Notes under the pieces: generated by a model
What the model was told of the DNA's origin: nothing
What the model saw: only the letters and a program-made list of their open reading frames with translations
Databases searched by the model: none
From: a virus
Reading direction: 5' to 3' (one strand)
IMG/VR virus record: IMGVR_UViG_3300045988_108122
Span: 1 to 42,836 of that record
DNA length: 42,836 nt
Shown here: in pieces, positions 1-42,836 of the stretch
Layout of the letters: each line of letters starts with the position of its first letter
Numbering within the stretch: position 1 is the stretch's first letter
Made by a program: the position numbers and the translations under genes

Positions 1-47
1 CCTCCGGAGCCGTGTGCGGTGGTTCGATTCCACTCGGGCGTACCAAT
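1..47 (+). repeat. attL core: 3' portion of a class-II tRNA gene (variable arm, T-arm GGTGG-TTCGATT-CCACT, acceptor CGGGCGT, discriminator A, CCA)
   Basis: This is an exact copy of 42790-42836. The GGTTCGATTCC T-loop signature and the terminal ACCA are visible. The anticodon lies outside the window, so tRNA identity (Leu or Tyr type) is unresolved. Confidence 0.85.
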
Positions 48-55
48 AAAAAACT

Positions 56-102
56 ACCGTCAAAGCCTAGTTTTCAAGGGCTTTGACGGTTTTTATTTTT
101 TG
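56..102 (+). terminator. Intrinsic terminator following the reconstituted tRNA
   Basis: A perfect 12-bp stem, ACCGTCAAAGCC (56-67) with GGCTTTGACGGT (79-90), is followed by TTTTTATTTTTT. Confidence 0.75.
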
Positions 103-160
103 TGAATCATATTTTTGATAGTGCCGTAAGAAGTCGTGAAATGGCATTAAAAAACACTAA

Positions 161-183
161 AGTGCGACCAAAACTGCGACCAC
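161..183. repeat. 23-bp repeat AGTGCGACCAAAACTGCGACCAC, candidate integrase arm-type site (P' side)
   Basis: It is identical to 42719-42741 at the other prophage end. It contains an internal direct repeat, TGCGACCA x2, spaced 12 bp apart. Confidence 0.6.
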
Positions 184-193
184 TTTTGACATA

Positions 194-649
194 TTAATGA
201 TGATGTTTCCCCGCTCTCCACAGATAAAAAACTTTACCTGCTCCAGCATCAGGATCGTTGATGTATGCCTTGGCAAATTTTACATATTGCGCAACATCTT
301 CTCCCCAGAGATTCGAATAATCGCTATGCAACATATTCATTAAATAATACCAGTCATACTTATTGGCATGTACACCATTCTGATCCATAACACGGGTAGT
401 TTCTTCTACTGTCCAATGTTCTCCGGTAGTACCGTCAACATTTTTCATTTCCGAAACGGCCTTTTTAGCAAGGTGTTCATCAAAGTGCGGACCATAAGCT
501 ATACAATGAATTTTCATCATTATAGCTTCGTAATCTTCCTCATCGATGACTTTGATTTTTTCTAATGCACAGCAAACAATATCGTCAACCTGTTCTTCTT
601 TTAATTTGTCACCGTCAATATGCTCTGCATAATGATCGTACTTATGCAT
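194..649 (-). CDS. Conserved phage hypothetical protein (151 aa, acidic, ends KHHH)
   Basis: I trimmed the ORF to the ATG at 649, which has an upstream AAGGACGGTGAAG RBS. The sequence looks protein-like (GPHFDEHLAKKAV, DWYYLMNMLHSDY). I could not assign a function. Confidence 0.7.
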   Translation of the reverse strand: MHKYDHYAEHIDGDKLKEEQVDDIVCCALEKIKVIDEEDYEAIMMKIHCIAYGPHFDEHLAKKAVSEMKNVDGTTGEHWTVEETTRVMDQNGVHANKYDWYYLMNMLHSDYSNLWGEDVAQYVKFAKAYINDPDAGAGKVFYLWRAGKHHH

Positions 650-782
650 TATCTTCACCGTCCTTCTTTTTAGGTTTTTCCGAAAGATTTTCAAGCATTT
701 TCTTTGCAACCTTTTTAGCTATTTCCTGACCTTCTCTACTTGAAAGAAAGGCTATTGTAAAGCCAATCAATAAATTGCCCAT
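642..782 (-). CDS. Small membrane-anchored protein (46 aa), YtxH-like appearance
   Basis: The ATG at 782 has GAGG 9 nt upstream. The product is MGNLLIGFTIAFLSSREGQEIAKKVAKK.... Its stop overlaps the start of the next gene by 8 nt. It falls below the ORF-track length cutoff. Confidence 0.35.
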   Translation of the reverse strand: MGNLLIGFTIAFLSSREGQEIAKKVAKKMLENLSEKPKKKDGEDNA

Positions 783-792
783 TGCCAACGCC

Positions 793-1191
793 TCATTTCT
801 TTAAAGTAACAGACGATGGAGTAACTGTAGGCGGTGTAATTTGTGGCCATACAAAAGCTGTGCAGCAAAGATTATTACTGCGAACCACTGCTAAGGGCGG
901 TTCTGTCATCACACGCAAATTATAAATTTTTCTGCTGCGGATTTGATCTGCTCTTACTCCGTCACCGCAACGGTTAATCATTTGAATTACTGTACCGCCT
1001 GTACCATTTAAAATAACTATCGGCAGTGTATCAGCACCTGCAGGGATTGCCTGGGCAATTAACAAACAAATCTTTTCATTATTATTTATTGTCATCGCTG
1101 GAATTGTAATTTGCAATTCATTAGCAGCAACTGCCACCTCAGTACTGGCAACTAAATTAGGACATACTTTACATCCATTATTTCCACACAT
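793..1191 (-). CDS. Cysteine-rich hypothetical protein (132 aa)
   Basis: The ATG is preceded by an AGGAGATGATAAT RBS. The protein has an N-terminal CGNNGCKVCP motif and CC near the C-terminus. A hairpin terminator sits directly upstream. Confidence 0.7.
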   Translation of the reverse strand: MCGNNGCKVCPNLVASTEVAVAANELQITIPAMTINNNEKICLLIAQAIPAGADTLPIVILNGTGGTVIQMINRCGDGVRADQIRSRKIYNLRVMTEPPLAVVRSNNLCCTAFVWPQITPPTVTPSSVTLKK

Positions 1192-1204
1192 ATTATCATC
1201 TCCT

Positions 1205-1234
1205 ATAAAAAAATAGGGCGGATTTCTCCGCCCT
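1205..1234 (-). terminator. Intrinsic terminator (minus strand) abutting the RBS of 793-1191
   Basis: The stem AGGGCGGA (1215-1222) with TCCGCCCT (1227-1234) has a 4-nt loop. The minus-strand RNA continues with a U-run, which is the A-run 1205-1213 on the plus strand. Confidence 0.7.
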
Positions 1235-1273
1235 GTATCACGTCTTACGACGGAGCCTTACTTTTAAACCCCT

Positions 1274-1780
1274 TTAAACCATGTTGCAACCGCCGTTCAA
1301 GCTATTAATGCCCAAACCATTGATAATGCCGGCATTCGGGCAAACTGCGCCAATACCAGTAACCTCAGGTTTCGGAAGCATACGGCAAGAGATAGAAGCC
1401 AGTTGAGCTTCTACAGCGTTGAATTTAGCATCACTGTATACGCGGTTTTCCAGAACGACATTTTTCGTACGTTCCTGAGCAAGTTGATCACGCAGGTTTT
1501 GATACTCATAAAAGTCAATCTTCGTACCGAGTGCAGAGAAGCCAGCCATAGTTTGCTCTTGGGTTTGACGAGCAGTATTCTCAATCAAATATTGAGTACG
1601 CGCGCTGTCGATGATTCCCTGTTTTTCTACCTGGCAATTAGATACAGCATTGCAACCATATGCAGGAGCAGCACCGTTATTGTTCCAACCACCACGATTG
1701 CCTAAAAAAGCAGCAAACAGGATAATCAAGAAGATAGCAATCCCCCAAGTGTTAAAACCGCCATAATATTTTTCGTCCAT
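1274..1780 (-). CDS. N-terminally membrane-anchored coiled-coil protein (168 aa), function unknown
   Basis: The ATG at 1780 has an AAGGAG RBS 10 nt upstream. There is one TM segment (WGIAIFLIILFAAFL), then a Q/E-rich helical region and a Cys-containing C-terminus. Confidence 0.7.
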   Translation of the reverse strand: MDEKYYGGFNTWGIAIFLIILFAAFLGNRGGWNNNGAAPAYGCNAVSNCQVEKQGIIDSARTQYLIENTARQTQEQTMAGFSALGTKIDFYEYQNLRDQLAQERTKNVVLENRVYSDAKFNAVEAQLASISCRMLPKPEVTGIGAVCPNAGIINGLGINSLNGGCNMV

Positions 1781-1818
1781 CTGCAAACAACTCCTTTCTT
1801 GATATTTTATTTATCACA

Positions 1819-2184
1819 TCAGCGTTTAAGCTGTTGTAACCCTGCACGTAACCTTGCTAAATTATCATTTGGCTGTTGCCCTTGATTAATATCAGGCTGA
1901 ACAGTTCCGCCGGTTCCCTGTAAATCACCGACTATATTTTTTACTTTGTTAAGATCTACACCAGCAGCCTTAGCAATAAATCCAGCCATAGGATTATTTA
2001 AATATCCATTGACCTTAGTAACAATGTCTGAACTAACACCATTCTTAGCCAAAGCGTTTAGCGCATCACCCTTACTATTAACCTTGTTCGCTACATTCAT
2101 CGCCGTCGCCCATGCTTCCGCAAGGCGGTTCGTGTCCTGCTGGTTTAGTCTCAGCATTTGTGCTACAGCTTGTGGATTGATCAT
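1819..2184 (-). CDS. Hypothetical protein (121 aa)
   Basis: The ATG at 2184 has a GAGGTG RBS. The composition is helical and Ala/Asn-rich. This start lies inside the 3' end of the upstream ORF. Confidence 0.6.
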   Translation of the reverse strand: MINPQAVAQMLRLNQQDTNRLAEAWATAMNVANKVNSKGDALNALAKNGVSSDIVTKVNGYLNNPMAGFIAKAAGVDLNKVKNIVGDLQGTGGTVQPDINQGQQPNDNLARLRAGLQQLKR

Positions 2185-2500
2185 TTTTAAGCACCTCGAT
2201 TTCACGCTTCATATTCTGCATTTCTTTCAGCATATCTGCCATAAGTTCCGTTTGCTCCTGCATCTGCTGTTCTGGTGTTTTAGGTTGGGTAATTACTTTA
2301 AGTTCAACAAGCTTGTTATAATATTCATTACTGATTTTTTCTAACTCATCATACGCATTTTGAGTAACTCCAATCTTCTGCCTGTTCCCATAAAAATCAA
2401 CCTGAATAATATTTGTTCCATCTACAATGCAAGTCATCGTTTGTGGATATGTAGTAAGTACAGAACTGCTTGTAATTCCTAAATTCATATTGCCACTCAT
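2078..2500 (-). CDS. Hypothetical protein (140 aa) with a coiled-coil C-terminal half
   Basis: The ATG at 2500 has an ACGGAGG RBS. The last 107 nt overlap the next gene out of frame. Confidence 0.6.
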   Translation of the reverse strand: MSGNMNLGITSSSVLTTYPQTMTCIVDGTNIIQVDFYGNRQKIGVTQNAYDELEKISNEYYNKLVELKVITQPKTPEQQMQEQTELMADMLKEMQNMKREIEVLKNDQSTSCSTNAETKPAGHEPPCGSMGDGDECSEQG

Positions 2501-2595
2501 AGTCTTGCCTCCGTTCATTTATCTTAACTATATTATCCGTTAAATCAGCTCTTATAATCCGTCAACATTCCCTCATAATTCCCTAATATAGGCAT

Positions 2596-2633
2596 AAAAA
2601 ATAAGGCAGCCACAACTATTATGTGACTGCCTT
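2596..2633 (-). terminator. Intrinsic terminator (minus strand) overlapping the stop of 2619-2861
   Basis: An 11-bp stem pairs 2603-2613 with 2623-2633. Its single mismatch is C.A on the plus strand but a G.U wobble on the minus-strand RNA. A U-run follows on the minus strand. Confidence 0.6.
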
Positions 2634-2861
2634 TAATGCTCTCTTAACTGAATTATACGCCTGCTGCAGATCTCTTTCGACCGTTTGCACTGACGTATCT
2701 ATTTTCATTGCTATTTGATAGTTTTTAAGATCGTGAATAAATTTGAGTTCTATAATTTCTATTTGCCGCGGCGTTAGTTTGGCTTCTGAAATGATTGCTT
2801 CAAATTCCTTTCGTGTGGACTGCGAAAGCCAATCTCTTGCCTGCAAACGGCAAGTATCCAT
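2619..2861 (-). CDS. Small sigma-70 region-4-like / HTH transcriptional regulator (80 aa)
   Basis: LTPRQIEIIELKFIHDLKNYQIAMKIDTSVQTVERDLQQA resembles the region-4 HTH of sigma and LuxR-type proteins. Confidence 0.6.
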   Translation of the reverse strand: MDTCRLQARDWLSQSTRKEFEAIISEAKLTPRQIEIIELKFIHDLKNYQIAMKIDTSVQTVERDLQQAYNSVKRALKAVT

Positions 2862-2865
2862 ATAA

Positions 2866-3327
2866 TCACCTGCTCGCTGCTATAGCTCCTACTAATACCC
2901 CTCCTGCAAATCCCCAAAAGGCCTTCTGTCTCTGCTTTAATTCACTTCTTGACTTTTCTTGTTTTATTTGAGAGCTCAACGTCTGCAAGGATTTGTTTTG
3001 CTCTGCTATTGTTTTTTTGGAGTTCGACAATGATTCCTGCGCAAGCATTAGCTCGCTCCTTATCTTCTGATAAGATAAACGCTGCTCTTCGATTAGCTTC
3101 TTCAGCTCGTTCGAGTTCATCTGCTGCAGTTCCAACGTGTTCGATAGCCCTATCAACAGATTTTCCTGTCTGTTTATTATCGTCTGCAATTCGTTGAACT
3201 GTTCCCTGGACATCATTATTGTTTCCGGAAGTTCCTCCGCAAAACAATTCAAAGAAAATGATAAGCACAGCAATAAGGGCAAAACTAATAATAAGATACT
3301 TGCTATACCTGATTTGTTTTTCTTCAT
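2866..3327 (-). CDS. Alternative-frame ORF (frame B): signal-peptide-like N-terminus, heptad coiled coil, C-terminal Gly/Ala TM. Possibly only the 60-aa product 2866-3048 is real.
   Basis: The ATG at 3327 is 4 nt from the frame-A GTG. An internal ATG at 3048 has a perfect AAGGAG-N7 RBS. The 3' tail 2866-2941, which is unique to this frame, has coding-like G-rich first positions and encodes AFWGFAGGVLVGAIAASR. Confidence 0.35.
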   Translation of the reverse strand: MKKNKSGIASILLLVLPLLLCLSFSLNCFAEELPETIMMSREQFNELQTIINRQENLLIGLSNTLELQQMNSNELKKLIEEQRLSYQKIRSELMLAQESLSNSKKTIAEQNKSLQTLSSQIKQEKSRSELKQRQKAFWGFAGGVLVGAIAASR

Positions 3328-3331
3328 TCAC
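2942..3331 (-). CDS. N-terminal TM plus coiled-coil protein (frame A; i-spanin-like topology)
   Basis: The GTG at 3331 lies 7 nt after GAAGGG. A TTG at 3349 is also possible. There is one TM (YLIISFALIAVLIIFFELF), then a helical charged domain. The first codon position is strongly G-rich, which is typical of a true reading frame. Confidence 0.6.
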   Translation of the reverse strand: MNEEKQIRYSKYLIISFALIAVLIIFFELFCGGTSGNNNDVQGTVQRIADDNKQTGKSVDRAIEHVGTAADELERAEEANRRAAFILSEDKERANACAGIIVELQKNNSRAKQILADVELSNKTRKVKK

Positions 3332-3492
3332 TTTCTGCCCTTCTTTCAAATTAAATTCTATTTCATTATCATTAAGATAGTTCTATTTTCAATATAATCA
3401 ACCTGTGCGCCGTTTTCTATACTCCCACTTAGATTTTCTAGTGTTTTAGAGATAAAACAACGCACAGGCTAATTCTGTGGCTGGGTTTTATC

Positions 3493-3573
3493 TTACAGAT
3501 TGTAATAAGTAATGCACCCTACCAGAATCGCAAGAGCAATACCAGCCCAAATCAAAATACACTGTTTTTCCAT
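3493..3573 (-). CDS. 26-aa hydrophobic peptide with a lipobox-like LVGC
   Basis: A GGAGGTGA RBS lies 5 nt before the ATG, immediately downstream of the endolysin stop. The product is MEKQCILIWAGIALAILVGCITYYNL. Confidence 0.4.
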   Translation of the reverse strand: MEKQCILIWAGIALAILVGCITYYNL

Positions 3574-3597
3574 ATTAGTCACCTCCTTATACAATCT

Positions 3598-4143
3598 TTA
3601 CCAATTATGATGCCACCAGATAGCCTTACCGCGAATAACATCACCGCCTGGTTTCAGTTCTCCGTCGCCTGGCACATCTGGCAATTTCCACAAGTCCCAG
3701 CGTTCAAAAGTAGTTGCCGGGCCATAGTCGTCTAAGTCTGCTGCTTCTGCATGTGTCATTACGATATCGGCATTAATGTCCAATTCAAGTTCCTCACACA
3801 GTACAGCTACAACTTTCGCCATACTATCTATCTGTAACTCTGTCGGTGGCACGTTGCCAAAGTCGATATGCCCATCAGCATAGGCTACAGCATCTACACA
3901 GCACGCTAAAGCAATACCAATAGCTCTAGAATTGCGCCGCCATGTATGAGCCTTATATTCAGTTAAATCATCGGTTGTCGCCATAACAGCGCCGTCGCTG
4001 TCAATGTTTAGGTGATAGTCACTAAAAAACTGGTGATAATTACCAGCTGACCAATGTAGATAGATCTTATCAATATTACCTCTAGCCCTTGCTGCTAACT
4101 GCCGTAGCTCATCTAAAGTGATTCTTTTTGTTACTGCCCCCAT
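3598..4143 (-). CDS. Endolysin, N-acetylmuramoyl-L-alanine amidase (Amidase_2/PGRP-like), single domain
   Basis: The ATG at 4143 has an AGGAGG RBS. The motifs IYLHWSAG, HTWRRNSRAIGIAL and VMTHAEAADLD resemble T7-lysozyme-type amidases. No cell-wall-binding domain is evident. Confidence 0.8.
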   Translation of the reverse strand: MGAVTKRITLDELRQLAARARGNIDKIYLHWSAGNYHQFFSDYHLNIDSDGAVMATTDDLTEYKAHTWRRNSRAIGIALACCVDAVAYADGHIDFGNVPPTELQIDSMAKVVAVLCEELELDINADIVMTHAEAADLDDYGPATTFERWDLWKLPDVPGDGELKPGGDVIRGKAIWWHHNW

Positions 4144-4456
4144 TATTCTCTGCCTCCTGTTCAAATTTATCAGGGACACCGTCCCCGTTTTTATCTACTA
4201 AACTCGTAGCTATGAAAGTGACAAATGCAACCATAGCCGGTCCTATAACCTCTCTTATCAGTGCTAGAAGATCAGACATAACAATCTTATCCAACCACAA
4301 CCACATATACATCCACGCAGCGTAATAGGTCAGTACCAGCAAAACGACTGCAATAAAATAGCCTACAATGACAGCCATTATTTTTGGCGACATTGAGGCT
4401 ACTTTGTTTCTGGCACTCACTATTAAGTTTTTTATTTTCTCAAACATAAATATCAC
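4109..4456 (-). CDS. Holin-like membrane protein (2 TM, charged C-terminus)
   Basis: The call rests on hydrophobic segments, a charged tail and its position directly upstream of, and overlapping, the endolysin. The start is ambiguous: GTG at 4456 or ATG at 4447. Confidence 0.65.
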   Translation of the reverse strand: MIFMFEKIKNLIVSARNKVASMSPKIMAVIVGYFIAVVLLVLTYYAAWMYMWLWLDKIVMSDLLALIREVIGPAMVAFVTFIATSLVDKNGDGVPDKFEQEAENNGGSNKKNHFR

Positions 4457-4752
4457 TTATCCTTACATGAACAGTTATTACATTTGTTTTCTACCAGCAA
4501 TAACCGTTCACCAACTTCGTCAATTCTGTTATGTGCAGATTTTGCCCTCTGATCAATCTCAGCAAATTTTATTTTTAAATCTGTTGTACGTTCTTGCTCC
4601 CTATTAATAGTCTTAGCTAAAGCGTCAACAGTCTTTTGCAGGTTCTCTATCGCCGTAGACAAAGGATTTATTATCCAAATCTTAAATACAAAACCTACTA
4701 TGCCAAATAAAAAGCTAAAGATTGTTATTGAGGCCATTGCCATTTCAACCAT
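4453..4752 (-). CDS. N-terminal TM plus coiled-coil lysis-cassette protein (99 aa)
   Basis: It has a TM (ITIFSFLFGIVGFVFKIWII), a coiled coil and a Cys-rich tail (CNNCSC). Its GTGA stop/start overlap couples it to the holin gene. Confidence 0.65.
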   Translation of the reverse strand: MVEMAMASITIFSFLFGIVGFVFKIWIINPLSTAIENLQKTVDALAKTINREQERTTDLKIKFAEIDQRAKSAHNRIDEVGERLLLVENKCNNCSCKDK

Positions 4753-4763
4753 CTTTGCACCGC

Positions 4764-5357
4764 CTAATCTAATATAATAGCGTCCAAATCCTCTTTGCTT
4801 AACGCCGCCTCTACTTGTGCCTGTTTAATCCATCCTTGCTGCTTGCAAGCACCTATATGAGACGATAAATCAGCACACCAGGTATATACCTGAGTAGCGT
4901 TAAGATACTGTATTGTTTTTTCAGTTTCCCCTTCTTTATAGCCCCGGACTGGACATCCTAACGGATATTCGTTTGCAAAACGTTCTGTGCTGACATTCAG
5001 TGCAATTCCCTGCATCGTAAGCTGAGTATCTCTGTCGCTATCATACCTCACAGGGCTACCGGTGCATCGAGAAGTAAACCCGCCAGTAATTTTATCTGCT
5101 GTCCATGCGTTAACAAGTTCAAGCTTTTGGGCCTTTAACTCTTCAAATGTATATTCTTCGTTAAGCGGTGGCGTTAAAACAAGCCCTACGCCTTCTTTGA
5201 AACTAACTAAATAACCTACTTCGCAGTCTAAACCTGTTACATCAATCCAATAGGTAGACGGATCGAAAATAGTAGGTAACTGCTCCATTGTTAAATTAGT
5301 TTCATAAATATAAATTATCTTGCCGTACAATGGTTGTGCAAAACGATTTTTAGACAT
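4764..5357 (-). CDS. Tail-fibre-associated protein (DUF4376-like C-terminal region)
   Basis: It sits after the fibre genes. ELVNAWTADKITGGF...YDSDRDTQLTMQG is reminiscent of DUF4376 fibre-accessory proteins. Confidence 0.55.
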   Translation of the reverse strand: MSKNRFAQPLYGKIIYIYETNLTMEQLPTIFDPSTYWIDVTGLDCEVGYLVSFKEGVGLVLTPPLNEEYTFEELKAQKLELVNAWTADKITGGFTSRCTGSPVRYDSDRDTQLTMQGIALNVSTERFANEYPLGCPVRGYKEGETEKTIQYLNATQVYTWCADLSSHIGACKQQGWIKQAQVEAALSKEDLDAIILD

Positions 5358-6226
5358 TAAATATCACCTCCAAAAGCAATTAGTAAGAACCCCGACTTTG
5401 CAGGGTAGCTAGTTCTTTGGTATGCAGTCCATTTTGGATTATAATTATTAGCAGCCGTCCCTACTACAACAGAATATGTAGATCCAGCAGTTACATTAAA
5501 ATAACCGGTATTGTATCCACCAGAACCACCACCCGCATTAACAATAAACTCACCCGTCTCGCTAGAATTATGCGAAGATGTGAAAGCATAACCGCCGTTC
5601 CCATAACCGCCTGCAGAAATGGTTCTACTAAAGCTCAAAGAGAAGCCTGAACCACCCGACGAAGTAAGTTTTGTATGGTCATACCCAACATAATAAACAT
5701 AATTACCAGCATTACCATTAGGCGAACCACCTAACCCACCATAAGAATTAGTAACGTCCGAAGCTGTATGGCAATATACGCTTCCACCACTGCCACCAGC
5801 AGCCGAAATCAGCGAACCAAAAGTTGAGTTGCTACCTGTGTTAGCAGTATAATGATAGGCATTTCTATCGTCAGTGTCTTTGGACATATAGCAACAACCA
5901 CCACCGCCGCCGCAACAAGCAACCCGTATGCGAGTTACACCTGCTGGAACAGTAAAGGTATATGTTCCTGGCGTTGTCCATGACATCTCGGTATAAGCTG
6001 GTTTGCCACTGTTCAATATAGCCCTTTCTGCGGCTGTACTGCTTTTCTTGATCTTTCCCACAATCGCCCTGCTGTCTGCCGGGTCGCCAACGGCAACATA
6101 ACACTTTACGCCGTCGATTTTGTTTTCAATATACTCAGCCCCAGCCTCGGCCGTTGTTGAGTAAGCCTTTGCAATTTGTTGCACGCCATCTTTTTTAAAA
6201 TTCAATTTCTTTGCTAATTCTGCCAT
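5357..6226 (-). CDS. Glycine-rich-domain tail fibre/receptor-binding candidate (289 aa)
   Basis: The motif WTTPGTYTFTVPAGVTRIRVACCGGGGG is followed by GGSGG-rich repeats. The same domain signature occurs inside the 940-aa tail protein. Confidence 0.65.
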   Translation of the reverse strand: MAELAKKLNFKKDGVQQIAKAYSTTAEAGAEYIENKIDGVKCYVAVGDPADSRAIVGKIKKSSTAAERAILNSGKPAYTEMSWTTPGTYTFTVPAGVTRIRVACCGGGGGCCYMSKDTDDRNAYHYTANTGSNSTFGSLISAAGGSGGSVYCHTASDVTNSYGGLGGSPNGNAGNYVYYVGYDHTKLTSSGGSGFSLSFSRTISAGGYGNGGYAFTSSHNSSETGEFIVNAGGGSGGYNTGYFNVTAGSTYSVVVGTAANNYNPKWTAYQRTSYPAKSGFLLIAFGGDI

Positions 6227-6230
6227 AATA

Positions 6231-7448
6231 TCACCCTATCCAAAATTCAGCACCATTTGGTAATACTAAATGTCCAGATGCATTGTATTTGGGTATTTTA
6301 TTTGCAGCATTGCCGACTTCGCTATTGGGCACATAATCCATTTCAGGAAGTTGATTTGTTGGTACTTTTCCATCTACAAGGTCTGCTTTGTTTTGTAATG
6401 GTTCTTCTATTATTTTTTGAACCTGTGCCGCGACAGCCTCTTTTGTCTTTAATGGCGTCATTGCTTTGTTATCAACTACACCAGCAATGGCTTCATCTGT
6501 TGTCGCTATACCAGTAATACCAGCTAAACCTTCTATGCTATCAGCAATACCCTGCGCTCTGTCTGCCTGCTCTGTAGCTGTAGTTGCTGAGCTAGCAGCG
6601 CTGTTAGCACTTGCTTCTGCAGCTTCTTTTGAAGTTTGCGCAGCCGCCATACTATCCGCAGCGCTTGAAGCAGATTGAGCCGCAGCCTTTTTAGAATCCT
6701 CGGCAGCAGCGACTTTACTATCTATTTCAGCAGTAATATTCTCAACTGTTTTCTGCGCAGCATCTTCTGCCGCAGTAGCCGCAGCTTCAACAGCGGTATT
6801 TTTAGCAGCAACAGCTTCGTCCTTTATTTCCGTAGTCTCATTTACTGCAGCATCCTTTATAGCGGTCAGTTCTTCGATTGCAGTATTTTTAATATTTGTT
6901 GTTTCGTTAACGGCGCTCTCTTTGACCTGTTTCGTTTGCTCTAATACATCTTTAGCTAAAGGTAACACCCTAGCAGGGTCCTCCGTCAGTACAAGCCCAT
7001 CACCAGCATCATTGATTCTAAAACTCATTCCAGCCTTTACCGGAAAAGTATTATTAAAATTATTTACATCAACACCAGCAGATAATGTTCTATTCAATTT
7101 TTCATTTAATTGCTGACATATAAAAGTTAGATCGTCAAAAGACAATTCAATATTCTCTGCAAAAAACGGACCTTGATTAACCAGATTCATTAGCTGATAC
7201 AATGGCAGCTCACGATAAATAGTTATTTTATGACCATCAGGCAGCGGATCGCCATTAGCTGGATAAGTAACTGTTTTAGCTCCAAGATCAACAGAAAAAT
7301 TCTCCGTTTCTACGGCAACGCTATCATCACCTGTAATATATACTTTTATATATTCAGGATGATCCGTCATCTGAAATGTTATTGGGAATTTCGTTGTCGC
7401 TCCATTACCAACATAAATATCTTTAACTGTCGTATTCTGTACCGTCAT
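6231..7448 (-). CDS. Tail fibre protein (405 aa)
   Basis: The N-terminus (YVGNGATTKFPITF) is typical of podovirus fibre anchors. It also has a long Ala/Glu coiled coil and a C-terminal tip. Confidence 0.75.
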   Translation of the reverse strand: MTVQNTTVKDIYVGNGATTKFPITFQMTDHPEYIKVYITGDDSVAVETENFSVDLGAKTVTYPANGDPLPDGHKITIYRELPLYQLMNLVNQGPFFAENIELSFDDLTFICQQLNEKLNRTLSAGVDVNNFNNTFPVKAGMSFRINDAGDGLVLTEDPARVLPLAKDVLEQTKQVKESAVNETTNIKNTAIEELTAIKDAAVNETTEIKDEAVAAKNTAVEAAATAAEDAAQKTVENITAEIDSKVAAAEDSKKAAAQSASSAADSMAAAQTSKEAAEASANSAASSATTATEQADRAQGIADSIEGLAGITGIATTDEAIAGVVDNKAMTPLKTKEAVAAQVQKIIEEPLQNKADLVDGKVPTNQLPEMDYVPNSEVGNAANKIPKYNASGHLVLPNGAEFWIG

Positions 7449-7459
7449 ATGCTCGCCCC

Positions 7460-7618
7460 CTATATTTTTGCTGAGGCCGGAGCATCTTTAACCACAGTAG
7501 CATTTAACATACTGGCTATGGTTGATGCTATCTTTAACTTCTCGTCCAAAGATGCAGCCTTCTTCTGCTCCTCCAACAGTAAATTTATTTGGTCTTGTAT
7601 GATAGCCTCTTTATCCAT
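7460..7618 (-). CDS. Small hypothetical protein (52 aa)
   Basis: The ATG at 7618 has a GGAG RBS. It lies just upstream of the fibre gene on the same strand and falls below the ORF-track cutoff. Confidence 0.45.
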   Translation of the reverse strand: MDKEAIIQDQINLLLEEQKKAASLDEKLKIASTIASMLNATVVKDAPASAKI

Positions 7619-7622
7619 AATT

Positions 7623-7804
7623 TCACTCCTGTTCTATGTACTGGTGTTCATCAAACCAACGAACTTTTACGCCGGTTGCCTGCAAATCCAAGATATGTTT
7701 TTCAACAGCTTTATTACATCAGAATGACGTTTCCCAAAATGCTCCGCCACCTGCCGACTAGAAACAACTACCTGCCTGTCAATGATTTGCACTAAATTTT
7801 CCAT
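7623..7804 (-). pseudogene. Rha-family regulatory protein N-terminal fragment, reading frame broken at an A5 run
   Basis: The ATG at 7804 has a GGAAGGAGAG RBS. VVSSRQVAEHFGKRHSDVIK matches the Rha signature. Frame 0 stops at 7667. A 1-nt shift at the run (plus-strand T5, 7698-7702) continues as KHILDLQATGVKVRWFDEHQYIEQE to 7623. Confidence 0.5.
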
Positions 7805-7824
7805 AAATCGTCTCTCCTTCCAAA

Positions 7825-7852
7825 TAAAAAAGCGCCTACCGAAGTAAGCGCT
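7825..7852 (-). terminator. Intrinsic terminator with UUCG tetraloop (minus strand) directly before the Rha-like/fibre block
   Basis: The stem pairs 7832-7839 with 7844-7851. Its one mismatch is a G.U wobble only on the minus-strand RNA. A U6 run follows. It is a near-copy of the hairpin at 29100-29127. Confidence 0.7.
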
Positions 7853-7881
7853 TTCTATTAAGTTCTAACTAACTTTATGAT

Positions 7882-7920
7882 ACTATTTTAACTCATTTTT
7901 ATAGTGGTTTTGTCGGATAC
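7882..7920 (-). promoter_or_regulatory. Conserved late-leader box, copy 1 (minus-strand reading GTATCCGACA-N16-GAGTTAAAATAGT)
   Basis: It is one of three copies. The TGTCGG and ACTATTTTAACTC blocks are 29 nt apart, start to start, in all three. Confidence 0.55.
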
Positions 7921-7972
7921 ATTTTTAATTTTTTTACATCGCCTCTGCTCTCATATCCAATAACCTTACATT

Positions 7973-8011
7973 ACTATTTTAACTCTTGTTAAATGGCATT
8001 TTGTCGGAAAC
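7973..8011 (-). promoter_or_regulatory. Conserved late-leader box, copy 2 (GTTTCCGACA-N16-GAGTTAAAATAGT)
   Basis: It has the same two conserved blocks and spacing as copies 1 and 3, and lies 91 bp from copy 1. Confidence 0.55.
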
Positions 8012-8141
8012 TTTTTAAAATTTTTTCTTAATCTAAAGTAAGGTTAAATAACTAAACTAAATTGACAAACTATTATAATTTTAGTAGTATAATAATAGAT
8101 AAAAACAACAACAGTTATATAATAGTATAGAGGTGGTATAT

Positions 8142-8279
8142 ATGTGGACTGGAACATGTGGATTGTTAGAAGGTAAAAAAAATGTACTTTTACCTGAGTT
8201 TAACTCATTCCAAAATACAAATAATAATAAAACCGAAGATACTAATTGCAAAAACAATGATAATAAAGAAAAAAAATAA
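8142..8279 (+). CDS. Small hydrophilic peptide (45 aa), uncertain
   Basis: An AGAGGTGG RBS lies 5 nt before the ATG. The ORF ends 1 nt before a bidirectional terminator. The composition is low-complexity and N/K-rich, so it could be non-coding. Confidence 0.3.
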   Translation: MWTGTCGLLEGKKNVLLPEFNSFQNTNNNKTEDTNCKNNDNKEKK

Positions 8280-8307
8280 AGAGCGGAAATCCGCTCTTTA
8301 TTTTTTT
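8278..8307. terminator. Bidirectional intrinsic terminator between convergent genes
   Basis: The stem AAAGAGCGG / CCGCTCTTT has an A-run on one side and T7 on the other. Confidence 0.75.
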
Positions 8308-9169
8308 AACAATTATTATCTCTTCTATACTTTTTCTCTTGATTATACCACTTATTATAAAGTTTTATAATTTCTGTATAATATTTTCTTGCAGGATCAT
8401 CATTTCTAATAGCTATAAAAAAATACAGATTTTTTACATATTCTAAAAATGTTTGATGTAATGAAGGGTATACATAGTCGCTTTCAGCAAGATTATTATT
8501 AAAATACATACACAAATATTCCAATTTATTTAAAACTTTATCCATCATAGAAACAGTTTTAAAGTAAAGATCATTAATCCATAATTCATTTATAGATTCT
8601 ACTGTAAGATCGTTTGATTTATTTTTAAACTCATAAAACTTTAAATACAAATCAATTTCAGATAAATTATATCCTATTGTAAGAACTTCTATATAAATTT
8701 CAGGTTGTACTTTTTTCCGAAAAATATTAATAAGACATTCTCTTCTTTCTTCGCCAAATAAACCATCCATCTCTTTTTTATCAAATCTTATTATTTTTTC
8801 GTTATTTAAAAATAGAATTTCATCAATGAATCCTATTTTTTGTAAATATGAATTAAAAGCATGTAATTCCATAAGGATATCAGTAGCATATAATTTAGCC
8901 ATTTCAAAAGCATTTTCTTGAGCAAGTTGTTTATTTCTTGTTTCATTTTCTAACTTTATATAATAAACCTGCACTGCAACGAAAATAAGCGAAATACCTG
9001 TTGCTATAGCTCCTAATGATGAAAAGAAATTAGTATTTTCTGTTAGAATTTTATGAGCAACAGGAAAATAATATAAACCTACAACAGCCGATATAACTAA
9101 TGCACTAATTATAGATATTTTATTTTTAGACAGCAAACAAAATATTTTATTTTTAAATTCTGCAATCAT
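8306..9169 (-). CDS. Two-pass membrane protein with a large cytoplasmic domain (287 aa), unknown function; accessory (moron) gene
   Basis: It has two N-terminal TM segments and very AT-rich codon usage unlike the flanking virion genes. It is insulated by terminators on both sides. Confidence 0.7.
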   Translation of the reverse strand: MIAEFKNKIFCLLSKNKISIISALVISAVVGLYYFPVAHKILTENTNFFSSLGAIATGISLIFVAVQVYYIKLENETRNKQLAQENAFEMAKLYATDILMELHAFNSYLQKIGFIDEILFLNNEKIIRFDKKEMDGLFGEERRECLINIFRKKVQPEIYIEVLTIGYNLSEIDLYLKFYEFKNKSNDLTVESINELWINDLYFKTVSMMDKVLNKLEYLCMYFNNNLAESDYVYPSLHQTFLEYVKNLYFFIAIRNDDPARKYYTEIIKLYNKWYNQEKKYRRDNNC

Positions 9170-9267
9170 ACACAGCTCTTCTTTCCACGATAGTAAATAC
9201 TTTTTATATTATACCATATAGTTTATAAATGTGATATAATTGTGAAAAACGAAAGAAGGAAAACATC

Positions 9268-9510
9268 GTGGAAACCAAATTGCTTAATTTTTCACTTTCA
9301 GCATCTATTCTTTTTATGAATTTATCCATATTGGGGTTAGATGATACTACATTTCATTATATATTTACCGCTGTTTTTTTTATGCCATACTTTATTTACT
9401 CAAGGAAAGCCGATTTTTCGTCAATCCACAAAAACATTTTAACTGTTTATTTAGTTCTTCTTGCCATGTCTATCCTGGGCAACTGGTTTCAGCACATCGG
9501 GTTAATTTAA
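9268..9510 (+). CDS. Small integral membrane protein (80 aa, about 3 TM)
   Basis: It starts at a GTG with a GAAGGA RBS. It is divergent from 8306-9169 and followed by a strong hairpin terminator. An extended -10 (TGATATAAT) lies upstream. Confidence 0.55.
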   Translation: METKLLNFSLSASILFMNLSILGLDDTTFHYIFTAVFFMPYFIYSRKADFSSIHKNILTVYLVLLAMSILGNWFQHIGLI

Positions 9511-9514
9511 GTAT

Positions 9515-9545
9515 AACCCCCTCGAATTTGAGGGGGTTGTTTTTA
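9515..9545 (+). terminator. Intrinsic terminator
   Basis: The stem AACCCCCTC (9515-9523) with GAGGGGGTT (9530-9538) is followed by GTTTTTA. Confidence 0.7.
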
Positions 9546-12500
9546 TTCATCACGTTCTTTTTTGGGTCTACGTCGGAACAAATCCTCGGTTCTCGGTGTC
9601 ATGTCACCGTATAAAATATCCCAAGCATTAAAGAACCATTTGCTAAGTTGGCTCGGCAACCCTTTATAGAGAAGAGCTAAATTAACAACCGGCTCAACAA
9701 GCTCTTCGTTTTCTTTTTCACCTCTAACCACTTCACCAATAGTCGAAGTAGAAGTAAATACTGTATTCAACGAAGACTCTATCGGAGAGATGCGATATGG
9801 GAAAGTCTGCATATCAAACATTCTCCTTACTCCAAAATTTACTCCCTGCCCTATTGGCCCTCCTAATGTAAACGGATAAGAAAACAGTTCTGACAGGAAA
9901 TCATTGTAATCGTCATCATCATCATCAACAAATGGATTTTCTCCAGCAAGAAGAAGTGAAAACAACGTAAATGTAACCCATTTTCCAAAGACAAAACTAG
10001 TTATTTCTTTCGCCATCTTTTTATATGCCTTGTCCGAAAAGTTTATTTCCTGACGTTTAAATGTAGCATACCATTGGTTGAATTGTGTGTTGAAAAAAGT
10101 TTGAAACATGAAAAATATTTTTGTAGCTCCTTTAGTTCTTACCATAGAAGAAACATCTGTCGCTCTTGTAGAACCCATTGTTTTTCTAATAATGCTATCC
10201 GCATAGTCTATGGCTTCCTGTTGAGTTTTTCCTCTATTCATCTGTCGTGTATATGCGCCGTACCATATTGGCATTGCTGTCAAACCATCTGTAAATGCCA
10301 TTGACATATTAGACCATTCCAATACTTTTTTTGTCATGCCATCCAATTTATTGTTTTCCATCAGCTCCCTTGTTGTAAAATCAGTGCCTTTGAATCTTTC
10401 AGCCATCATTGGCGACAGTTCCTGTACAGTATTCCACATTTCTCTTGCTGCTCGTGGCGAGTTGCAGCCTAACATAATTCCATTAGTAATAAAGTCCTGT
10501 AACGCCTCTATATGGCCATATCCTTCAACAGTGTTACCATAAAGCGCTATATTAGCAAGATTCTGGGTATTTATCTTAAGGCTCATACCAATCATATAAG
10601 GAATAACCTTACCACGCAGTTTATCTGCTACATCTCCTATAAATGTTTCAGCTGCCGAAGTATTATACATACCTTCAGGCCTAGCAGTCACATCTATTTG
10701 CTCTTTTAGTGCTTTAAAAGTTGCTGTGCCAAGCTTAGCTCTCATAAGACCTGTTATATCTTTATCATTAAATATACGGTTAGCACCCTGAATAACTTTT
10801 CTAAAATGCAAGTCATGGATGGACGCATTAATCTCTCTTATCCCTGCATCCAATGTAAGATCAACAGGGTATTTTGCTCCTACTGTTCTTGCTTTCATGC
10901 TTCCGGTATTAGTATGCATACCATATTTTAACTGAGGTTCATTTGTTTCAGTAAACGGCGTATTGCCTGCTGGAGTACTTCCTCCCCTTATATCTCTAAC
11001 GAGCGGGAAATATCCTCCTCTAAATATCACAATATTACCGTCTGCAAGAATAAGTTCCCTAGGTGTCGCTTCCTGTTTTTTAGGAGTAAAGCCTTTAGTC
11101 TGTCGTTCATTCTCCGCTTTTTCCGACCATTTATATTCTGCGATATTTATTAACTCTTGTGCCATAACTACATCCTGGCTTGTTAAGTTATTGCTAAGAA
11201 ATCTAAGAATGTTTTCTGCAGTAGTTTTCCTTGCAACTTCATCAGATACAGTCTCAGACGCCCTTACCCATAATGGCGAATTTTCAAGCCCAATCGGTGG
11301 AGTATCACACAATCTCCTAAAACTCTCCTGAGTTCCTGAATACACAAGCATTTTGACAAGATTTGTTCTGTCAATCTTTAATGGTTCACCATCTATATCT
11401 GTGCCTAATTCTGAATAACTTACCTTTGCATAGACATCACCAACAGCTTCTTTCCAACGTTTAGACGCAATTTCAAACTTATTTGCTAAATAAGCCAAGT
11501 CAACGCTTTCAAGGTCAAGCTTATGCTTTAGCGGAAGATAAAGCATATTGTAAAAGAATCCTTGCTTCCCTTTGTCGAGAATTTCATATATGCTGTCGGA
11601 TGTTAACCCTTGAGCTATTCCTTTTTTAATCAGGTTTACTTTTGCGTTTTCTCCTGGAACAAGCTTTTCAGTTGTTTTCAGTTTTTGAAGGTGCAATAAC
11701 GTTTCTTCCTTGAATTCATTAAAATCCTTTTTAGTTTCTAATAGGCCTACGCCTTTTTCCTGTTTTGCCAGAGCCCGGATATTTTTTATAGCGTCAACCA
11801 CATCAAAGTATTGATTGCGCGTTAATGCAGTAGGATTAGAAATGTCAACAGTTTCATCGAATAGCCACTCAGCAATATCAGCGTTTCCTAAAAACTTATT
11901 CATAGCATTAACGTATTGTTCAAGCGTCATTTTTTTATTAGCCGGATCGTATCCTTTTAACTTTATACCCATTCTTGCAAACAATGCTCCTGCTTGAGAC
12001 AGATGGTCATCATTAACCCAAGTTTCTTTTTTTGCGTTCTTAGCCCTTTTTAAAGCTCTTCCCGCCTTATCTACAGCAAGTCTAGTTTTCATACTTTCCA
12101 TAACCAGAGCATGGTTTAATGCCTGTAAACGTTTCTGAGTTAAGGCTGTTTCCATATCTCCATCTCTTACAGCAACAGCAGCTTTAGCTGCGGCGTTACG
12201 CTCTGCAACAATAAATTTTTGCACTCTTACTGAATCTTTTATTGACATATTATCAATCATTTCAACTGCAGCATTAATAGCTTGTTGCCTACGTGCTTTA
12301 GCTAGTTTCATTTTAGTTTCTGTGCTACGCTGTTTGGCGAGAATGCCAGCCGCAGCATCTTCAATGATTTGCTGTTCAACCCCTAGAACCAATCCACTTT
12401 CATCACTATAGAAAGCTTCCTTAGTCGCAAGTTCAGCTACCTGTCTTTCAAGCACTATGTCAGGGTACTTCTCATTAACAACTTTATCAACAGCATTTTT

Positions 12501-15500
12501 TATAGCCTGTGCTTCCGTAGGATTTACAAGAACAGATTTTGCAAAGTCTTCTCCACTAGCATATTCATTTTGCTCTGCCACTGCAGAAAACAATAACATA
12601 TATTCCTGTTCTTTATCGGTCAGTACTTCTTCGGAGTTCTTTGCTCTACCAATTAGCTCTTGATATTTTCGCGCAGCTGTAGCAGCACTTTTTTCTCCTA
12701 ATGTTTCGATCATTTGTCTTTCCGCTAAATAAAGTTTTTGACCTTGAACATTTTCTTTAATCGAAGGAGTAACTTTATCTCTGTATGCCTTTATTTCCGC
12801 ACTACGTTCTTTAGTGAAATTTTTAAGGCTCTCTTTCGTCAAGCTTTCAACAGCTTTATCATAGGCATTTTCTATTGTTTTAGCAAGTTGTATTTTAGAC
12901 TTCTCGGAAAGGGCATCTATAATAGTAGCAGGAAGCTTGGCAAAATATCCGTCTAGCTTTTGTTGCTCTATGATAGCCTCCTCACTTGCAAGCGCTCTGT
13001 CAAATACTGCTCTTACCTCCGGAGTAATCTCCTTTGCATATTCTTTATTAGCATCAACAAAATCTTTGATCGATTTATAAATACCAAGTAGCCACTTTTT
13101 CCAGTTTGCAAATATCCGTCGCAAGTCTTTACTTGGTGCAATACCCAACATAAAATACTGTTCCGCCCCAGTTGCCCAACGTTCATAAATTGCTGTTTTG
13201 CGGTCAAACTGCTCTTTGGTAAGATCACCATCATATTTATCAAGTTCAGCCCATTCTTCTTCACTGCTTTCTGCATATTCAAGGAGTGTCTGCCTATCTT
13301 TACGCATCTGTTCTGTTGCGGTAGGAAGCTTACTGCGCCTCATAATATTCACTGACAAATAGTGTCCCAACGCCTCGTGAATAACAGTACTAGCATTGGC
13401 CCCTTCAAACAGGCTGATAATTGCTTTACCTTCTTCGTCCCAGGTGATAGCACCTTTAGTTTTCCCTTCGGCCTGGTAGTATCCCTGCATTTCTTCTCGT
13501 CTCTTGCGGAGTGCATTTTCATCTGGTATACTATTATTAAGAAGACTGCCAAGGTTGTTGCCTTTGCTAGCGGAATCGCTGCTAGGAGATTGTAACAACT
13601 TGTCAGTCTTAACAAAACCGCTATCTGTTGAAAACGGCATGAGCCATTCGGGCTTCTCGTTTTCAATCAGTTTAGCGGTTTTTTCTTTATTGATGTATCT
13701 TAATTTTCCGTTTTCAATTTGCTTAGCAAACCATTCATAGCGTGGTTCGCCTGTCTTATTGTCAGTCTTACCATATGCGCTTATAATTTCGTTCATAACA
13801 TATTTATTGCTTTTATTATCTACTTCAAGCTCAAAAGGCACTACAATGGTTGCTCCATTTTTAGATTTTAAATCTAGAGCAACTATTTTTCTTTTTGCAC
13901 CATTCTTACCATCATAGGTATCAAATATCATTAAGGGATCAGTTAATGCCCTAGGTATCTGCTTCACTATATCAGCAGACATATCACTTTTATGTTTTCC
14001 ATTTAAAACTTTATCAAGATTTTCAACAGACATATCTACCGGCAATATTTTAGCACCAGCAACTTCTAACGCAAGAGGTGTCTGCATTACTCTAATAGTT
14101 TTATCTACCAATTTTCCTGATATAAACTTATCAATATTAGCAGCGAAGTTATTTTCATCCTCAAGCAATTTTTCGTTAGCGCTTTTAGTTTGCATATATC
14201 GGCCCTTAGGCGTACTGACAAAACGCTTGAAGCTTACAGGGTTATCCCTAAAATACTGCATAGGGTCATCAGGATATTGAGTTCTTGCGGCACTTTCCAA
14301 CAACACCATCGCTTGTAATGCTTCTTGTTTTGTTGCCCCAATCTGTCGAAGTTCGTTTACCTTTTCGGTTTTCCAATTTTCAAATTCATCTAAATTATAT
14401 TTTGCTTTCTGATATTCCTTAGCTATCTCTTTTTGCAGACGCTCATTATTCACTGAATAACCATCATCTTCAAATGTTATACCATCTTTGACAGCATTCA
14501 TAAAATCTGCATTCTTTGCTACCATTGCTTCAAAGTTTCCTACTAAAATATCTATGGTCTGTCCCGACTTTGCTGCTTGGACAATATCTTCTTGTTCTAA
14601 TCCAAGCGTTTCTGCGACATTATTAATATTTTGTGTCTGAGCATACTGATACAAAGTCTCGCCGTCCACCTGAACAAATTCGCCTTGCAAATTGGCATTT
14701 ACTACAGACGCTGCATAAGCAGGCTCCGCTCCGCTTTTTTTGATTCGCTCTGCACCTTCTTCAAGCATATTAAGCCGCTCTTTATGTATTTCTTTATCAA
14801 CGTGTTTATTGATATTGTCAGTTAGAACTTTCACCCCGCCAAAACCAGCACCAAACACACCACCAATTAAACCAGAATAAATAGCATCTTTAGACATTTC
14901 AGGGAAAGCTTTAATTATTTTATCAGTAAGTTCTCCAATGCTGGCATTTGGATTCTTCGCTATAATATCGCTTACTCCTTCGGGGAACTCCTGCAACGCT
15001 TCTGTAAACCCTTCCTCTACGCCGCGTTTAATTATCTCGGTAAATTTTTGAATGTACCCTTTTCCGCCAGGAACTTTATCAAGGACTTTTTCCATACCTG
15101 TTTTTTCTAATATGACTTGGCCTATAACATTTGTAATTAAAGGCAATTTCATATCTTCAAATTTTACGCCTTCTGCATTTAACCGTTCATACTGACTACC
15201 AGCTATTTGTGATCCCATAAAGGTTGTAGCTACAACAGGTGCACCAGCTAACGCAAGACCAAATTGAGCAATAGTTGATGGTGCAGCTTCCGCCACATCA
15301 AGTCCAAACTGCCCAAGCGCAGTATCACCTTTAACAGGCGTTCTTTGTAACAAAGGAGATTTTGCAACTTCTTCTAAAGACACAACTTTCTCTCTACCAG
15401 TACTGCCAAGTACATTTCCTGCAGTATATAACGCTCTGAATGCTAACGGCATATTAATTCCTAAGGTTTGTTCGTCTTGTGCTGCACTCTCATTAAATTT

Positions 15501-15746
15501 CCCTAGTGCAATTCCATAATTAGCAATATTTCGCGCTGCCCCTTTAATACCATTCCATAATGAGGTAGCCGTTTTCCATTCCTCGGAATACTTTGTATCG
15601 TCTTGCAAAAAAGCATAGTTATAGTCATCTTTTGTACGGACATACTCACCAACATCATTGCGTTGATAAATATTGAGATTTACTCTATTTTTTATTTCTG
15701 ATGTGACCCTATTTAACTCTTCTTCATTAAATGGCATCTTATTCAC
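9543..15746 (-). CDS. Giant virion-associated (ejection/polyvalent-like) protein, 2067 aa, with HExxH metallopeptidase motif
   Basis: It is a single uninterrupted ORF in the tail/ejection gene block. HEALGH occupies aa 790-795 (nt 13362-13379). It has Gly-rich hydrophobic segments near the N-terminus and hydrophobic segments plus a D6 run near the C-terminus. Confidence 0.85.
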   Translation of the reverse strand: MNKMPFNEEELNRVTSEIKNRVNLNIYQRNDVGEYVRTKDDYNYAFLQDDTKYSEEWKTATSLWNGIKGAARNIANYGIALGKFNESAAQDEQTLGINMPLAFRALYTAGNVLGSTGREKVVSLEEVAKSPLLQRTPVKGDTALGQFGLDVAEAAPSTIAQFGLALAGAPVVATTFMGSQIAGSQYERLNAEGVKFEDMKLPLITNVIGQVILEKTGMEKVLDKVPGGKGYIQKFTEIIKRGVEEGFTEALQEFPEGVSDIIAKNPNASIGELTDKIIKAFPEMSKDAIYSGLIGGVFGAGFGGVKVLTDNINKHVDKEIHKERLNMLEEGAERIKKSGAEPAYAASVVNANLQGEFVQVDGETLYQYAQTQNINNVAETLGLEQEDIVQAAKSGQTIDILVGNFEAMVAKNADFMNAVKDGITFEDDGYSVNNERLQKEIAKEYQKAKYNLDEFENWKTEKVNELRQIGATKQEALQAMVLLESAARTQYPDDPMQYFRDNPVSFKRFVSTPKGRYMQTKSANEKLLEDENNFAANIDKFISGKLVDKTIRVMQTPLALEVAGAKILPVDMSVENLDKVLNGKHKSDMSADIVKQIPRALTDPLMIFDTYDGKNGAKRKIVALDLKSKNGATIVVPFELEVDNKSNKYVMNEIISAYGKTDNKTGEPRYEWFAKQIENGKLRYINKEKTAKLIENEKPEWLMPFSTDSGFVKTDKLLQSPSSDSASKGNNLGSLLNNSIPDENALRKRREEMQGYYQAEGKTKGAITWDEEGKAIISLFEGANASTVIHEALGHYLSVNIMRRSKLPTATEQMRKDRQTLLEYAESSEEEWAELDKYDGDLTKEQFDRKTAIYERWATGAEQYFMLGIAPSKDLRRIFANWKKWLLGIYKSIKDFVDANKEYAKEITPEVRAVFDRALASEEAIIEQQKLDGYFAKLPATIIDALSEKSKIQLAKTIENAYDKAVESLTKESLKNFTKERSAEIKAYRDKVTPSIKENVQGQKLYLAERQMIETLGEKSAATAARKYQELIGRAKNSEEVLTDKEQEYMLLFSAVAEQNEYASGEDFAKSVLVNPTEAQAIKNAVDKVVNEKYPDIVLERQVAELATKEAFYSDESGLVLGVEQQIIEDAAAGILAKQRSTETKMKLAKARRQQAINAAVEMIDNMSIKDSVRVQKFIVAERNAAAKAAVAVRDGDMETALTQKRLQALNHALVMESMKTRLAVDKAGRALKRAKNAKKETWVNDDHLSQAGALFARMGIKLKGYDPANKKMTLEQYVNAMNKFLGNADIAEWLFDETVDISNPTALTRNQYFDVVDAIKNIRALAKQEKGVGLLETKKDFNEFKEETLLHLQKLKTTEKLVPGENAKVNLIKKGIAQGLTSDSIYEILDKGKQGFFYNMLYLPLKHKLDLESVDLAYLANKFEIASKRWKEAVGDVYAKVSYSELGTDIDGEPLKIDRTNLVKMLVYSGTQESFRRLCDTPPIGLENSPLWVRASETVSDEVARKTTAENILRFLSNNLTSQDVVMAQELINIAEYKWSEKAENERQTKGFTPKKQEATPRELILADGNIVIFRGGYFPLVRDIRGGSTPAGNTPFTETNEPQLKYGMHTNTGSMKARTVGAKYPVDLTLDAGIREINASIHDLHFRKVIQGANRIFNDKDITGLMRAKLGTATFKALKEQIDVTARPEGMYNTSAAETFIGDVADKLRGKVIPYMIGMSLKINTQNLANIALYGNTVEGYGHIEALQDFITNGIMLGCNSPRAAREMWNTVQELSPMMAERFKGTDFTTRELMENNKLDGMTKKVLEWSNMSMAFTDGLTAMPIWYGAYTRQMNRGKTQQEAIDYADSIIRKTMGSTRATDVSSMVRTKGATKIFFMFQTFFNTQFNQWYATFKRQEINFSDKAYKKMAKEITSFVFGKWVTFTLFSLLLAGENPFVDDDDDDYNDFLSELFSYPFTLGGPIGQGVNFGVRRMFDMQTFPYRISPIESSLNTVFTSTSTIGEVVRGEKENEELVEPVVNLALLYKGLPSQLSKWFFNAWDILYGDMTPRTEDLFRRRPKKERDE

Positions 15747-17778
15747 CTACTATCTCTTTTAATTCATCAGGATCAACTACTTTTATCTCGCCATTTTTCA
15801 TAACAACCCTGAAATAATAATCATCAGCCTGCTGAATCTCTTTAATTCCTGCCATTGCCAAAGTTGCAGGTGAATAGCTAACTTCAGTCCTCCAACCTAA
15901 CCACGAATCTTTGTCAATAACATTGCCGAGCGGCTGTTTAACCATGAACTCTTTTCCCTTTTCTATTATTTCATATACTGCTGGCTCACGACCTCTCCGT
16001 GCTGTTTCCTCATTAATCCAACTTTGCAAAAGAATCTCTACTCCTGTCCACATAGCTTTTTTTACCTTTGTTTCTTTTCCTTTAATGCTGTTTTCAATAT
16101 AACCATTTAACTCATGCCTATACATTCCTTTCCCTTCTTTAAATTTAGAATATTCCTCCTGCATGATATATTTTTGATCTGCCGATAAATGCAATTCATC
16201 GCATGTCTGCATTAAAGATTCATAATCAGGAAACGTTCCTGCTGCAAGCCTAGATTTCAAAATACTCATTTCGGCATCACTTACTTTTCTATTATTAGAA
16301 CCATAAAAATAGTCCACTGCGGTTATCATTTTCTTTCCAGCTTCAACATTTGCGCCAGCAGTGGTTTTTATCCAATCAATTACCGATTCATAAGGCACAC
16401 CTTGTTGATGCATAGTATAGATTTTTTCATTAACGTTTTTATAGAATAAATCATTCTGCGCTTTGATCCGATTCTCCCTATCGGATTTCATATTTTTATA
16501 CATTTTAAACATCGATTCTCGATCCTTAAAGGATATTATTCTTCTACTGTCGTCACCGTCTTTGTAGTCAGTAAAGTCTAAATCTAAATGCCCTGCCGTA
16601 GATTTTGCAGAAGGGTTACTATATTCATCAATTACGTGAATTCCTTTGCTTTCAGCATACTGTATAAATTTAGCTCGATTTTCGGGATTCTCCAACCAAT
16701 CACTTGCAACATCGACTTTCCATCCTCCACCGTGGCTACGCTCGCCTTGAACATGTAAATTTCCGCTGTCGGTGCCACTTGTTATTAATAAAGGTTCACC
16801 AGTTATTTTTTTGTAATATTCCCCTAAATCAGCAATACCATTACGAGTTACATATTGTGTTCCTTCTAGAGAAACTCCATTCTTTTTGATCCATGTAGAT
16901 CCCTCTGTTGACCACATACCATCAGCAGAAGATTTTCCCATATTATCAATAAATGCCCTGGCACCTTCTTCATCGCTGCCAAACTGTTCAAGAAGCTGCT
17001 TCGCCATTATATAGTTGTCTTCGAGTTTCTCTTTCTGATTAATTGTATCATTAAAAGAATTACGCTGATCAGGTGTCAAAACATCATTAAAATATCGCAC
17101 AAGTCTTTTGCTTTCTGTGTAGTCTTGGTTAACTATAGCCTGTTCAATTACTGCTGTACCCAGTCTACCAAGCGCTTTGTTAGTTTCCAATTCAACACGT
17201 TCTTCACCATATGTTCCAAATATATCTTCAACACTAAAGATTGTTTTGTTAACAGCATCTTTCAAAGCTTGAGGATCATTTGGATTTTGCATTAGCGTTG
17301 TCGTAATCTGATTTTGATTGTTTTCATAAGTAGTATTCTGCCAGGCTTCAAACTGCTGCGCTCTGTATTGCCCCAAAACCCTGCGATTAGCATTATCAGT
17401 TTGCTGGGTGCTGTAATCAAATAACATAGCACCTTTGCCGTACTTTACGCTTTGAGGACTTTGAGCCATAAGCTCGCTGCGGATCTTTCTTTCACCAGCT
17501 TCATACTCACCGACAATGTCAAGAGCACCTTTTTCTTTTTTCTGCATCAACTGCATTCTTAGATCGTTAGTACGTTTTACATACTCATTATTAGCCTGCA
17601 GAATGTCGGTTCTTATGATCTGCTCTCTTACCTGCTCAACACCGGCCTGAATAATTCTACCGGTCTGGGATGATTCTCTTGCAACAGCCTGCTGACCGCT
17701 GTTATCATAGCGGACATTAGATACTTTACTTGCCGGCGCTCCTAACTGCGCACCTACTTGGAAAATGTCGATTGCCAT
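15739..17778 (-). CDS. Internal virion protein with M15-like peptidoglycan peptidase motif (679 aa)
   Basis: An AAAGGAGG RBS precedes the start. SHGGGWKVD fits the SxHxxGxAxD-type metal site, and a later AGHLDLDF is present. Its position among ejection proteins supports the call. Confidence 0.7.
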   Translation of the reverse strand: MAIDIFQVGAQLGAPASKVSNVRYDNSGQQAVARESSQTGRIIQAGVEQVREQIIRTDILQANNEYVKRTNDLRMQLMQKKEKGALDIVGEYEAGERKIRSELMAQSPQSVKYGKGAMLFDYSTQQTDNANRRVLGQYRAQQFEAWQNTTYENNQNQITTTLMQNPNDPQALKDAVNKTIFSVEDIFGTYGEERVELETNKALGRLGTAVIEQAIVNQDYTESKRLVRYFNDVLTPDQRNSFNDTINQKEKLEDNYIMAKQLLEQFGSDEEGARAFIDNMGKSSADGMWSTEGSTWIKKNGVSLEGTQYVTRNGIADLGEYYKKITGEPLLITSGTDSGNLHVQGERSHGGGWKVDVASDWLENPENRAKFIQYAESKGIHVIDEYSNPSAKSTAGHLDLDFTDYKDGDDSRRIISFKDRESMFKMYKNMKSDRENRIKAQNDLFYKNVNEKIYTMHQQGVPYESVIDWIKTTAGANVEAGKKMITAVDYFYGSNNRKVSDAEMSILKSRLAAGTFPDYESLMQTCDELHLSADQKYIMQEEYSKFKEGKGMYRHELNGYIENSIKGKETKVKKAMWTGVEILLQSWINEETARRGREPAVYEIIEKGKEFMVKQPLGNVIDKDSWLGWRTEVSYSPATLAMAGIKEIQQADDYYFRVVMKNGEIKVVDPDELKEIVGE

Positions 17779-17801
17779 ATTCTAGCCTCCTTTTGGGTAT
17801 A

Positions 17802-17832
17802 GAAAAAGCGCTTTAACAAATTGTTAAGCGCT
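17802..17832 (-). terminator. Intrinsic terminator (minus strand) abutting the RBS of 15739-17778
   Basis: The stem pairs AGCGCTTTAACA (17807-17818) with TGTTAAGCGCT (17822-17832), with one bulge. A U-run follows on the minus-strand RNA. The hairpin overlaps the -35 of the plus-strand toxin promoter. Confidence 0.6.
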
Positions 17833-17849
17833 TAAAGGTGTGTTATAAT
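17821..17849 (+). promoter_or_regulatory. Strong sigma-A-type promoter for the small toxin gene
   Basis: The elements are TTGTTA (17821-17826), a 17-nt spacer, and TATAAT (17844-17849) with an extended -10 TGT. Confidence 0.7.
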
Positions 17850-17904
17850 GTTGTCCGAGATAGTTTGATAGTCGGATTCTCTCCCTGTAAAGGGAGGTGA
17901 TAGC

Positions 17905-17982
17905 ATGACTGTATACGAAGCATTATCTTTGATGGTAACCTTTGGTACACTCGTTGCTATCATTTTGTCTAAAAGTAAATAA
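17905..17982 (+). CDS. 25-aa hydrophobic peptide resembling the 'putative holin-like toxin' type I toxin family of Firmicutes
   Basis: The product is MTVYEALSLMVTFGTLVAIILSKSK. Its AGGGAGG RBS is paired in a CTCCCT-GTAA-AGGGAG hairpin (17881-17896). It is oriented opposite to the surrounding virion operon. Confidence 0.7.
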   Translation: MTVYEALSLMVTFGTLVAIILSKSK

Positions 17983-17997
17983 TTTTACTTATATAAG

Positions 17998-18124
17998 ACA
18001 AAAGACCCACTAACGGTGTAGTCGGCCTTTTCTTCAAGTTTTAACTTATTCAGGAGAGAGCTGACACGCCAATATCAAGCTATCTCTTTTTGTTTATTAT
18101 ATAATACATTTCGTACTAATGCAA
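17998..18124 (-). ncRNA. Candidate antitoxin small RNA with its own promoter, convergent with the toxin gene
   Basis: On the minus strand, TTGCAT (18119-18124), a 17-nt spacer and TATAAT (18096-18101) predict a start near 18088. The hairpin at 18001-18030 followed by a U-run predicts an RNA of about 90 nt that overlaps the 3' region of the toxin transcript. Confidence 0.5.
18001..18036. terminator. Shared (bidirectional) terminator hairpin of the toxin mRNA and the convergent small RNA
   Basis: The arms are AAAGACC (18001-18007) and GGCCTTT (18024-18030). The mismatch is A.C on the plus strand and a G.U wobble on the minus strand. T-rich tracts lie on both sides. Confidence 0.5.
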
Positions 18125-18156
18125 CACTCTCTTACCACTCTCTTGGTACTCTTTCC

Positions 18157-18804
18157 TTAAATCCAGTTATAACCTGTGCTTGTACCATAAGTAGTTTTCC
18201 ATTTACTAGAATCATAACCGCCTAAAGATATATTACCACTATTACCCCATCCATACCCGTCACTTCCTTTTCCATACGAGGAAGCACCTTGCTTTCCTGC
18301 GCTCTTAGGACTGTATAAACTACCTGCAAGGGATAACCCACTCATAAGCATATTATTCATAAGTGCACGCTTACCGGCTTTACGGTAATTGCGTGCATTT
18401 TGATTATAGATATCACGTTGATTAACAAGGTCGGTAGACTGCTGAAAAATATTCTCAACGCCTTGCCTTGAATTATAGCGTTCAATAGCAAGCTCTGTTT
18501 CCATATTATACGCACTGTCAACTAAAGCGTTTGCCGCACTGCCTGAAGCTGTTATACCGGAAGCACCTATATTAGCCCTCTGCTGGCTTAACATAGCGTT
18601 CATACGCCGGCGTTTATTTTCTTCATTGATAGTATTTGACTTAGACTGTTCTTCAGCCTGCTCCTGCAGTTTATCTGCGTTCTGATTCGCTATCTGAGCA
18701 TTTACCTCTGCCTGTTGAGCGGCAGCGTTATATTGCTGCTGCTGCGCTCTGCCCGAAATAAAGCCACCCAAAAGAGTGGCGCCTATTGTTGCCGCTACGC
18801 CCAT
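18157..18804 (-). CDS. Internal virion/ejection protein candidate (215 aa)
   Basis: It has a Gly-rich hydrophobic N-terminus, a Q/N-rich helical region and a Gly/Ser/Tyr-rich C-terminus. It lies in the tail/ejection block. Confidence 0.6.
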   Translation of the reverse strand: MGVAATIGATLLGGFISGRAQQQQYNAAAQQAEVNAQIANQNADKLQEQAEEQSKSNTINEENKRRRMNAMLSQQRANIGASGITASGSAANALVDSAYNMETELAIERYNSRQGVENIFQQSTDLVNQRDIYNQNARNYRKAGKRALMNNMLMSGLSLAGSLYSPKSAGKQGASSYGKGSDGYGWGNSGNISLGGYDSSKWKTTYGTSTGYNWI

Positions 18805-19274
18805 TATTCATCATCCTTTCTAAACTCAAAAAAGTGATGCGGCAGATTATAAACTCCATGCGGCGCTGGTTCATGTATTTCTGCGCCAAGCCATTTAAGC
18901 CAACGCATTATATTATCATTTCCAACGTTGACCCAGTTATATAACCTGTCGTATCTCTTTAAAAGCCCTCTTACAGCCTTTTTAGTCTGCCTTCCGACAA
19001 ATACCTTATGGTTCTCCGTTTCCTTCGTCATAAGCAGCCATACGCGACCCTCGTCGCTCATTATCGAAGCTTTTCTCACTCCATATACAGCAGCGGGTAT
19101 ACCGTCAATATGCAGGCAACCGATTTCATCACTGTGCTTCAATCCATCTAAAATATCTTCAAGAGCGTTAGGGCCAATAGCACAAAATAGTTCACGGTAA
19201 TTATCTGTCTTAAGATTAGCCGCTATATACTCAGCATCTGCCCTTGTGGGCTTTACAAATTCATACTTTGCCAT
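18804..19274 (-). CDS. Virion-module hypothetical protein (156 aa)
   Basis: It is an intact ORF with start/stop coupling to its neighbours. I recognised no motif. Confidence 0.65.
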   Translation of the reverse strand: MAKYEFVKPTRADAEYIAANLKTDNYRELFCAIGPNALEDILDGLKHSDEIGCLHIDGIPAAVYGVRKASIMSDEGRVWLLMTKETENHKVFVGRQTKKAVRGLLKRYDRLYNWVNVGNDNIMRWLKWLGAEIHEPAPHGVYNLPHHFFEFRKDDE

Positions 19275-19282
19275 AATACACC

Positions 19283-22105
19283 TTACCCTTCTATTTCCGG
19301 AATCAAAGATAATACAGTCATCGGCAGCGGATCAGGCTGTTTAATTGTTATCTGCTGAGTTTCATCATAAGTAGCAGACTTGATCGTTACTTTAAATTTA
19401 CCTGTTTGCAAACTAATCGGTTCCCCATAGGCTTCATTACTGCGCCATTTAAATTCATCTAATTCATTCTCCTTCATTCCAAACAATCCACCACGGCTAT
19501 CTTTAAGTAATAATGTAACTGCAGCAATTCGTTTCTTCCGACTTAAATATGTGCCATCTTGAGCTGTAAAATCTATAGGCAGTGTTTTTATTTCCGCATC
19601 TATAGGCAGCCCTACATGAACCTTCTTATATTTATTTCCAAGAAGAACCTTGCCGTTTTCTACAGTTCGCTTAGGAAGTACATTTCCATCTGCCAATATA
19701 GCCACAGTATACCCTTCTAAATGCTCAAGACCTGATATTTCATCGGTCGGCTCTCCTTCATAGGTTATCCCACTATCGACGAAAAACTGATCCTCTACAT
19801 TAGTACTTTTATCACGGCTTTCCATTATTTCCACATAATACTGCCCGCCACGCTCAATTACTGCATATAACTTATCTTCTGTTGACCCTCCGATATTACA
19901 TACACTAACAAACTTCCCGCCTGCCGTGGTATGCTGGTGCCATGCGTAGATATCCTGTTCCTTTATGTAGGTAAGCCCTAACAGCAAACCATCATCACGC
20001 ACACACCAAACAATACTGTTAGGTATCTGCTGATAGGTCATAGATATTATTTTATGCCCTTCAAACAAGTGCGAAGCCAATAAATTTAAATCATCACCGG
20101 TATATTTATCAACATCATAGCTGTAAGCAAGGTCACGTATGATATTGCCCTGGTGCTGCACATAAATAATCCTGCTGCCGATAGTGACAGGATTAACATC
20201 TGACACACCCCTATATTCCTGCGGTTGACTTAAAACATTGCTTCCTGTAATGGCTTTGCCGCCGCCGCTTACTTTAAATTCTCCACCGGCTGTTAACAGC
20301 AGCATTTCACCAAAAGCTATAATTGCCTTAATGCCATTCATTTGTCCACCGTTTAAAGTGGCCGTAATTCCATCATCATCGGCAGACGGTATGCTTGTTC
20401 CAAAGTTATAATAGTCTCCTGTTTTGCTTGTCCAGAATGTCTGCGGAAATCCTTTACTTCCCGCAAATACTAACCGGTCTTCATAAAAGCCTGTTGCAGA
20501 AGGATACCCTTTTTCATTATTCCAAGCAGCAAAAGCAAAATCGCGGGTTTCATCTGTAGAAGCCAACTGTTTTTTTACAGTCCCTTTCACTACTGTAGGG
20601 CTAACATATTCAGTGATCAATACATGCCCCGTATAATCTCCCCCTATGCTTTGAATGGTTATATAGCCTCTCTGCTTCTCGTTTTCACCGCTCCAAACAC
20701 CTGTATTAAATTCAGTAGAAGTAACTCTGTAACTGGCAATACTTTCAGACGTGTTCTCCTCAGTCAAGCTATAATTCTGGCTTCTGTTCCCGCTCTGTGT
20801 TCTCACATTTACCCATTGCAAAGAAACAGGATCATATTTTTCCAAACTAAAATTACCATCCCAAAAACCAAAACTTTCTACATAGACATTGGATTTCGGT
20901 AATACACTAACCTGCAAATTTCCGCCTGTACTGCTTGGTATCCCCTTTTTATAATCTGTTTCTAAAAAGTGAGTTAGGGAAAAAAGACTCCCTTCATCAC
21001 TTTTAGCAAAAATATCATCAGAAGCCGTCAAGGTTATATTTCCATCTGTGCTCGATGCATTAACTGTCGTATTATCGCCAAGCGATAATCCATAAGATAT
21101 TTTTACCCATCCATTATCTCCAGCTGAACCATTATTGTTTCTTGATGCACCAACTCCCCCTAGTCCACCATTCCCATAAGATGTTGCAGCAGTTCCATTT
21201 CTTTGATGTCCGTAACCTTCACTATCTAAATAATAATAAGCACATCCACCACCGGTACCACCTCTTGCCAAAACATTTTCTACACTAGAAGCTTCTCCGT
21301 CTCCACCAAAGACACTAGAAACGTCTTTTGAATTATCGGTGTTTTTCCCTACTAATCCACCCGATCCGCCTCGACCAACCTTAATTTTTAGCGAACTAAC
21401 GCCACTTACCTTCATTGTAGTAACAACAAGTTCTCCCCTACCACCATTAGCTCCTGTCTCGGAAGCGGATATGCCACCGCCACCACCTCCGCCACCACCT
21501 GCTCCTGCAATTTCTAGACTTATATTTTTAGCGTCAGATGGTATATCTGCTACATACGATCCAGGGACCGTCCACGATTGTGTTTTTATACTTACACTTG
21601 CTTCACTATACTTTGAAGCATCAAACGGTCCGCCTGTAATATCCATTGCCTCAAAGCGCCAATCTAAACTTCCATATCTTGTAAGTGTCATTGGTGCATG
21701 TGCAGGATGAACAATGAAAAGCACGTCAGCACTCTGTGTATATTTTATTTTTGCAGCATCTTCTAAATCTTTATCAGTAAAAAAGTTTTCTATGCTATAT
21801 GGTGTGCCATCTTCTTTTACAACAATACCACCATTTGTATAAAACTGGCATCTGCCAGCAGTAATTTCAACAATATAATTTTGATCTGTGCTGTACATAA
21901 ATGGTATTAGCACAGCCTTTTTATTATTATAAGTCTGCGCGATGAACTTAAAGCCTGGTCTATTAGCAGCGCCACCATAACGCAGAACGAAAAAATTTCT
22001 TAAAACAGCAGCTCCGCTGTCATATTTAGCAATATCAGTACGTCCATACATAGACGGCGACAATTCACCGCCGGCAAAACTTGATTTTAATTGATAGAGT
22101 GCCAT
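19283..22105 (-). CDS. Tail tubular protein B / nozzle-like protein (940 aa) with an inserted glycine-rich domain
   Basis: The N-terminus (FAGGELSPSMYGRTDIAKYDSGAAVLRNFFVLRYGGAANRPG) is typical of podovirus nozzle proteins. The insert WTVPGSYVADIPSDAKNISLEIAGAGGGGGGGGG mirrors 5357-6226. Confidence 0.7.
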   Translation of the reverse strand: MALYQLKSSFAGGELSPSMYGRTDIAKYDSGAAVLRNFFVLRYGGAANRPGFKFIAQTYNNKKAVLIPFMYSTDQNYIVEITAGRCQFYTNGGIVVKEDGTPYSIENFFTDKDLEDAAKIKYTQSADVLFIVHPAHAPMTLTRYGSLDWRFEAMDITGGPFDASKYSEASVSIKTQSWTVPGSYVADIPSDAKNISLEIAGAGGGGGGGGGISASETGANGGRGELVVTTMKVSGVSSLKIKVGRGGSGGLVGKNTDNSKDVSSVFGGDGEASSVENVLARGGTGGGCAYYYLDSEGYGHQRNGTAATSYGNGGLGGVGASRNNNGSAGDNGWVKISYGLSLGDNTTVNASSTDGNITLTASDDIFAKSDEGSLFSLTHFLETDYKKGIPSSTGGNLQVSVLPKSNVYVESFGFWDGNFSLEKYDPVSLQWVNVRTQSGNRSQNYSLTEENTSESIASYRVTSTEFNTGVWSGENEKQRGYITIQSIGGDYTGHVLITEYVSPTVVKGTVKKQLASTDETRDFAFAAWNNEKGYPSATGFYEDRLVFAGSKGFPQTFWTSKTGDYYNFGTSIPSADDDGITATLNGGQMNGIKAIIAFGEMLLLTAGGEFKVSGGGKAITGSNVLSQPQEYRGVSDVNPVTIGSRIIYVQHQGNIIRDLAYSYDVDKYTGDDLNLLASHLFEGHKIISMTYQQIPNSIVWCVRDDGLLLGLTYIKEQDIYAWHQHTTAGGKFVSVCNIGGSTEDKLYAVIERGGQYYVEIMESRDKSTNVEDQFFVDSGITYEGEPTDEISGLEHLEGYTVAILADGNVLPKRTVENGKVLLGNKYKKVHVGLPIDAEIKTLPIDFTAQDGTYLSRKKRIAAVTLLLKDSRGGLFGMKENELDEFKWRSNEAYGEPISLQTGKFKVTIKSATYDETQQITIKQPDPLPMTVLSLIPEIEG

Positions 22106-22107
22106 AA

Positions 22108-22701
22108 TTATGCCCCCGTAAATCTTGCTGCCGCTAATCTGTCAATGTGCGGATCCAGCAAATGTTCTTCATCAGCGTCAGTAGAGCTGGCTTCTGCAAA
22201 ATAAGCGTTATAAGCCTGGATACACATCTGCGTTAAATCCAATTTGCCAGTCAACGCATAAGCAATTTCTGCAGCGAGCTTCCATCCAAACGCTTCTACA
22301 AATTGAGCATCATATAAATCTGCGTCAGTAACATCTACAGTATATTCAATCCATGCATTGCCGATATTAGTATAAATAGCTTTCCCCTGTTTATCCAAAA
22401 CGATTTTATATTGGTTATCCCTCGGCAAGCCACAAAAATGCTCGTTATACATCATTCTCAGGCATACTGCATCAGCAGGATAACGATATGCATACTTCCA
22501 GTTAGGAGGCACATCTTGAAGAGCAGCTAACTGTACACTTCTTGTAGCAAATGTCCAGGGGAATTTCCTTAACACGGCCTGTCTAACATAGTCATAGCAG
22601 CGACGGCATACTCGTGCCGGTTCGCTGGCTTCGTCAAGTCGTTCTATTGTAGCTACGCCTATATGATTAAGTGCAATATTACAAATCTCAACCTTATCCA
22701 T
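22108..22701 (-). CDS. Tail tubular protein A / adaptor-like protein (197 aa)
   Basis: The N-terminus (ICNIALNHIGVATIERLDEASEPARVCRRCYDYVRQAVLRKFPWTFA) follows the common pattern of podovirus gatekeeper/tubular A proteins. Confidence 0.65.
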   Translation of the reverse strand: MDKVEICNIALNHIGVATIERLDEASEPARVCRRCYDYVRQAVLRKFPWTFATRSVQLAALQDVPPNWKYAYRYPADAVCLRMMYNEHFCGLPRDNQYKIVLDKQGKAIYTNIGNAWIEYTVDVTDADLYDAQFVEAFGWKLAAEIAYALTGKLDLTQMCIQAYNAYFAEASSTDADEEHLLDPHIDRLAAARFTGA

Positions 22702-22724
22702 AATTTCACCTCTGTTATAAAGAA

Positions 22725-22748
22725 AGCCGGGGACATATGCCCCCGGCT
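22725..22748 (-). terminator. Intra-operon hairpin after the head module
   Basis: An 8-bp GC stem, AGCCGGGG / CCCCGGCT, is followed on the minus-strand RNA by UUCUUUAU, then by the RBS of 22108-22701. Confidence 0.5.
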
Positions 22749-22751
22749 GAT

Positions 22752-23033
22752 TTAATCTTGCGCCAGTGCCACTAATTCATTAATAATAGCTTCCCTGGAT
22801 TTCTGACTTGTTTTTATTCCCTGTTCTTTGGCCAATTCTTTTAAATCATTAAAGTTCATTGCTTCATATTGGAGATAACGCGGATCGTCATTACCGGAAG
22901 ATACTGCTGCTGGTCTATTAAGTTTCACAAAATGTTCAGGAACCTTAATATTATCTGCAAGCGTTACAATATCATCACGCCTATACATACGACCCAAAGT
23001 AAAACAATTACGCTTTACTTTGTAAGTAGCCAT
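22752..23033 (-). CDS. Small head-module protein with a Rho-N/SAP-like helix pair (93 aa)
   Basis: The motif is DLKELAKEQGIKTSQKSREAIINELVA. It is translationally coupled to the upstream gene. Confidence 0.6.
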   Translation of the reverse strand: MATYKVKRNCFTLGRMYRRDDIVTLADNIKVPEHFVKLNRPAAVSSGNDDPRYLQYEAMNFNDLKELAKEQGIKTSQKSREAIINELVALAQD

Positions 23034-23422
23034 TATAAAGTTACCTGGATGCCGTCAGTCATATAAGCAAAAACCTTGCCGCCCACAGCCTCACTAGCTG
23101 TGTAAACCAATCTAATATAACGATTACCATATTTGATTGGAGAAAAGAATTGTGCCACAGTACAAGCCCTTGTTTGAATCAAAGAATCAGGTACACTTAC
23201 CTCAACCTCATCAGCAGGACTATCAAACCCCTCAGTTGCAGCAGATTGTACTTTAACCTTAGTAATCTTGCCGGAAGTCATTGGTGTGGTCAGTTTTACG
23301 TCAAAGTACAGCGGATGCATAAACCCGCCTGTACTTCCTAAATCAATAACATTGCTGTTTGCGTTTGCGCCGGTAACGGCCTGATTCTCAGACAGCAATA
23401 ATTGAGCATCAATACGTGCCAT
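23033..23422 (-). CDS. Small capsid-associated (cement/decoration-like) protein (129 aa)
   Basis: The ATG at 23422 has an AGGAGG RBS. It lies immediately after the major capsid gene. Its size and N-terminus (DAQLLLSENQAVTGANANSNVIDLG) recall BPP-1 Bbp16-type proteins. This comparison is from memory, not a search. Confidence 0.55.
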   Translation of the reverse strand: MARIDAQLLLSENQAVTGANANSNVIDLGSTGGFMHPLYFDVKLTTPMTSGKITKVKVQSAATEGFDSPADEVEVSVPDSLIQTRACTVAQFFSPIKYGNRYIRLVYTASEAVGGKVFAYMTDGIQVTL

Positions 23423-23438
23423 TTTATATTCCTCCTTT

Positions 23439-24419
23439 TTAAACAAGCTGAGATTCAGTATTCAGAATAGCTGCGCAACGCTGGAACGGAACGCCCCAGA
23501 AATTAACAACAGGTTTTCCTTCAACTGTATCAATAGACAGCATAGTATTTTTGTCATTACGTGCAGCCTTAGCCATAAAAGCCTCAAACTGCTTATTGCA
23601 GAAGATCTGCAAATTGACATTATCAGGATTTTCAATCTGATAATAACCCTCGATCAATTTGTCGAAGATTGTAGTAGTAGCAGGATCTTTTAAATCAACA
23701 TTTGCCAAACGCACAACATAACGAGGATCTTTAACCGCAAGGCCCATGGACCAATTATATTTATTGGTATGAGCAAAGAATACCTCGCCTTTATCATTTG
23801 TTACTTTTTGTTTACCCAAATATTCATGAGTAAAGCCTGCGGTGTCGCCTTCTGGGAACAAGCCGTATACCTGCTGCTCTCCGAAGCCTACAAACCATAC
23901 AGAAGTAAGATTATCACCTGTGCCGCCGCAATCAATGATTTGGTCTGCCCAAATATCTTCCTGATTGGTCTTACTGTAAAAATAAGCGCCTAAACCAGTG
24001 AATCCTGCAGGGTTGATCTTCTCATCGCCATAGAAAAGCGTAGTCGCCATTTCTTGGTTCATTGCTTCAAGAAAAGCAGCATTCTCACTCATCATCCAAG
24101 AAGCCTGCATATTATTCTTTCGTGCAAGCTTTTCGTCGATTTCAGCCAGCGCTTCCATCTCGCCGCAAGTAAAAGATACTTGCTTAGTTTTAGACTTGCT
24201 CGGCTTAGTCCCGCGGTTAATCATTCTCCACGCTACTTCCGGCAAAGAATAACGCAATGTAGCTTCCTCATAGTCCTTAGAGTTACACATTTTGAACGGC
24301 AGAATTTTTAAAATCTTATTTGTTTTGGTTTGCAGTTCAATAATTCTTTGATACTTTTTGTCGAACCCTTGACGAGACGCAAAGTCTTGAAGGGTTGCGA
24401 AACCTGTCAAATCTGGCAT
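23439..24419 (-). CDS. Major capsid protein (326 aa)
   Basis: The call rests on its position after the scaffold gene, its size, a strong RBS and its composition. Confidence 0.8.
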   Translation of the reverse strand: MPDLTGFATLQDFASRQGFDKKYQRIIELQTKTNKILKILPFKMCNSKDYEEATLRYSLPEVAWRMINRGTKPSKSKTKQVSFTCGEMEALAEIDEKLARKNNMQASWMMSENAAFLEAMNQEMATTLFYGDEKINPAGFTGLGAYFYSKTNQEDIWADQIIDCGGTGDNLTSVWFVGFGEQQVYGLFPEGDTAGFTHEYLGKQKVTNDKGEVFFAHTNKYNWSMGLAVKDPRYVVRLANVDLKDPATTTIFDKLIEGYYQIENPDNVNLQIFCNKQFEAFMAKAARNDKNTMLSIDTVEGKPVVNFWGVPFQRCAAILNTESQLV

Positions 24420-24441
24420 TATTTACCACTCCTTAATATTT

Positions 24442-25080
24442 TTATTTGAACCCGCCGCCGGGGAAAAACAACTCGGCGTCGCCCAGTTCCTTAGATTTAG
24501 GTGCTTGCCCATCAGGCGGTTGGTCTTCCATAAGCAAGCCTCCAATGTTTTGCAGCATTTTTTGTATTGCCGGATGATTGGCTACACCTGTATTTACAAG
24601 TACCTGCATAGCCTCACCACCGCCAAAAGTATTAACAGCTAATTTAGCAGCAGCAATGTTCTCACGAGAAATAAGCCCCTGCTTTTGGCATTCAGCAGTC
24701 CAACCGTCTACAATTTCCTCCTGCTTATGCATAACGTCTAAAACTACTTTGCTATGCAAATCAATCAGCTTAGTAGCCTGCTCCTGAGTAAGCTTTGCAT
24801 CTTTAGCAATCGCTGTAAAATCAGCTTCCAGTTCTGGCGAAAGCTCCAGCCCTTCCTGTAGGTTGAACTCATATTTATCAGGAACAGCAGGCTCTTGCAC
24901 AGGATCATCAAATACATTTTTAGGTGTAGTTGCAGGGTCACCGTCACCTGCAGGCGTTGGCTCTCCACTCGGCTCAACTGCCGGAGCAGGTTCTGTTACA
25001 AAAGGGTCACCGGAAGGAGCAGGTTCACCGCCTCCACCAGCACCATCTGCTTCAAAAAACATTTGTGTAAACTTATTCAT
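24442..25080 (-). CDS. Scaffolding protein (212 aa)
   Basis: It has a Pro/Ala/Glu/Gly-rich N-terminus and a helical C-terminus, and lies between the portal and capsid genes. Confidence 0.7.
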   Translation of the reverse strand: MNKFTQMFFEADGAGGGGEPAPSGDPFVTEPAPAVEPSGEPTPAGDGDPATTPKNVFDDPVQEPAVPDKYEFNLQEGLELSPELEADFTAIAKDAKLTQEQATKLIDLHSKVVLDVMHKQEEIVDGWTAECQKQGLISRENIAAAKLAVNTFGGGEAMQVLVNTGVANHPAIQKMLQNIGGLLMEDQPPDGQAPKSKELGDAELFFPGGGFK

Positions 25081-25411
25081 GTCTTACCTCCGCTATGTCG
25101 TTATCTACTTTAAAAAGGTCATCATCTTCTAAATCAGGAGGGTGTCTAGCACTCTCTGCTTCATTACGCATCAGCATTTCTAAAGAATGTCCATCGTTCA
25201 GCATCCGGATATTCTTTAACAAATCAACGCCTACAGCACGTTTACCTGATAAGAAAGCATTGAAGTATGGCTCAGCTGAAAAAACCGCTGTTTCGACCTC
25301 TGTGCTTTCCAAAATGGCATAAATAAAACGCCGTCCGTTCTCGGTCCGCATAATAACGTCCAAGTCGTCCAGCGCTTGTTGTGCAAGCATATTCATTTTT
25401 TTATTTTTCAT
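25073..25411 (-). CDS. Head-module hypothetical protein (112 aa)
   Basis: It is an intact ORF coupled to the portal stop and lies upstream of the scaffold gene. Confidence 0.65.
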   Translation of the reverse strand: MKNKKMNMLAQQALDDLDVIMRTENGRRFIYAILESTEVETAVFSAEPYFNAFLSGKRAVGVDLLKNIRMLNDGHSLEMLMRNEAESARHPPDLEDDDLFKVDNDIAEVRHE

Positions 25412-27108
25412 TAAATCCCGCCTCCCAGCAATTGATCTAATGCATTGCCACCATTAGCAGGTGTTTCACTCATCAACCTGGCCGCATCAGCATAATCCCT
25501 AACAGCAGGCGCAGCAGCAGCCATCTGTTCAGCTTGCATTTGTTCCTGCTGTGCCTGAGCACGTTGTTTGCGAAGTTCAGCTACTTCGTTTTCATCACGC
25601 ACTATCTTTTCTTTGACACCGGTAGATTCTGCGAAACCTCGTACAGCTTCATCAAGATTGATGATATCAAGCACTTCAGGCTGAGCAGCAGCAAGATTAC
25701 CAACAAATCCAACTGTACGCTCAATAGCAGGTATTTCAACCATTTTCTGAGCCTGGGCCAAGATAGAAATGAAAGATACTTTTAATTCACTTTTGTCAAT
25801 CTCCTCCGGCATAGGCGGAAACAACCCATGTCTCAAACAAATATCAAAAGTGCGAAGCGTCATAGGTTCTAAAACTTCATTGTGCATTTGCTCAAGTACC
25901 GGGGACAACATCAGGAGCTTTTCTTCATGCCGCTCTGCAATCTCACGCGCAGTCATTTGCGGTCCGTCCTGAGATGTAATCATCATAAACAAATCATTAT
26001 AGAACGTTTCAGATATCGACTGCCGTTTCTCCAGAGACAAGGCTCCTATGCCTTCATAAGCCTTTGCTCTTGGGTCTACAAGTGGATAAGCCTGCTGTAC
26101 AGTTCCATCAGGATAAAAATTTAGTCCTCCTGGCATTCTGTCAAGCTTCTTCATTGAAGCAGGAAATGCCATCGCCGGATCTGCAGCATTATCAATAGCC
26201 CTAAGTTTATTCTTCTCAATCTTCTGTAGCTGCATACAATCGCCCAAAGCATTATGTCCAGGTCCAGAGCCATATACACCATTTGCAATCAAGGTCCAAC
26301 GCGGCATGAGGAACGGGCATTCCCTAAACCCTGATATCTTCAGGAATTTGTCATTAGCACCTTTTTCATAGTGATATGAGCGCCAGGGGAAATTGCCTAA
26401 AGCCAATTTGTTAGGATCATAATCATCATTACGCTCTATAAGCATTTCAATATCAAAGTATGTTGTGATATTTCCGTTCTTATAAGCAGATTTCACGCTT
26501 TCCGATACGTTATCAATAGCATATTCTTTAACGATTTGGTCTGCGCTTAACCTGAAGCGTCTAGCGAACGTATAAACTCTTCCCCTTGCATCTACACCGC
26601 CAGCATATTCACCGCAGGTGTACGGCCTCATCCATATGCCATAATTGTAATCTTCCAGCATCAGAGAAGCCCCTGTACCAAATTGAGCCATTTCAGCCTC
26701 AATCTGCTGCAGCATATTATAAGCATTGCTCTTAGAATAAATGCTGCTCATAATCTCCTGGCAATCATCTAACCACATCCTTACAGCGTGGTAATTAGCT
26801 TTTTCTTCATCTTGCAGACCAAGTTCAAACCAAGGCCTTGACGGCGATGTCAACCCGCTGTGGATACCAGCTGCACATTTACCAACTGCTTTTTGGGGAT
26901 GTGGGTCTATAAGGTATTCGTCACGTCTATGCCCTTCTGTGCTTTGGATATCTTCCTCAAACCTGCCCCTTGTCGGATTTATATACCGGCTAAGCATCCT
27001 CCACGTTGGCTCATATTGGCTGCGCAATGTATAAAGCTGGGAGATAGTATGTTGTTTTCGTGTTAATTTATCGCTGTCACGCAGCATATCTTTGATATCC
27101 ATAATCAT
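25411..27108 (-). CDS. Portal (head-tail connector) protein, podovirus type (565 aa)
   Basis: The call rests on its size, its position after terL and a Q/A-rich C-terminal tail. Confidence 0.8.
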   Translation of the reverse strand: MIMDIKDMLRDSDKLTRKQHTISQLYTLRSQYEPTWRMLSRYINPTRGRFEEDIQSTEGHRRDEYLIDPHPQKAVGKCAAGIHSGLTSPSRPWFELGLQDEEKANYHAVRMWLDDCQEIMSSIYSKSNAYNMLQQIEAEMAQFGTGASLMLEDYNYGIWMRPYTCGEYAGGVDARGRVYTFARRFRLSADQIVKEYAIDNVSESVKSAYKNGNITTYFDIEMLIERNDDYDPNKLALGNFPWRSYHYEKGANDKFLKISGFRECPFLMPRWTLIANGVYGSGPGHNALGDCMQLQKIEKNKLRAIDNAADPAMAFPASMKKLDRMPGGLNFYPDGTVQQAYPLVDPRAKAYEGIGALSLEKRQSISETFYNDLFMMITSQDGPQMTAREIAERHEEKLLMLSPVLEQMHNEVLEPMTLRTFDICLRHGLFPPMPEEIDKSELKVSFISILAQAQKMVEIPAIERTVGFVGNLAAAQPEVLDIINLDEAVRGFAESTGVKEKIVRDENEVAELRKQRAQAQQEQMQAEQMAAAAPAVRDYADAARLMSETPANGGNALDQLLGGGI

Positions 27109-27338
27109 TCTCCCAACAACATTTTCTTGACACTATCAGAGGTAAGCTGCCCACCAGTCTTATTGGTATAGCTTCTGCCACGAGCTTTAGAGAGTTTTTG
27201 AAGCAGGCTTTGTCTCTCTCCCTCTGTCGCACTATCAATAGTGGCCGCTGCTGTACTGCCAGGTGCACTTTGTTTTATAGGCTCAACACTGCCACCGCCA
27301 CCGCCACCACCGTGTAACTGCATCATAATCTTATGCAT
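27105..27338 (-). CDS. Small Gly-rich protein between terL and portal (77 aa)
   Basis: The ATG at 27338 has a GGGAGGTGA RBS. An ATGA overlap couples it to the portal start. Confidence 0.6.
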   Translation of the reverse strand: MHKIMMQLHGGGGGGGSVEPIKQSAPGSTAAATIDSATEGERQSLLQKLSKARGRSYTNKTGGQLTSDSVKKMLLGE

Positions 27339-27352
27339 AGTCTCACCTCCCT

Positions 27353-28675
27353 TCACATACCGGCAAACGGATCATACGACTGCTGCCTAACATCATCTGT
27401 ATCAATAGGTACATATAATGGTCTAGCAAAAGTAAGTACAAAAGCATCTGCCAAATCTGGGCTTCTACCAAGCTTTTCTTTTATTTCCTTTTTTGGTTTA
27501 AGCATAATTCGAGAAGTTTTATCAGAAAATTTATATTCGACAACGCTTAATTCACTTTTAAATTCAGGAATATCCGGAATAGCACCGCCGCTTAATAACC
27601 AATCCCGGGCCTTGAAATACATTTCAGCCCTTATATTTTCAAACCTATTATGTTCCATAGCGTTGCTGCCAAAAGCGACTTCATAAACATTGTCATAGCC
27701 AAGTTGTCTTAATCTATCAATCACACCGGCGCCCATATTACCTACATCGATGAATACTATTTCTGGTCGATAATCTGCAATTGCTAAGATTACTCTGTCA
27801 ACAACCTCTGTAACATTTAGCTCTCTATAAACTCTTGGCTTATGAAGCATTAGCCCTTGACGAGCAAAAATAACAGTACTGTCATCGCCATATCTCGCTA
27901 CATCCACACCTAAAACAGTTGGCATACCAATAACATCTCTAGAAACCAGCGTCCTATGTGCAGCCTCAGTTACAAGATCTATAGGTATTACAACTTCACT
28001 AGCAGAAGCAGTAAAATCACAATAAAGTTCTTGGCGAATCTCAATTTTTGTCATATCTTTCATCATTGATTTAAGCTCAGCTTCGTCCAGGACACCACTT
28101 TCATCAGCTCTATAAAGACAGGTAAACCATTCTTCGCTGCGTTGAGCTTTTTGGTATATCTCATAGAACTGATTCTGTCCTTTAGGCGTTCCGATGAAAT
28201 ATGCGAACCCCTTACGATCAGCTAATGCCGGACGTATTACCTCGCCCCATAGTTCAGGCTTTATTTGAGCGTATTCATCAAGGACAACACCGTCCCAGTA
28301 AGTACCGCGAAGAGCATCAGGTTTATCTGCGCCTATAATATATATCCTTGCCCCAACAGCATTTTTATGCTTTGACGGCAGTTCTATAAACAGATCGCTT
28401 TCATTGACCTTTCTTCCCGGAATTGCGCTTGTGTAATATTTCAAATAGTTCCAGGCAATCATCTTAGCTTGGTTTCTAAACGGTGCCACGTATGCGAACT
28501 GAGGACTTATAAGCGTATTCTTAATAGCGCTCTTACTCAATTCGTTTATCATTCCTACGGTCTTGCCATAACGTCTGTGCGCTACTATAACAGCAAAACG
28601 ATATTTATCAAGCGCAGGATGAATTACATCTTTCCAAAGAGGTCTTGGTTTGTATGGTATAGTTATTACTTTCAA
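27353..28675 (-). CDS. terL: Terminase large subunit
   Basis: The Walker A-like AHRRYGKT, GADKPDALRGTYWDGVVLDE (Walker B) and a C-terminal nuclease-like region are present. It is coupled to terS. Confidence 0.9.
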   Translation of the reverse strand: MKVITIPYKPRPLWKDVIHPALDKYRFAVIVAHRRYGKTVGMINELSKSAIKNTLISPQFAYVAPFRNQAKMIAWNYLKYYTSAIPGRKVNESDLFIELPSKHKNAVGARIYIIGADKPDALRGTYWDGVVLDEYAQIKPELWGEVIRPALADRKGFAYFIGTPKGQNQFYEIYQKAQRSEEWFTCLYRADESGVLDEAELKSMMKDMTKIEIRQELYCDFTASASEVVIPIDLVTEAAHRTLVSRDVIGMPTVLGVDVARYGDDSTVIFARQGLMLHKPRVYRELNVTEVVDRVILAIADYRPEIVFIDVGNMGAGVIDRLRQLGYDNVYEVAFGSNAMEHNRFENIRAEMYFKARDWLLSGGAIPDIPEFKSELSVVEYKFSDKTSRIMLKPKKEIKEKLGRSPDLADAFVLTFARPLYVPIDTDDVRQQSYDPFAGM

Positions 28676-29076
28676 CCGTCATCACCAGCCCAGCGGAATG
28701 TAATAGGTTCTCCATCTTTGCCGCTGACCTCACGTTTCTCAACAAACGCTGCTATTGATTTTCCGTATAGCTCAGATGCTTTAAGCCTATTATTCATACG
28801 CTCTTCTTTATCGTCTATCACTTCTAGCCAAAACTTCCTTAATTTGCTAAGTTCATCTATGATATCTTTCTGTTCATCTGCAATTTTTTCTTCAGTAACA
28901 GTTTGAAGCTCTGCTACCCTGTCAACAATGTGCGCCTTTGTTAACAGCCTTGACGCAGCCTGCCTAGCGCTTTTCGCTGAATAGCCTGCATCTTTGGCTG
29001 CCTGCTCTTGCGTTTTACCACCTACAGCCATAAGCCGACAAAACTTCTCCTGCCTTGGATCTTTTAATGCAGCCAT
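28672..29076 (-). CDS. terS: Terminase small subunit
   Basis: The N-terminal HTH (QEKFCRLMAVGGKTQEQAAKDAGYSAKSARQAASRLL) is typical of Terminase_2-type small subunits. Confidence 0.85.
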   Translation of the reverse strand: MAALKDPRQEKFCRLMAVGGKTQEQAAKDAGYSAKSARQAASRLLTKAHIVDRVAELQTVTEEKIADEQKDIIDELSKLRKFWLEVIDDKEERMNNRLKASELYGKSIAAFVEKREVSGKDGEPITFRWAGDDG

Positions 29077-29099
29077 CTCTCATCACCACCTTTGCAAAT

Positions 29100-29127
29100 A
29101 AAAAAGCACCTAACCGAAGTTAAGTGC
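29100..29127 (-). terminator. Intrinsic terminator with UUCG tetraloop (minus strand) 24 nt before the terS start
   Basis: The stem pairs 29106-29114 with 29119-29127. Its one mismatch is a G.U wobble only on the minus-strand RNA. A U-run follows. The flanks (CAAATAAAAAAGC...ATTAAGTT) are nearly identical to those of 7825-7852. Confidence 0.7.
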
Positions 29128-29214
29128 CTTTATATTAAGTTTTATGCTAAATTTCGATGTACATTACCGTATTTTATCGGTTTTTTAATGTCGAATTATT
29201 TATGTAGATTAAAT

Positions 29215-29303
29215 TGGCGGAAGGTACAAGACTTGAACTTGTAAGCCGATTGCTCGACTGACGCCTTAGCAGGGCGCTGCGTTACCGATTACGCCAACCT
29301 TCC
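29215..29303 (-). tRNA. tRNA-Ser (anticodon GCU), CCA encoded
   Basis: I folded the cloverleaf by hand. The acceptor GGAAGGT pairs with ACCTTCC, and the anticodon loop is CTGCTAA. It has a long variable arm, a T-arm ACAAG-TTCAAGT-CTTGT and discriminator G. Confidence 0.9.
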
Positions 29304-29306
29304 GTA

Positions 29307-29398
29307 TGGCGGAGCAGGTAGGATTCGAACCCACACAGCGTATCCCTACGCCCTATCAGTTTTCAAGACTGCTCTCTTAGCCGTTTGAGTACTGCTCC
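29307..29398 (-). tRNA. tRNA-Ser (anticodon UGA), CCA encoded
   Basis: The acceptor GGAGCAG pairs with CTGCTCC, and the anticodon loop is CTTGAAA. The long variable arm has a GCGTA/TACGC stem, the T-arm is GTGGG-TTCGAAT-CCTAC, and the discriminator is G. Confidence 0.85.
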
Positions 29399-29493
29399 AT
29401 TAATGCCGCTGAATTACCCCAACGGCAGGGTAATGTCCAAGCGCTAAGCTTGAACGTTTCACCAAGCTTGTTGTAAGCCTACTAACTTACAAT

Positions 29494-29532
29494 ACTATTT
29501 TAACTCATTAAAACAGGTAATATGTCGGAAAC
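29494..29532 (-). promoter_or_regulatory. Conserved late-leader box, copy 3 (GTTTCCGACA-N16-GAGTTAAAATAGT)
   Basis: It lies directly downstream of the RinA/ArpU-like gene and upstream of the tRNAs and terS. Block spacing is the same as at 7882 and 7973. Confidence 0.6.
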
Positions 29533-29536
29533 TTTT

Positions 29537-29980
29537 TTATTTTATCAAACCTTTTTTCAATGCCAAACCAACAGCATCTCGGAGAAACTCTTTACGGAAT
29601 TCATAACAGGTATCTCTATTTACACCGGTTAATTCTGCAATTATTTTCATCGGCTTCCTTTTTTCATATTTTTGATACATAACTTTACCAGTAAGCTGAT
29701 TCTCATGTATCTTATAGGTTTCTGCGACAACTTCAAGCCATAGCTCCGGGTTCATTATTATCGACTGATATGGTCCATATCCAAACGATATCATACGTAC
29801 TGGCTCAATGTTTTTTAATGCTGCTGTTTCTGTTGGATTACTGATAAAAGCATGACCCCCACCGCCCGTATGCCCTTTCCTTGCAGTACGCTGCTCTTTT
29901 TCTTCATCAACAACTTTTTGTATTTGCTTACGATCCCAAAAGTACCGCTCTACATGCTTAATATACTGTTCTATTAGCAT
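29537..29980 (-). CDS. Late-gene transcriptional activator, RinA/ArpU-like
   Basis: The call rests on its size, its position just upstream of terS, ISNPTETAALKNIEP and the C-terminal HTH (IIAELTGVNRDTCYEFRKEFL), which is typical of this Firmicute phage family. Confidence 0.7.
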   Translation of the reverse strand: MLIEQYIKHVERYFWDRKQIQKVVDEEKEQRTARKGHTGGGGHAFISNPTETAALKNIEPVRMISFGYGPYQSIIMNPELWLEVVAETYKIHENQLTGKVMYQKYEKRKPMKIIAELTGVNRDTCYEFRKEFLRDAVGLALKKGLIK

Positions 29981-29992
29981 ATCAGTCTCCTT

Positions 29993-30262
29993 CTAGCTTT
30001 GCTTTCTAAATCGCCTAAAATAATTCTTCCAAGGATTTATTCTGTCTTCTGCGAGTTGGCTCAAAATAGCCTCCTCAAACTCTTCGTGTTCATGTTCTCG
30101 AACAACCCAATATTCTTGTACCCATTCTCTCGTACCATCTGCACTTTCAAGTAAATATAAGATACCTTTAGAATCTAATTTAATACCAAGTACTTTACGT
30201 TCTCCCTTAGGCCCATGTACATTATCACCTATATTAAACTTGCTCTCTATTGTTAATAACAT
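29993..30262 (-). CDS. Hypothetical protein (89 aa)
   Basis: The ATG at 30262 has an AAGGTGAG RBS. Confidence 0.6.
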   Translation of the reverse strand: MLLTIESKFNIGDNVHGPKGERKVLGIKLDSKGILYLLESADGTREWVQEYWVVREHEHEEFEEAILSQLAEDRINPWKNYFRRFRKQS

Positions 30263-30395
30263 TTGTATCACTCACCTTGTTCAATTGATTTATTTTTAAA
30301 CCCAAACCCTTTGAAACTAATATAAACAAAAACGTTAATATCCAATGTTCATATACAAATTCAAATATCCATTTTATTAGATCAGGATAATTCAT
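30234..30395 (-). CDS. Small single-TM protein (53 aa)
   Basis: The ATG at 30395 has a GGAG RBS 7 nt upstream. It has a TM (HWILTFLFILVSKGLGL). It falls below the ORF-track cutoff. Confidence 0.4.
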   Translation of the reverse strand: MNYPDLIKWIFEFVYEHWILTFLFILVSKGLGLKINQLNKVSDTNVINNREQV

Positions 30396-30406
30396 GTCTT
30401 CACTCC

Positions 30407-30703
30407 TTAATCATTACATATAGCTTTACCGTCCATAATAGCCCCGCAGCAGGAACAGTATTTCATCCATGTGTTATCCCATGGATCAATAGCGCTATTA
30501 CAACAGCCGCATTTATACCAACTGCCTTCCTTTTTCCAGTAACTATGCTTACGTTCTTCTACAATAGGAGCTTCGTTTAAAATTTCTATCATTATTTTGG
30601 CAATCATCATAGAATCATAAGACCATTTTGGATTATTCATATCAGCCATTTTTTCTAATTTTGTTTTCAAAGCTTCTCTATCTATCAATTCCATATTATT
30701 CAC
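30407..30703 (-). CDS. Zinc-ribbon phage protein (98 aa), paralog of 30696-30977
   Basis: It shares the pattern LID...P.VEERKH.(Y/H)W...C..C...YC..CGA.MDG with its neighbour. Confidence 0.65.
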   Translation of the reverse strand: MNNMELIDREALKTKLEKMADMNNPKWSYDSMMIAKIMIEILNEAPIVEERKHSYWKKEGSWYKCGCCNSAIDPWDNTWMKYCSCCGAIMDGKAICND

Positions 30704-30977
30704 CGTCCATTTTTGCGCCGCAATTTGGGCAGTAATTTAATTCTGTATTTCCTTCCTCCCAATACATATCCCAAATACACTCGCTGCAAGCAATGATATT
30801 ATTATGTCTTACCCAATGCCCATGCTTACGTTCTTCTACTGTAGGTATTGTAACAAGACTATGAGCAGCACGTTTATAACCAATTCTAATACCGTTGAAA
30901 TACTCGTCGTAGGCGTGTATACCTTCACCTATTCTTAATAGCTCCGCTTTCGCCTTATCTGCATCAATTAATCTCAT
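30696..30977 (-). CDS. Zinc-ribbon phage protein (93 aa), paralog of 30407-30703
   Basis: It carries the same motif set, ending NYCPNCGAKMDGE. Confidence 0.65.
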   Translation of the reverse strand: MRLIDADKAKAELLRIGEGIHAYDEYFNGIRIGYKRAAHSLVTIPTVEERKHGHWVRHNNIIACSECIWDMYWEEGNTELNYCPNCGAKMDGE

Positions 30978-30995
30978 AATATATTCACCGTCCTC

Positions 30996-31295
30996 TCAAA
31001 TATCCATCGGGTCACAATTCTCGCTGTGGGCTATTTTCCAAAACCGTCTAGCACTTTCCATGTATCTATCCCATTCACGGTTTTGCCGTTCTTCAAAAAT
31101 TGCGACCATGAGCATTGCTGCAAACGGATCTATAACTGCACCGCATCGGTCGCAAAATATGAGATGATTTTCTTCATCTATGCAAAGTTGTGGTTTGACA
31201 TAATCAACACCATATTTATTATTTTCATAACATTTGCAGGCCGAAAAAAACTTCTTTTTCGATACCATGCCTACAAGACTTTTAATTTTCTCCAT
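30996..31295 (-). CDS. Cys-containing hypothetical protein (99 aa)
   Basis: It is an intact ORF with CDRCG and other Cys residues, coupled to its neighbours. Confidence 0.6.
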   Translation of the reverse strand: MEKIKSLVGMVSKKKFFSACKCYENNKYGVDYVKPQLCIDEENHLIFCDRCGAVIDPFAAMLMVAIFEERQNREWDRYMESARRFWKIAHSENCDPMDI

Positions 31296-31768
31296 TACTC
31301 CACCGCCTTTGCTAATTTAACGGGATATCGGCTCAAACTACGAATCATGTAGTGCATAAGCTCAACTTTACGGCCGATGTTTAGCGTCCTTTTCCTCGAT
31401 ATACGTTCCTGACTTATGTATTTCTGTCCAAAACAATCACCATACAAGAGAATTCCAATCCCCCTGGCTGTATGGTATTTCAATTCTTCTTTAACCGCTT
31501 CTCTCCGATAAAGTTCTGTTGGCAAAACGATGTAATTATAATCTCCGCAAAATGATAGCTTTGCCTTGCTTTTTAAGTCAGATAGACTAATTTTTATTTC
31601 ATAAGCCTGAAAGACGTTAGTACTATTCATTGTCATAAAATCAACATATTCATCACCATAACCAGCCCCCAGGCAAACTTCATAGCACCCATACACGCCG
31701 GCCTGATCAGCTTTGGTATAATACAACAGCGCTTTTTTTATTTCTTTCGTCAGTTCCGTTTCAGCCAT
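31295..31768 (-). CDS. PD-(D/E)xK-type nuclease superfamily protein (MmcB-like), 157 aa
   Basis: YVDFMTM...QAYEIKISLSDLK fits the D...E-x-K catalytic arrangement. Confidence 0.5.
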   Translation of the reverse strand: MAETELTKEIKKALLYYTKADQAGVYGCYEVCLGAGYGDEYVDFMTMNSTNVFQAYEIKISLSDLKSKAKLSFCGDYNYIVLPTELYRREAVKEELKYHTARGIGILLYGDCFGQKYISQERISRKRTLNIGRKVELMHYMIRSLSRYPVKLAKAVE

Positions 31769-31779
31769 TTCAAAATCTC

Positions 31780-32202
31780 CTATTCTTCTCGAAAGTCAAT
31801 ATCTGGGTACTTATAAAGCAGCATCTTTTTCTTTATCAAATATACTGGTGTTTTCATACCCTTTGTATCAACGTAATATATATGCCCATCAGCTTCCGTA
31901 ACTTTGAAATCAGCCTTGTAAATAATCGGCCTTATCTTTTTACCTGCGACCTCGTAGCCGGGCTGTAAAACGAATTCAGGCTGTAATTCAATGCTTTTTA
32001 CTGCACCGGTACGCTGCTGCCAAAGTAGGTCCTCATAATATTTTGCTTCTTTCCTGCTATCAAAGCGAATCCCGTCAACCTCAGTTATTGCATTACCATA
32101 TTTCAGCACAGGTACAGCCCCTGGTAAATTCGCCGGCGCCGTTACGCTGTCCGAACGTATTTTATTTATAAGACGTGCCGGCAGCTCATTCCACGTAGTC
32201 AT
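31780..32202 (-). CDS. DUF1064-type endonuclease (resolvase-like), 140 aa
   Basis: KYGNAITEVDGIRFDSRKEAKYYEDL...YKADFKV...YVDTKG matches the DUF1064 pattern. Confidence 0.7.
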   Translation of the reverse strand: MTTWNELPARLINKIRSDSVTAPANLPGAVPVLKYGNAITEVDGIRFDSRKEAKYYEDLLWQQRTGAVKSIELQPEFVLQPGYEVAGKKIRPIIYKADFKVTEADGHIYYVDTKGMKTPVYLIKKKMLLYKYPDIDFREE

Positions 32203-32205
32203 TTA

Positions 32206-32526
32206 CTAATACCATTTCAGTCGTTGACCGCAATGATGACAATGCTCGTTTTCTTCATATTCTTCCATATCGTTGTAACCTACCTTCTTATGGCAATTCG
32301 GACAGAGCACATCGTCACATTCATTATATCCATCCGGTACCGGACACATTGGAGTATCTTTTCTCCGCAATCGCGCTAACTTTCCGCCAAGCTGGCTGTT
32401 CTTCCGGCGCAGATGTTTGAGTTCAGTCAGTATCTGCATAAGTACTGGTTTCAATACTGGTACATACTGATCGCCTGGTTCTTTTTCGATTAACGCCATC
32501 ATAATTTTTATATTTATTGGTTTCAC
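32206..32526 (-). CDS. Zinc-ribbon hypothetical protein
   Basis: It has CPNC...CHHCG pairs. I prefer the GTG at 32526, which lies 9 nt after AAGGAG, over the TTG at 32535. Confidence 0.55.
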   Translation of the reverse strand: MKPINIKIMMALIEKEPGDQYVPVLKPVLMQILTELKHLRRKNSQLGGKLARLRRKDTPMCPVPDGYNECDDVLCPNCHKKVGYNDMEEYEENEHCHHCGQRLKWY

Positions 32527-32634
32527 TATTTCCAACTCCTTATATTAACAGGCCGCCCCCTACGGGCTAATCACCTCCGCAGGGGTATACTTCCCTTTAT
32601 GCTTGTATATAGTTAGTATGCGCGGCCGTTTTAA

Positions 32635-33687
32635 CTAAAATAAATTTATCGGTATCTCGGCTTCTGCTGCCTTGCAGTATACTGGATTAAGATCAATCCC
32701 TATATACTGCCTGCCGTATCTATTTGCAACTCTACAAGTAGTCCCGCTGCCGACAAACGGATCAAGTACAACGTCACCTTCGGCAGTGCCGGCTAAAATA
32801 CAATTAACTGCCAGTTCGTCCGGAAACGTAGCGTAATGATTTTTACCACAGCTCGATGTCGGCATATTCCATACACTACGCTTGTTACGATAATCGGTAA
32901 CGTATTCAAACGGAATGTTTCCAGCAAAACCGCCTTTGCTTATTCCTGGTACTGGACGTTCTTTACGCTTCTTATTACAACTACCTCTACGCCGACTTTG
33001 AACACCGCCGAAGGCTCCTTTACTGCCGCCAACAGCTTTCATGTTTTTTGTTCCGCCGTGCGCTCGTGCGGATCCTGATTGATGTTCAATGTCCTGTTTA
33101 AGTCGATCAATCGTACTATTTGCAATAGGCTCTTTTATCGCCTCAGAGTTAAACCAATACCTCTGCTGTTTCGCTAGCAAGAAAATATACTCGTGGCTTT
33201 TTGTGCATCTATCCCGTACACTCTCCGGCATACAGTTTGACTTTGACCAAATTATGTCCTGACGTAGTATCCAACCACTATCCTGTAAGGCAAACGCAAG
33301 TCGCCAAGGTATTCCCATTAGATTTTTAGCAGGTAAATCATACTTACAATTCGTAATAGCCTTTTGCCCCAATAAACCTTTACGCCCAGCCTCTTTGGTG
33401 CCTTTAGCATGCTGCGGATAACCTGCGCTACCTTTCATGCTTCCAGAGTAGCTATCGGCTATATTAACCCACAACGTACCATCGTCAGTTAGTACCCGCT
33501 TAACTTCTGCAAAGACCTCAACAAGTCGGGCAATGTACTCCTGCATTGTTGGCTCAAGTCCTATTTGCCCTGGTACACCATAATCACGTAGGTTAAAGTA
33601 AGGCGGCGACGTTACACAGCATCTGCAACTTTTATCCGGTAAAGTACGTAATACGGTTAGTGCATCGCCGCATATGATTTTATTCAT
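32635..33687 (-). CDS. Orphan DNA methyltransferase, N4/N6 beta-class with SPPY motif IV
   Basis: The N-terminal VTSPPYF (motif IV) and C-terminal DPFVGSGTT (motif I) are present. No partner restriction gene is evident nearby. Confidence 0.85.
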   Translation of the reverse strand: MNKIICGDALTVLRTLPDKSCRCCVTSPPYFNLRDYGVPGQIGLEPTMQEYIARLVEVFAEVKRVLTDDGTLWVNIADSYSGSMKGSAGYPQHAKGTKEAGRKGLLGQKAITNCKYDLPAKNLMGIPWRLAFALQDSGWILRQDIIWSKSNCMPESVRDRCTKSHEYIFLLAKQQRYWFNSEAIKEPIANSTIDRLKQDIEHQSGSARAHGGTKNMKAVGGSKGAFGGVQSRRRGSCNKKRKERPVPGISKGGFAGNIPFEYVTDYRNKRSVWNMPTSSCGKNHYATFPDELAVNCILAGTAEGDVVLDPFVGSGTTCRVANRYGRQYIGIDLNPVYCKAAEAEIPINLF

Positions 33688-33714
33688 TGCTTGCCTCCTA
33701 AAGTTGACTGCATA

Positions 33715-34500
33715 TCAAAACGGTTCTGACTTATTAGCGTTCAGCTTGTCAAAATATTCTTCGCCTAAAATCTGTAGTTCTGCCATATCTGCAGCAAGGT
33801 TATATATTTTTGCATGCTTATTATTTCCATGTGTATCGGTAACCTTAGCTCTAAATTCGGCAATAGTCCCTAAGAAACAACCACAAGACACTGTTATACC
33901 TTTGTCTTTATTTTTGAAAAATGTCGTAAAACTAAATCTACTACCAATGCGACCGATCAATAAATAGTCAGCGTTGCCGTACACCATAGCATCGCCGTAC
34001 ACCCTAGCATCGCCGCACACCCTAGCGTTGCCGCACACCCTAGCGTCGTCGCACACCTCAGCGTCGCCGCACACCTCAGCGTTGCCGCACACCCTAGCGT
34101 TGCCGCACACCCTAGCGTCGTCGCACACCTCAGCGTCGCCGCACACCTCAGCGTTGCCGCACACCCTAGCGTTGCCGTACACCTCAGCGTCGCCGCACAC
34201 CCTAGCGTCGTCGTACACCCTAGCGTTGCCGTACACCTCAGCGTCGCCGTACACCTCAGCGTTGCCGTACACCCTAGCGTTGCCGTACACCATAGCGTTG
34301 CCGTACACCTCAGCGTCGCCGTACACCCTAGCGTTGCCGTACACCCAAGCGTCGCCATCTTGCGCTAAGTTATCTTCTTTTTCCACATATCCACCAAGTT
34401 CACCAGCTTCAACACTTCCAAAGCTAATTAAAGCCTTAATCCTAAATAATTTCTTGCCCCATTGTTCTATAAACTCTGCTGTCAACCCATACTTTTTCAT
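33715..34500 (-). CDS. Hexapeptide-repeat (beta-helix-like) phage protein, 261 aa
   Basis: About 21 consecutive G(N/D)A(R/E/M)V(Y/C) hexapeptides lie between a conserved-looking N-terminal domain and a C-terminal domain (VSCGCFLGTIAEFRAKV). Confidence 0.8.
   Translation of the reverse strand: MKKYGLTAEFIEQWGKKLFRIKALISFGSVEAGELGGYVEKEDNLAQDGDAWVYGNARVYGDAEVYGNAMVYGNARVYGNAEVYGDAEVYGNARVYDDARVCGDAEVYGNARVCGNAEVCGDAEVCDDARVCGNARVCGNAEVCGDAEVCDDARVCGNARVCGDARVYGDAMVYGNADYLLIGRIGSRFSFTTFFKNKDKGITVSCGCFLGTIAEFRAKVTDTHGNNKHAKIYNLAADMAELQILGEEYFDKLNANKSEPF
33971..34348. repeat. Tandem array of 21 x 18-bp repeats, including a perfect 72-bp tandem duplication (34025-34096 = 34097-34168)
   Basis: I read the units directly, for example GCGTTGCCG(T/C)ACACC(C/A/T)(T/C)A. 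All six frames are open across the array. Confidence 0.95.
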
Positions 34501-34513
34501 AGTTACCGCTCCT

Positions 34514-35164
34514 TTAAACTTTAGCTAAATCACCTTGACGACATGCTGACCGTTTTGGTACTACATCAGGCACTAACGGATGATATTTATAACACCGTTC
34601 ACGATCAGCAACCACATAAGTAAATCCGCTTTCTTTGTCTACTCTCAAAAACGGTTGATGTCCGCTGTATGGGCAATCAACAGTATTAATACATTCAGCG
34701 CATTTTCGTTCAACGTCTGCGATAAAGCTGATATCGTTGTAATTACGCTTTATAAAGCTATCGTCGGCATCAGGGAAAATCCTCTTTGCTGCAGCTCTAA
34801 CTTTCCCGCTCATTGGCTGTCGTAGTTCGCCAAATGTTTTGCCGGCAGCAAGATCAGCAAACAACTTTTTAACAAACTCATTTGCCGCTTTAGAATTACG
34901 CTCAATAGCCTTCTTCTCTGCACCGATTTTATTTTGTCGCAGGATTGATAAAGTATTATTAATATCTGCCCATGTTGGCCAATATTTATTATTATCAGCG
35001 ATATAATCAACAGTATCGCCCCACATCTCAATGTCTGTGTACTTATAACGCTCCAGGGTTTGCCTTTCGATAGTTTTTTTTGCATCTTCGCTTCCCCAGT
35101 TTGGCTTTAATCCCGCCGCCTGCCACACTTCATACGCTGCCGTTATCTCTCTAAGTTCCAACAT
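34514..35164 (-). CDS. Replication-module protein (216 aa), possible helicase-loader-like N-domain plus Cys-rich C-domain
   Basis: It lies immediately after the initiator gene. NKYWPTWADINNTL recalls G39P-like loaders. The function is tentative. Confidence 0.45.
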   Translation of the reverse strand: MLELREITAAYEVWQAAGLKPNWGSEDAKKTIERQTLERYKYTDIEMWGDTVDYIADNNKYWPTWADINNTLSILRQNKIGAEKKAIERNSKAANEFVKKLFADLAAGKTFGELRQPMSGKVRAAAKRIFPDADDSFIKRNYNDISFIADVERKCAECINTVDCPYSGHQPFLRVDKESGFTYVVADRERCYKYHPLVPDVVPKRSACRQGDLAKV

Positions 35165-36077
35165 ACGGCATATCCCTCACTTCCTCCCAGTCCAGCCCCA
35201 TAAAACAAGCCAGTCTGTATTTTCTTTTCTCTGGAGGTATCGCTGCCCAGCGCTCCTTATTTTTTGCAATCCATTCGTCTTTCTCTTGTGCTTCCCTGTC
35301 AGCAGCTTGCACTGCTTCAGACAATTTGATTTCATCCGTCCAGCGTTCATCCTGCAAAAAAGTATCAGGATCAGGTATGTACCTTCCGTTCTCCTCCTGC
35401 CACTGATTAGTTTTTTTGTATCTCTCAACAGCAGCATTAATCAATGCGTACTGTTCTTCAGAGTGTACACGCATATTCATCCATGCTATTCTTGCAACAG
35501 GCTTTTTCCTTTTCGACGGATATAATTCCCAAAAACATTCAAAGCCTTTTTCTTTTTCGTTAACCTCTAATCCATTTTGGGTTTGCTCGCATGCGTGCGC
35601 GTTATTATTATTATTATCATTGTTTATCATTGTTATATTATTATCATTATTGTTAGATGTTAGCTGACTGTTAGGGTGTCTGTTAGGTGTCTGTTGACCG
35701 TCTGTTAGCTGACTGTTAGGTTGTCTGTTATCGACTTCCCTTTTTCCTTGATAAACCTGCCAGTTTACTATAGTTATCAGCCTTCCAGTCTTTGTTGATT
35801 GGTCTGTTAAAAAATTCATATTTTCAAACTTTTTTAACGCAGTCCTTACATTTTGGACTGTTAGTCCATTTCCGCAAGCTTTTACGATATTAGGCAAGCT
35901 TGTTATAAATTGTCCCGGTTGGCAAATAAATTCTTCTCCCTGCCAATACCACTTTTTTTCACTGTGATTTGCCATTAAAAGCAGGGTGATTAAAATTACC
36001 TTTTGCTCAACTGTCGTAACCTGCCAAATCGGACTATCTAACAATTTTCGATGTAAAGCAATAAACCCAGTATTCAT
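35151..36077 (-). CDS. Replication initiator / replisome organiser (308 aa)
   Basis: It has an N-terminal winged-helix-like region (FIALHRKLLDSPIW) and a C-terminal FECFWELYPSKRKK motif typical of phage DnaD/organiser proteins. It contains internal DNA iterons. Confidence 0.7.
   Translation of the reverse strand: MNTGFIALHRKLLDSPIWQVTTVEQKVILITLLLMANHSEKKWYWQGEEFICQPGQFITSLPNIVKACGNGLTVQNVRTALKKFENMNFLTDQSTKTGRLITIVNWQVYQGKREVDNRQPNSQLTDGQQTPNRHPNSQLTSNNNDNNITMINNDNNNNNAHACEQTQNGLEVNEKEKGFECFWELYPSKRKKPVARIAWMNMRVHSEEQYALINAAVERYKKTNQWQEENGRYIPDPDTFLQDERWTDEIKLSEAVQAADREAQEKDEWIAKNKERWAAIPPEKRKYRLACFMGLDWEEVRDMPYVGT
35601..35730. repeat. Candidate phage replication origin: AT-rich tract (35601-35650) plus CTGTTAG-type iterons (35651-35730) inside the initiator gene
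   Basis: TGTTAG or TGTCTGTTA(G) units recur at least 7 times. The 14-mer AGCTGACTGTTAGG occurs twice, at 35662-35675 and 35707-35720. Confidence 0.55.
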
Positions 36078-36083
36078 AGCACT

Positions 36084-36374
36084 TTACTCCTGATGGTCAT
36101 ATTTTGTAGATAAATACGCTTTTACCTTTTGCCCAATTACAACGCCCTCGGCGGCATTGTGGCGCAGGTAATGGCATTTATTACAAAGCATTGCCATATC
36201 TTCCAATCTATCCTGTCCGCCTTGTGACTTTAGTGGCTCATGGTGTGGCTTAACTCCAGGCTCAACAAAGCTATTGCAGTTTACACACAAACAATCATCA
36301 CGCCGATATACTTCCTCGCAGAGTTTTTTAAGCGCTTTACCTTTAAGTCTTATCCTCTTTATTTTTGGAATCAT
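36084..36374 (-). CDS. HNH endonuclease (96 aa)
   Basis: The motifs CVNC...HHEPLKSQGGQD...LCNKCHYLRH are present. Confidence 0.8.
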   Translation of the reverse strand: MIPKIKRIRLKGKALKKLCEEVYRRDDCLCVNCNSFVEPGVKPHHEPLKSQGGQDRLEDMAMLCNKCHYLRHNAAEGVVIGQKVKAYLSTKYDHQE

Positions 36375-36918
36375 CTTTAACGCCCCACTCCTTGATCAGC
36401 TCATCTAATTCTTCCTGCGGCCTTGTTTCTACACCAATATCTTTTGCCATAGATACCAAACAATCTATAAAACGGCTCATCTCTTTCGTGTCATAAGCAC
36501 TGCTACCGTAATATACCCTTACATTGCTATAGCCTTTAATGTTCTGACATTCACCAAGCAATTCAGCTATCCAGCCAACACCATTGCTTTGCCAAATTTC
36601 AATAGTTCTGTTTACAGCGTCAGTTGGCACTGGCCATATTCTGCCGTAACCACATTCCCTGATTGCCTTCCTGTAGACATCTTCCTTGCTGTGAAAGCTC
36701 TCTTCTGACAGCTTTTCTGCTATCTTTTGGCATAATACCCAAGCGTATTTATTAGCGTCGTTAGAACGCCCTTTTCGCCATTGCTTGACCTCTACAACAT
36801 ACTGCTTTTCAGGATCGATTTTATTGATTTCTTCTTCCTCTGATAAAGGGACAGGTACTACTAAATTTATGTATCCCATCCCTTTTAATGTCTGTAACCC
36901 TTTAACCGTGAACTTCAT
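36343..36918 (-). CDS. Recombination-module protein (191 aa), NinB-like (tentative)
   Basis: It is adjacent to the annealing protein. RSNDANKYAWVLCQKIAE resembles NinB-type proteins. This comparison is from memory and is weak. Confidence 0.4.
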   Translation of the reverse strand: MKFTVKGLQTLKGMGYINLVVPVPLSEEEEINKIDPEKQYVVEVKQWRKGRSNDANKYAWVLCQKIAEKLSEESFHSKEDVYRKAIRECGYGRIWPVPTDAVNRTIEIWQSNGVGWIAELLGECQNIKGYSNVRVYYGSSAYDTKEMSRFIDCLVSMAKDIGVETRPQEELDELIKEWGVKDDSKNKEDKT

Positions 36919-37604
36919 TTCATCCCAGCTGCCTTAGAATTGATCATTGATCTAATAGCATCATAAGCATCAGAATATTTTTCATCTTCAAGAATTTCTT
37001 CTAAATTTTTCAGAGTTAAATATTCTACGTCATACCATTCGTTATTTCGAGTACTTTTAACTTGACACTGAATACCATTTATAAATCTTACATAACCAGA
37101 TGCACTGGTAGACGTAATTTGAATTGGGCTTTCTTCTTGACGTTTCTTTTCTTCACGTTTATCAGCTTGCCGTTTTTCATGTTTTGTTTCATAAAAACCG
37201 CGATATACAGAAGCCGCAACACCAACGTACTTCAAAGCATTCCCGAGTGCATCTGTTAAACACATCTTATAAGCTTCATCATTAGGTTCAATCCCATTCT
37301 TATTTTTCTTTACAATCATATCGCCACCATAACCAGGGATAGGAGCACTCCAATTTTCACCGTCTTTTATGAACAAATTCACCTGCATAAAAAGCAATAT
37401 TCTTCCGTCATCCTGCATACAAGTAGTACGTATATCAACAATTTCAAATTTCCAACCAATTCCACACATCCCATATTTTTCCGTCATTGCTTCTATTTTC
37501 CATTGCGGATTAATATCACTTTTACCACGCAATGCACCAAATTCTATTTCTTTTAAAGCATCTTTTGGCGGATTAGATACAGATGTATATCTATCGTCCA
37601 TCAT
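36915..37604 (-). CDS. Rad52-like single-strand annealing protein (229 aa)
   Basis: GIGWKFE...NDEAYKMCLTDALGNALKYVGVAASVY matches the conserved Rad52/Sak-type motif. Confidence 0.65.
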   Translation of the reverse strand: MMDDRYTSVSNPPKDALKEIEFGALRGKSDINPQWKIEAMTEKYGMCGIGWKFEIVDIRTTCMQDDGRILLFMQVNLFIKDGENWSAPIPGYGGDMIVKKNKNGIEPNDEAYKMCLTDALGNALKYVGVAASVYRGFYETKHEKRQADKREEKKRQEESPIQITSTSASGYVRFINGIQCQVKSTRNNEWYDVEYLTLKNLEEILEDEKYSDAYDAIRSMINSKAAGMK

Positions 37605-37843
37605 AATGCCCTCCCCGGATAGCTTAGTATCATCTTGCTACGTAATTCAGCTGTTGTTATTCCCTGGTTAGGTTGATAATCTTCAATTTTATTTTCAATA
37701 CTATTTGCACTACTTTTGATCCATTTCAGCAATATACTGACTTTAGCTTCATCACCGTCCAGATCATCCATTTCTTTCAGATTCTCTAAAATAGCCTCTG
37801 CTTCATATCTAATCGAATATACTAAATCATCAAAATTATCCAT
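37601..37843 (-). CDS. Acidic early hypothetical protein (80 aa)
   Basis: It is an intact ORF with a GGAGGATTGCAAGC RBS and an ATGA overlap with the next gene. Confidence 0.6.
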   Translation of the reverse strand: MDNFDDLVYSIRYEAEAILENLKEMDDLDGDEAKVSILLKWIKSSANSIENKIEDYQPNQGITTAELRSKMILSYPGRAL

Positions 37844-37845
37844 GC

Positions 37846-37874
37846 TTGCAATCCTCCAATTCTTTTGCTAAAAT
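37846..37874 (+). promoter_or_regulatory. Strong plus-strand promoter facing against the early operon
   Basis: The elements are TTGCAA (37846-37851), a 17-nt spacer, and TAAAAT (37869-37874) with an extended -10 TGC. It overlaps the RBS and start region of 37601-37843. Confidence 0.6.
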
Positions 37875-37880
37875 GAAGGT

Positions 37881-37954
37881 GGACGCTAAACTTCGTAAAA
37901 TTTACAGTCCACCTGAGCTATCGAAGCTGCTACTTCGGTAGCTCTTTTCTTTTG
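37881..37954 (+). ncRNA. Candidate small RNA or terminated leader of about 75 nt
   Basis: The first hairpin pairs GGTGGAC (37878-37884) with GTCCACC (37907-37913). A 12-bp terminator stem pairs 37915-37926 with 37933-37944, with one U.G pair, and is followed by TTTTCTTTTG. Confidence 0.5.
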
Positions 37955-37963
37955 CTTTGTCAT
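37886..37963 (-). CDS. Possible 25-aa peptide (alternative reading of the same locus)
   Basis: An AGGAGGAG RBS lies 5 nt before the ATG at 37963. The product is MTKQKKRATEVAASIAQVDCKFYEV. It overlaps the plus-strand RNA candidate, so only one interpretation may be right. Confidence 0.25.
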   Translation of the reverse strand: MTKQKKRATEVAASIAQVDCKFYEV

Positions 37964-38026
37964 AATCACTCCTCCTAAACTAAATCAGATACTTCACAGT
38001 TCATTGCTGCTGCAATTTTCCTGAGT

Positions 38027-38311
38027 GTGGATAATTTAACATCCGTTGACCTTAATAAAAAGGGCCAAGATTATGAAAATGTCATTCAGGCTATTAAGGA
38101 TGCCAGTGATGGAACTTGGTGCACTTATTGGAAATCTTCTTTTTTGATACGAAGCAATTACTTAACTGCTGACCAAGTTTTCACCAAAATAAAGCCATAT
38201 GTGGATGGAAATGATAGTGTTATTGTTATCGAAGTAGTAAACAATAAACAAGGATGGCTGACCGAAAAACAATGGGCTTATATTAAAGACAATATTTTTG
38301 CGGACAAGTGA
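38027..38311 (+). CDS. Reverse-oriented small protein (94 aa) with Cas2/VapD-like ferredoxin-fold appearance (tentative)
   Basis: It is the only long ORF here and lies antisense to the early operon. It starts at a GTG with a poor RBS. The pattern VDLNKKGQDYENVIQAIK...SSFLI...DSVIVIEV suggests a beta-alpha-beta-beta-alpha-beta fold. Confidence 0.45.
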   Translation: MDNLTSVDLNKKGQDYENVIQAIKDASDGTWCTYWKSSFLIRSNYLTADQVFTKIKPYVDGNDSVIVIEVVNNKQGWLTEKQWAYIKDNIFADK

Positions 38312-38552
38312 TGCCAGGTTCACCACTTTCGTGAACACCATTGCTGTCCTCGAAGATTTTAACTCTGGACAAGTTACTTTCTTCAAAGGATATGATGAAC
38401 TCTGGATTAACATAAATTGTTTTACCTTCTGTTTTGACCTTAATAAATCCAGCTAGGACATCGGTATCCACTTCAAACTCTGTTTTGTCGAACTCATCAC
38501 CGTTCGCAAGGCAGAGTTTGTTTGTTTTTATAAGACATTTATCTTCGTTCAT
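38283..38552 (-). CDS. Early hypothetical protein (89 aa)
   Basis: It is an intact ORF whose ATGA overlap couples it to the upstream small ORF. Confidence 0.55.
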   Translation of the reverse strand: MNEDKCLIKTNKLCLANGDEFDKTEFEVDTDVLAGFIKVKTEGKTIYVNPEFIISFEESNLSRVKIFEDSNGVHESGEPGITCPQKYCL

Positions 38553-38644
38553 CTCAACACCCCTACAGTCACTACAGCAGCCATAATAGCAATGTATGTT
38601 CCGACAAATATTGCAGTAGTTGCTACGGTAAAATCTCTAATCAT
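38549..38644 (-). CDS. 31-aa single-TM peptide
   Basis: The product is MIRDFTVATTAIFVGTYIAIMAAVVTVGVLR. It has ATGA overlaps at both ends, which suggests translational coupling. Confidence 0.4.
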   Translation of the reverse strand: MIRDFTVATTAIFVGTYIAIMAAVVTVGVLR

Positions 38645-38799
38645 AAGCCTGCCACCTGCCCCATAGCGTAACCTATGTTATATATCAGCTTAACTACTGT
38701 TGCTATAGCCAAAGCAGTTAAAGACCATACACAAGGCTGTTGCTTAATACTCTCTTTCATTACTACTGCTGTTCCTGCTACTTTGATTAATGCTTTCAT
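38641..38799 (-). CDS. 52-aa small membrane protein
   Basis: A GGAGG RBS lies 7 nt before the ATG at 38799. It has a hydrophobic core (VWSLTALAIATVVKLIY). Confidence 0.45.
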   Translation of the reverse strand: MKALIKVAGTAVVMKESIKQQPCVWSLTALAIATVVKLIYNIGYAMGQVAGL

Positions 38800-38810
38800 A
38801 ATTCAACCTC

Positions 38811-39062
38811 CTATAAAGCCTTTAACGCTGCTTCAAAATCAAAATTTTTCCTTCGCTTACGACTTCGCTTTATCCCATTAGATCGATATTCCATATTCTC
38901 ACGCATAACTTGTGCTAAAGCTTCATCAACTAGCGGAGGATCTAACCTATATACCTTACCAATCCGAAGGTATGGGACAATTCCTTCACGGCAATACCTT
39001 CGAATGGTAACCAACGATAATCCTCTGCTTTTCGCATATTCGTCACACGTCACAAGCTCCAT
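38811..39062 (-). CDS. Excisionase-family / MerR-like HTH DNA-binding protein (83 aa)
   Basis: The ATG at 39062 has an AAGGAGG RBS. The HTH is YAKSRGLSLVTIRRYCREGIVPYLRIGKVYRL. Confidence 0.65.
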   Translation of the reverse strand: MELVTCDEYAKSRGLSLVTIRRYCREGIVPYLRIGKVYRLDPPLVDEALAQVMRENMEYRSNGIKRSRKRRKNFDFEAALKAL

Positions 39063-39195
39063 CTTCCTGATCCTCCTTTCTTTCAATTTCATCAAGTCCT
39101 TTACTATCCTTAACATACTTTTCTTCAAATTCTTCAGGGCTTAAATTCTTTACCACTTCGACAAACTTTGCCAAAGCTTCATCTTTCTTGTTCAT
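39043..39195 (-). CDS. Small acidic protein (50 aa)
   Basis: The ATG at 39195 has a weak GAGAG RBS. It overlaps the next start by 20 nt. It falls below the ORF-track cutoff. Confidence 0.35.
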   Translation of the reverse strand: MNKKDEALAKFVEVVKNLSPEEFEEKYVKDSKGLDEIERKEDQEDGACDV

Positions 39196-39215
39196 GGTAT
39201 ATCTCTCTTTCAAAG

Positions 39216-39318
39216 TTGATATACCAGTCGAAGCGTGTTATAATGTTCTCGTCAGCTTCGGCTGGTCACAAGAAACACTCGCTAAACTTTTCCAGGGTAC
39301 AGCGGGTGTTTCTTTTTT
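39216..39318 (+). ncRNA. Promoter plus small RNA of about 70 nt, antisense to the early (PR-type) transcript (OOP-like arrangement)
   Basis: The promoter is TTGATA (39216-39221), a 17-nt spacer, and TATAAT (39239-39244) with an extended -10 TGT. A CAGC-UUCG-GCUG hairpin follows. An 11-bp terminator stem pairs 39272-39282 with 39302-39312 and is followed by T6. Confidence 0.55.
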
Positions 39319-39321
39319 GTG

Positions 39322-39350
39322 TTGTAAAAGAACCTGCTCCTTCTTATAAT
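39322..39350 (+). promoter_or_regulatory. Second plus-strand promoter, for the 58-aa gene
   Basis: The elements are TTGTAA (39322-39327), a 17-nt spacer and TATAAT (39345-39350). Confidence 0.55.
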
Positions 39351-39374
39351 GATTGTAGGAAGGAGGTGATTGTT

Positions 39375-39551
39375 ATGGCAGACTATAGGATAAACCGCAT
39401 TTGCCCCTGCAATGGACTTAATATTCACGTTGCACAACCGCCATGTTTATCATGCGCATTCTATGATATTGATCTAAGAGAATGTCGAGTTATTAGAACT
39501 GATCGGAATCTTCTAGCTGTACTTTCTTTTCTAAAACAAGTACGTAATTAG
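39375..39551 (+). CDS. 58-aa Cys-rich protein (CPC...CLSC), unknown function
   Basis: An AGGAGGTGA RBS lies 5 nt before the ATG, and the gene has its own promoter. It is oriented against the early operon and overlaps the 3' end of 39493-39660 by 59 nt. Confidence 0.5.
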   Translation: MADYRINRICPCNGLNIHVAQPPCLSCAFYDIDLRECRVIRTDRNLLAVLSFLKQVRN

Positions 39552-39660
39552 CATTACATTTCTCATTCACCAAAAACAAAATTTCTTGAATTTCTGCAGC
39601 AGTAAAGCCGTTGAGAATACTGGTAATATTTTCGACGGCTTTTTGTGTTTTATTTTCCAT
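39493..39660 (-). CDS. Early small protein (55 aa)
   Basis: A GGAG RBS lies 7 nt before the ATG at 39660. It is the next gene after cro on the same strand. Confidence 0.5.
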   Translation of the reverse strand: MENKTQKAVENITSILNGFTAAEIQEILFLVNEKCNANYVLVLEKKVQLEDSDQF

Positions 39661-39684
39661 TGTTACGCTCCTTTTTATTTACGT

Positions 39685-39891
39685 TTATGAACATTTTGTA
39701 CATTTGCGTGGCAAAAAAATATCATCAACTGTGCTTTTTAAAACTTTTGCTATTTTAAAAGCGACATCTATTGAGGGTTTTCGATCCCCACTTTCAAGAA
39801 ATGCAATATACCTAACGGTAACGCCCACTTTGCAAGCAAGTAATTCCTGGCTAATATTATTCTTCATTCTAATTTCTTTTAATTTGTTCAT
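39685..39891 (-). CDS. Cro-like XRE-family HTH regulator (68 aa)
   Basis: The HTH is ISQELLACKVGVTVRYIAFLESGDRKPS. It is divergent from the cI-like gene and has an AAAGGAGGGG RBS. Confidence 0.8.
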   Translation of the reverse strand: MNKLKEIRMKNNISQELLACKVGVTVRYIAFLESGDRKPSIDVAFKIAKVLKSTVDDIFLPRKCTKCS

Positions 39892-39913
39892 TGTACCCCT
39901 CCTTTCTCTGTGT

Positions 39914-39946
39914 ACATATTGTACTGTACAATATGTGGAATGTCAA
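39914..39946 (-). promoter_or_regulatory. Early lytic promoter with overlapping palindromic operator
   Basis: On the minus strand, TTGACA (39941-39946), a 17-nt spacer and TACAAT (39918-39923) form the promoter. The perfect palindrome ACATATTGTAC-T-GTACAATATGT (39914-39936) covers the spacer and the -10. Confidence 0.75.
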
Positions 39947-40008
39947 TAGCTTTTTTTATATTTTTATTGTATAATGAACACACAGTACACAAAAGGGAGG
40001 TGAGCTTG

Positions 40009-40395
40009 ATGTTAGGTCAACGAATAAAACAATTAAGGCAAGAGCATGATATAACACAAAAAGAGTTGGCAGACTTCTTGGGAGTAACACCAAAAGCAGT
40101 ATCCTTTTATGAACTTGGTCAGCGTATGCCGTCCAACGAAATGATTTTGAAATTAGCTCAAAAGTTTTGTGTAAGTACCGACTATTTACTTGGTAACAAA
40201 GAAAATATTACTGCCGTTGAGCGAGAAGGCTATTACACAAATCCCGAAGCTGCAAAAATGGCGCAAGAAATATATGATAATCCCGACATGAAAATATTAT
40301 TTGATGCCGCCAAAGATGTATCCCCTGAAGATTTAAAATTTGTAGCCGATATGGTTAGCAGAATGAGAAAAAAGGAACGTAATGAAGATGATTGA
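40009..40395 (+). CDS. cI-like XRE-family repressor (128 aa)
   Basis: The ATG at 40009 has a GGGAGGTGA RBS. The HTH is ITQKELADFLGVTPKAVSFYELGQRMPS. A C-terminal domain is present. Confidence 0.8.
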   Translation: MLGQRIKQLRQEHDITQKELADFLGVTPKAVSFYELGQRMPSNEMILKLAQKFCVSTDYLLGNKENITAVEREGYYTNPEAAKMAQEIYDNPDMKILFDAAKDVSPEDLKFVADMVSRMRKKERNEDD

Positions 40396-40600
40396 ACGAA
40401 CCATATTATTTGATCTTCCTCTAACAATAAAAGGTTTTTGTTTTTGTACTCCTGAAGGTGAAAAAATTTGTGTTCTTAACTCTAGGTTTACTTTCGAAAC
40501 AAATAAAAAAACACTCCTACATGAGCAGGAGCATATTATAAATAATGACTTTGATAACTATTGTTTTGTTGACGCGCTTGAAGTTCAACGTCATAAATGA
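40382..40600 (+). CDS. Short ImmA/IrrE-like zinc metallopeptidase (72 aa)
   Basis: It has the HEQEH (HExxH) motif and overlaps the repressor stop by 14 nt, the classic XRE-ImmA pairing. Confidence 0.65.
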   Translation: MKMIERTILFDLPLTIKGFCFCTPEGEKICVLNSRFTFETNKKTLLHEQEHIINNDFDNYCFVDALEVQRHK

Positions 40601-40646
40601 ATTTAACAAGAATTATTAAAACTTAAATTAAAATTAGAAATAAGGA

Positions 40647-41585
40647 ATGTTGAAATTGATGAAATTTAATGCAACCTATATTGCACCTCTTTTCGCATTA
40701 TATGCTGGTTTTTTTGGATTACCAAGTTATGGCTGGTATGAAATGCTGCGAATTACCATTACCCTACAAGCTATAATTTTTGCGTGGGTTCTGAATAATA
40801 AACTTTATCAGATACCTACCATCTTTTTCATAGCAACAGCAATCCTTTTTAATCCTTTTGCGAAAATAAGAATGTCACGCTCCGACTGGGAAATATTTGA
40901 TATTATTATTGGTATTTCATTTCTTATAGCAAACTTCTGGCTTATAACAATGGATAAGCAAAAGAAACAAGGAGAAGAAGAAATAATAAATCAAAATACT
41001 CAATACAACAATCACCTAATAAACAAAAATGAAATGCTCCAAAAAGAAATATATGATTTAAACGAAAAAATAAAAGATATTATTCAACAACATAATAAAG
41101 AGTTAATAGAACTAAGATATAAGTATAATATGCTAGAAACCAATAAAGAGTCTGACGAATTAAAGTTAAAAAGAATTCTTGATAACGCCGAGAATGAAGT
41201 ATCGCTTTTAGTCGAACAACGCTTTAATGTGATCCTTTCGAGCGATATTTTATCTCTTAACCAAGCATTAACAAATGCATTAACAAATGCTAATTTTATA
41301 ATTTTAAGGTTCAATTTTATAAATTGCGATTTTGAAATATCAACATATTCATCAAAGCCAGCCTTCGAGTGCGGGTATGAAAATTCTATAAAAATATTTT
41401 CTTGTAGTAAAGGTTCCAGTTTGCTAACAAAAGAAACTCTTCTTGAATTAAAAGATATTATCAAAGGTGAACTAAAATATAATATACAATTCCCTTATAA
41501 TAAATACCAAGTTATAGAGGCTATTTTGGAAGAACAAAGAAATTTTAAGCATGAAACAAGAATCTATACTTATTCAACGATATAA
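40647..41585 (+). CDS. Membrane protein: DUF6804-like N-terminal TM domain fused to a coiled coil and an unknown C-terminal domain (312 aa)
   Basis: The TM region contains YGWYEMLRITITLQAIIFAWV...ILFNPFAKIRMSRSDWEIFD. It lies in the lysogeny module between immA and int. The exact start is uncertain (40647 or 40659). Confidence 0.7.
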   Translation: MLKLMKFNATYIAPLFALYAGFFGLPSYGWYEMLRITITLQAIIFAWVLNNKLYQIPTIFFIATAILFNPFAKIRMSRSDWEIFDIIIGISFLIANFWLITMDKQKKQGEEEIINQNTQYNNHLINKNEMLQKEIYDLNEKIKDIIQQHNKELIELRYKYNMLETNKESDELKLKRILDNAENEVSLLVEQRFNVILSSDILSLNQALTNALTNANFIILRFNFINCDFEISTYSSKPAFECGYENSIKIFSCSKGSSLLTKETLLELKDIIKGELKYNIQFPYNKYQVIEAILEEQRNFKHETRIYTYSTI

Positions 41586-41638
41586 AAACTACTGATAATT
41601 ACTATCAAAAAACTTCCATTTAGAAAGGAAGTGAAACA

Positions 41639-42757
41639 ATGTACGGCGACGGAACAATATGGTATGACAAAGCACGAAAAAAATATTGTTACGATTACTA
41701 CGACAACGACGGCAAACGTCACCGTAAACGCTTTGCCACCGAAAAAGAAGCCAAAGAATTTAAGAAAGAAATACGGGCAGAACGTGATAAAGGAAATCTT
41801 ACATCCTCTTCTATTACCATTGGAGAATGGGTAATAGAATTTTTAGAAACATATCAAAAACCACACCTGCGCAGCAACAGTTTTGCAAGGCAAAAACAAA
41901 GTGCTAATAAGCTTGCTCCTATTGCGCATATACCAATCGACCAACTCAGCGGCAAAGAAATACAAAAGCTGTATAATAGCTATGACGGTGTTTTAAGTAC
42001 CTCTTCAATAAGTAAGATACATAAGTTACTTTTCGCCGCTTACAAGAAAGCTGTGGCTCTGAGAATGGTACAATATAATCCAATGCAAGCTGTTGAGCCG
42101 GTAAAAATCAAATATAAAGAAATGTCAGTATTTTCTTTTAGTGAACTAATTCGCATCTTCCGTGTACTACGGACCAATAAATACTATAAAAAATACTACA
42201 CATTATTTTATTTGCTCCTGGTACTTGGCTGCAGGATAGGCGAACTTCTTGCAATAAAATGGGAAGATATTGATTTTGATAAAAGAGAAATTTGTATACA
42301 ACGCGCAAAAGACAGTGGTACTGGTCAAGTATTCCATGATCCTAAAACAAAAGCCGGTATACGTTATATTCCGATCGTCTATGATGCATGCATAGAAAGA
42401 CTAAAAGCTATGCAGACAAGCGGTAAAATCACTTATATAAACGGCTTCGTATTTTGTACCGAAAGCGGCAAAGCCCTTAACTATGGAAATATCCGACGTG
42501 CTTGGGTAAAGATATGTGAGTTGGCCGGAGTAAATAAAAATATCCATACATTCAGGCATACATTTGCTACAGCAGCACTCACTAAAGATATACCCATCTT
42601 AGAAGTATCAAGGTGTCTTGGACACGCTGACGCAAACACAACACTTAAAATGTACGGACATGCAATGCCAGGATTTAACAGACATATAATAGACCTTTTT
42701 CAGAAGAAAAAAACAAAGAGTGCGACCAAAACTGCGACCACAAATCAACAAAGCTAG
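41639..42757 (+). CDS. int: Tyrosine recombinase / phage integrase
   Basis: The catalytic-region motifs GCRIGELLAIKWEDID, HTFRHTFATAAL and LGHADANTTLKMYGH are present. It is adjacent to attR. Confidence 0.9.
   Translation: MYGDGTIWYDKARKKYCYDYYDNDGKRHRKRFATEKEAKEFKKEIRAERDKGNLTSSSITIGEWVIEFLETYQKPHLRSNSFARQKQSANKLAPIAHIPIDQLSGKEIQKLYNSYDGVLSTSSISKIHKLLFAAYKKAVALRMVQYNPMQAVEPVKIKYKEMSVFSFSELIRIFRVLRTNKYYKKYYTLFYLLLVLGCRIGELLAIKWEDIDFDKREICIQRAKDSGTGQVFHDPKTKAGIRYIPIVYDACIERLKAMQTSGKITYINGFVFCTESGKALNYGNIRRAWVKICELAGVNKNIHTFRHTFATAALTKDIPILEVSRCLGHADANTTLKMYGHAMPGFNRHIIDLFQKKKTKSATKTATTNQQS
42719..42741. repeat. 23-bp repeat, second copy (P-arm side), inside the integrase 3' coding end
   Basis: It is identical to 161-183. 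Confidence 0.6.
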
Positions 42758-42789
42758 TTATATCAATGGTTTTCAAGTTTGCAATAAGC

Positions 42790-42836
42790 CCTCCGGAGCC
42801 GTGTGCGGTGGTTCGATTCCACTCGGGCGTACCAAT
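42790..42836 (+). repeat. attR core, duplicate of the tRNA 3' end
   Basis: It is an exact copy of 1-47. The sequence upstream of it (int 3' flank) does not fold as a tRNA body, so the intact tRNA is expected left of position 1. Confidence 0.85.

Follow-up and report, generated by a model that had tools for sequence, protein, structure and literature searches.

An almost fully overlapped gene pair beside the endolysin, a candidate distal lysis module of Negativicutes phages

The window analysed here is a viral DNA of 42,836 nucleotides (IMG/VR record IMGVR_UViG_3300045988_108122, positions 1 to 42,836). Near its lysis genes, two long ORFs, hereafter A and B, occupy the same strand in different frames. 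The features of the locus are as follows.

2942..3331, minus strand: gene A, an ORF of 129 aa with a GTG start at 3331 and its stop at 2944-2942.
3327 to 2866, minus strand: gene B, an ORF of 153 aa in the +1 frame of A, with an ATG start and its stop at 2868-2866.
2942..3327, minus strand: dual-coding overlap of A and B, 386 nt with A's stop codon included.
2866..2941, minus strand: B-only tail, 76 nt (25 codons) past A, encoding a basic collar and a WGxxGGxxxG hydrophobic anchor.
2875-2922, minus strand: C-terminal anchor of B (residues 136-151).
3325..3343, minus strand: shared initiation region, with the Shine-Dalgarno-like GAAGGG (3343-3338), GTG (3331-3329), one base, and ATG (3327-3325).
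3238..3327, minus strand: predicted signal peptide of B (residues 1-30, ending in SLNCFA before EE), on the basis of hydropathy.
3239-3295, minus strand: TM helix of A (residues 13-31), overlapped by the signal peptide of B.
3365..3392, minus strand: putative promoter-like site TTGAAA-16-GATAAT, from a consensus scan only.
3598..4143, minus strand: Amidase_2 endolysin, 181 aa from the ATG at 4143 (Pfam PF01510, 1.8e-10; PHROG endolysin, 1.2e-37).
4109..4447, minus strand: ORF for a holin-like multi-TM protein, whose end overlaps the endolysin start.
4453-4752: XhlA-like TM-plus-coil protein, upstream of the holin.

When re-derived, the coordinates of the original prediction were all correct (A, B, the 386-nt overlap, the 76-nt extension, an internal ATG at 3048 and the endolysin end at 3598). 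An alternative TTG start for A at 3349 has no Shine-Dalgarno sequence. The holin-like gene keeps its position in related loci. The promoter-like site lies upstream of A/B within a 267-nt spacer, after the endolysin and a small ORF, and a sigma-70 region-4-like gene follows the pair in the window. Given this spacer, the promoter-like site and the sigma-like gene, transcription of A/B could in the window be independent of the late lysis genes.

The double open frame of A and B is real and beyond chance. In 18 long genes of the window, stops occur off frame at 0.066 per codon (+1) and 0.122 per codon (-1). The probability that one frame stays open while the other protein is held fixed was calculated by exact dynamic programming over synonymous codons with the codon usage of the window. 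This gave 3.4e-9 for A open given the B protein and 7e-6 for B open given the A protein; within the clade of the window the values ranged from 2e-9 to 2e-7 and from 7e-6 to 1e-4, respectively. Both probabilities were small in 8/9 deep lineages (1e-16 to 9e-4), the remaining lineage having a value of 0.058 for A open given B. The earlier remark that long double-open frames are unexpected here is thus borne out, with probabilities of about 1e-9 to 1e-4. Elsewhere in the window a 135-codon off-frame ORF was considered as a second case of dual coding and rejected, as it stems from a tandem-repeat gene.

The original prediction had proposed asking whether both frames stay open in relatives, and they do: about 270 related loci, some with as little as about 30% identity, retain both frames and both start codons, with 8-23 stops in the third frame. 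In a first set A and B were open in 83/83 sequences (third frame, 14-23 stops), and among 161 full loci (94 distinct DNAs) the sole defect was a 1-nt deletion removing the start of A in one low-coverage contig. Nine deep lineages at 30-45% identity likewise have both frames open. Two distant subfamilies have both frames open in 99/99 loci, with 1-3 stops near the 3' end of the A frame compared with 8-23 in the other frame; one of their loci, L203, carries a 64-nt deletion that truncates B and creates an A-B fusion. A metagenome scan for closer relatives of the Selenomonadaceae locus gave only Phascolarctobacterium-type loci.

We then compared codon usage, for which in-frame reference genes score log-odds of 0.30 ± 0.10 and off-frame sequence -0.12 ± 0.10. 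Within the overlap A scored 0.21 and B -0.04, and the B-only tail scored 0.22, confirming the composition bias noted before (A favoured in the overlap, B in 2866-2941). In-frame-like usage in A and in the tail of B, together with off-frame-like usage of B in the overlap, is the pattern expected of an overprinted gene. Substitutions are spread flat across codon positions in the overlap and are dominated by third positions in the tail (2, 2 and 9 in close pairs), where 43% of changes are synonymous compared with 23% expected; the B-only tail is under ordinary purifying selection. When changes are synonymous in A, the resulting replacements in B are more conservative than expected (P about 0.001), and 10% of the B-synonymous changes are doubly synonymous, compared with 2% expected. 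For deep pairs, which are mutually non-independent, we used a frame-neutral nucleotide alignment with BLOSUM scoring and obtained 1.17 per site for B, 0.94 for A and 0.56 for the third frame, A exceeding the third frame in 37/39 of these non-independent pairs. A test by amino-acid identity was dropped, because in deep pairs aligned on the codons of B the identity of A (0.27) was not above that of the non-coding third frame (0.29); it is therefore by measures of substitution quality only, and not by identity, that A separates from the third frame. Selection thus acts on both proteins, and we take dual coding as shown.

These data bear on whether only one of the two frames is a gene. If frame A alone were functional, as in the NCBI annotation of Phascolarctobacterium faecium DSM 14760, with B non-functional or used only for its tail, this would agree with the better codon usage of A in the overlap, with the naming by NCBI of a 129-aa protein for A and none for B, and with the lack of a PHROG family for the B members. 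We consider it very unlikely, since an open B is improbable given A in each lineage (7e-6 to 1e-4), since B is better conserved than A (and also longer), with its start, signal peptide, heptads and tail kept across 171 or more clusters at 50% identity, and since the purifying selection on the tail acts on a segment that has no conserved start of its own. The converse, that B alone is a gene and A a functionless open frame, would fit the greater length and conservation of B as well as the identity of A in the B-based alignment, yet it seems equally improbable. An open A given B has a probability of only 2e-9 to 2e-7 in the clade of the window, where the third frame of related loci accumulates 8-23 stops; the codon usage of A is in-frame-like, and it undergoes more conservative substitutions than the third frame does. 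Moreover, distant clades again show the start codon of A, its N-terminal TM helix, the place of its stop, and the motifs DDNQRAR and I..[DE]IDRANQ. In some clades A has a strong Shine-Dalgarno sequence of its own upstream.

In the window the initiation RNA reads GAAGGG-N6-GUGAAUG, which places the GUG of A and the AUG of B 4 nt apart. Across the family the two starts are 2-7 nt apart behind one Shine-Dalgarno sequence, in the forms [A/G]UG-N-AUG, UUGUGG/GUGUGG, or AUG at -7, and their adjacency is kept across unrelated upstream contexts. The site thus has the composition of an ambiguous shared start: two start codons, a single Shine-Dalgarno sequence and two long out-of-frame ORFs. Some clades have the start of A 25-45 nt further upstream, with the Shine-Dalgarno sequence of B inside A. 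The only element conserved everywhere is full-length B, starting beside the start of A or, in those clades, 25-45 nt downstream of it. Judging by the conservation of both ORFs and both starts, both ORFs are probably translated from the shared site.

The original prediction had also pointed to an internal ATG of frame B at 3048, preceded by AAGGAG-N7, and to a 60-aa tail-anchored product that would be an o-spanin-like partner of A overlapped in the manner of P2 LysB/LysC. The ATG and its ideal ribosome-binding site do exist in the window. The product does not hold up: Met is found at this position in 77/158 loci and is missing in 81/158 (SELTSAQ, SELTKGK or similar, Thr elsewhere) and in the deep lineages, and the peptide would have neither signal peptide nor lipobox. 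We thus rejected ATG 3048 as a conserved internal start; the P2-style reading loses its basis and has in our estimation very little chance of being right.

A further arrangement, still less probable in our view, is a single A-B fusion made by programmed +1 frameshifting, which would be unimolecular and combine the N-terminal TM helix of A with the C-terminal anchor of B. Such A-to-B hybrids do occur among database 'proteins' (P0012, P0077, P0078, P0095, P0364 and P0438), and the deletion in L203 makes exactly such a fusion. The point at which the frame changes, however, differs among the hybrids, and their sequences derive from short assembled contigs, which would fit assembly or indel errors; a conserved slippery site was not observed, and a fusion would not need the start, the signal peptide or the open first 100 codons of B, all of which are conserved.

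Protein A consists of a short cytoplasmic N-terminus, a TM helix, a Gly/Asn linker, a periplasmic helix of about 88 residues, a C-proximal Cys and a basic tail. Its Kyte-Doolittle maximum is 2.92 over residues 13-29, with K/R within the N-terminal 12 residues, and this N-in/C-out N-terminal TM helix, as in i-spanins, is kept in all lineages. The AF2 model has helices at 3-31 and 41-128, the latter with no more than moderate pLDDT, and 68% of the heptad a/d positions are hydrophobic compared with 23% elsewhere; model and heptads thus agree on a helical coiled-coil periplasmic domain of the i-spanin kind. A also sits in the lysis cassette as an i-spanin does, next to a partner, B, that does not have the canonical lipobox of a lipoprotein o-spanin. 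By sequence A belongs to no i-spanin family. The protein of the window matches phrog_23980 alone (unknown function, 6e-5) and distant homologues match phrog_18860 (unknown function), while one homologue has a weak match to the Rz-like spanin phrog_89 (7e-6). Hydropathy and the modelled helices therefore bear out the i-spanin-like topology proposed for A, which is predicted to sit in the inner membrane as a type II protein and to extend a long helix into the periplasm.

Protein B is laid out as a Sec-type signal peptide, one heptad helix of about 110 residues, a basic collar and a C-terminal glycine-zipper segment. Its AF2 model (pLDDT 81.7) has a helix at 41-152, and hydrophobic residues fill 65% of the heptad a/d positions compared with 19% elsewhere. 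The mature part, about 123 aa, is modelled as one continuous helix (pLDDT around 90), not as the short unstructured mature domain of an o-spanin. At 13-17 residues (Kyte-Doolittle 1.46) the hydrophobic stretch at the C-terminus is short, and a strongly basic collar comes before it, which leaves the membrane of B and its orientation ambiguous. We found 95 full-length homologues, and the profile family comprises 171 clusters at E<=1e-10 (clusters at 50% identity). Several exchangeable N-terminal modules occur among the relatives, and both frames stay hydrophobic there.

As for lipidation, the strict lipobox [LVI][ASTVI][GAS]C is never matched in the B family, the protein of the window reading SLNC followed by FA, and a PROSITE PS51257-like pattern is matched in the VATSC and F[VA]GSC lineages only. 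The conserved Cys of B is itself replaced by Ser or absent in several clades. As both patterns fail there, B as a lipoprotein was rejected for the lineage of the window. The topology predicted earlier for B (signal peptide, coiled coil, C-terminal anchor, no canonical lipobox) is supported. Its suggested likeness to unimolecular spanins stands for the arrangement of the two ends, the C-terminal hydrophobic segment being present but short, and falls for the lipoprotein feature that defines the class.

A six-frame scan of the whole window revealed no o- or u-spanin-like lipoprotein ORF. A 26-aa ORF at 3573-3493 carries an ILVGC lipobox; with a mature part of only 7 residues it was rejected as an o-spanin, and it looks like the C-terminal remnant of a 64-76-aa tail-anchored protein that loci L074, L075 and L150 encode in the same position. 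Searches of A and B in Pfam, NCBIfam and PHROGs gave nothing beyond coiled-coil noise below threshold and families of unknown function, and the Pfam XhlA model matched neither. A Foldseek comparison of both AF2 models with BFVD gave nothing with E below 0.8, single long helices carrying little information. In the GenBank phage collection there was no match for region 2500-4800 (blastn), for three proteins (tblastn) or for a B of the Veillonella clade (tblastn), although the low-complexity filter may hide coiled coils.

The placement of the pair in the lysis cassette was confirmed, A/B adjoining the endolysin in nearly every locus checked, usually directly after it. In L166 the pair precedes the amidase, and A/B is separated from the endolysin by a short ORF or an unrelated gene in the window and in L074/L150. 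Six unrelated hydrolase types stand beside A/B (Amidase_2, Amidase_3, GH25, VgrG3-like lysozyme, YkuD-like and M15-like peptidase, the last called by sequence inspection only), separate holin genes are present, and A/B is often the last prophage gene. Near-identical loci in P. faecium DSM 14760 support the suspected diderm-Firmicute host. All hosts that could be assigned, from flanking host genes or record names, are Negativicutes: P. faecium, P. succinatutens, Selenomonadaceae/Schwartzia and Veillonella. Negativicutes are without LolA/LolB (PMC5007114).

Altogether, we give somewhat better than even chances to the reading that A/B is a co-expressed, almost fully overlapped pair forming the distal lysis module of Negativicutes phages and serving the last lysis step; the original interpretation is thus partly supported. 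In this scheme ribosomes at one Shine-Dalgarno sequence would choose GUG (A) or AUG (B), 4 nt apart, so that one mRNA segment of the window would yield two proteins. A would be anchored in the inner membrane in type II orientation, its long helix in the periplasm, and B would be exported by Sec as a helix of about 110 residues with a basic collar and a short glycine-zipper segment at its end. Once the endolysin has cleared the peptidoglycan, the helical assembly of A and B would bridge or collapse the envelope and disrupt the outer membrane, doing the work of a spanin without a Lol-sorted lipoprotein in hosts that have no LolA/LolB. We infer the expression of both proteins, their interaction, the final location of B and the disruption of the outer membrane, and likewise a spanin function, from sequence features, conservation and context.

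Against a spanin stand the failure of B, in the lineage of the window, to show the lipobox that defines o- and u-spanins, the ambiguous membrane and orientation of B, the possibility that the pair is transcribed separately in the window, and the fact that proteins joining a TM helix to a coiled coil, XhlA among them, are found in lysis cassettes of monoderm phages too. A and B could therefore be real lysis-cassette proteins with another job, such as antiholin-like timing, XhlA-like permeabilisation of the inner membrane, or release or activation of the endolysin. By simple topology rules both could occupy the inner membrane, and the XhlA-like protein upstream of the holin indicates that such proteins have other lysis roles. 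The position of the pair, however, is typical of spanins (by the endolysin, nearly always after it, often last), separate holin genes are present, all identified hosts are diderm, and two predicted periplasmic helices of about 13-17 nm suggest an envelope-spanning structure. We regard another job of this kind as unlikely, if deserving of serious weight. The fullest form of the spanin reading makes A/B a hitherto unrecognised, lipoprotein-free spanin class peculiar to diderm Firmicutes, which have neither Lol nor Braun's lipoprotein. Here A would sit in the inner membrane, B would be exported by Sec, the collar and glycine zipper of B would engage the outer membrane as a fusion-peptide-like element or helical tail anchor, the conserved N-terminal end of B would pair with the conserved C-terminal end of A, and competition of two start codons for one ribosome-binding site would fix the A:B ratio. 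Taken whole, with all these parts, it is possible rather than probable.

Veillonella, Phascolarctobacterium and Selenomonas are abundant gut and oral bacteria that have no Lol, Lpp or Pal. In our literature searches we found no described mechanism by which phages breach the outer membrane of such diderm Firmicutes (Veillonella, Phascolarctobacterium, Selenomonas), and A/B is a testable candidate present in hundreds of phage lineages. As an instance of long dual coding the pair is also unusually clean and deep, with about 125 codons kept down to about 30% identity, and it is useful for the study of overprinting, start partitioning and the constraints of fitting two helical proteins into one DNA. 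Since annotation pipelines call one gene only (A by NCBI, B by others, A only in PHROGs; JGI also names A as a gene), half of the module is missing from most records.

Among known systems, XhlA-type proteins of Firmicutes phages resemble A and B as small membrane-anchored coiled-coil proteins of lysis cassettes, but XhlA-like genes lie upstream of the holin in a single frame, whereas A/B lies next to the endolysin and is dual-coded. Like lambda Rz/Rz1 and P2 LysB/LysC, A/B is the last module of the lysis cassette in phages of diderm hosts. As in two-component spanins, the first product has the features of a type II inner-membrane protein whose periplasmic domain is helical and which carries C-proximal cysteines, and the second gene, read in the +1 frame, continues past the end of the first; annotation often misses this second gene in such spanins, as it does with A/B (PMC6139136). 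A/B nevertheless lies outside their sequence families, and B departs from o-spanins, which are short, unstructured and proline-rich, in being longer than A, in forming a single long predicted helix, in bearing a C-terminal hydrophobic anchor and in lacking, in most lineages, a canonical lipobox. The start of B falls at 0-0.1 of the length of A, whereas about 70% of embedded o-spanins begin at 0.4-0.5 of the i-spanin length. The u-spanin T1 gp11 shares with B an N-terminal export signal, a C-terminal hydrophobic segment, the lack of periplasmic cysteines and a place at the end of the lysis cassette. T1 gp11, however, depends on a signal for outer-membrane lipoproteins and consists mainly of beta-strand, whereas B is predicted to be all-helical, has no lipobox in the lineage of the window and is always accompanied by its overlapping partner A.

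The closest described parallel to the start arrangement is Thermus rnpA/rpmH, nested genes with the shared initiation site 5'-AUGGAUG-3' (PMC9841429). A shared or near-shared initiation site has so far been reported in this one bacterial gene pair. Together with the ambiguous AUGUG/GUGUG starts of E. coli, it resembles the GUGAAUG and AUGNAUG sites of A/B, whose two starts are one base apart, and the UUGUGG and GUGUGG sites, whose starts overlap, each behind one Shine-Dalgarno sequence, and in both cases two long out-of-frame ORFs are involved, one nearly nested in the other. Unlike rnpA/rpmH, A/B is phage-borne and has hundreds of family members, of its two ORFs the one that starts downstream is longer and reaches beyond the other, and some clades have the starts 25-45 nt apart, each with its own Shine-Dalgarno sequence. 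The products of A/B also look like partners in one membrane machine. If they did form a lipoprotein-free spanin, A/B would be the second natural shared-start family after Thermus rnpA/rpmH and the first whose two products partner in one machine.

Two minus-strand ORFs, A and B, overlap almost completely in different frames, and every gene around the pair lies on the same strand:

GTG 3331 to stop 2944-2942, minus strand: frame A, ORF of 129 aa
ATG 3327 to stop 2868-2866, minus strand: frame B, ORF of 153 aa

Frame B is the +1 frame of A; 386 nt are common to both, and B overruns A by 76 nt. The window has a G+C content of 39%, and its 18 long reference genes contain 0.066 (+1) and 0.122 (−1) off-frame stops per codon. 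By exact dynamic programming over synonymous codons, with the window's own codon usage, the probability that A is open given the B protein was 3.4e-9, and that B is open given the A protein 7e-6. The double open frame noticed in the original prediction is therefore real and not due to chance.

Two other features of the window, both on the minus strand, were recorded:

29215-29398, minus strand: two adjacent tRNA-Ser genes (anticodons GCT and TGA), inside the phage genome
33715-34500, minus strand: tandem-repeat gene of 261 aa with GNARVYGDAEVY-type repeats

At the second, several frames are open on both strands (133-aa and 184-aa ORFs); dual coding there was rejected as a repeat artefact.

We then considered relatives of the pair. 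Public data contained 95 homologues of B (148-154 aa, down to 50% identity) and 165 of A, including 'hypothetical protein C8D73_109120 [Phascolarctobacterium faecium DSM 14760]', and gene calls exist for both. The DNA was sampled as 80 IMG/VR loci with the P. faecium type-strain locus and one Selenomonadaceae MAG; 80 metagenome loci; the contigs of nine deep B homologues found by profile; and 100 loci from two distant subfamilies, obtained by a full-library profile search. Both frames were open in 83/83 sequences of the first set, while the third frame, the remaining same-strand frame used as a non-coding control, had 14-23 stops. Among 161 full-length loci (94 distinct DNAs) the single defect was the loss of one nucleotide, from a contig covered at 0.75x. 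For the nine deep lineages, whose B is 30-45% identical to that of the window and whose G+C is 0.46-0.6, A was open over 126-158 codons with a transmembrane (TM) helix at its start, and the third frame had 13-17 stops; both conditional open-frame probabilities ranged from 1e-16 to 9e-4 in eight of the nine, one value for A given B being as high as 0.058. In the distant subfamilies (99/99 loci) the −1 frame of B was open across 80-90% of B, with 1-3 stops near the 3' end, compared with 8-23 stops in the +1 frame. The B profile matched 171 clusters (50% identity) at E<=1e-10 and 512 at E<=1e-3, almost all of 140-175 aa. Across the sampled lineages, A and B thus stay open.

Many database proteins switch between the frames at various points (entries P0012, P0077, P0078, P0084, P0086, P0093, P0095, P0364, P0438, P0460, P0466 and P0489 of the public protein collection). 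Indel errors in short assembled contigs are the most probable source of these chimeras, which illustrate the contamination of protein databases by dual-coding loci. At about 2680 of one related locus, L203 (IMGVR_UViG_3300029382_000018), a 64-nt deletion relative to locus L172 truncates B and leaves its C-terminal ~80 aa (helix and anchor) in frame with the N-terminal ~70 aa of A (TM and helix); the result is a natural A::B fusion or else an error of assembly.

In the overlap, the codon-usage log-odds of A, B and the third frame were 0.21, −0.04 and −0.16; the B-only tail scored 0.22 (references: in-frame 0.30 ± 0.10, off-frame −0.12 ± 0.10). Judged by these values, A seems to be the older of the two, and B seems to have been overprinted onto it, its extension being normally coded. 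Substitutions were almost flat over codon positions in the overlap (e.g. 16, 24, 30) and dominated by the third position in the tail (2, 2, 9). A 291-nt core held 197 variable site-alleles, 32% of them synonymous in B and 29% in A. When changes were synonymous in A, the B replacements were more conservative than expected (−0.14 versus −0.85, P ~0.001); when they were synonymous in B, the A replacements were mildly more conservative (0.71 versus an expected 0.37, P ~0.05) and doubly synonymous changes were enriched (10% versus 2%). In deep pairs aligned on B codons, identity in A (0.27) was no higher than in the third frame (0.29). With a frame-neutral nucleotide alignment, the mean BLOSUM score per site was 1.17 for B, 0.94 for A and 0.56 for the third frame, A exceeding the third frame in 37 of 39 non-independent pairs. 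Motifs specific to A, N.ID.V...DDNQRAR and the C-terminal I..[DE][IV][DE]R[AS]N[QK], were found again in distant clades. We conclude from these patterns that both proteins are under selection, B being somewhat more constrained than A, and that both evolve fast, like helical structural proteins. Explanations in which A or B is the sole gene are poorly supported beside these data, and dual coding is established computationally.

The window RNA reads GAAGGG-N6-GUGAAUG, in which GUG starts A and AUG starts B. In related loci this adjacent-start logic is kept behind unrelated upstream sequences, with the following variants:

GUGUAUG, behind AGGAGG-N7
AUGAAUG, behind UAAGGAGGU
AUGUAUG and AUGCAUG
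AUG at −7, in one module
UUGUGG or GUGUGG, with B first and the GUG of A beginning 2 nt later

Two distant clades have the start of A 25-45 nt upstream, behind a AGGAGGUGA of its own, and there the Shine-Dalgarno sequence of B falls within the A coding sequence. With a start codon for each frame, a frameshift fusion of A and B is poorly supported. The internal ATG at 3048 with its AAGGAG-N7 is present as originally described, and so is the upstream Amidase_2 gene; the proposed product of this internal start is likewise poorly supported. Altogether, these comparisons show A/B to be a conserved and nearly fully overlapped pair, under selection in both frames and apparently co-initiated.

The lysis cassette of the window is ordered as follows:

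4453-4752, minus strand: XhlA-like TM-plus-coiled-coil gene, 99 aa, upstream of the holin
4109-4447, minus strand: holin-like gene
3598-4143, minus strand: Amidase_2 endolysin
3493-3573, minus strand: 26-aa ORF, MEKQCILIWAGIALAILVGCITYYNL, behind a strong AAGGAGGTGA Shine-Dalgarno sequence
140-nt spacer between the 26-aa ORF and A/B: weak hairpin and promoter-like site
A/B pair
2619-2861, minus strand: sigma-70 region-4/ECF-like gene, 80 aa, beginning 5 nt past the B stop
2633-2603, minus strand: strong intrinsic terminator, after the sigma-like gene

The 4453-4752 protein, with a Cys-rich C-terminus (CNNCSCKDK) and weak matches to XhlA (Pfam) and to Rz-like spanin (phrog_739, 2.4e-5), is a second i-spanin-like topology within this cassette. 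The sigma-like gene accompanies A/B in many, not all, related phages and is missing where A/B is the last prophage gene.

In relatives, A/B directly follows Amidase_3, Amidase_2, GH25, VgrG3-like lysozyme, YkuD-like or M15-like peptidase genes (the last called by sequence inspection); it is tightly linked to endolysins of many unrelated types. In a Selenomonadaceae/Schwartzia prophage (L166) the pair precedes the Amidase_3 gene; there (4003-4479) the stop that normally ends A has been lost, and A is 158 codons long, continuing beyond the B stop into an Arg-rich tail. In two loci, L074 and L150, a 76-aa tail-anchored ORF and a 155-aa ORF separate the peptidase from the pair, the 155-aa ORF being unrelated to lysis by inspection:

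L074 2518-2985 and L150 2443-2910: 155-aa ORF, MKKYIRTNIVEAKPMTRGEYNDYRGW..., between endolysin and A/B

Just upstream of the lysis cassette of another locus (L165, 1016-2672) lies a diversity-generating retroelement signature (bAvd and RVT_1 reverse transcriptase). A/B is frequently the last prophage gene, beside tRNA genes, trkA or NAD synthase. Hosts, inferred via exact flanking host proteins or record titles, were P. faecium, P. succinatutens, Phascolarctobacterium sp., Selenomonadaceae/Schwartzia and Veillonella; every assignable host is a Negativicute, so that the suspected diderm Firmicute host was borne out for all assignable loci.

The N-terminus of protein A is short and basic; a TM helix (13-31), a Gly/Asn linker and a predicted helix of ~88 residues follow, and 1-3 cysteines lie close to a C-terminus with a basic tail. 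The topology of A resembles that of an i-spanin. Protein B begins with a typical Sec signal peptide (K/R n-region, h-region, ...CFA↓EE) and a conserved mature N-terminus, EELPETITMSREQF, followed by one unbroken predicted helix (41-152, pLDDT ~90) with a clear heptad pattern; a basic collar then precedes a 13-17-residue W-G-x-x-G-G-x-x-x-G segment closed by 1-2 basic residues. In topology B resembles a helical rod that is exported and bears a hydrophobic element at its end. Neither A nor B is a member of a curated family, and Foldseek on both models was uninformative. Distant A homologues matched phrog_18860 (unknown function), one of them with weak Rz-like spanin matches; B homologues matched no PHROG family.

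Near the end of the B signal peptide, members of the Phascolarctobacterium clade share a conserved Cys, which is preceded by N, I, V, L, Y, W or F. B never carries the strict lipobox [LVI][ASTVI][GAS]C; a PS51257-like pattern is confined to a few lineages (F[VA]GSC, VATSC), and several clades have Ser in place of the Cys, or no Cys at all, and retain an AxA-type cleavage site. When the whole window was scanned in six frames, a single lipobox ORF with a Shine-Dalgarno sequence was found, the 26-aa ORF (3573-3493; ILVGC), which would leave a mature peptide of 7 residues. Conservation of this ORF in related loci is 96%, and its product is similar to the C-terminal TM portion of a tail-anchored protein (64-76 aa) at the same position in loci L074, L075 and L150.

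LolA and LolB homologues are absent from Negativicutes (PMC5007114). We propose that A/B would perform the outer-membrane lysis step without a Lol-sorted lipoprotein: B might be a type I anchor of the inner membrane and form an antiparallel bundle with A, or it might insert its glycine-zipper end into the outer membrane. The chief alternative is that A/B has another lysis role, e.g. timing or inner-membrane permeabilisation. As for the outer-membrane role, the spanin likeness first suggested holds for the overlapped-gene arrangement and the i-spanin-like topology of A; it does not extend to the lipoprotein and size features defining o- and u-spanins, which B lacks (PMC6139136). A/B also lies outside every described spanin sequence family and had no match in the GenBank phage collection, and our literature search turned up no publication on spanins in phages of Negativicutes. 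As in lambda and P2, whose spanin genes are embedded or overlapped, the second gene is in the +1 frame and extends beyond the first, and the pair occupies the last cassette position with its second gene overlooked by annotation (PMC6139136). The initiation arrangement of A/B matches that of Thermus rnpA/rpmH, nested genes that share 5'-AUGGAUG-3' and one Shine-Dalgarno sequence; the paper on them presents this as the sole bacterial case of its type described and also shows that E. coli AUGUG and GUGUG sites are able to initiate in two frames (2022 NAR, PMC9841429).

Follow-up and report, generated by a model that had tools for sequence, protein, structure and literature searches.

Two loci of a Phascolarctobacterium faecium prophage carry a conserved promoter-like box and a UUCG-hairpin terminator in front of late genes

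In a podovirus-like prophage of Phascolarctobacterium faecium, two loci on the minus strand place a conserved promoter-like box, a leader and a UUCG-hairpin terminator directly in front of late genes. The prophage is present in strain DSM 14760 of this species, with a regulator that is 99% identical. Each locus can be read as a late-control module of an Ltr/RinA-like regulator for which regulator-dependent antitermination is plausible, a reading to which we assign a probability of roughly 45%. Locus A would start the block that runs from terS into the virion genes, with its leader serving as a cargo slot that here holds two tRNA-Ser genes, and locus B would be a shortened duplicate in which two boxes and a leader of 33 nt precede the terminator. 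The window referred to below is the whole stretch of DNA that was analysed (42,836 nt).

The succession from the regulator gene through box and leader, the latter sometimes loaded with tRNA genes, to terminator and ribosome-binding site (RBS) recurs in eight other lineages, including 80alpha. This layout is present in L195, L196, L198, L200, L203 and L206, and in the RinA phages 80alpha, phiIPLA88 and Latilactobacillus TMW 1.46 P1, the last of which has a tRNA-like gene in its leader. Among the more distant lineages, L197, L199, L201 and L202 lack it. An earlier, sequence-only reading of the window had pointed out the succession of promoter-like box, leader, terminator and late genes, and this order is kept in diverged lineages as well as in RinA phages.

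Terminators and the genes behind them

Terminator A (29095..29140, minus strand) consists of the A-tract AACTTAATATAAAG, a stem at 29128-29106 closed by a cUUCGg loop (29118-29115) and a U6 run at 29105-29100, after which AUUUG follows. Terminator B (7821..7864, minus strand; AACTTAATAGAAAG) has its stem at 7851-7832, its UUCG loop at 7843-7840 and its U6 run at 7831-7826, again followed by AUUUG. The two are homologous, with stems of 8-10 bp and a U6-A-U3 tail directly after the stem (29105-29096 in A, 7831-7822 in B). Folded as minus-strand RNA, terminator A reaches -17.4 kcal/mol (z -7.6) and terminator B -17.5 kcal/mol (z -5.9), while the plus-strand versions are weaker (-8.8 and -11.0 kcal/mol, respectively) and contain an A.C mismatch and an interrupted T-run. 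Terminator A was also picked up by a terminator scan. The duplicated UUCG-hairpin and U-run modules described in the sequence-only reading are both present, strand-specific and stable on folding. Its further observations also hold: the stems differ by compensatory changes, namely a double change that replaces A-U by G-C and a deletion paired across the stem, and the U.G wobble is seen in the minus-strand RNA only. Stem pairs were counted by hand and from the folds, because the MAFFT alignment of the hairpins put this deletion in the wrong place.

Among relatives, 11 terminator variants (138 instances) all retain a hairpin, with folding energies of -11 to -17.5 kcal/mol; terminator B recurs identically in 43 instances, and L206 contributes an additional variant. 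Three unrelated stems fill the same slot between the invariant flanks AACTTAATAnAAA and TTTTTTATTTG, the stem-loop length varies between alleles from 20 to 30 nt, and changes on a single side of the stem yield G.U pairs. The search for covariation in related phages thus returned a structure that is retained while the stem sequence is replaced. That the hairpins are functional terminators is, in our judgement, very probable.

Both terminators are located 23-26 nt ahead of a start codon. At locus A, the terS ATG (29076) lies 23 nt past the U-run; RBS AAAGGTGGTGA and terS together occupy 28672..29092 (minus strand), and terS (Terminase_2, 2.2e-12; phrog_51) opens the head and packaging block. A sigma-70-type promoter between or overlapping terminator A and terS was considered and rejected on account of the 23-nt gap and the allele-variable sequence and length of the stem. 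The TATAAA just before stem A is not conserved either, reading TACACA, TACTAA or TAGAAA in relatives.

At locus B, the start at 7804 had been assigned to the fibre block, which proved incorrect: the first ORF after terminator B (7667..7804, minus strand; 45 aa) is the N-terminal remnant of a Rha-like antirepressor that is full-length (245-254 aa) in relatives. Behind this remnant begins the fibre and lysis block that locus B serves (6231..7618), with a 52-aa ORF (7460-7618, minus strand) and the tail fibre gene (6231-7448, minus strand). Between the 2067-aa virion gene and locus B lies a variable AT-rich island (~8020-9540) with its own terminator at its end, a strong one at 8270..8307 on the minus strand. 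The homology of relatives at locus B starts at ~8024-8031, and the locus is a conserved linker with variable DNA on either side. Locus B would restart late transcription for the fibre and lysis block past this island and its terminator.

The box

The motif GT(T/A)TCCGACA-N16-GAGTTAAAATAGTA has exactly three copies in the window, all on the minus strand, against a chance expectation of 0. A whole-window scan with TCCGACA-N16-GAGTTAAAATAGTA returned exact minus-strand matches at 7881-7917, 7972-8008 and 29493-29529, no further copies in the window when up to 3 mismatches were allowed, and 0 matches in 100 shuffles. Box A (29493..29532) begins 5 nt past the stop codon of a 147-aa gene and contains the upstream element GTTTCCGACA at 29523-29532, TAAAAT at 29497-29502 and a second -10-like hexamer, TATTGT, that extends to 29489. 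Boxes B1 (7972..8011) and B2 (7881..7920) are exact motif matches on the same strand, with B2 situated 91 nt downstream of B1. The number of copies and their identical spacing had been recognised from the letters alone; the element is 40 rather than 39 nt long when the GT(T/A) prefix is included, and the low ends given previously were off by one, the correct intervals being those given here. A degenerate fourth copy suggested near 29165-29195 did not survive, as neither half matches within 3 mismatches; moreover, the CGACA-to-TAAAAT spacing there is 12 rather than 20 nt, and CGACA reads CGGCG in the relative L190.

In line with the earlier reading, the box does not fit a sigma-70 promoter. CCGACA and TAAAAT are 20 nt apart, and this 20-nt spacer, found in the window, L195 and L207, departs from the 16-18 nt of sigma-70-type -35/-10 spacing and puts the pair beyond the reach of host sigma-A alone. 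A sigma-70 consensus promoter scan did not call the boxes, and promoter-like matches in the window show no enrichment over shuffles. The sigma-70-like TTGGCA-16-TAAAAT at 29566-29539, within the regulator gene, is not conserved in L190 and was discarded.

Conservation was assessed at 77 loci retrieved via the regulator protein and not via the box. At these loci the box core is invariant, while at least six spacer positions are variable; the sequence-only reading had named a repeated remnant absent from phages with the same activator as the case that would overturn it, and the invariant core speaks against that case. When eight lineages whose regulators are 35-100% identical are aligned on the -10 hexamer, GTnnnnnAC(A/T) appears at the same position in all of them, preceded by an A-tract and followed by the -10 hexamer, 2 nt and TA(T/G/A)TGT. 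Either of the two tandem -10-like hexamers could be the one used.

Furthermore, the upstream element changes together with the recognition helix of the regulator across lineages, as judged by sequence comparison. Regulators with the helix RDTxYExR pair with the TCCGACA element. The P0005 regulator shares ~98% identity in the N-terminal 100 residues but carries the helix TRQSIYLWR, and its element is GTAAAGTACA, with spacer, -10 hexamer and leader otherwise unchanged; in this natural domain swap, the sole change in the element is TCCG to AAGT. L206, L207, L195 and L196 each combine a helix of their own with a distinct upstream element of their own. The description of the box as promoter-like is borne out by its A-tract, its upstream element at a fixed position, its -10-like hexamer and the co-variation of the element with the regulator's helix-turn-helix. 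These features make it probable that the box is both the cis site of the regulator and a promoter. The box is always co-directional with the late genes, and its distance to the first ORF ranges from ~80 nt (B2) to ~750 nt (L193), which fits initiation at the box rather than fixed-geometry activation of a downstream promoter.

These observations also bear on the idea that the repeats are remnants or recombination linkers kept through module exchange, with no regulatory role. Mosaic junctions do coincide with module edges, falling after leader hairpin 1, at 8024-8031 and after the RBS. However, selection is position-specific, with an invariant core next to a free spacer; the upstream element follows the regulator helix, the hairpin structure survives replacement of its stem, the orientation is constant relative to the late genes, and distant lineages show the layout again in sequence that is unrelated. 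We consider this explanation barely credible.

The late regulator

The 147-aa gene (29537..29980, minus strand) upstream of terS encodes a protein with a sigma-region-4-like C-terminal domain and a remote relationship to RinA/Ltr, and relatives share the synteny. The presence of a RinA/ArpU-like activator gene before the terS box had been claimed earlier; its position and the remote relationship to RinA stand, whereas membership in a Pfam or NCBIfam family does not. The protein has no match in Pfam or NCBIfam and falls outside all curated families, so that by sequence it does not belong to RinA, ArpU (TIGR01637), Sigma70_r4 or DUF1492. Within its family, 3 of 71 members touch DUF1492 and 2 of 71 Sigma70_r4_2. 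It matches phrog_248 ('transcriptional activator') weakly, and a profile comparison with 80alpha RinA gives an hhalign E of 8.8e-5 over 119 columns at a probability of 60%.

In the AF2 model (pLDDT 92), the C-terminal domain resembles the sigma region 4 structures 3hug and 2h27, with a target-normalised TM-score of 0.65-0.79, and the structural neighbours among viral proteins carry the names Sigma70_r4, DUF1492 or transcriptional activator. The N-terminal half is formed by three helices and a beta-hairpin; full-length matches to ECF sigma factors are weak (E 0.16-1), and no Sigma70_r2 match was found in the protein.

Several searches gave no relatives. A tblastn search with the regulator returned nothing, nucleotide searches of the annotated phage collection with either locus returned no relatives apart from tRNA matches, and P0016 and P0017 gave no matches as queries in viral contigs.

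Leaders and their cargo

In the terS leader, the three hairpins and two tRNA-Ser genes noticed previously are indeed found between box A and terminator A. Hairpin 1 (UUGUAAG-loop-CUUACAA; 29471..29492, minus strand) lies at the predicted 5' end of the transcript, which would start at the foot of this short hairpin. It is also the last conserved part of the promoter module, and past it the homology of relatives splits into different cargo classes. Hairpins 2 and 3 follow at 29404..29469 (minus strand); hairpin 3 (29404-29427) is found again at cargo borders in relatives, with compensatory changes. The cargo region (29215..29398, minus strand) holds tRNA-Ser(UGA) at 29307-29398 and tRNA-Ser(GCU) at 29215-29303, and relatives carry other cargo in the same place. 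The counterpart of hairpin 1 at locus B is a predicted mini hairpin, AAGUU-AGUUAG-AACUU (7860..7875, minus strand).

The leader sequence from hairpin 1 to the terminator is not conserved across lineages, and Rfam matches comprise the two tRNAs in the window and nothing in the leaders of relatives. An alternative structure of the riboswitch or attenuator type was rejected, as the mini hairpin and the terminator are the only folds of the B2 leader. A put-like cis-acting RNA was rejected as well, since beyond a generic 5' hairpin no structure is conserved across lineages.

These leaders could in principle belong to self-contained units running from box to terminator, with a small RNA as the main product (~55 nt from B2, ~145 nt from B1 and tRNA precursors from locus A) and late-gene expression as a by-product of read-through. 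The short distance from promoter to terminator at B2 and in L195 agrees with this, and StxS, which derives from pR'-tR' of Stx phages, offers a precedent (PMC7547250). Against it count the lack of cross-lineage conservation in the leader between hairpin 1 and terminator, the missing Rfam family match, and the fact that terS and the fibre block would have no other source of transcription. A small RNA as the main product is highly improbable.

Transcription across the terminator

In the preferred reading, that of a regulator-controlled late module, the box would be a regulator-dependent late promoter. Its A-rich tract would be followed at about -42 to -33 by GT(T/A)TCCGACA, recognised by the sigma-region-4-like C-terminal helix-turn-helix of the regulator, with TAAAAT as the -10 hexamer 20 nt downstream of CCGACA and the second conserved -10-like hexamer 2 nt further on. 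Hairpin and U-run would form an intrinsic terminator between the promoter and the RBS of the first late ORF, probably shielding the late genes from the early operon, the leader cargo, morons expressed in the lysogen and basal firing of the promoter. Because the space between terminator and ORF is too short for a promoter, polymerase that has initiated at the box must read through for the late genes to be expressed; with 23 nt from U-run to terS ATG and a stem of variable length, late transcripts have to start upstream and cross the terminator. In 80alpha, transcription passes the equivalent terminator in vivo, as an RNA extending from rinA into terL shows (PMC10686824). The most likely way would be for the regulator, once loaded at the box, to leave polymerase terminator-resistant, following the pR'-tR' logic of lambda Q. 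This step is held tentatively, and regulator-dependent read-through seems to us somewhat short of an even bet.

Several points weigh against it. The regulator shows no similarity to Q: it has no match to the Q families, Phage_antitermQ included, and its structural neighbours, like its PDB fold matches, are ECF sigma factors and region-4 proteins, none of them Q. An 80-aa protein consisting of region 4 only (2619-2861) was considered as the antiterminator and rejected, with a sub-threshold Phage_antitermQ match (E 0.019) and a location at the far end of the late region. Furthermore, antitermination that persisted from locus A over 20 kb in a processive manner would leave locus B redundant.

Late expression would equally result from a strong promoter combined with a partly leaky terminator. 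Here the promoter would still be regulator-dependent and the terminator real, but polymerase would remain unmodified and a fixed fraction would read through; the terminator would then set the ratio of leader cargo (tRNA) to late mRNA and insulate the late genes from upstream transcription. What speaks for promoter and terminator speaks equally for this explanation, no antiterminator protein or RNA was identified (neither a Q-like protein nor a put-like RNA was found), and a polymerase without terminator resistance would need locus B as a restart point. However, the terminators look efficient (8-10 bp, cUUCGg, U6-A-U3, -17 kcal/mol) and stand before every essential late gene, and many lineages keep the promoter ahead of the terminator although insulation would cost nothing the other way round. 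We regard a merely leaky terminator as unlikely.

The published staphylococcal model places the late start elsewhere: the box would be no more than a distant site to which the activator binds, the hairpin would end the early operon and the leader cargo, and late transcription would begin at or after the U-run from a non-canonical promoter overlapping the terminator. Mapping in phi11/80alpha put the 5' end that depends on RinA past the equivalent terminator, 23 nt upstream of terS; in the 80alpha mapping the RNA had been treated to remove monophosphate 5' ends, and for binding, RinA required sequences located >155 bp upstream of this 5' end (PMC3152322). A terminator between ltr and the terS promoter is also described for Ltr (PMC3753634), and the sequence layout of 80alpha is the same as that of the window. 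In the window, however, U6 and ATG are only 23 nt apart, a gap partly taken by the Shine-Dalgarno sequence. The would-be -35 to -12 region is a stem-loop of allele-variable sequence and length (20-30 nt) between invariant flanks, the distance from box to ORF varies from ~80 to ~750 nt, and the box itself has full promoter anatomy in a fixed geometry. A start behind the terminator is therefore quite improbable here.

Relation to known late-control systems

The closest likeness is to the Ltr superfamily, which includes RinA of phi11/80alpha, ArpU and LtrA-C (PMC3152322, PMC3753634). Shared features are a small regulator of ~15 kDa encoded by the last early gene next to terS, a cis site right after the regulator stop codon, an intrinsic terminator between regulator gene and terS, and a sigma-region-4-like C-terminal helix-turn-helix. 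In addition, 80alpha, phiIPLA88 and the Latilactobacillus phage have, in the same succession, binding repeats, tandem -10-like hexamers, a 5' hairpin, a leader, a terminator and an RBS. Ltr binding sites are described as direct repeats (PMC3753634), and these three phages have two repeats each, whereas the window box has a single upstream element, with TCCGACA once per box. The window differs further in that its regulator falls below every curated family threshold, its host is a diderm Negativicute, and a shortened second module is added before the fibre and lysis block; the published late start after the terminator is infeasible in its 23-nt gap.

In lambda, and likewise in Q21 and Q82, the regulator gene lies directly upstream of the late promoter, Q binds promoter DNA, and a short leader with an intrinsic terminator precedes the late genes; a -10-like hexamer is located at +1 to +6 of pR'. 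The window has regulator gene, putative late promoter, leader, intrinsic terminator and late genes in the same order, and a -10-like hexamer just downstream of the -10. However, its conserved second hexamer, TA(T/G/A)TGT, which would be the candidate for a sigma-dependent promoter-proximal pause element, sits 2 nt after the -10 rather than at +1 to +6, the regulator has neither sequence nor fold similarity to Q, and antitermination is only proposed. Moreover, pR' is always on and terminated in lysogens (PMC7547250), whereas the window promoter with its 20-nt spacer is probably not constitutive.

AlpA of Pseudomonas aeruginosa, a named antiterminator (PMC9998450), is similar as a small helix-turn-helix protein that acts at a promoter with a terminator behind it, in front of lysis genes. 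It belongs to an unrelated protein family, and loading onto polymerase is only proposed for the window. HK022 put RNA and lambda N-nut likewise have hairpins just downstream of the promoter and terminators further on, but the RNA structure conserved across lineages here is a generic 5' hairpin only, and excision of the tRNA genes from the leader would sever any RNA tether. As with StxS, which arises by early termination at tR' (PMC7547250), a short terminated transcript of ~55 nt is expected from B2; unlike StxS, no conserved leader sequence points to a trans-acting RNA.

The same order in Phascolarctobacterium phages, 80alpha, phiIPLA88 and the Latilactobacillus phage supports a Q-like reading of RinA/Ltr, in which these 'late activators', widespread among Firmicutes phages, would load at the promoter after their own gene and render polymerase terminator-resistant. 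As a statement about the class this is rather doubtful. If true, it would account for the published puzzle of a RinA binding site that lies >155 bp ahead of the mapped terS 5' end and is separated from it by a terminator. The mechanism of the Ltr/RinA class has so far been described only as 'activation'; read-through that depended on the regulator would move a large family of phage regulators into the class of promoter-loaded antiterminators, and the leader would come to be seen as a protected place where phages carry tRNAs and other cargo. Late-gene control times packaging and lysis in temperate phages, and hence transduction in gut bacteria. The locus is a clean natural test case in that no promoter can hide behind the terminator, and the natural domain swap pins down the DNA element read by the regulator. 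The minimal module, B2 with its terminator, spans ~100 nt and is portable to reporter or in vitro assays.

The late regulator and its gene order

The window is a Phascolarctobacterium faecium prophage, and strain DSM 14760 carries a regulator gene 99% identical to that of the window. A T7-type portal, a nozzle protein and internal virion proteins mark the phage as podovirus-like. Every lytic gene is encoded on the minus strand, where the early genes come first, followed by the late regulator gene (29537-29980, 147 aa), locus A (box A, leader and terminator A) and terS (start 29076), and then by terL and the portal, capsid and tail genes. Next are the gene for a 2067-aa virion protein (end 9543), an AT-rich variable island (about 8020-9540) and locus B (boxes B1 and B2, short leader and terminator B), which precedes a Rha remnant, a 52-aa ORF, the fibre genes and the endolysin gene. 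After the endolysin gene, where the late region ends, an 80-aa protein (2619-2861, minus) consists of a sigma-70 region 4 domain alone (Sigma70_r4_2, 1.2e-7), with a sub-threshold match to Phage_antitermQ (E 0.019), a match to phrog_248 and a terminator at 2633-2603.

The regulator has no match in Pfam or NCBIfam. An exhaustive profile search yielded about 208 representative relatives, which have in common the motifs SDPT..A and PExWL together with a C-terminal helix-turn-helix. In a confident AlphaFold model (pLDDT 92) the C-terminal half superposes with sigma region 4 at an rmsd of 2.0-2.6 Å, while the full-length model gives weak matches to ECF sigma factors only; viral structural neighbours are annotated as Sigma70_r4, DUF1492, transcriptional activator or ECF sigma. 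Profile comparison with RinA of phage 80alpha aligns 119 collinear columns (E 8.8e-5). Given this alignment and the missing Pfam and NCBIfam matches, the protein is remotely related to the Ltr superfamily (PMC3753634), so that the RinA/ArpU-like label of the sequence-only reading holds as distant kinship and fails as membership. The Ltr-related regulator family also reaches into Negativicutes phages.

A regulator-specific promoter-like box

The box, GT(T/A)TCCGACA followed by a spacer and a TAAAAT -10-like hexamer on the minus strand, is present in three exact copies, as had been claimed, with none expected by chance; its length is 40 nt with the GT(T/A) prefix, and the low coordinates first assigned were off by one. 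No further match occurs in the window with up to three mismatches allowed, and the degenerate fourth copy previously proposed is to be discarded, as neither half matches, the spacing is 12 instead of 20 and relatives show no conservation. In 77 loci retrieved via the regulator protein, with the box not used as query, TCCGACA and GAGTTAAAAT show essentially no variation, against six or more variable positions in the spacer. These loci cease to be homologous right after the 5' hairpin, beyond which the cargo differs.

Alignment on the -10 hexamer of lineages whose regulators are 35-100% identical reveals a common A-rich tract, then GTnnnnnAC(A/T) at a fixed place (about -42 to -33), a -10 hexamer that is often TGn-extended, 2 nt, and a second hexamer TA(T/G/A)TGT. 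The poor fit to sigma-70 noted earlier is borne out: the -35-like hexamer always lies 20 nt from the -10 (21 nt in lineage L196), which is why a consensus promoter scan misses the boxes.

The strongest single evidence for a regulator-specific box is a natural swap. The related regulator P0005 is nearly identical to that of the window over the first 100 residues and differs in its recognition helix (TRQSIYLWR vs NRDTCYEFR), and in its box GTAAAGTACA replaces GT(T/A)TCCGACA, with spacer, -10 and leader otherwise the same. All other recognition-helix variants are likewise paired with their own upstream element. This co-variation of regulator helix and upstream element is new, and these comparisons mark the box as a regulator-specific, promoter-like site.

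On the plus strand at 38600-38634 there is a fourth TCCGACA with TAAAAT at offset 22 (GTTCCGACA-N22-TAAAAT), antisense to small early genes and facing a cI-like gene. The GAGT and AGTA flanks are missing, as is the second hexamer, and the rough chance expectation of the site is 0.02-0.05; identity in related locus L190 is uninformative because the entire surrounding stretch is also identical. The site could be a chance match or an antisense late promoter.

Terminators and their crossing

The two near-identical terminator hairpins described before were recovered with their compensatory changes (a double change from A-U to G-C plus a paired deletion) and with the U.G wobble kept in both. As minus-strand RNA, terminators A and B fold strongly, at -17.4 and -17.5 kcal/mol, and strand-specifically, with -8.8 and -11.0 for the other strand. 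Both have a cUUCGg loop and U6-A-U3 after the stem, with a Shine-Dalgarno sequence 8-10 nt further on. In relatives, the stem between the constant flanking sequences AACTTAATAnAAA and TTTTTTATTTG is one of three unrelated ones. Every one of the 11 stem variants (138 instances) forms a hairpin, with energies of -11 to -17.5 kcal/mol, the sense strand being more stable in 10 of them, and point changes within them give G.U pairs; yet another variant, GCACUUAC-UUCG-GUGGGUGC, occurs in a lineage whose regulator is 50% identical. The search of related phages that had been suggested therefore finds the box core conserved and the hairpin kept through stem replacement, and the pattern argues for terminators whose structure is under selection.

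Box, leader, terminator and RBS follow one another in the same order, though with unrelated sequences, in lineages L195, L196, L198, L200, L203 and L206 (terminators of -13 to -24 kcal/mol); this order is absent from four more distant lineages. The RinA phage 80alpha has the same order (TGGCAGT twice, TAAAAT..TATTAT GA TAGTGT, hairpin, ~60-nt leader, terminator, terS), as does the RinA phage phiIPLA88. Latilactobacillus phage TMW 1.46 P1, also a RinA phage, shows it too, with two copies of GTTGGCAC, a leader containing a tRNA-like gene, comparable to the tRNA genes in the window's leader, and a terminator immediately ahead of AAGGTGGTGA. Its tRNA-like gene (1437-1513 of locus L209) lies between a RinA-type box and the terminator and receives a four-base anticodon call (gtgc). 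Already known are an Ltr-type regulator, a cis site directly after its own gene and a terminator ahead of terS; what the present comparison adds is that a promoter-like box precedes the terminator, with seemingly nothing else able to drive terS.

Only 23 nt separate the U6 from the terS ATG, and the -35 to -12 region of any promoter after the terminator would fall in the stem-loop, which varies between alleles in sequence and length. Box and ORF lie between about 80 nt (B2) and about 750 nt (L193) apart. From these three features, late transcripts would have to begin at or upstream of the box and traverse the terminator. We favour, at a probability of about 40%, that crossing is conferred by the regulator in a Q-like manner, since efficient-looking terminators guard every essential late gene and evolution retains the costly arrangement of a promoter ahead of a terminator. 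Simply partial termination, without regulator action on read-through, is the less favoured reading; the regulator's lack of resemblance to Q speaks against the Q-like one. Further contrary evidence comes from phi11/80alpha, where mapping placed the RinA-dependent 5' end 23 nt ahead of terS and beyond the corresponding terminator, and where RinA binding was required >155 bp upstream of that mapped end, which puzzled the authors (PMC3152322). In 80alpha a 1,237-nt RNA runs from rinA into terL and shows in vivo passage across the terminator (PMC10686824).

Within the late operon, a strong G+C-rich hairpin with a weak U-rich tail (22725-22748, minus; AGCCGGGGGC-AUAU-GUCCCCGGCU) separates the genes for 93-aa and 197-aa proteins; it may act as an internal attenuator, another element for late transcription to pass.

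A shortened duplicate at locus B

Locus B is a shortened duplicate of the late-control module, which is also new. B2 is box A joined to terminator A with the leader deleted, and it keeps a mini version of hairpin 1. Homology of locus B with relatives starts at 8024-8031 and ends just past the RBS. Upstream, the island contains a gene for a 287-aa membrane protein (8306-9169, minus; DUF4760-like C-terminus, phrog_9659), preceded by its own promoter-like site (9235-9208) and equipped with a strong terminator (8307-8270), and an 80-aa ORF (9268-9510, plus) with its own terminator at 9513-9540; PADLOC found no matches in 8020-9540. The island cargo differs in relatives, some of which have a helix-turn-helix gene similar to 39190-39318 of the window.

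Downstream, the ORF at 7804 had been taken for the fibre block; it is instead a 45-aa Rha-like antirepressor remnant (7667-7804, minus), and the fibre gene starts at 7448. The full-length gene (245-254 aa) sits in relatives directly after the same terminator and RBS, and the first gene after locus B may be this gene, a remnant, small ORFs or a fibre gene directly. As a conserved linker amid variable DNA, locus B appears to serve the fibre and lysis block as a module that restarts and insulates its transcription.

Leader cargo

The leader of locus A contains the two tRNA-Ser genes and three hairpins reported earlier. Hairpin 3 (29404-29427, minus; UGCCGUUGGG-GUAA-UUCAGCGGCA) recurs where cargo types meet in L190, L192, L193 and L206, with compensatory changes (GCCGCC..GGCGGC in L206, UCAACGGCA in L193). 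In many relatives the tRNAs give way to a conserved, non-coding element a few hundred nt long (3020-3230 in L206, about 1560-1945 in L193, and many IMG/VR relatives, including the commonest leader class). It has no match in Rfam; its shared stretches include GGCAAACCGTATG, with apparent compensatory changes (GCTC..GAGC vs GCCC..GGGC), and it may be an undescribed structured RNA.

Follow-up and report, generated by a model that had tools for sequence, protein, structure and literature searches.

The cassette and its position in the phage genome

The window (the whole stretch of DNA that was analyzed, 42,836 nt) contains a minus-strand virion module of the T7/epsilon15 type, with genes for the large terminase, the portal, the capsid protein (Pfam GP7), and tail tube proteins A and B. 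Downstream of tail tube B, the minus strand continues with gp13-like and gp14-like internal virion proteins, a gap of 378 bp, and then the genes for a 679-aa and a 2067-aa protein. An integrase gene is located at positions 41639 to 42757, and among annotated phages the closest are temperate podophages resembling epsilon15 and BPP-1, with ∼36% identity in tail tube B. The phage itself is a temperate podovirus of the epsilon15 type. Epsilon15 itself has the identical gene order, with a spacing of just 12 nt between gp14 and gp15, and the 378-bp gap is therefore an insertion. It contains a cassette with a plus-strand toxin unit, placed antisense between the gp14-like and the gp15-position internal virion genes.

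The module is also present, as allele A (described below) and with 99.4% identity, in a prophage of Phascolarctobacterium faecium DSM 14760 (contig NZ_QLTS01000009), a member of the Negativicutes, and the host of the phage is probably Phascolarctobacterium. Searches of GenBank phages with the cassette region, using megablast and blastn, returned no match, and no second copy of the module was found within the window. A sequence-only reading had described a complete plus-strand unit in the gap; every element that it listed is present where it had been placed. The features are as follows.

17803 to 17833, minus strand: inverted repeat (hairpin 17806 to 17833) with a U-run, a terminator-like element that would insulate the module from the gp15-position gene (from fold and compensatory changes)
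17821 to 17849, plus strand: toxin promoter, TTGTTA (17821 to 17826), 17-nt spacer, TATAAT (17844 to 17849), TG at 17841 to 17842 (10/12, extended −10)
17856 to 18095, plus strand: predicted toxin mRNA, ∼240 nt (ends inferred from the promoter and the U-run)
17857 to 17870, plus strand: 5′ strand of the closing helix, counterpart of bsrG P1, pairing with 18073 to 18086
17878 to 17900, plus strand: hairpin burying the Shine-Dalgarno (SD) sequence, CUCCCU-GUAA-AGGGAG (core 17881 to 17896, GUAA loop; −11.9 kcal/mol with extension)
17905 to 17982, plus strand: toxin ORF, 25 aa, MTVYEALSLMVTFGTLVAIILSKSK (Pfam Hol_Tox match; length kept in all relatives)
17993 to 18089, minus strand: predicted antitoxin RNA, ∼97 nt, from ∼18089 to ∼17993 (promoter to one-way terminator)
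18000 to 18031, minus strand: antitoxin terminator hairpin with U-rich tail, adjoining the toxin stop codon (minus-strand-biased fold)
18073 to 18095, plus strand: 3′ strand of the closing helix (18073 to 18086) and abutting U-run TTTTTGTTT (18087 to 18095), predicted end of the toxin mRNA (from fold and covariation)
18096 to 18124, minus strand: antitoxin promoter, TTGCAT (18124 to 18119), 17-nt spacer, TATAAT (18101 to 18096) (invariant in context 1)

Toxin peptide, toxin mRNA, and predicted antisense RNA

The 25-aa ORF had been proposed to fit the pattern of holin-like toxins, with a profile search as the test. In that search, the window peptide scored 32.2 bits (E = 9.5e-8) against Pfam PF16935 (Hol_Tox), above the gathering cutoff of 23.3 bits; the match spans only profile positions 1 to 18 of 34, which makes the peptide a short member. 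The remaining alleles (described below) scored 32 to 42 bits, all above the cutoff, as did BsrG (34.5 bits) and TxpA (31.3 bits). BsrG and TxpA are members of one family (PMC6562991), some members of which are annotated as “holin-like toxins” (PMC2887945). The sole NCBIfam match, to ComI, reached 20.9 bits against a cutoff of 55 bits and was set aside.

Read from its sequence, the peptide is of the small single-helix type, with a hydrophobic core from L7 to L21 and a C-terminal KSK; the C termini of the other alleles are K, R, or KK. The closest annotated peptides, found by tblastn against phages, are those of Brevibacillus phages Emery and Osiris and of Listeria rli28 (56 to 64% identity). 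The 25-codon ORF is intact in all 36 distinct sequences of lineage 1 and at all 45 resolvable junctions of lineage 2 (see below), and between alleles pS is 0.5 to 0.87 (near saturation) versus a pN of ∼0.3; these values mark the ORF as coding and as subject to purifying selection. Together, these data support the prediction that the peptide is a toxin of the TxpA/BsrG (Hol_Tox) family.

The toxin promoter is the top site of a 2-kb promoter scan. Its earlier description as an extended −10 promoter holds, including the TG; the notation in which N17 is followed by TGTTATAAT was slightly off, since the TG lies inside the 17-nt spacer. At the second site at which the cassette occurs (context 2; see below), TTGTTA, the 17-nt spacing, and TGnTATAAT are all retained despite a different spacer sequence.

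The plus-strand RNA from 17856 to 18100 has a minimum free energy (MFE) of −88.6 kcal/mol and a z score of −8.6 versus shuffled sequences. Its 5′ end is paired with the nucleotides that immediately precede the terminal U-run, in a 14-bp closing helix like P1 of the bsrG mRNA, for which structure probing showed that P1 pairs nt 1 to 35 with nt 232 to 262 and that the SD sequence lies inside the SL1 stem (PMC3834814). The first 7 bp of the helix in the window (GAGAUAG/CUAUCUC) are invariant. The remainder covaries in four versions: UUUGAUA with UAUCAA(G or A) in version A, UUUAAC with GUUAAA in version B, UUUGACGG with CCGUCAAG in version B′, and UCAGUG with CACUGA in version C. Across the helix, 96.9% of cells are paired, versus 37 to 48% with the partner slid, and both sides are changed in 6 of the 14 pairs, which was matched by 0 to 1 of 500 shuffles; this covariation represents four or five independent alleles, many of the contigs coming from one IMG data set. 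The helix was found in the MFE fold of every allele.

The SD sequence, AGGGAGG, lies within the stem of the first hairpin, the 6-bp GUAA hairpin (17881 to 17896) to which the sequence-only reading had correctly assigned it, and the modeled probability of being unpaired from the SD sequence to the AUG is 0.02. Allele C has CUUCCC/GGGGGG in this hairpin, with one compensatory pair; in allele B, the SD sequence is paired with downstream codons instead. At the 3′ end, a local alternative hairpin (18052 to 18088) is weak alone (−10.0 kcal/mol; z, −1.3), and a separate terminator stem-loop 3′ of P1 is absent, the U-run abutting the P1 3′ strand. Most likely, the toxin mRNA reads past the central hairpin to ∼18095 and is closed by the covarying 5′-3′ helix, and the overlap with the antitoxin would therefore be the 3′ untranslated region (UTR; ∼95 nt), not the coding region.

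The Rfam BsrG model matched the plus-strand RNA with 34.6 bits (E = 2.6e-6; 17870 to 17984; model positions 28 to 150 of 259), which is below the gathering threshold of 55 bits and covers the 5′ UTR and ORF only; allele B′ scored 28.4 bits. The scores form a graded series, with Emery and Osiris at 121 and 112 bits, an IMG/VR variant of 28 aa (L078) at 51.5 bits, and the alleles studied here at 28 to 35 bits, and the resemblance is therefore not accidental.

A minus-strand TTGCAT-N17-TATAAT promoter convergent with the toxin unit had likewise been proposed and is present. It was missed by a consensus scan because its −35 element is weak, with only 3/6 consensus positions. In context 2, a promoter at the same position reads TTGCAA-N17-TATAAT with an unrelated spacer (TCCGTAAAAAAGTGGTA versus TAGTACGAAATGTATTA); conservation of the hexamers and of the 17-nt geometry around an unrelated spacer is the pattern expected of functional promoters. 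The RNA predicted from this promoter would start inside the P1 3′ strand and is antisense to the toxin 3′ UTR, of which that strand is part. An antisense RNA of about 90 nt had been expected to overlap the toxin 3′ region as in txpA/RatA; the predicted length of ∼97 nt agrees with this, but the overlap falls on the 3′ UTR and the structure is nearest to bsrG/SR4.

The central hairpin (18000 to 18031) was expected to pair better in the minus-strand RNA and does so, with −15.2 kcal/mol (z, −3.1) versus −8.6 kcal/mol (z, −0.6) in the plus-strand RNA. A stop-codon hairpin that is more stable as minus-strand RNA and has a U-rich tail was found in 5/5 alleles. No conserved antisense-strand ORF, which could have encoded a protein antitoxin, was found among the alleles.

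The first 17 nt of the predicted antitoxin almost match the 5′ end of the toxin mRNA, and the two would therefore compete for the P1 3′ strand. When the antitoxin target was blocked in the folding model, the probability of the P1 5′ strand being unpaired rose from 0.006 to 0.25 to 0.6, and burial of the SD sequence and AUG was unchanged (0.02 in alleles A and C, 0.2 in allele B). SR4 binds the 3′ part of bsrG, leaving the P1 5′ strand single-stranded (PMC3834814). The folding model did not reproduce an SR4-like tightening of the SD helix, and an SR4-type translational arm is unsupported. Since SD burial is unaffected in the model, control by decay only is favored, as with RatA, which is thought to act solely by promoting RNase III-dependent decay (PMC6562991). 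The model thus suggests that the antitoxin would act through degradation only and that the translational lock would be intrinsic to the toxin mRNA.

Terminator-like hairpins, alleles, and exchange of the cassette

On the gp15 side, the hairpin at 17806 to 17833 (−12.0 kcal/mol; z, −5.2) overlaps the toxin −35 element. Its context 2 counterpart has a perfect 11-bp stem plus U6 with −14.5 to −16.0 kcal/mol and compensatory changes, and the exact copy of this left inverted repeat is unique within the window. A consensus terminator scan detected none of the three module hairpins because they contain bulges or A-U-rich stems; they were assessed by folding. Judged by these folds, the module appears to be closed on both sides, by the left minus-strand hairpin and by the plus-strand end at 18087 to 18095.

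The sequence-only reading had anticipated terminators in the path of late transcription. Two terminator-like minus-strand hairpins, the strand-biased one at 18000 to 18031 and the additional one at 17806 to 17833, do lie in this path, directly upstream of the gp15 ribosome-binding site. No antiterminator or late regulator was recognized by PHROGs. The late operon of epsilon15 carries an annotated internal terminator, and in the window a strong hairpin with a T-run stands just upstream of the small terminase gene. In view of these two, it is plausible for a phage of this type that late transcription would cross the module terminators by read-through or antitermination.

A search with the gp14-like protein yielded 59 IMG/VR contigs, which together with the P. 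faecium locus make up lineage 1 (60 loci, 36 distinct sequences), and 60/60 of these loci carry the module in the same gap. With the 45 resolvable junctions of a second podophage lineage (lineage 2), the total is 105 loci, counts that are not independent samples because many contigs come from one IMG data set. Among the 105 loci there was no empty site, and the uninterrupted junction was seen only in the distant epsilon15. A degenerate-pattern scan of IMG/VR, used to find the cassette elsewhere, located it at a second site (context 2), downstream of the giant gp16-like gene or beside homologues of the window genes at positions 194 to 2518; three contigs carry two module copies. The module, which was to be looked for in relatives at the same or different positions, thus occurs at both, in 105/105 junctions and at the second site. 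The peptide alleles are as follows.

Allele A: the window's own, MTVYEALSLMVTFGTLVAIILSKSK
Allele A′: SNRK C terminus
Allele B: MSIYQALSLMIAFGILVATIILAVK (or R-ending)
Allele B′: MSVYQALSLMIAFGVLVATIILAVK
Allele C: TTG start, MSTYEALSLMIAFSTLIAIVILGCK

Within lineage 1, the backbones are 95 to 99% identical and the cassettes are 25 to 30% divergent, with cassette/backbone breakpoints at about 18124 and 17325. Composite cassettes exist as well, for example, ones in which a B toxin precedes what remains of the 3′ part of a C or A cassette, which points to recombination through conserved ends. Lineage 2 is distant from the phage of the window (31% identity for gp12 and 36% over 63 aa for gp13); gp14 and gp15 gave no significant match between the two, and the flanks are without nucleotide similarity. 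The C-allele cassette is nevertheless 98.5% identical over 325 nt between the two lineages, in a match that spans from the gp15-side SD sequence to the antisense −35 element, and the lineage 1 allele series is carried by lineage 2 at 45/45 resolvable junctions. From these sequence comparisons, the cassette appears to be fixed at one junction, with interchangeable alleles that have been swapped between distantly related phages. Presence in 105/105 loci is unusual for an accessory addiction module, and its role may be more closely tied to the phage.

Proposed mechanism and role, and relation to known systems

The explanation that we favor, with a probability of roughly 0.8, is that the locus is a self-contained type I toxin-antitoxin (TA) cassette of the TxpA/BsrG (Hol_Tox) family, inserted as a moron in an epsilon15-like temperate podophage, probably of Phascolarctobacterium. 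The proposal of a type I TA module of the holin-like toxin family is supported by every computational test that was run. From the sequence features described above, we infer each functional step of the following mechanism. A strong sigma-70-type promoter would produce the ∼240-nt toxin mRNA, which would be translationally locked by the buried SD sequence and start codon and by the P1-like 5′-3′ closure; the P1-like helix should also shield both mRNA ends, giving a long-lived toxin mRNA. The convergent promoter would produce the ∼97-nt antisense RNA, extending from the P1 3′ strand to the one-way terminator that directly follows the toxin stop codon. The resulting ∼95-bp duplex would open P1 and mark the toxin mRNA for decay by RNase III and exonucleases, as in txpA/RatA and bsrG/SR4. 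The terminators on both sides would insulate the module, and in a lysogen the module promoters would therefore drive neither the silent late genes nor antisense RNA against them. The most likely role would be prophage maintenance by postsegregational killing, which we favor because the type I TA modules of the Clostridioides difficile prophage phiCD630-1 were shown by experiment to stabilize the prophage (PMC7699646).

The same architecture could instead have been selected for anti-phage defense or competition between phages (abortive infection, superinfection exclusion). Infection would stop host transcription, the labile antitoxin would decay, and the toxin would kill the cell, with the divergent alleles being orthogonal specificities that related phages could not cross-neutralize. 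Defense cargo typically stays at a fixed hotspot while its alleles turn over rapidly, and the cassette shows at least four very different alleles on backbones that are 95 to 99% identical, with breakpoints exactly at the cassette edges, one allele series common to two lineages, and two module copies in some phages. This turnover makes defense or competition a serious alternative to maintenance, if a tentative one: selection for orthogonal addiction modules could equally yield allele diversity, and the experimental precedent found for type I TA modules borne on prophages is maintenance (PMC7699646). On still more speculative ground, which we consider unlikely, the cassette would be not a mere passenger addiction module but a fixed “compatibility locus” at which the epsilon15-like phages of Phascolarctobacterium differ by allele. 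If so, its conserved ends (one with the terminator and the toxin promoter, the other with the P1 3′ strand and the antitoxin promoter) would be recombination handles for orthogonal allele swaps between phage lineages, and the alleles would decide which related phages coexist in, replace, or superinfect a lysogen. Its antisense site in an antiterminated late operon would make the toxin lysogeny specific and silenced by late transcription.

Two further readings place the function of the cassette in the lytic cycle or in transcription, and both are judged improbable. That the element is mainly a transcriptional device, keeping down the amounts of the gp15- and gp16-position proteins or damping gp14/gp15 by antisense, with the ORF being secondary, would agree with the two minus-strand hairpins just upstream of the gp15 ribosome-binding site, the fixed position in two lineages, the internal terminator annotated in epsilon15, and the inclusion of the gp15-side SD sequence in the homology block. 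However, purifying selection acts on the ORF, whose product is assigned to a known toxin family, the covarying P1 and the buried SD sequence are features of the plus-strand mRNA and not of late transcripts, and the cassette acts as a unit at another site. Slightly less probable still is that the peptide times lysis or acts like a holin in the lytic cycle and is not a TA toxin, the antisense RNA merely tuning it. The family name “holin-like” and the fixation in 105/105 loci, as for a core phage function, would fit this, as would the lysis of cells on plates by BsrG and TxpA in the absence of their antitoxins (PMC6562991). But a separate lysis cassette of the phage lies on its late strand, 13 kb from the module (endolysin at 3598 to 4179 and adjoining small membrane proteins), which makes the canonical holin an unlikely role for the peptide and one that we rejected. 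The peptide gene moreover has a housekeeping-type promoter and lies antisense to the late operon, so that late transcription would make antisense RNA against it; epsilon15-type phages do without the peptide, and a second site, unrelated to the first, carries the cassette too.

Systems of this type, the way they work, and their carriage by prophages are already established biology. Of moderate interest are the additions made here: the host clade, the fixed site between ejectosome genes, the P1 covariation series, and the allele exchange across lineages. The cassette would extend the TxpA/BsrG type I TA family to phages of the Negativicutes (diderm Firmicutes), for which no report of type I systems was found in the literature searched. 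Compensatory changes among the four or five alleles support P1, which had earlier been established by probing of one RNA. The locus is an RNA-regulated cassette of 330 bp, apparently insulated on both sides and recently exchanged between distant gut phages at the same junction; being compact, insulated, and exchangeable, it is a candidate orthogonal RNA switch. It is also well suited to the study of how the late operon of a temperate phage accommodates promoters and terminators of foreign origin.

A phage moron is an independent promoter-gene-terminator unit between late genes of a temperate phage. Like morons, the cassette brings its own promoter and terminators, is inserted where relatives leave little space between the genes (12 nt in epsilon15), and is presumably expressed from the prophage. 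In contrast to them, it is RNA regulated and bidirectional, is fixed in 105/105 loci, and varies by exchange of alleles rather than by presence or absence. With hok/sok, it shares a long-range 5′-3′ pairing that holds the full-length toxin mRNA inert, a likeness of function only: the two toxins come from unrelated families, and the target of Sok is the 5′ leader instead of the 3′ end. The phiCD630-1 modules also combine small hydrophobic toxins encoded by a prophage with antisense RNA antitoxins (predicted in our case), but their toxins belong to unrelated families (34 to 47 aa) and their RNA layout is different.

Closer are systems with toxins of the same family. The bsrG-like loci of Brevibacillus phages Emery and Osiris and of Listeria rli28 have the closest peptides, are phage borne, and match the Rfam BsrG model over its full length (112 to 121 bits); they encode peptides of 27 aa and lie near lysogeny or regulatory genes, whereas the cassette of the window lies between internal virion genes. 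The txpA/RatA system of the Bacillus subtilis skin element shares the toxin family and the 3′-end overlap and differs in size (TxpA, 59 aa; RatA, ∼220 nt). By Rfam match, P1, and the position of the SD sequence in a stem, with the txpA RNA structure outside the comparison, the closest structural match appears to be bsrG/SR4 of the B. subtilis prophage SPbeta (RF01412; PMC3834814) rather than txpA/RatA. Both this system and the cassette are prophage borne and encode a Hol_Tox family toxin, and in both the toxin mRNA is closed by a 5′-3′ P1 helix, the first hairpin holds the SD sequence in its stem, the start codon is paired with downstream codons, and a convergent antisense RNA (predicted for the cassette) covers the 3′ part together with the 3′ strand of P1. 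The cassette differs from bsrG/SR4 in the length of its toxin (25 versus 38 aa) and predicted antitoxin (∼97 versus 183 nt), in the U-run that abuts the P1 3′ strand in place of a separate terminator hairpin, in a folding model without extension of the SD helix upon antitoxin binding, and in an Rfam score below threshold, as well as in its diderm Negativicute host and its site inside a virion gene cluster.

Longer family members and matches to Rfam RNAs

Two of the related loci, L078 (positions 2513-2808) and L112, carry a longer, 28-aa member of the toxin family that begins with a TTG start codon, MSVYEALSLMIAFATLVLLIIDEKRPKK. An upstream ORF of 10 codons ends 4 nt before the start of this member. 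The RNA of this member scored 128.7 bits against the Rfam family rli28 and 51.5 bits against BsrG. The rli28 family is listed in Rfam as a Listeria "sRNA"; the match suggests that rli28 is in reality a toxin mRNA of the TxpA/BsrG (Hol_Tox) family. A further related contig, L114, contains a sub-threshold match to the Rfam RT-6 RNA (positions 13610-13681, 35.2 bits versus 46.7) and also bears a 27-aa member of the toxin family.

Double and composite cassettes and adjoining cargo

Three IMG/VR phage contigs (represented by the locus pairs L071 and L079, L075 and L120, and L136 and L070) each carry two copies of the module with the A' version of the peptide, one at the gp14|gp15 junction and the other a short distance downstream of the giant gp16-like gene, and the promoter spacers differ between the two copies. 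At the related locus L051, the gap measures 597 nt and holds a composite cassette, in which a complete A' module is followed by a partial 3' region of allele B and then by a C-type remnant in which the antisense promoter occurs for a second time.

The module at the second site (context 2) in the related contig L074 is adjoined by a plus-strand cargo gene with its own promoter, and other cargo occupies the position of this gene in L126.

L074 (oriented) 3106-4302, plus strand: DnaJ-like protein of 398 aa (MKDYYAILEVHPKASQE...)

Variable virion genes and a low-GC island

Next to the module, the gp14-like protein ends in a C-terminal stretch of ∼40 residues (window 18157-18278) that exists in two unrelated versions among the relatives L021-L059, in phages that are otherwise 95 to 99% identical. 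In L023, L041, and L050, a ∼21-nt unit, ACAGTCCGTATTAATGCAAG, is repeated in tandem and duplicates the antisense -35 region.

Window 19283-22105: tail tube B gene, with an inserted glycine-rich domain (Pfam Gly_rich_2, aa 179-341)
Window 9543-15746: gp16-position gene, with an unusually large product of 2067 aa and a MuF_C domain (aa 584-690)
Window 8306-9169, minus strand: 287-aa ORF, phrog_9659, function unknown

The DNA of the tail tube B insertion differs among relatives (variable part, window 21094-21592), and the gp16-position protein ranges among them from 1527 to 2321 aa. The 287-aa ORF lies in an island with a GC content of 0.235 (window 8001-9169), compared to ∼0.40 elsewhere; its position, with the giant gp16-position gene on one side and the tail-fibre genes on the other, makes it a probable second cargo or moron gene.

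Region upstream of the small terminase gene

Window 29215-29303, minus strand: tRNA-Ser gene
Window 29307-29398, minus strand: second tRNA-Ser gene

The 147-aa and 92-aa proteins encoded upstream had no match in the PHROG search. The two tRNA-Ser genes are followed by a strong hairpin and T-run (∼29130-29095, minus strand), directly upstream of the small terminase gene. By analogy, this layout suggests that the late genes of the window phage may be under antitermination control, as the arrangement (window 29095-29398) resembles lambda tR'.
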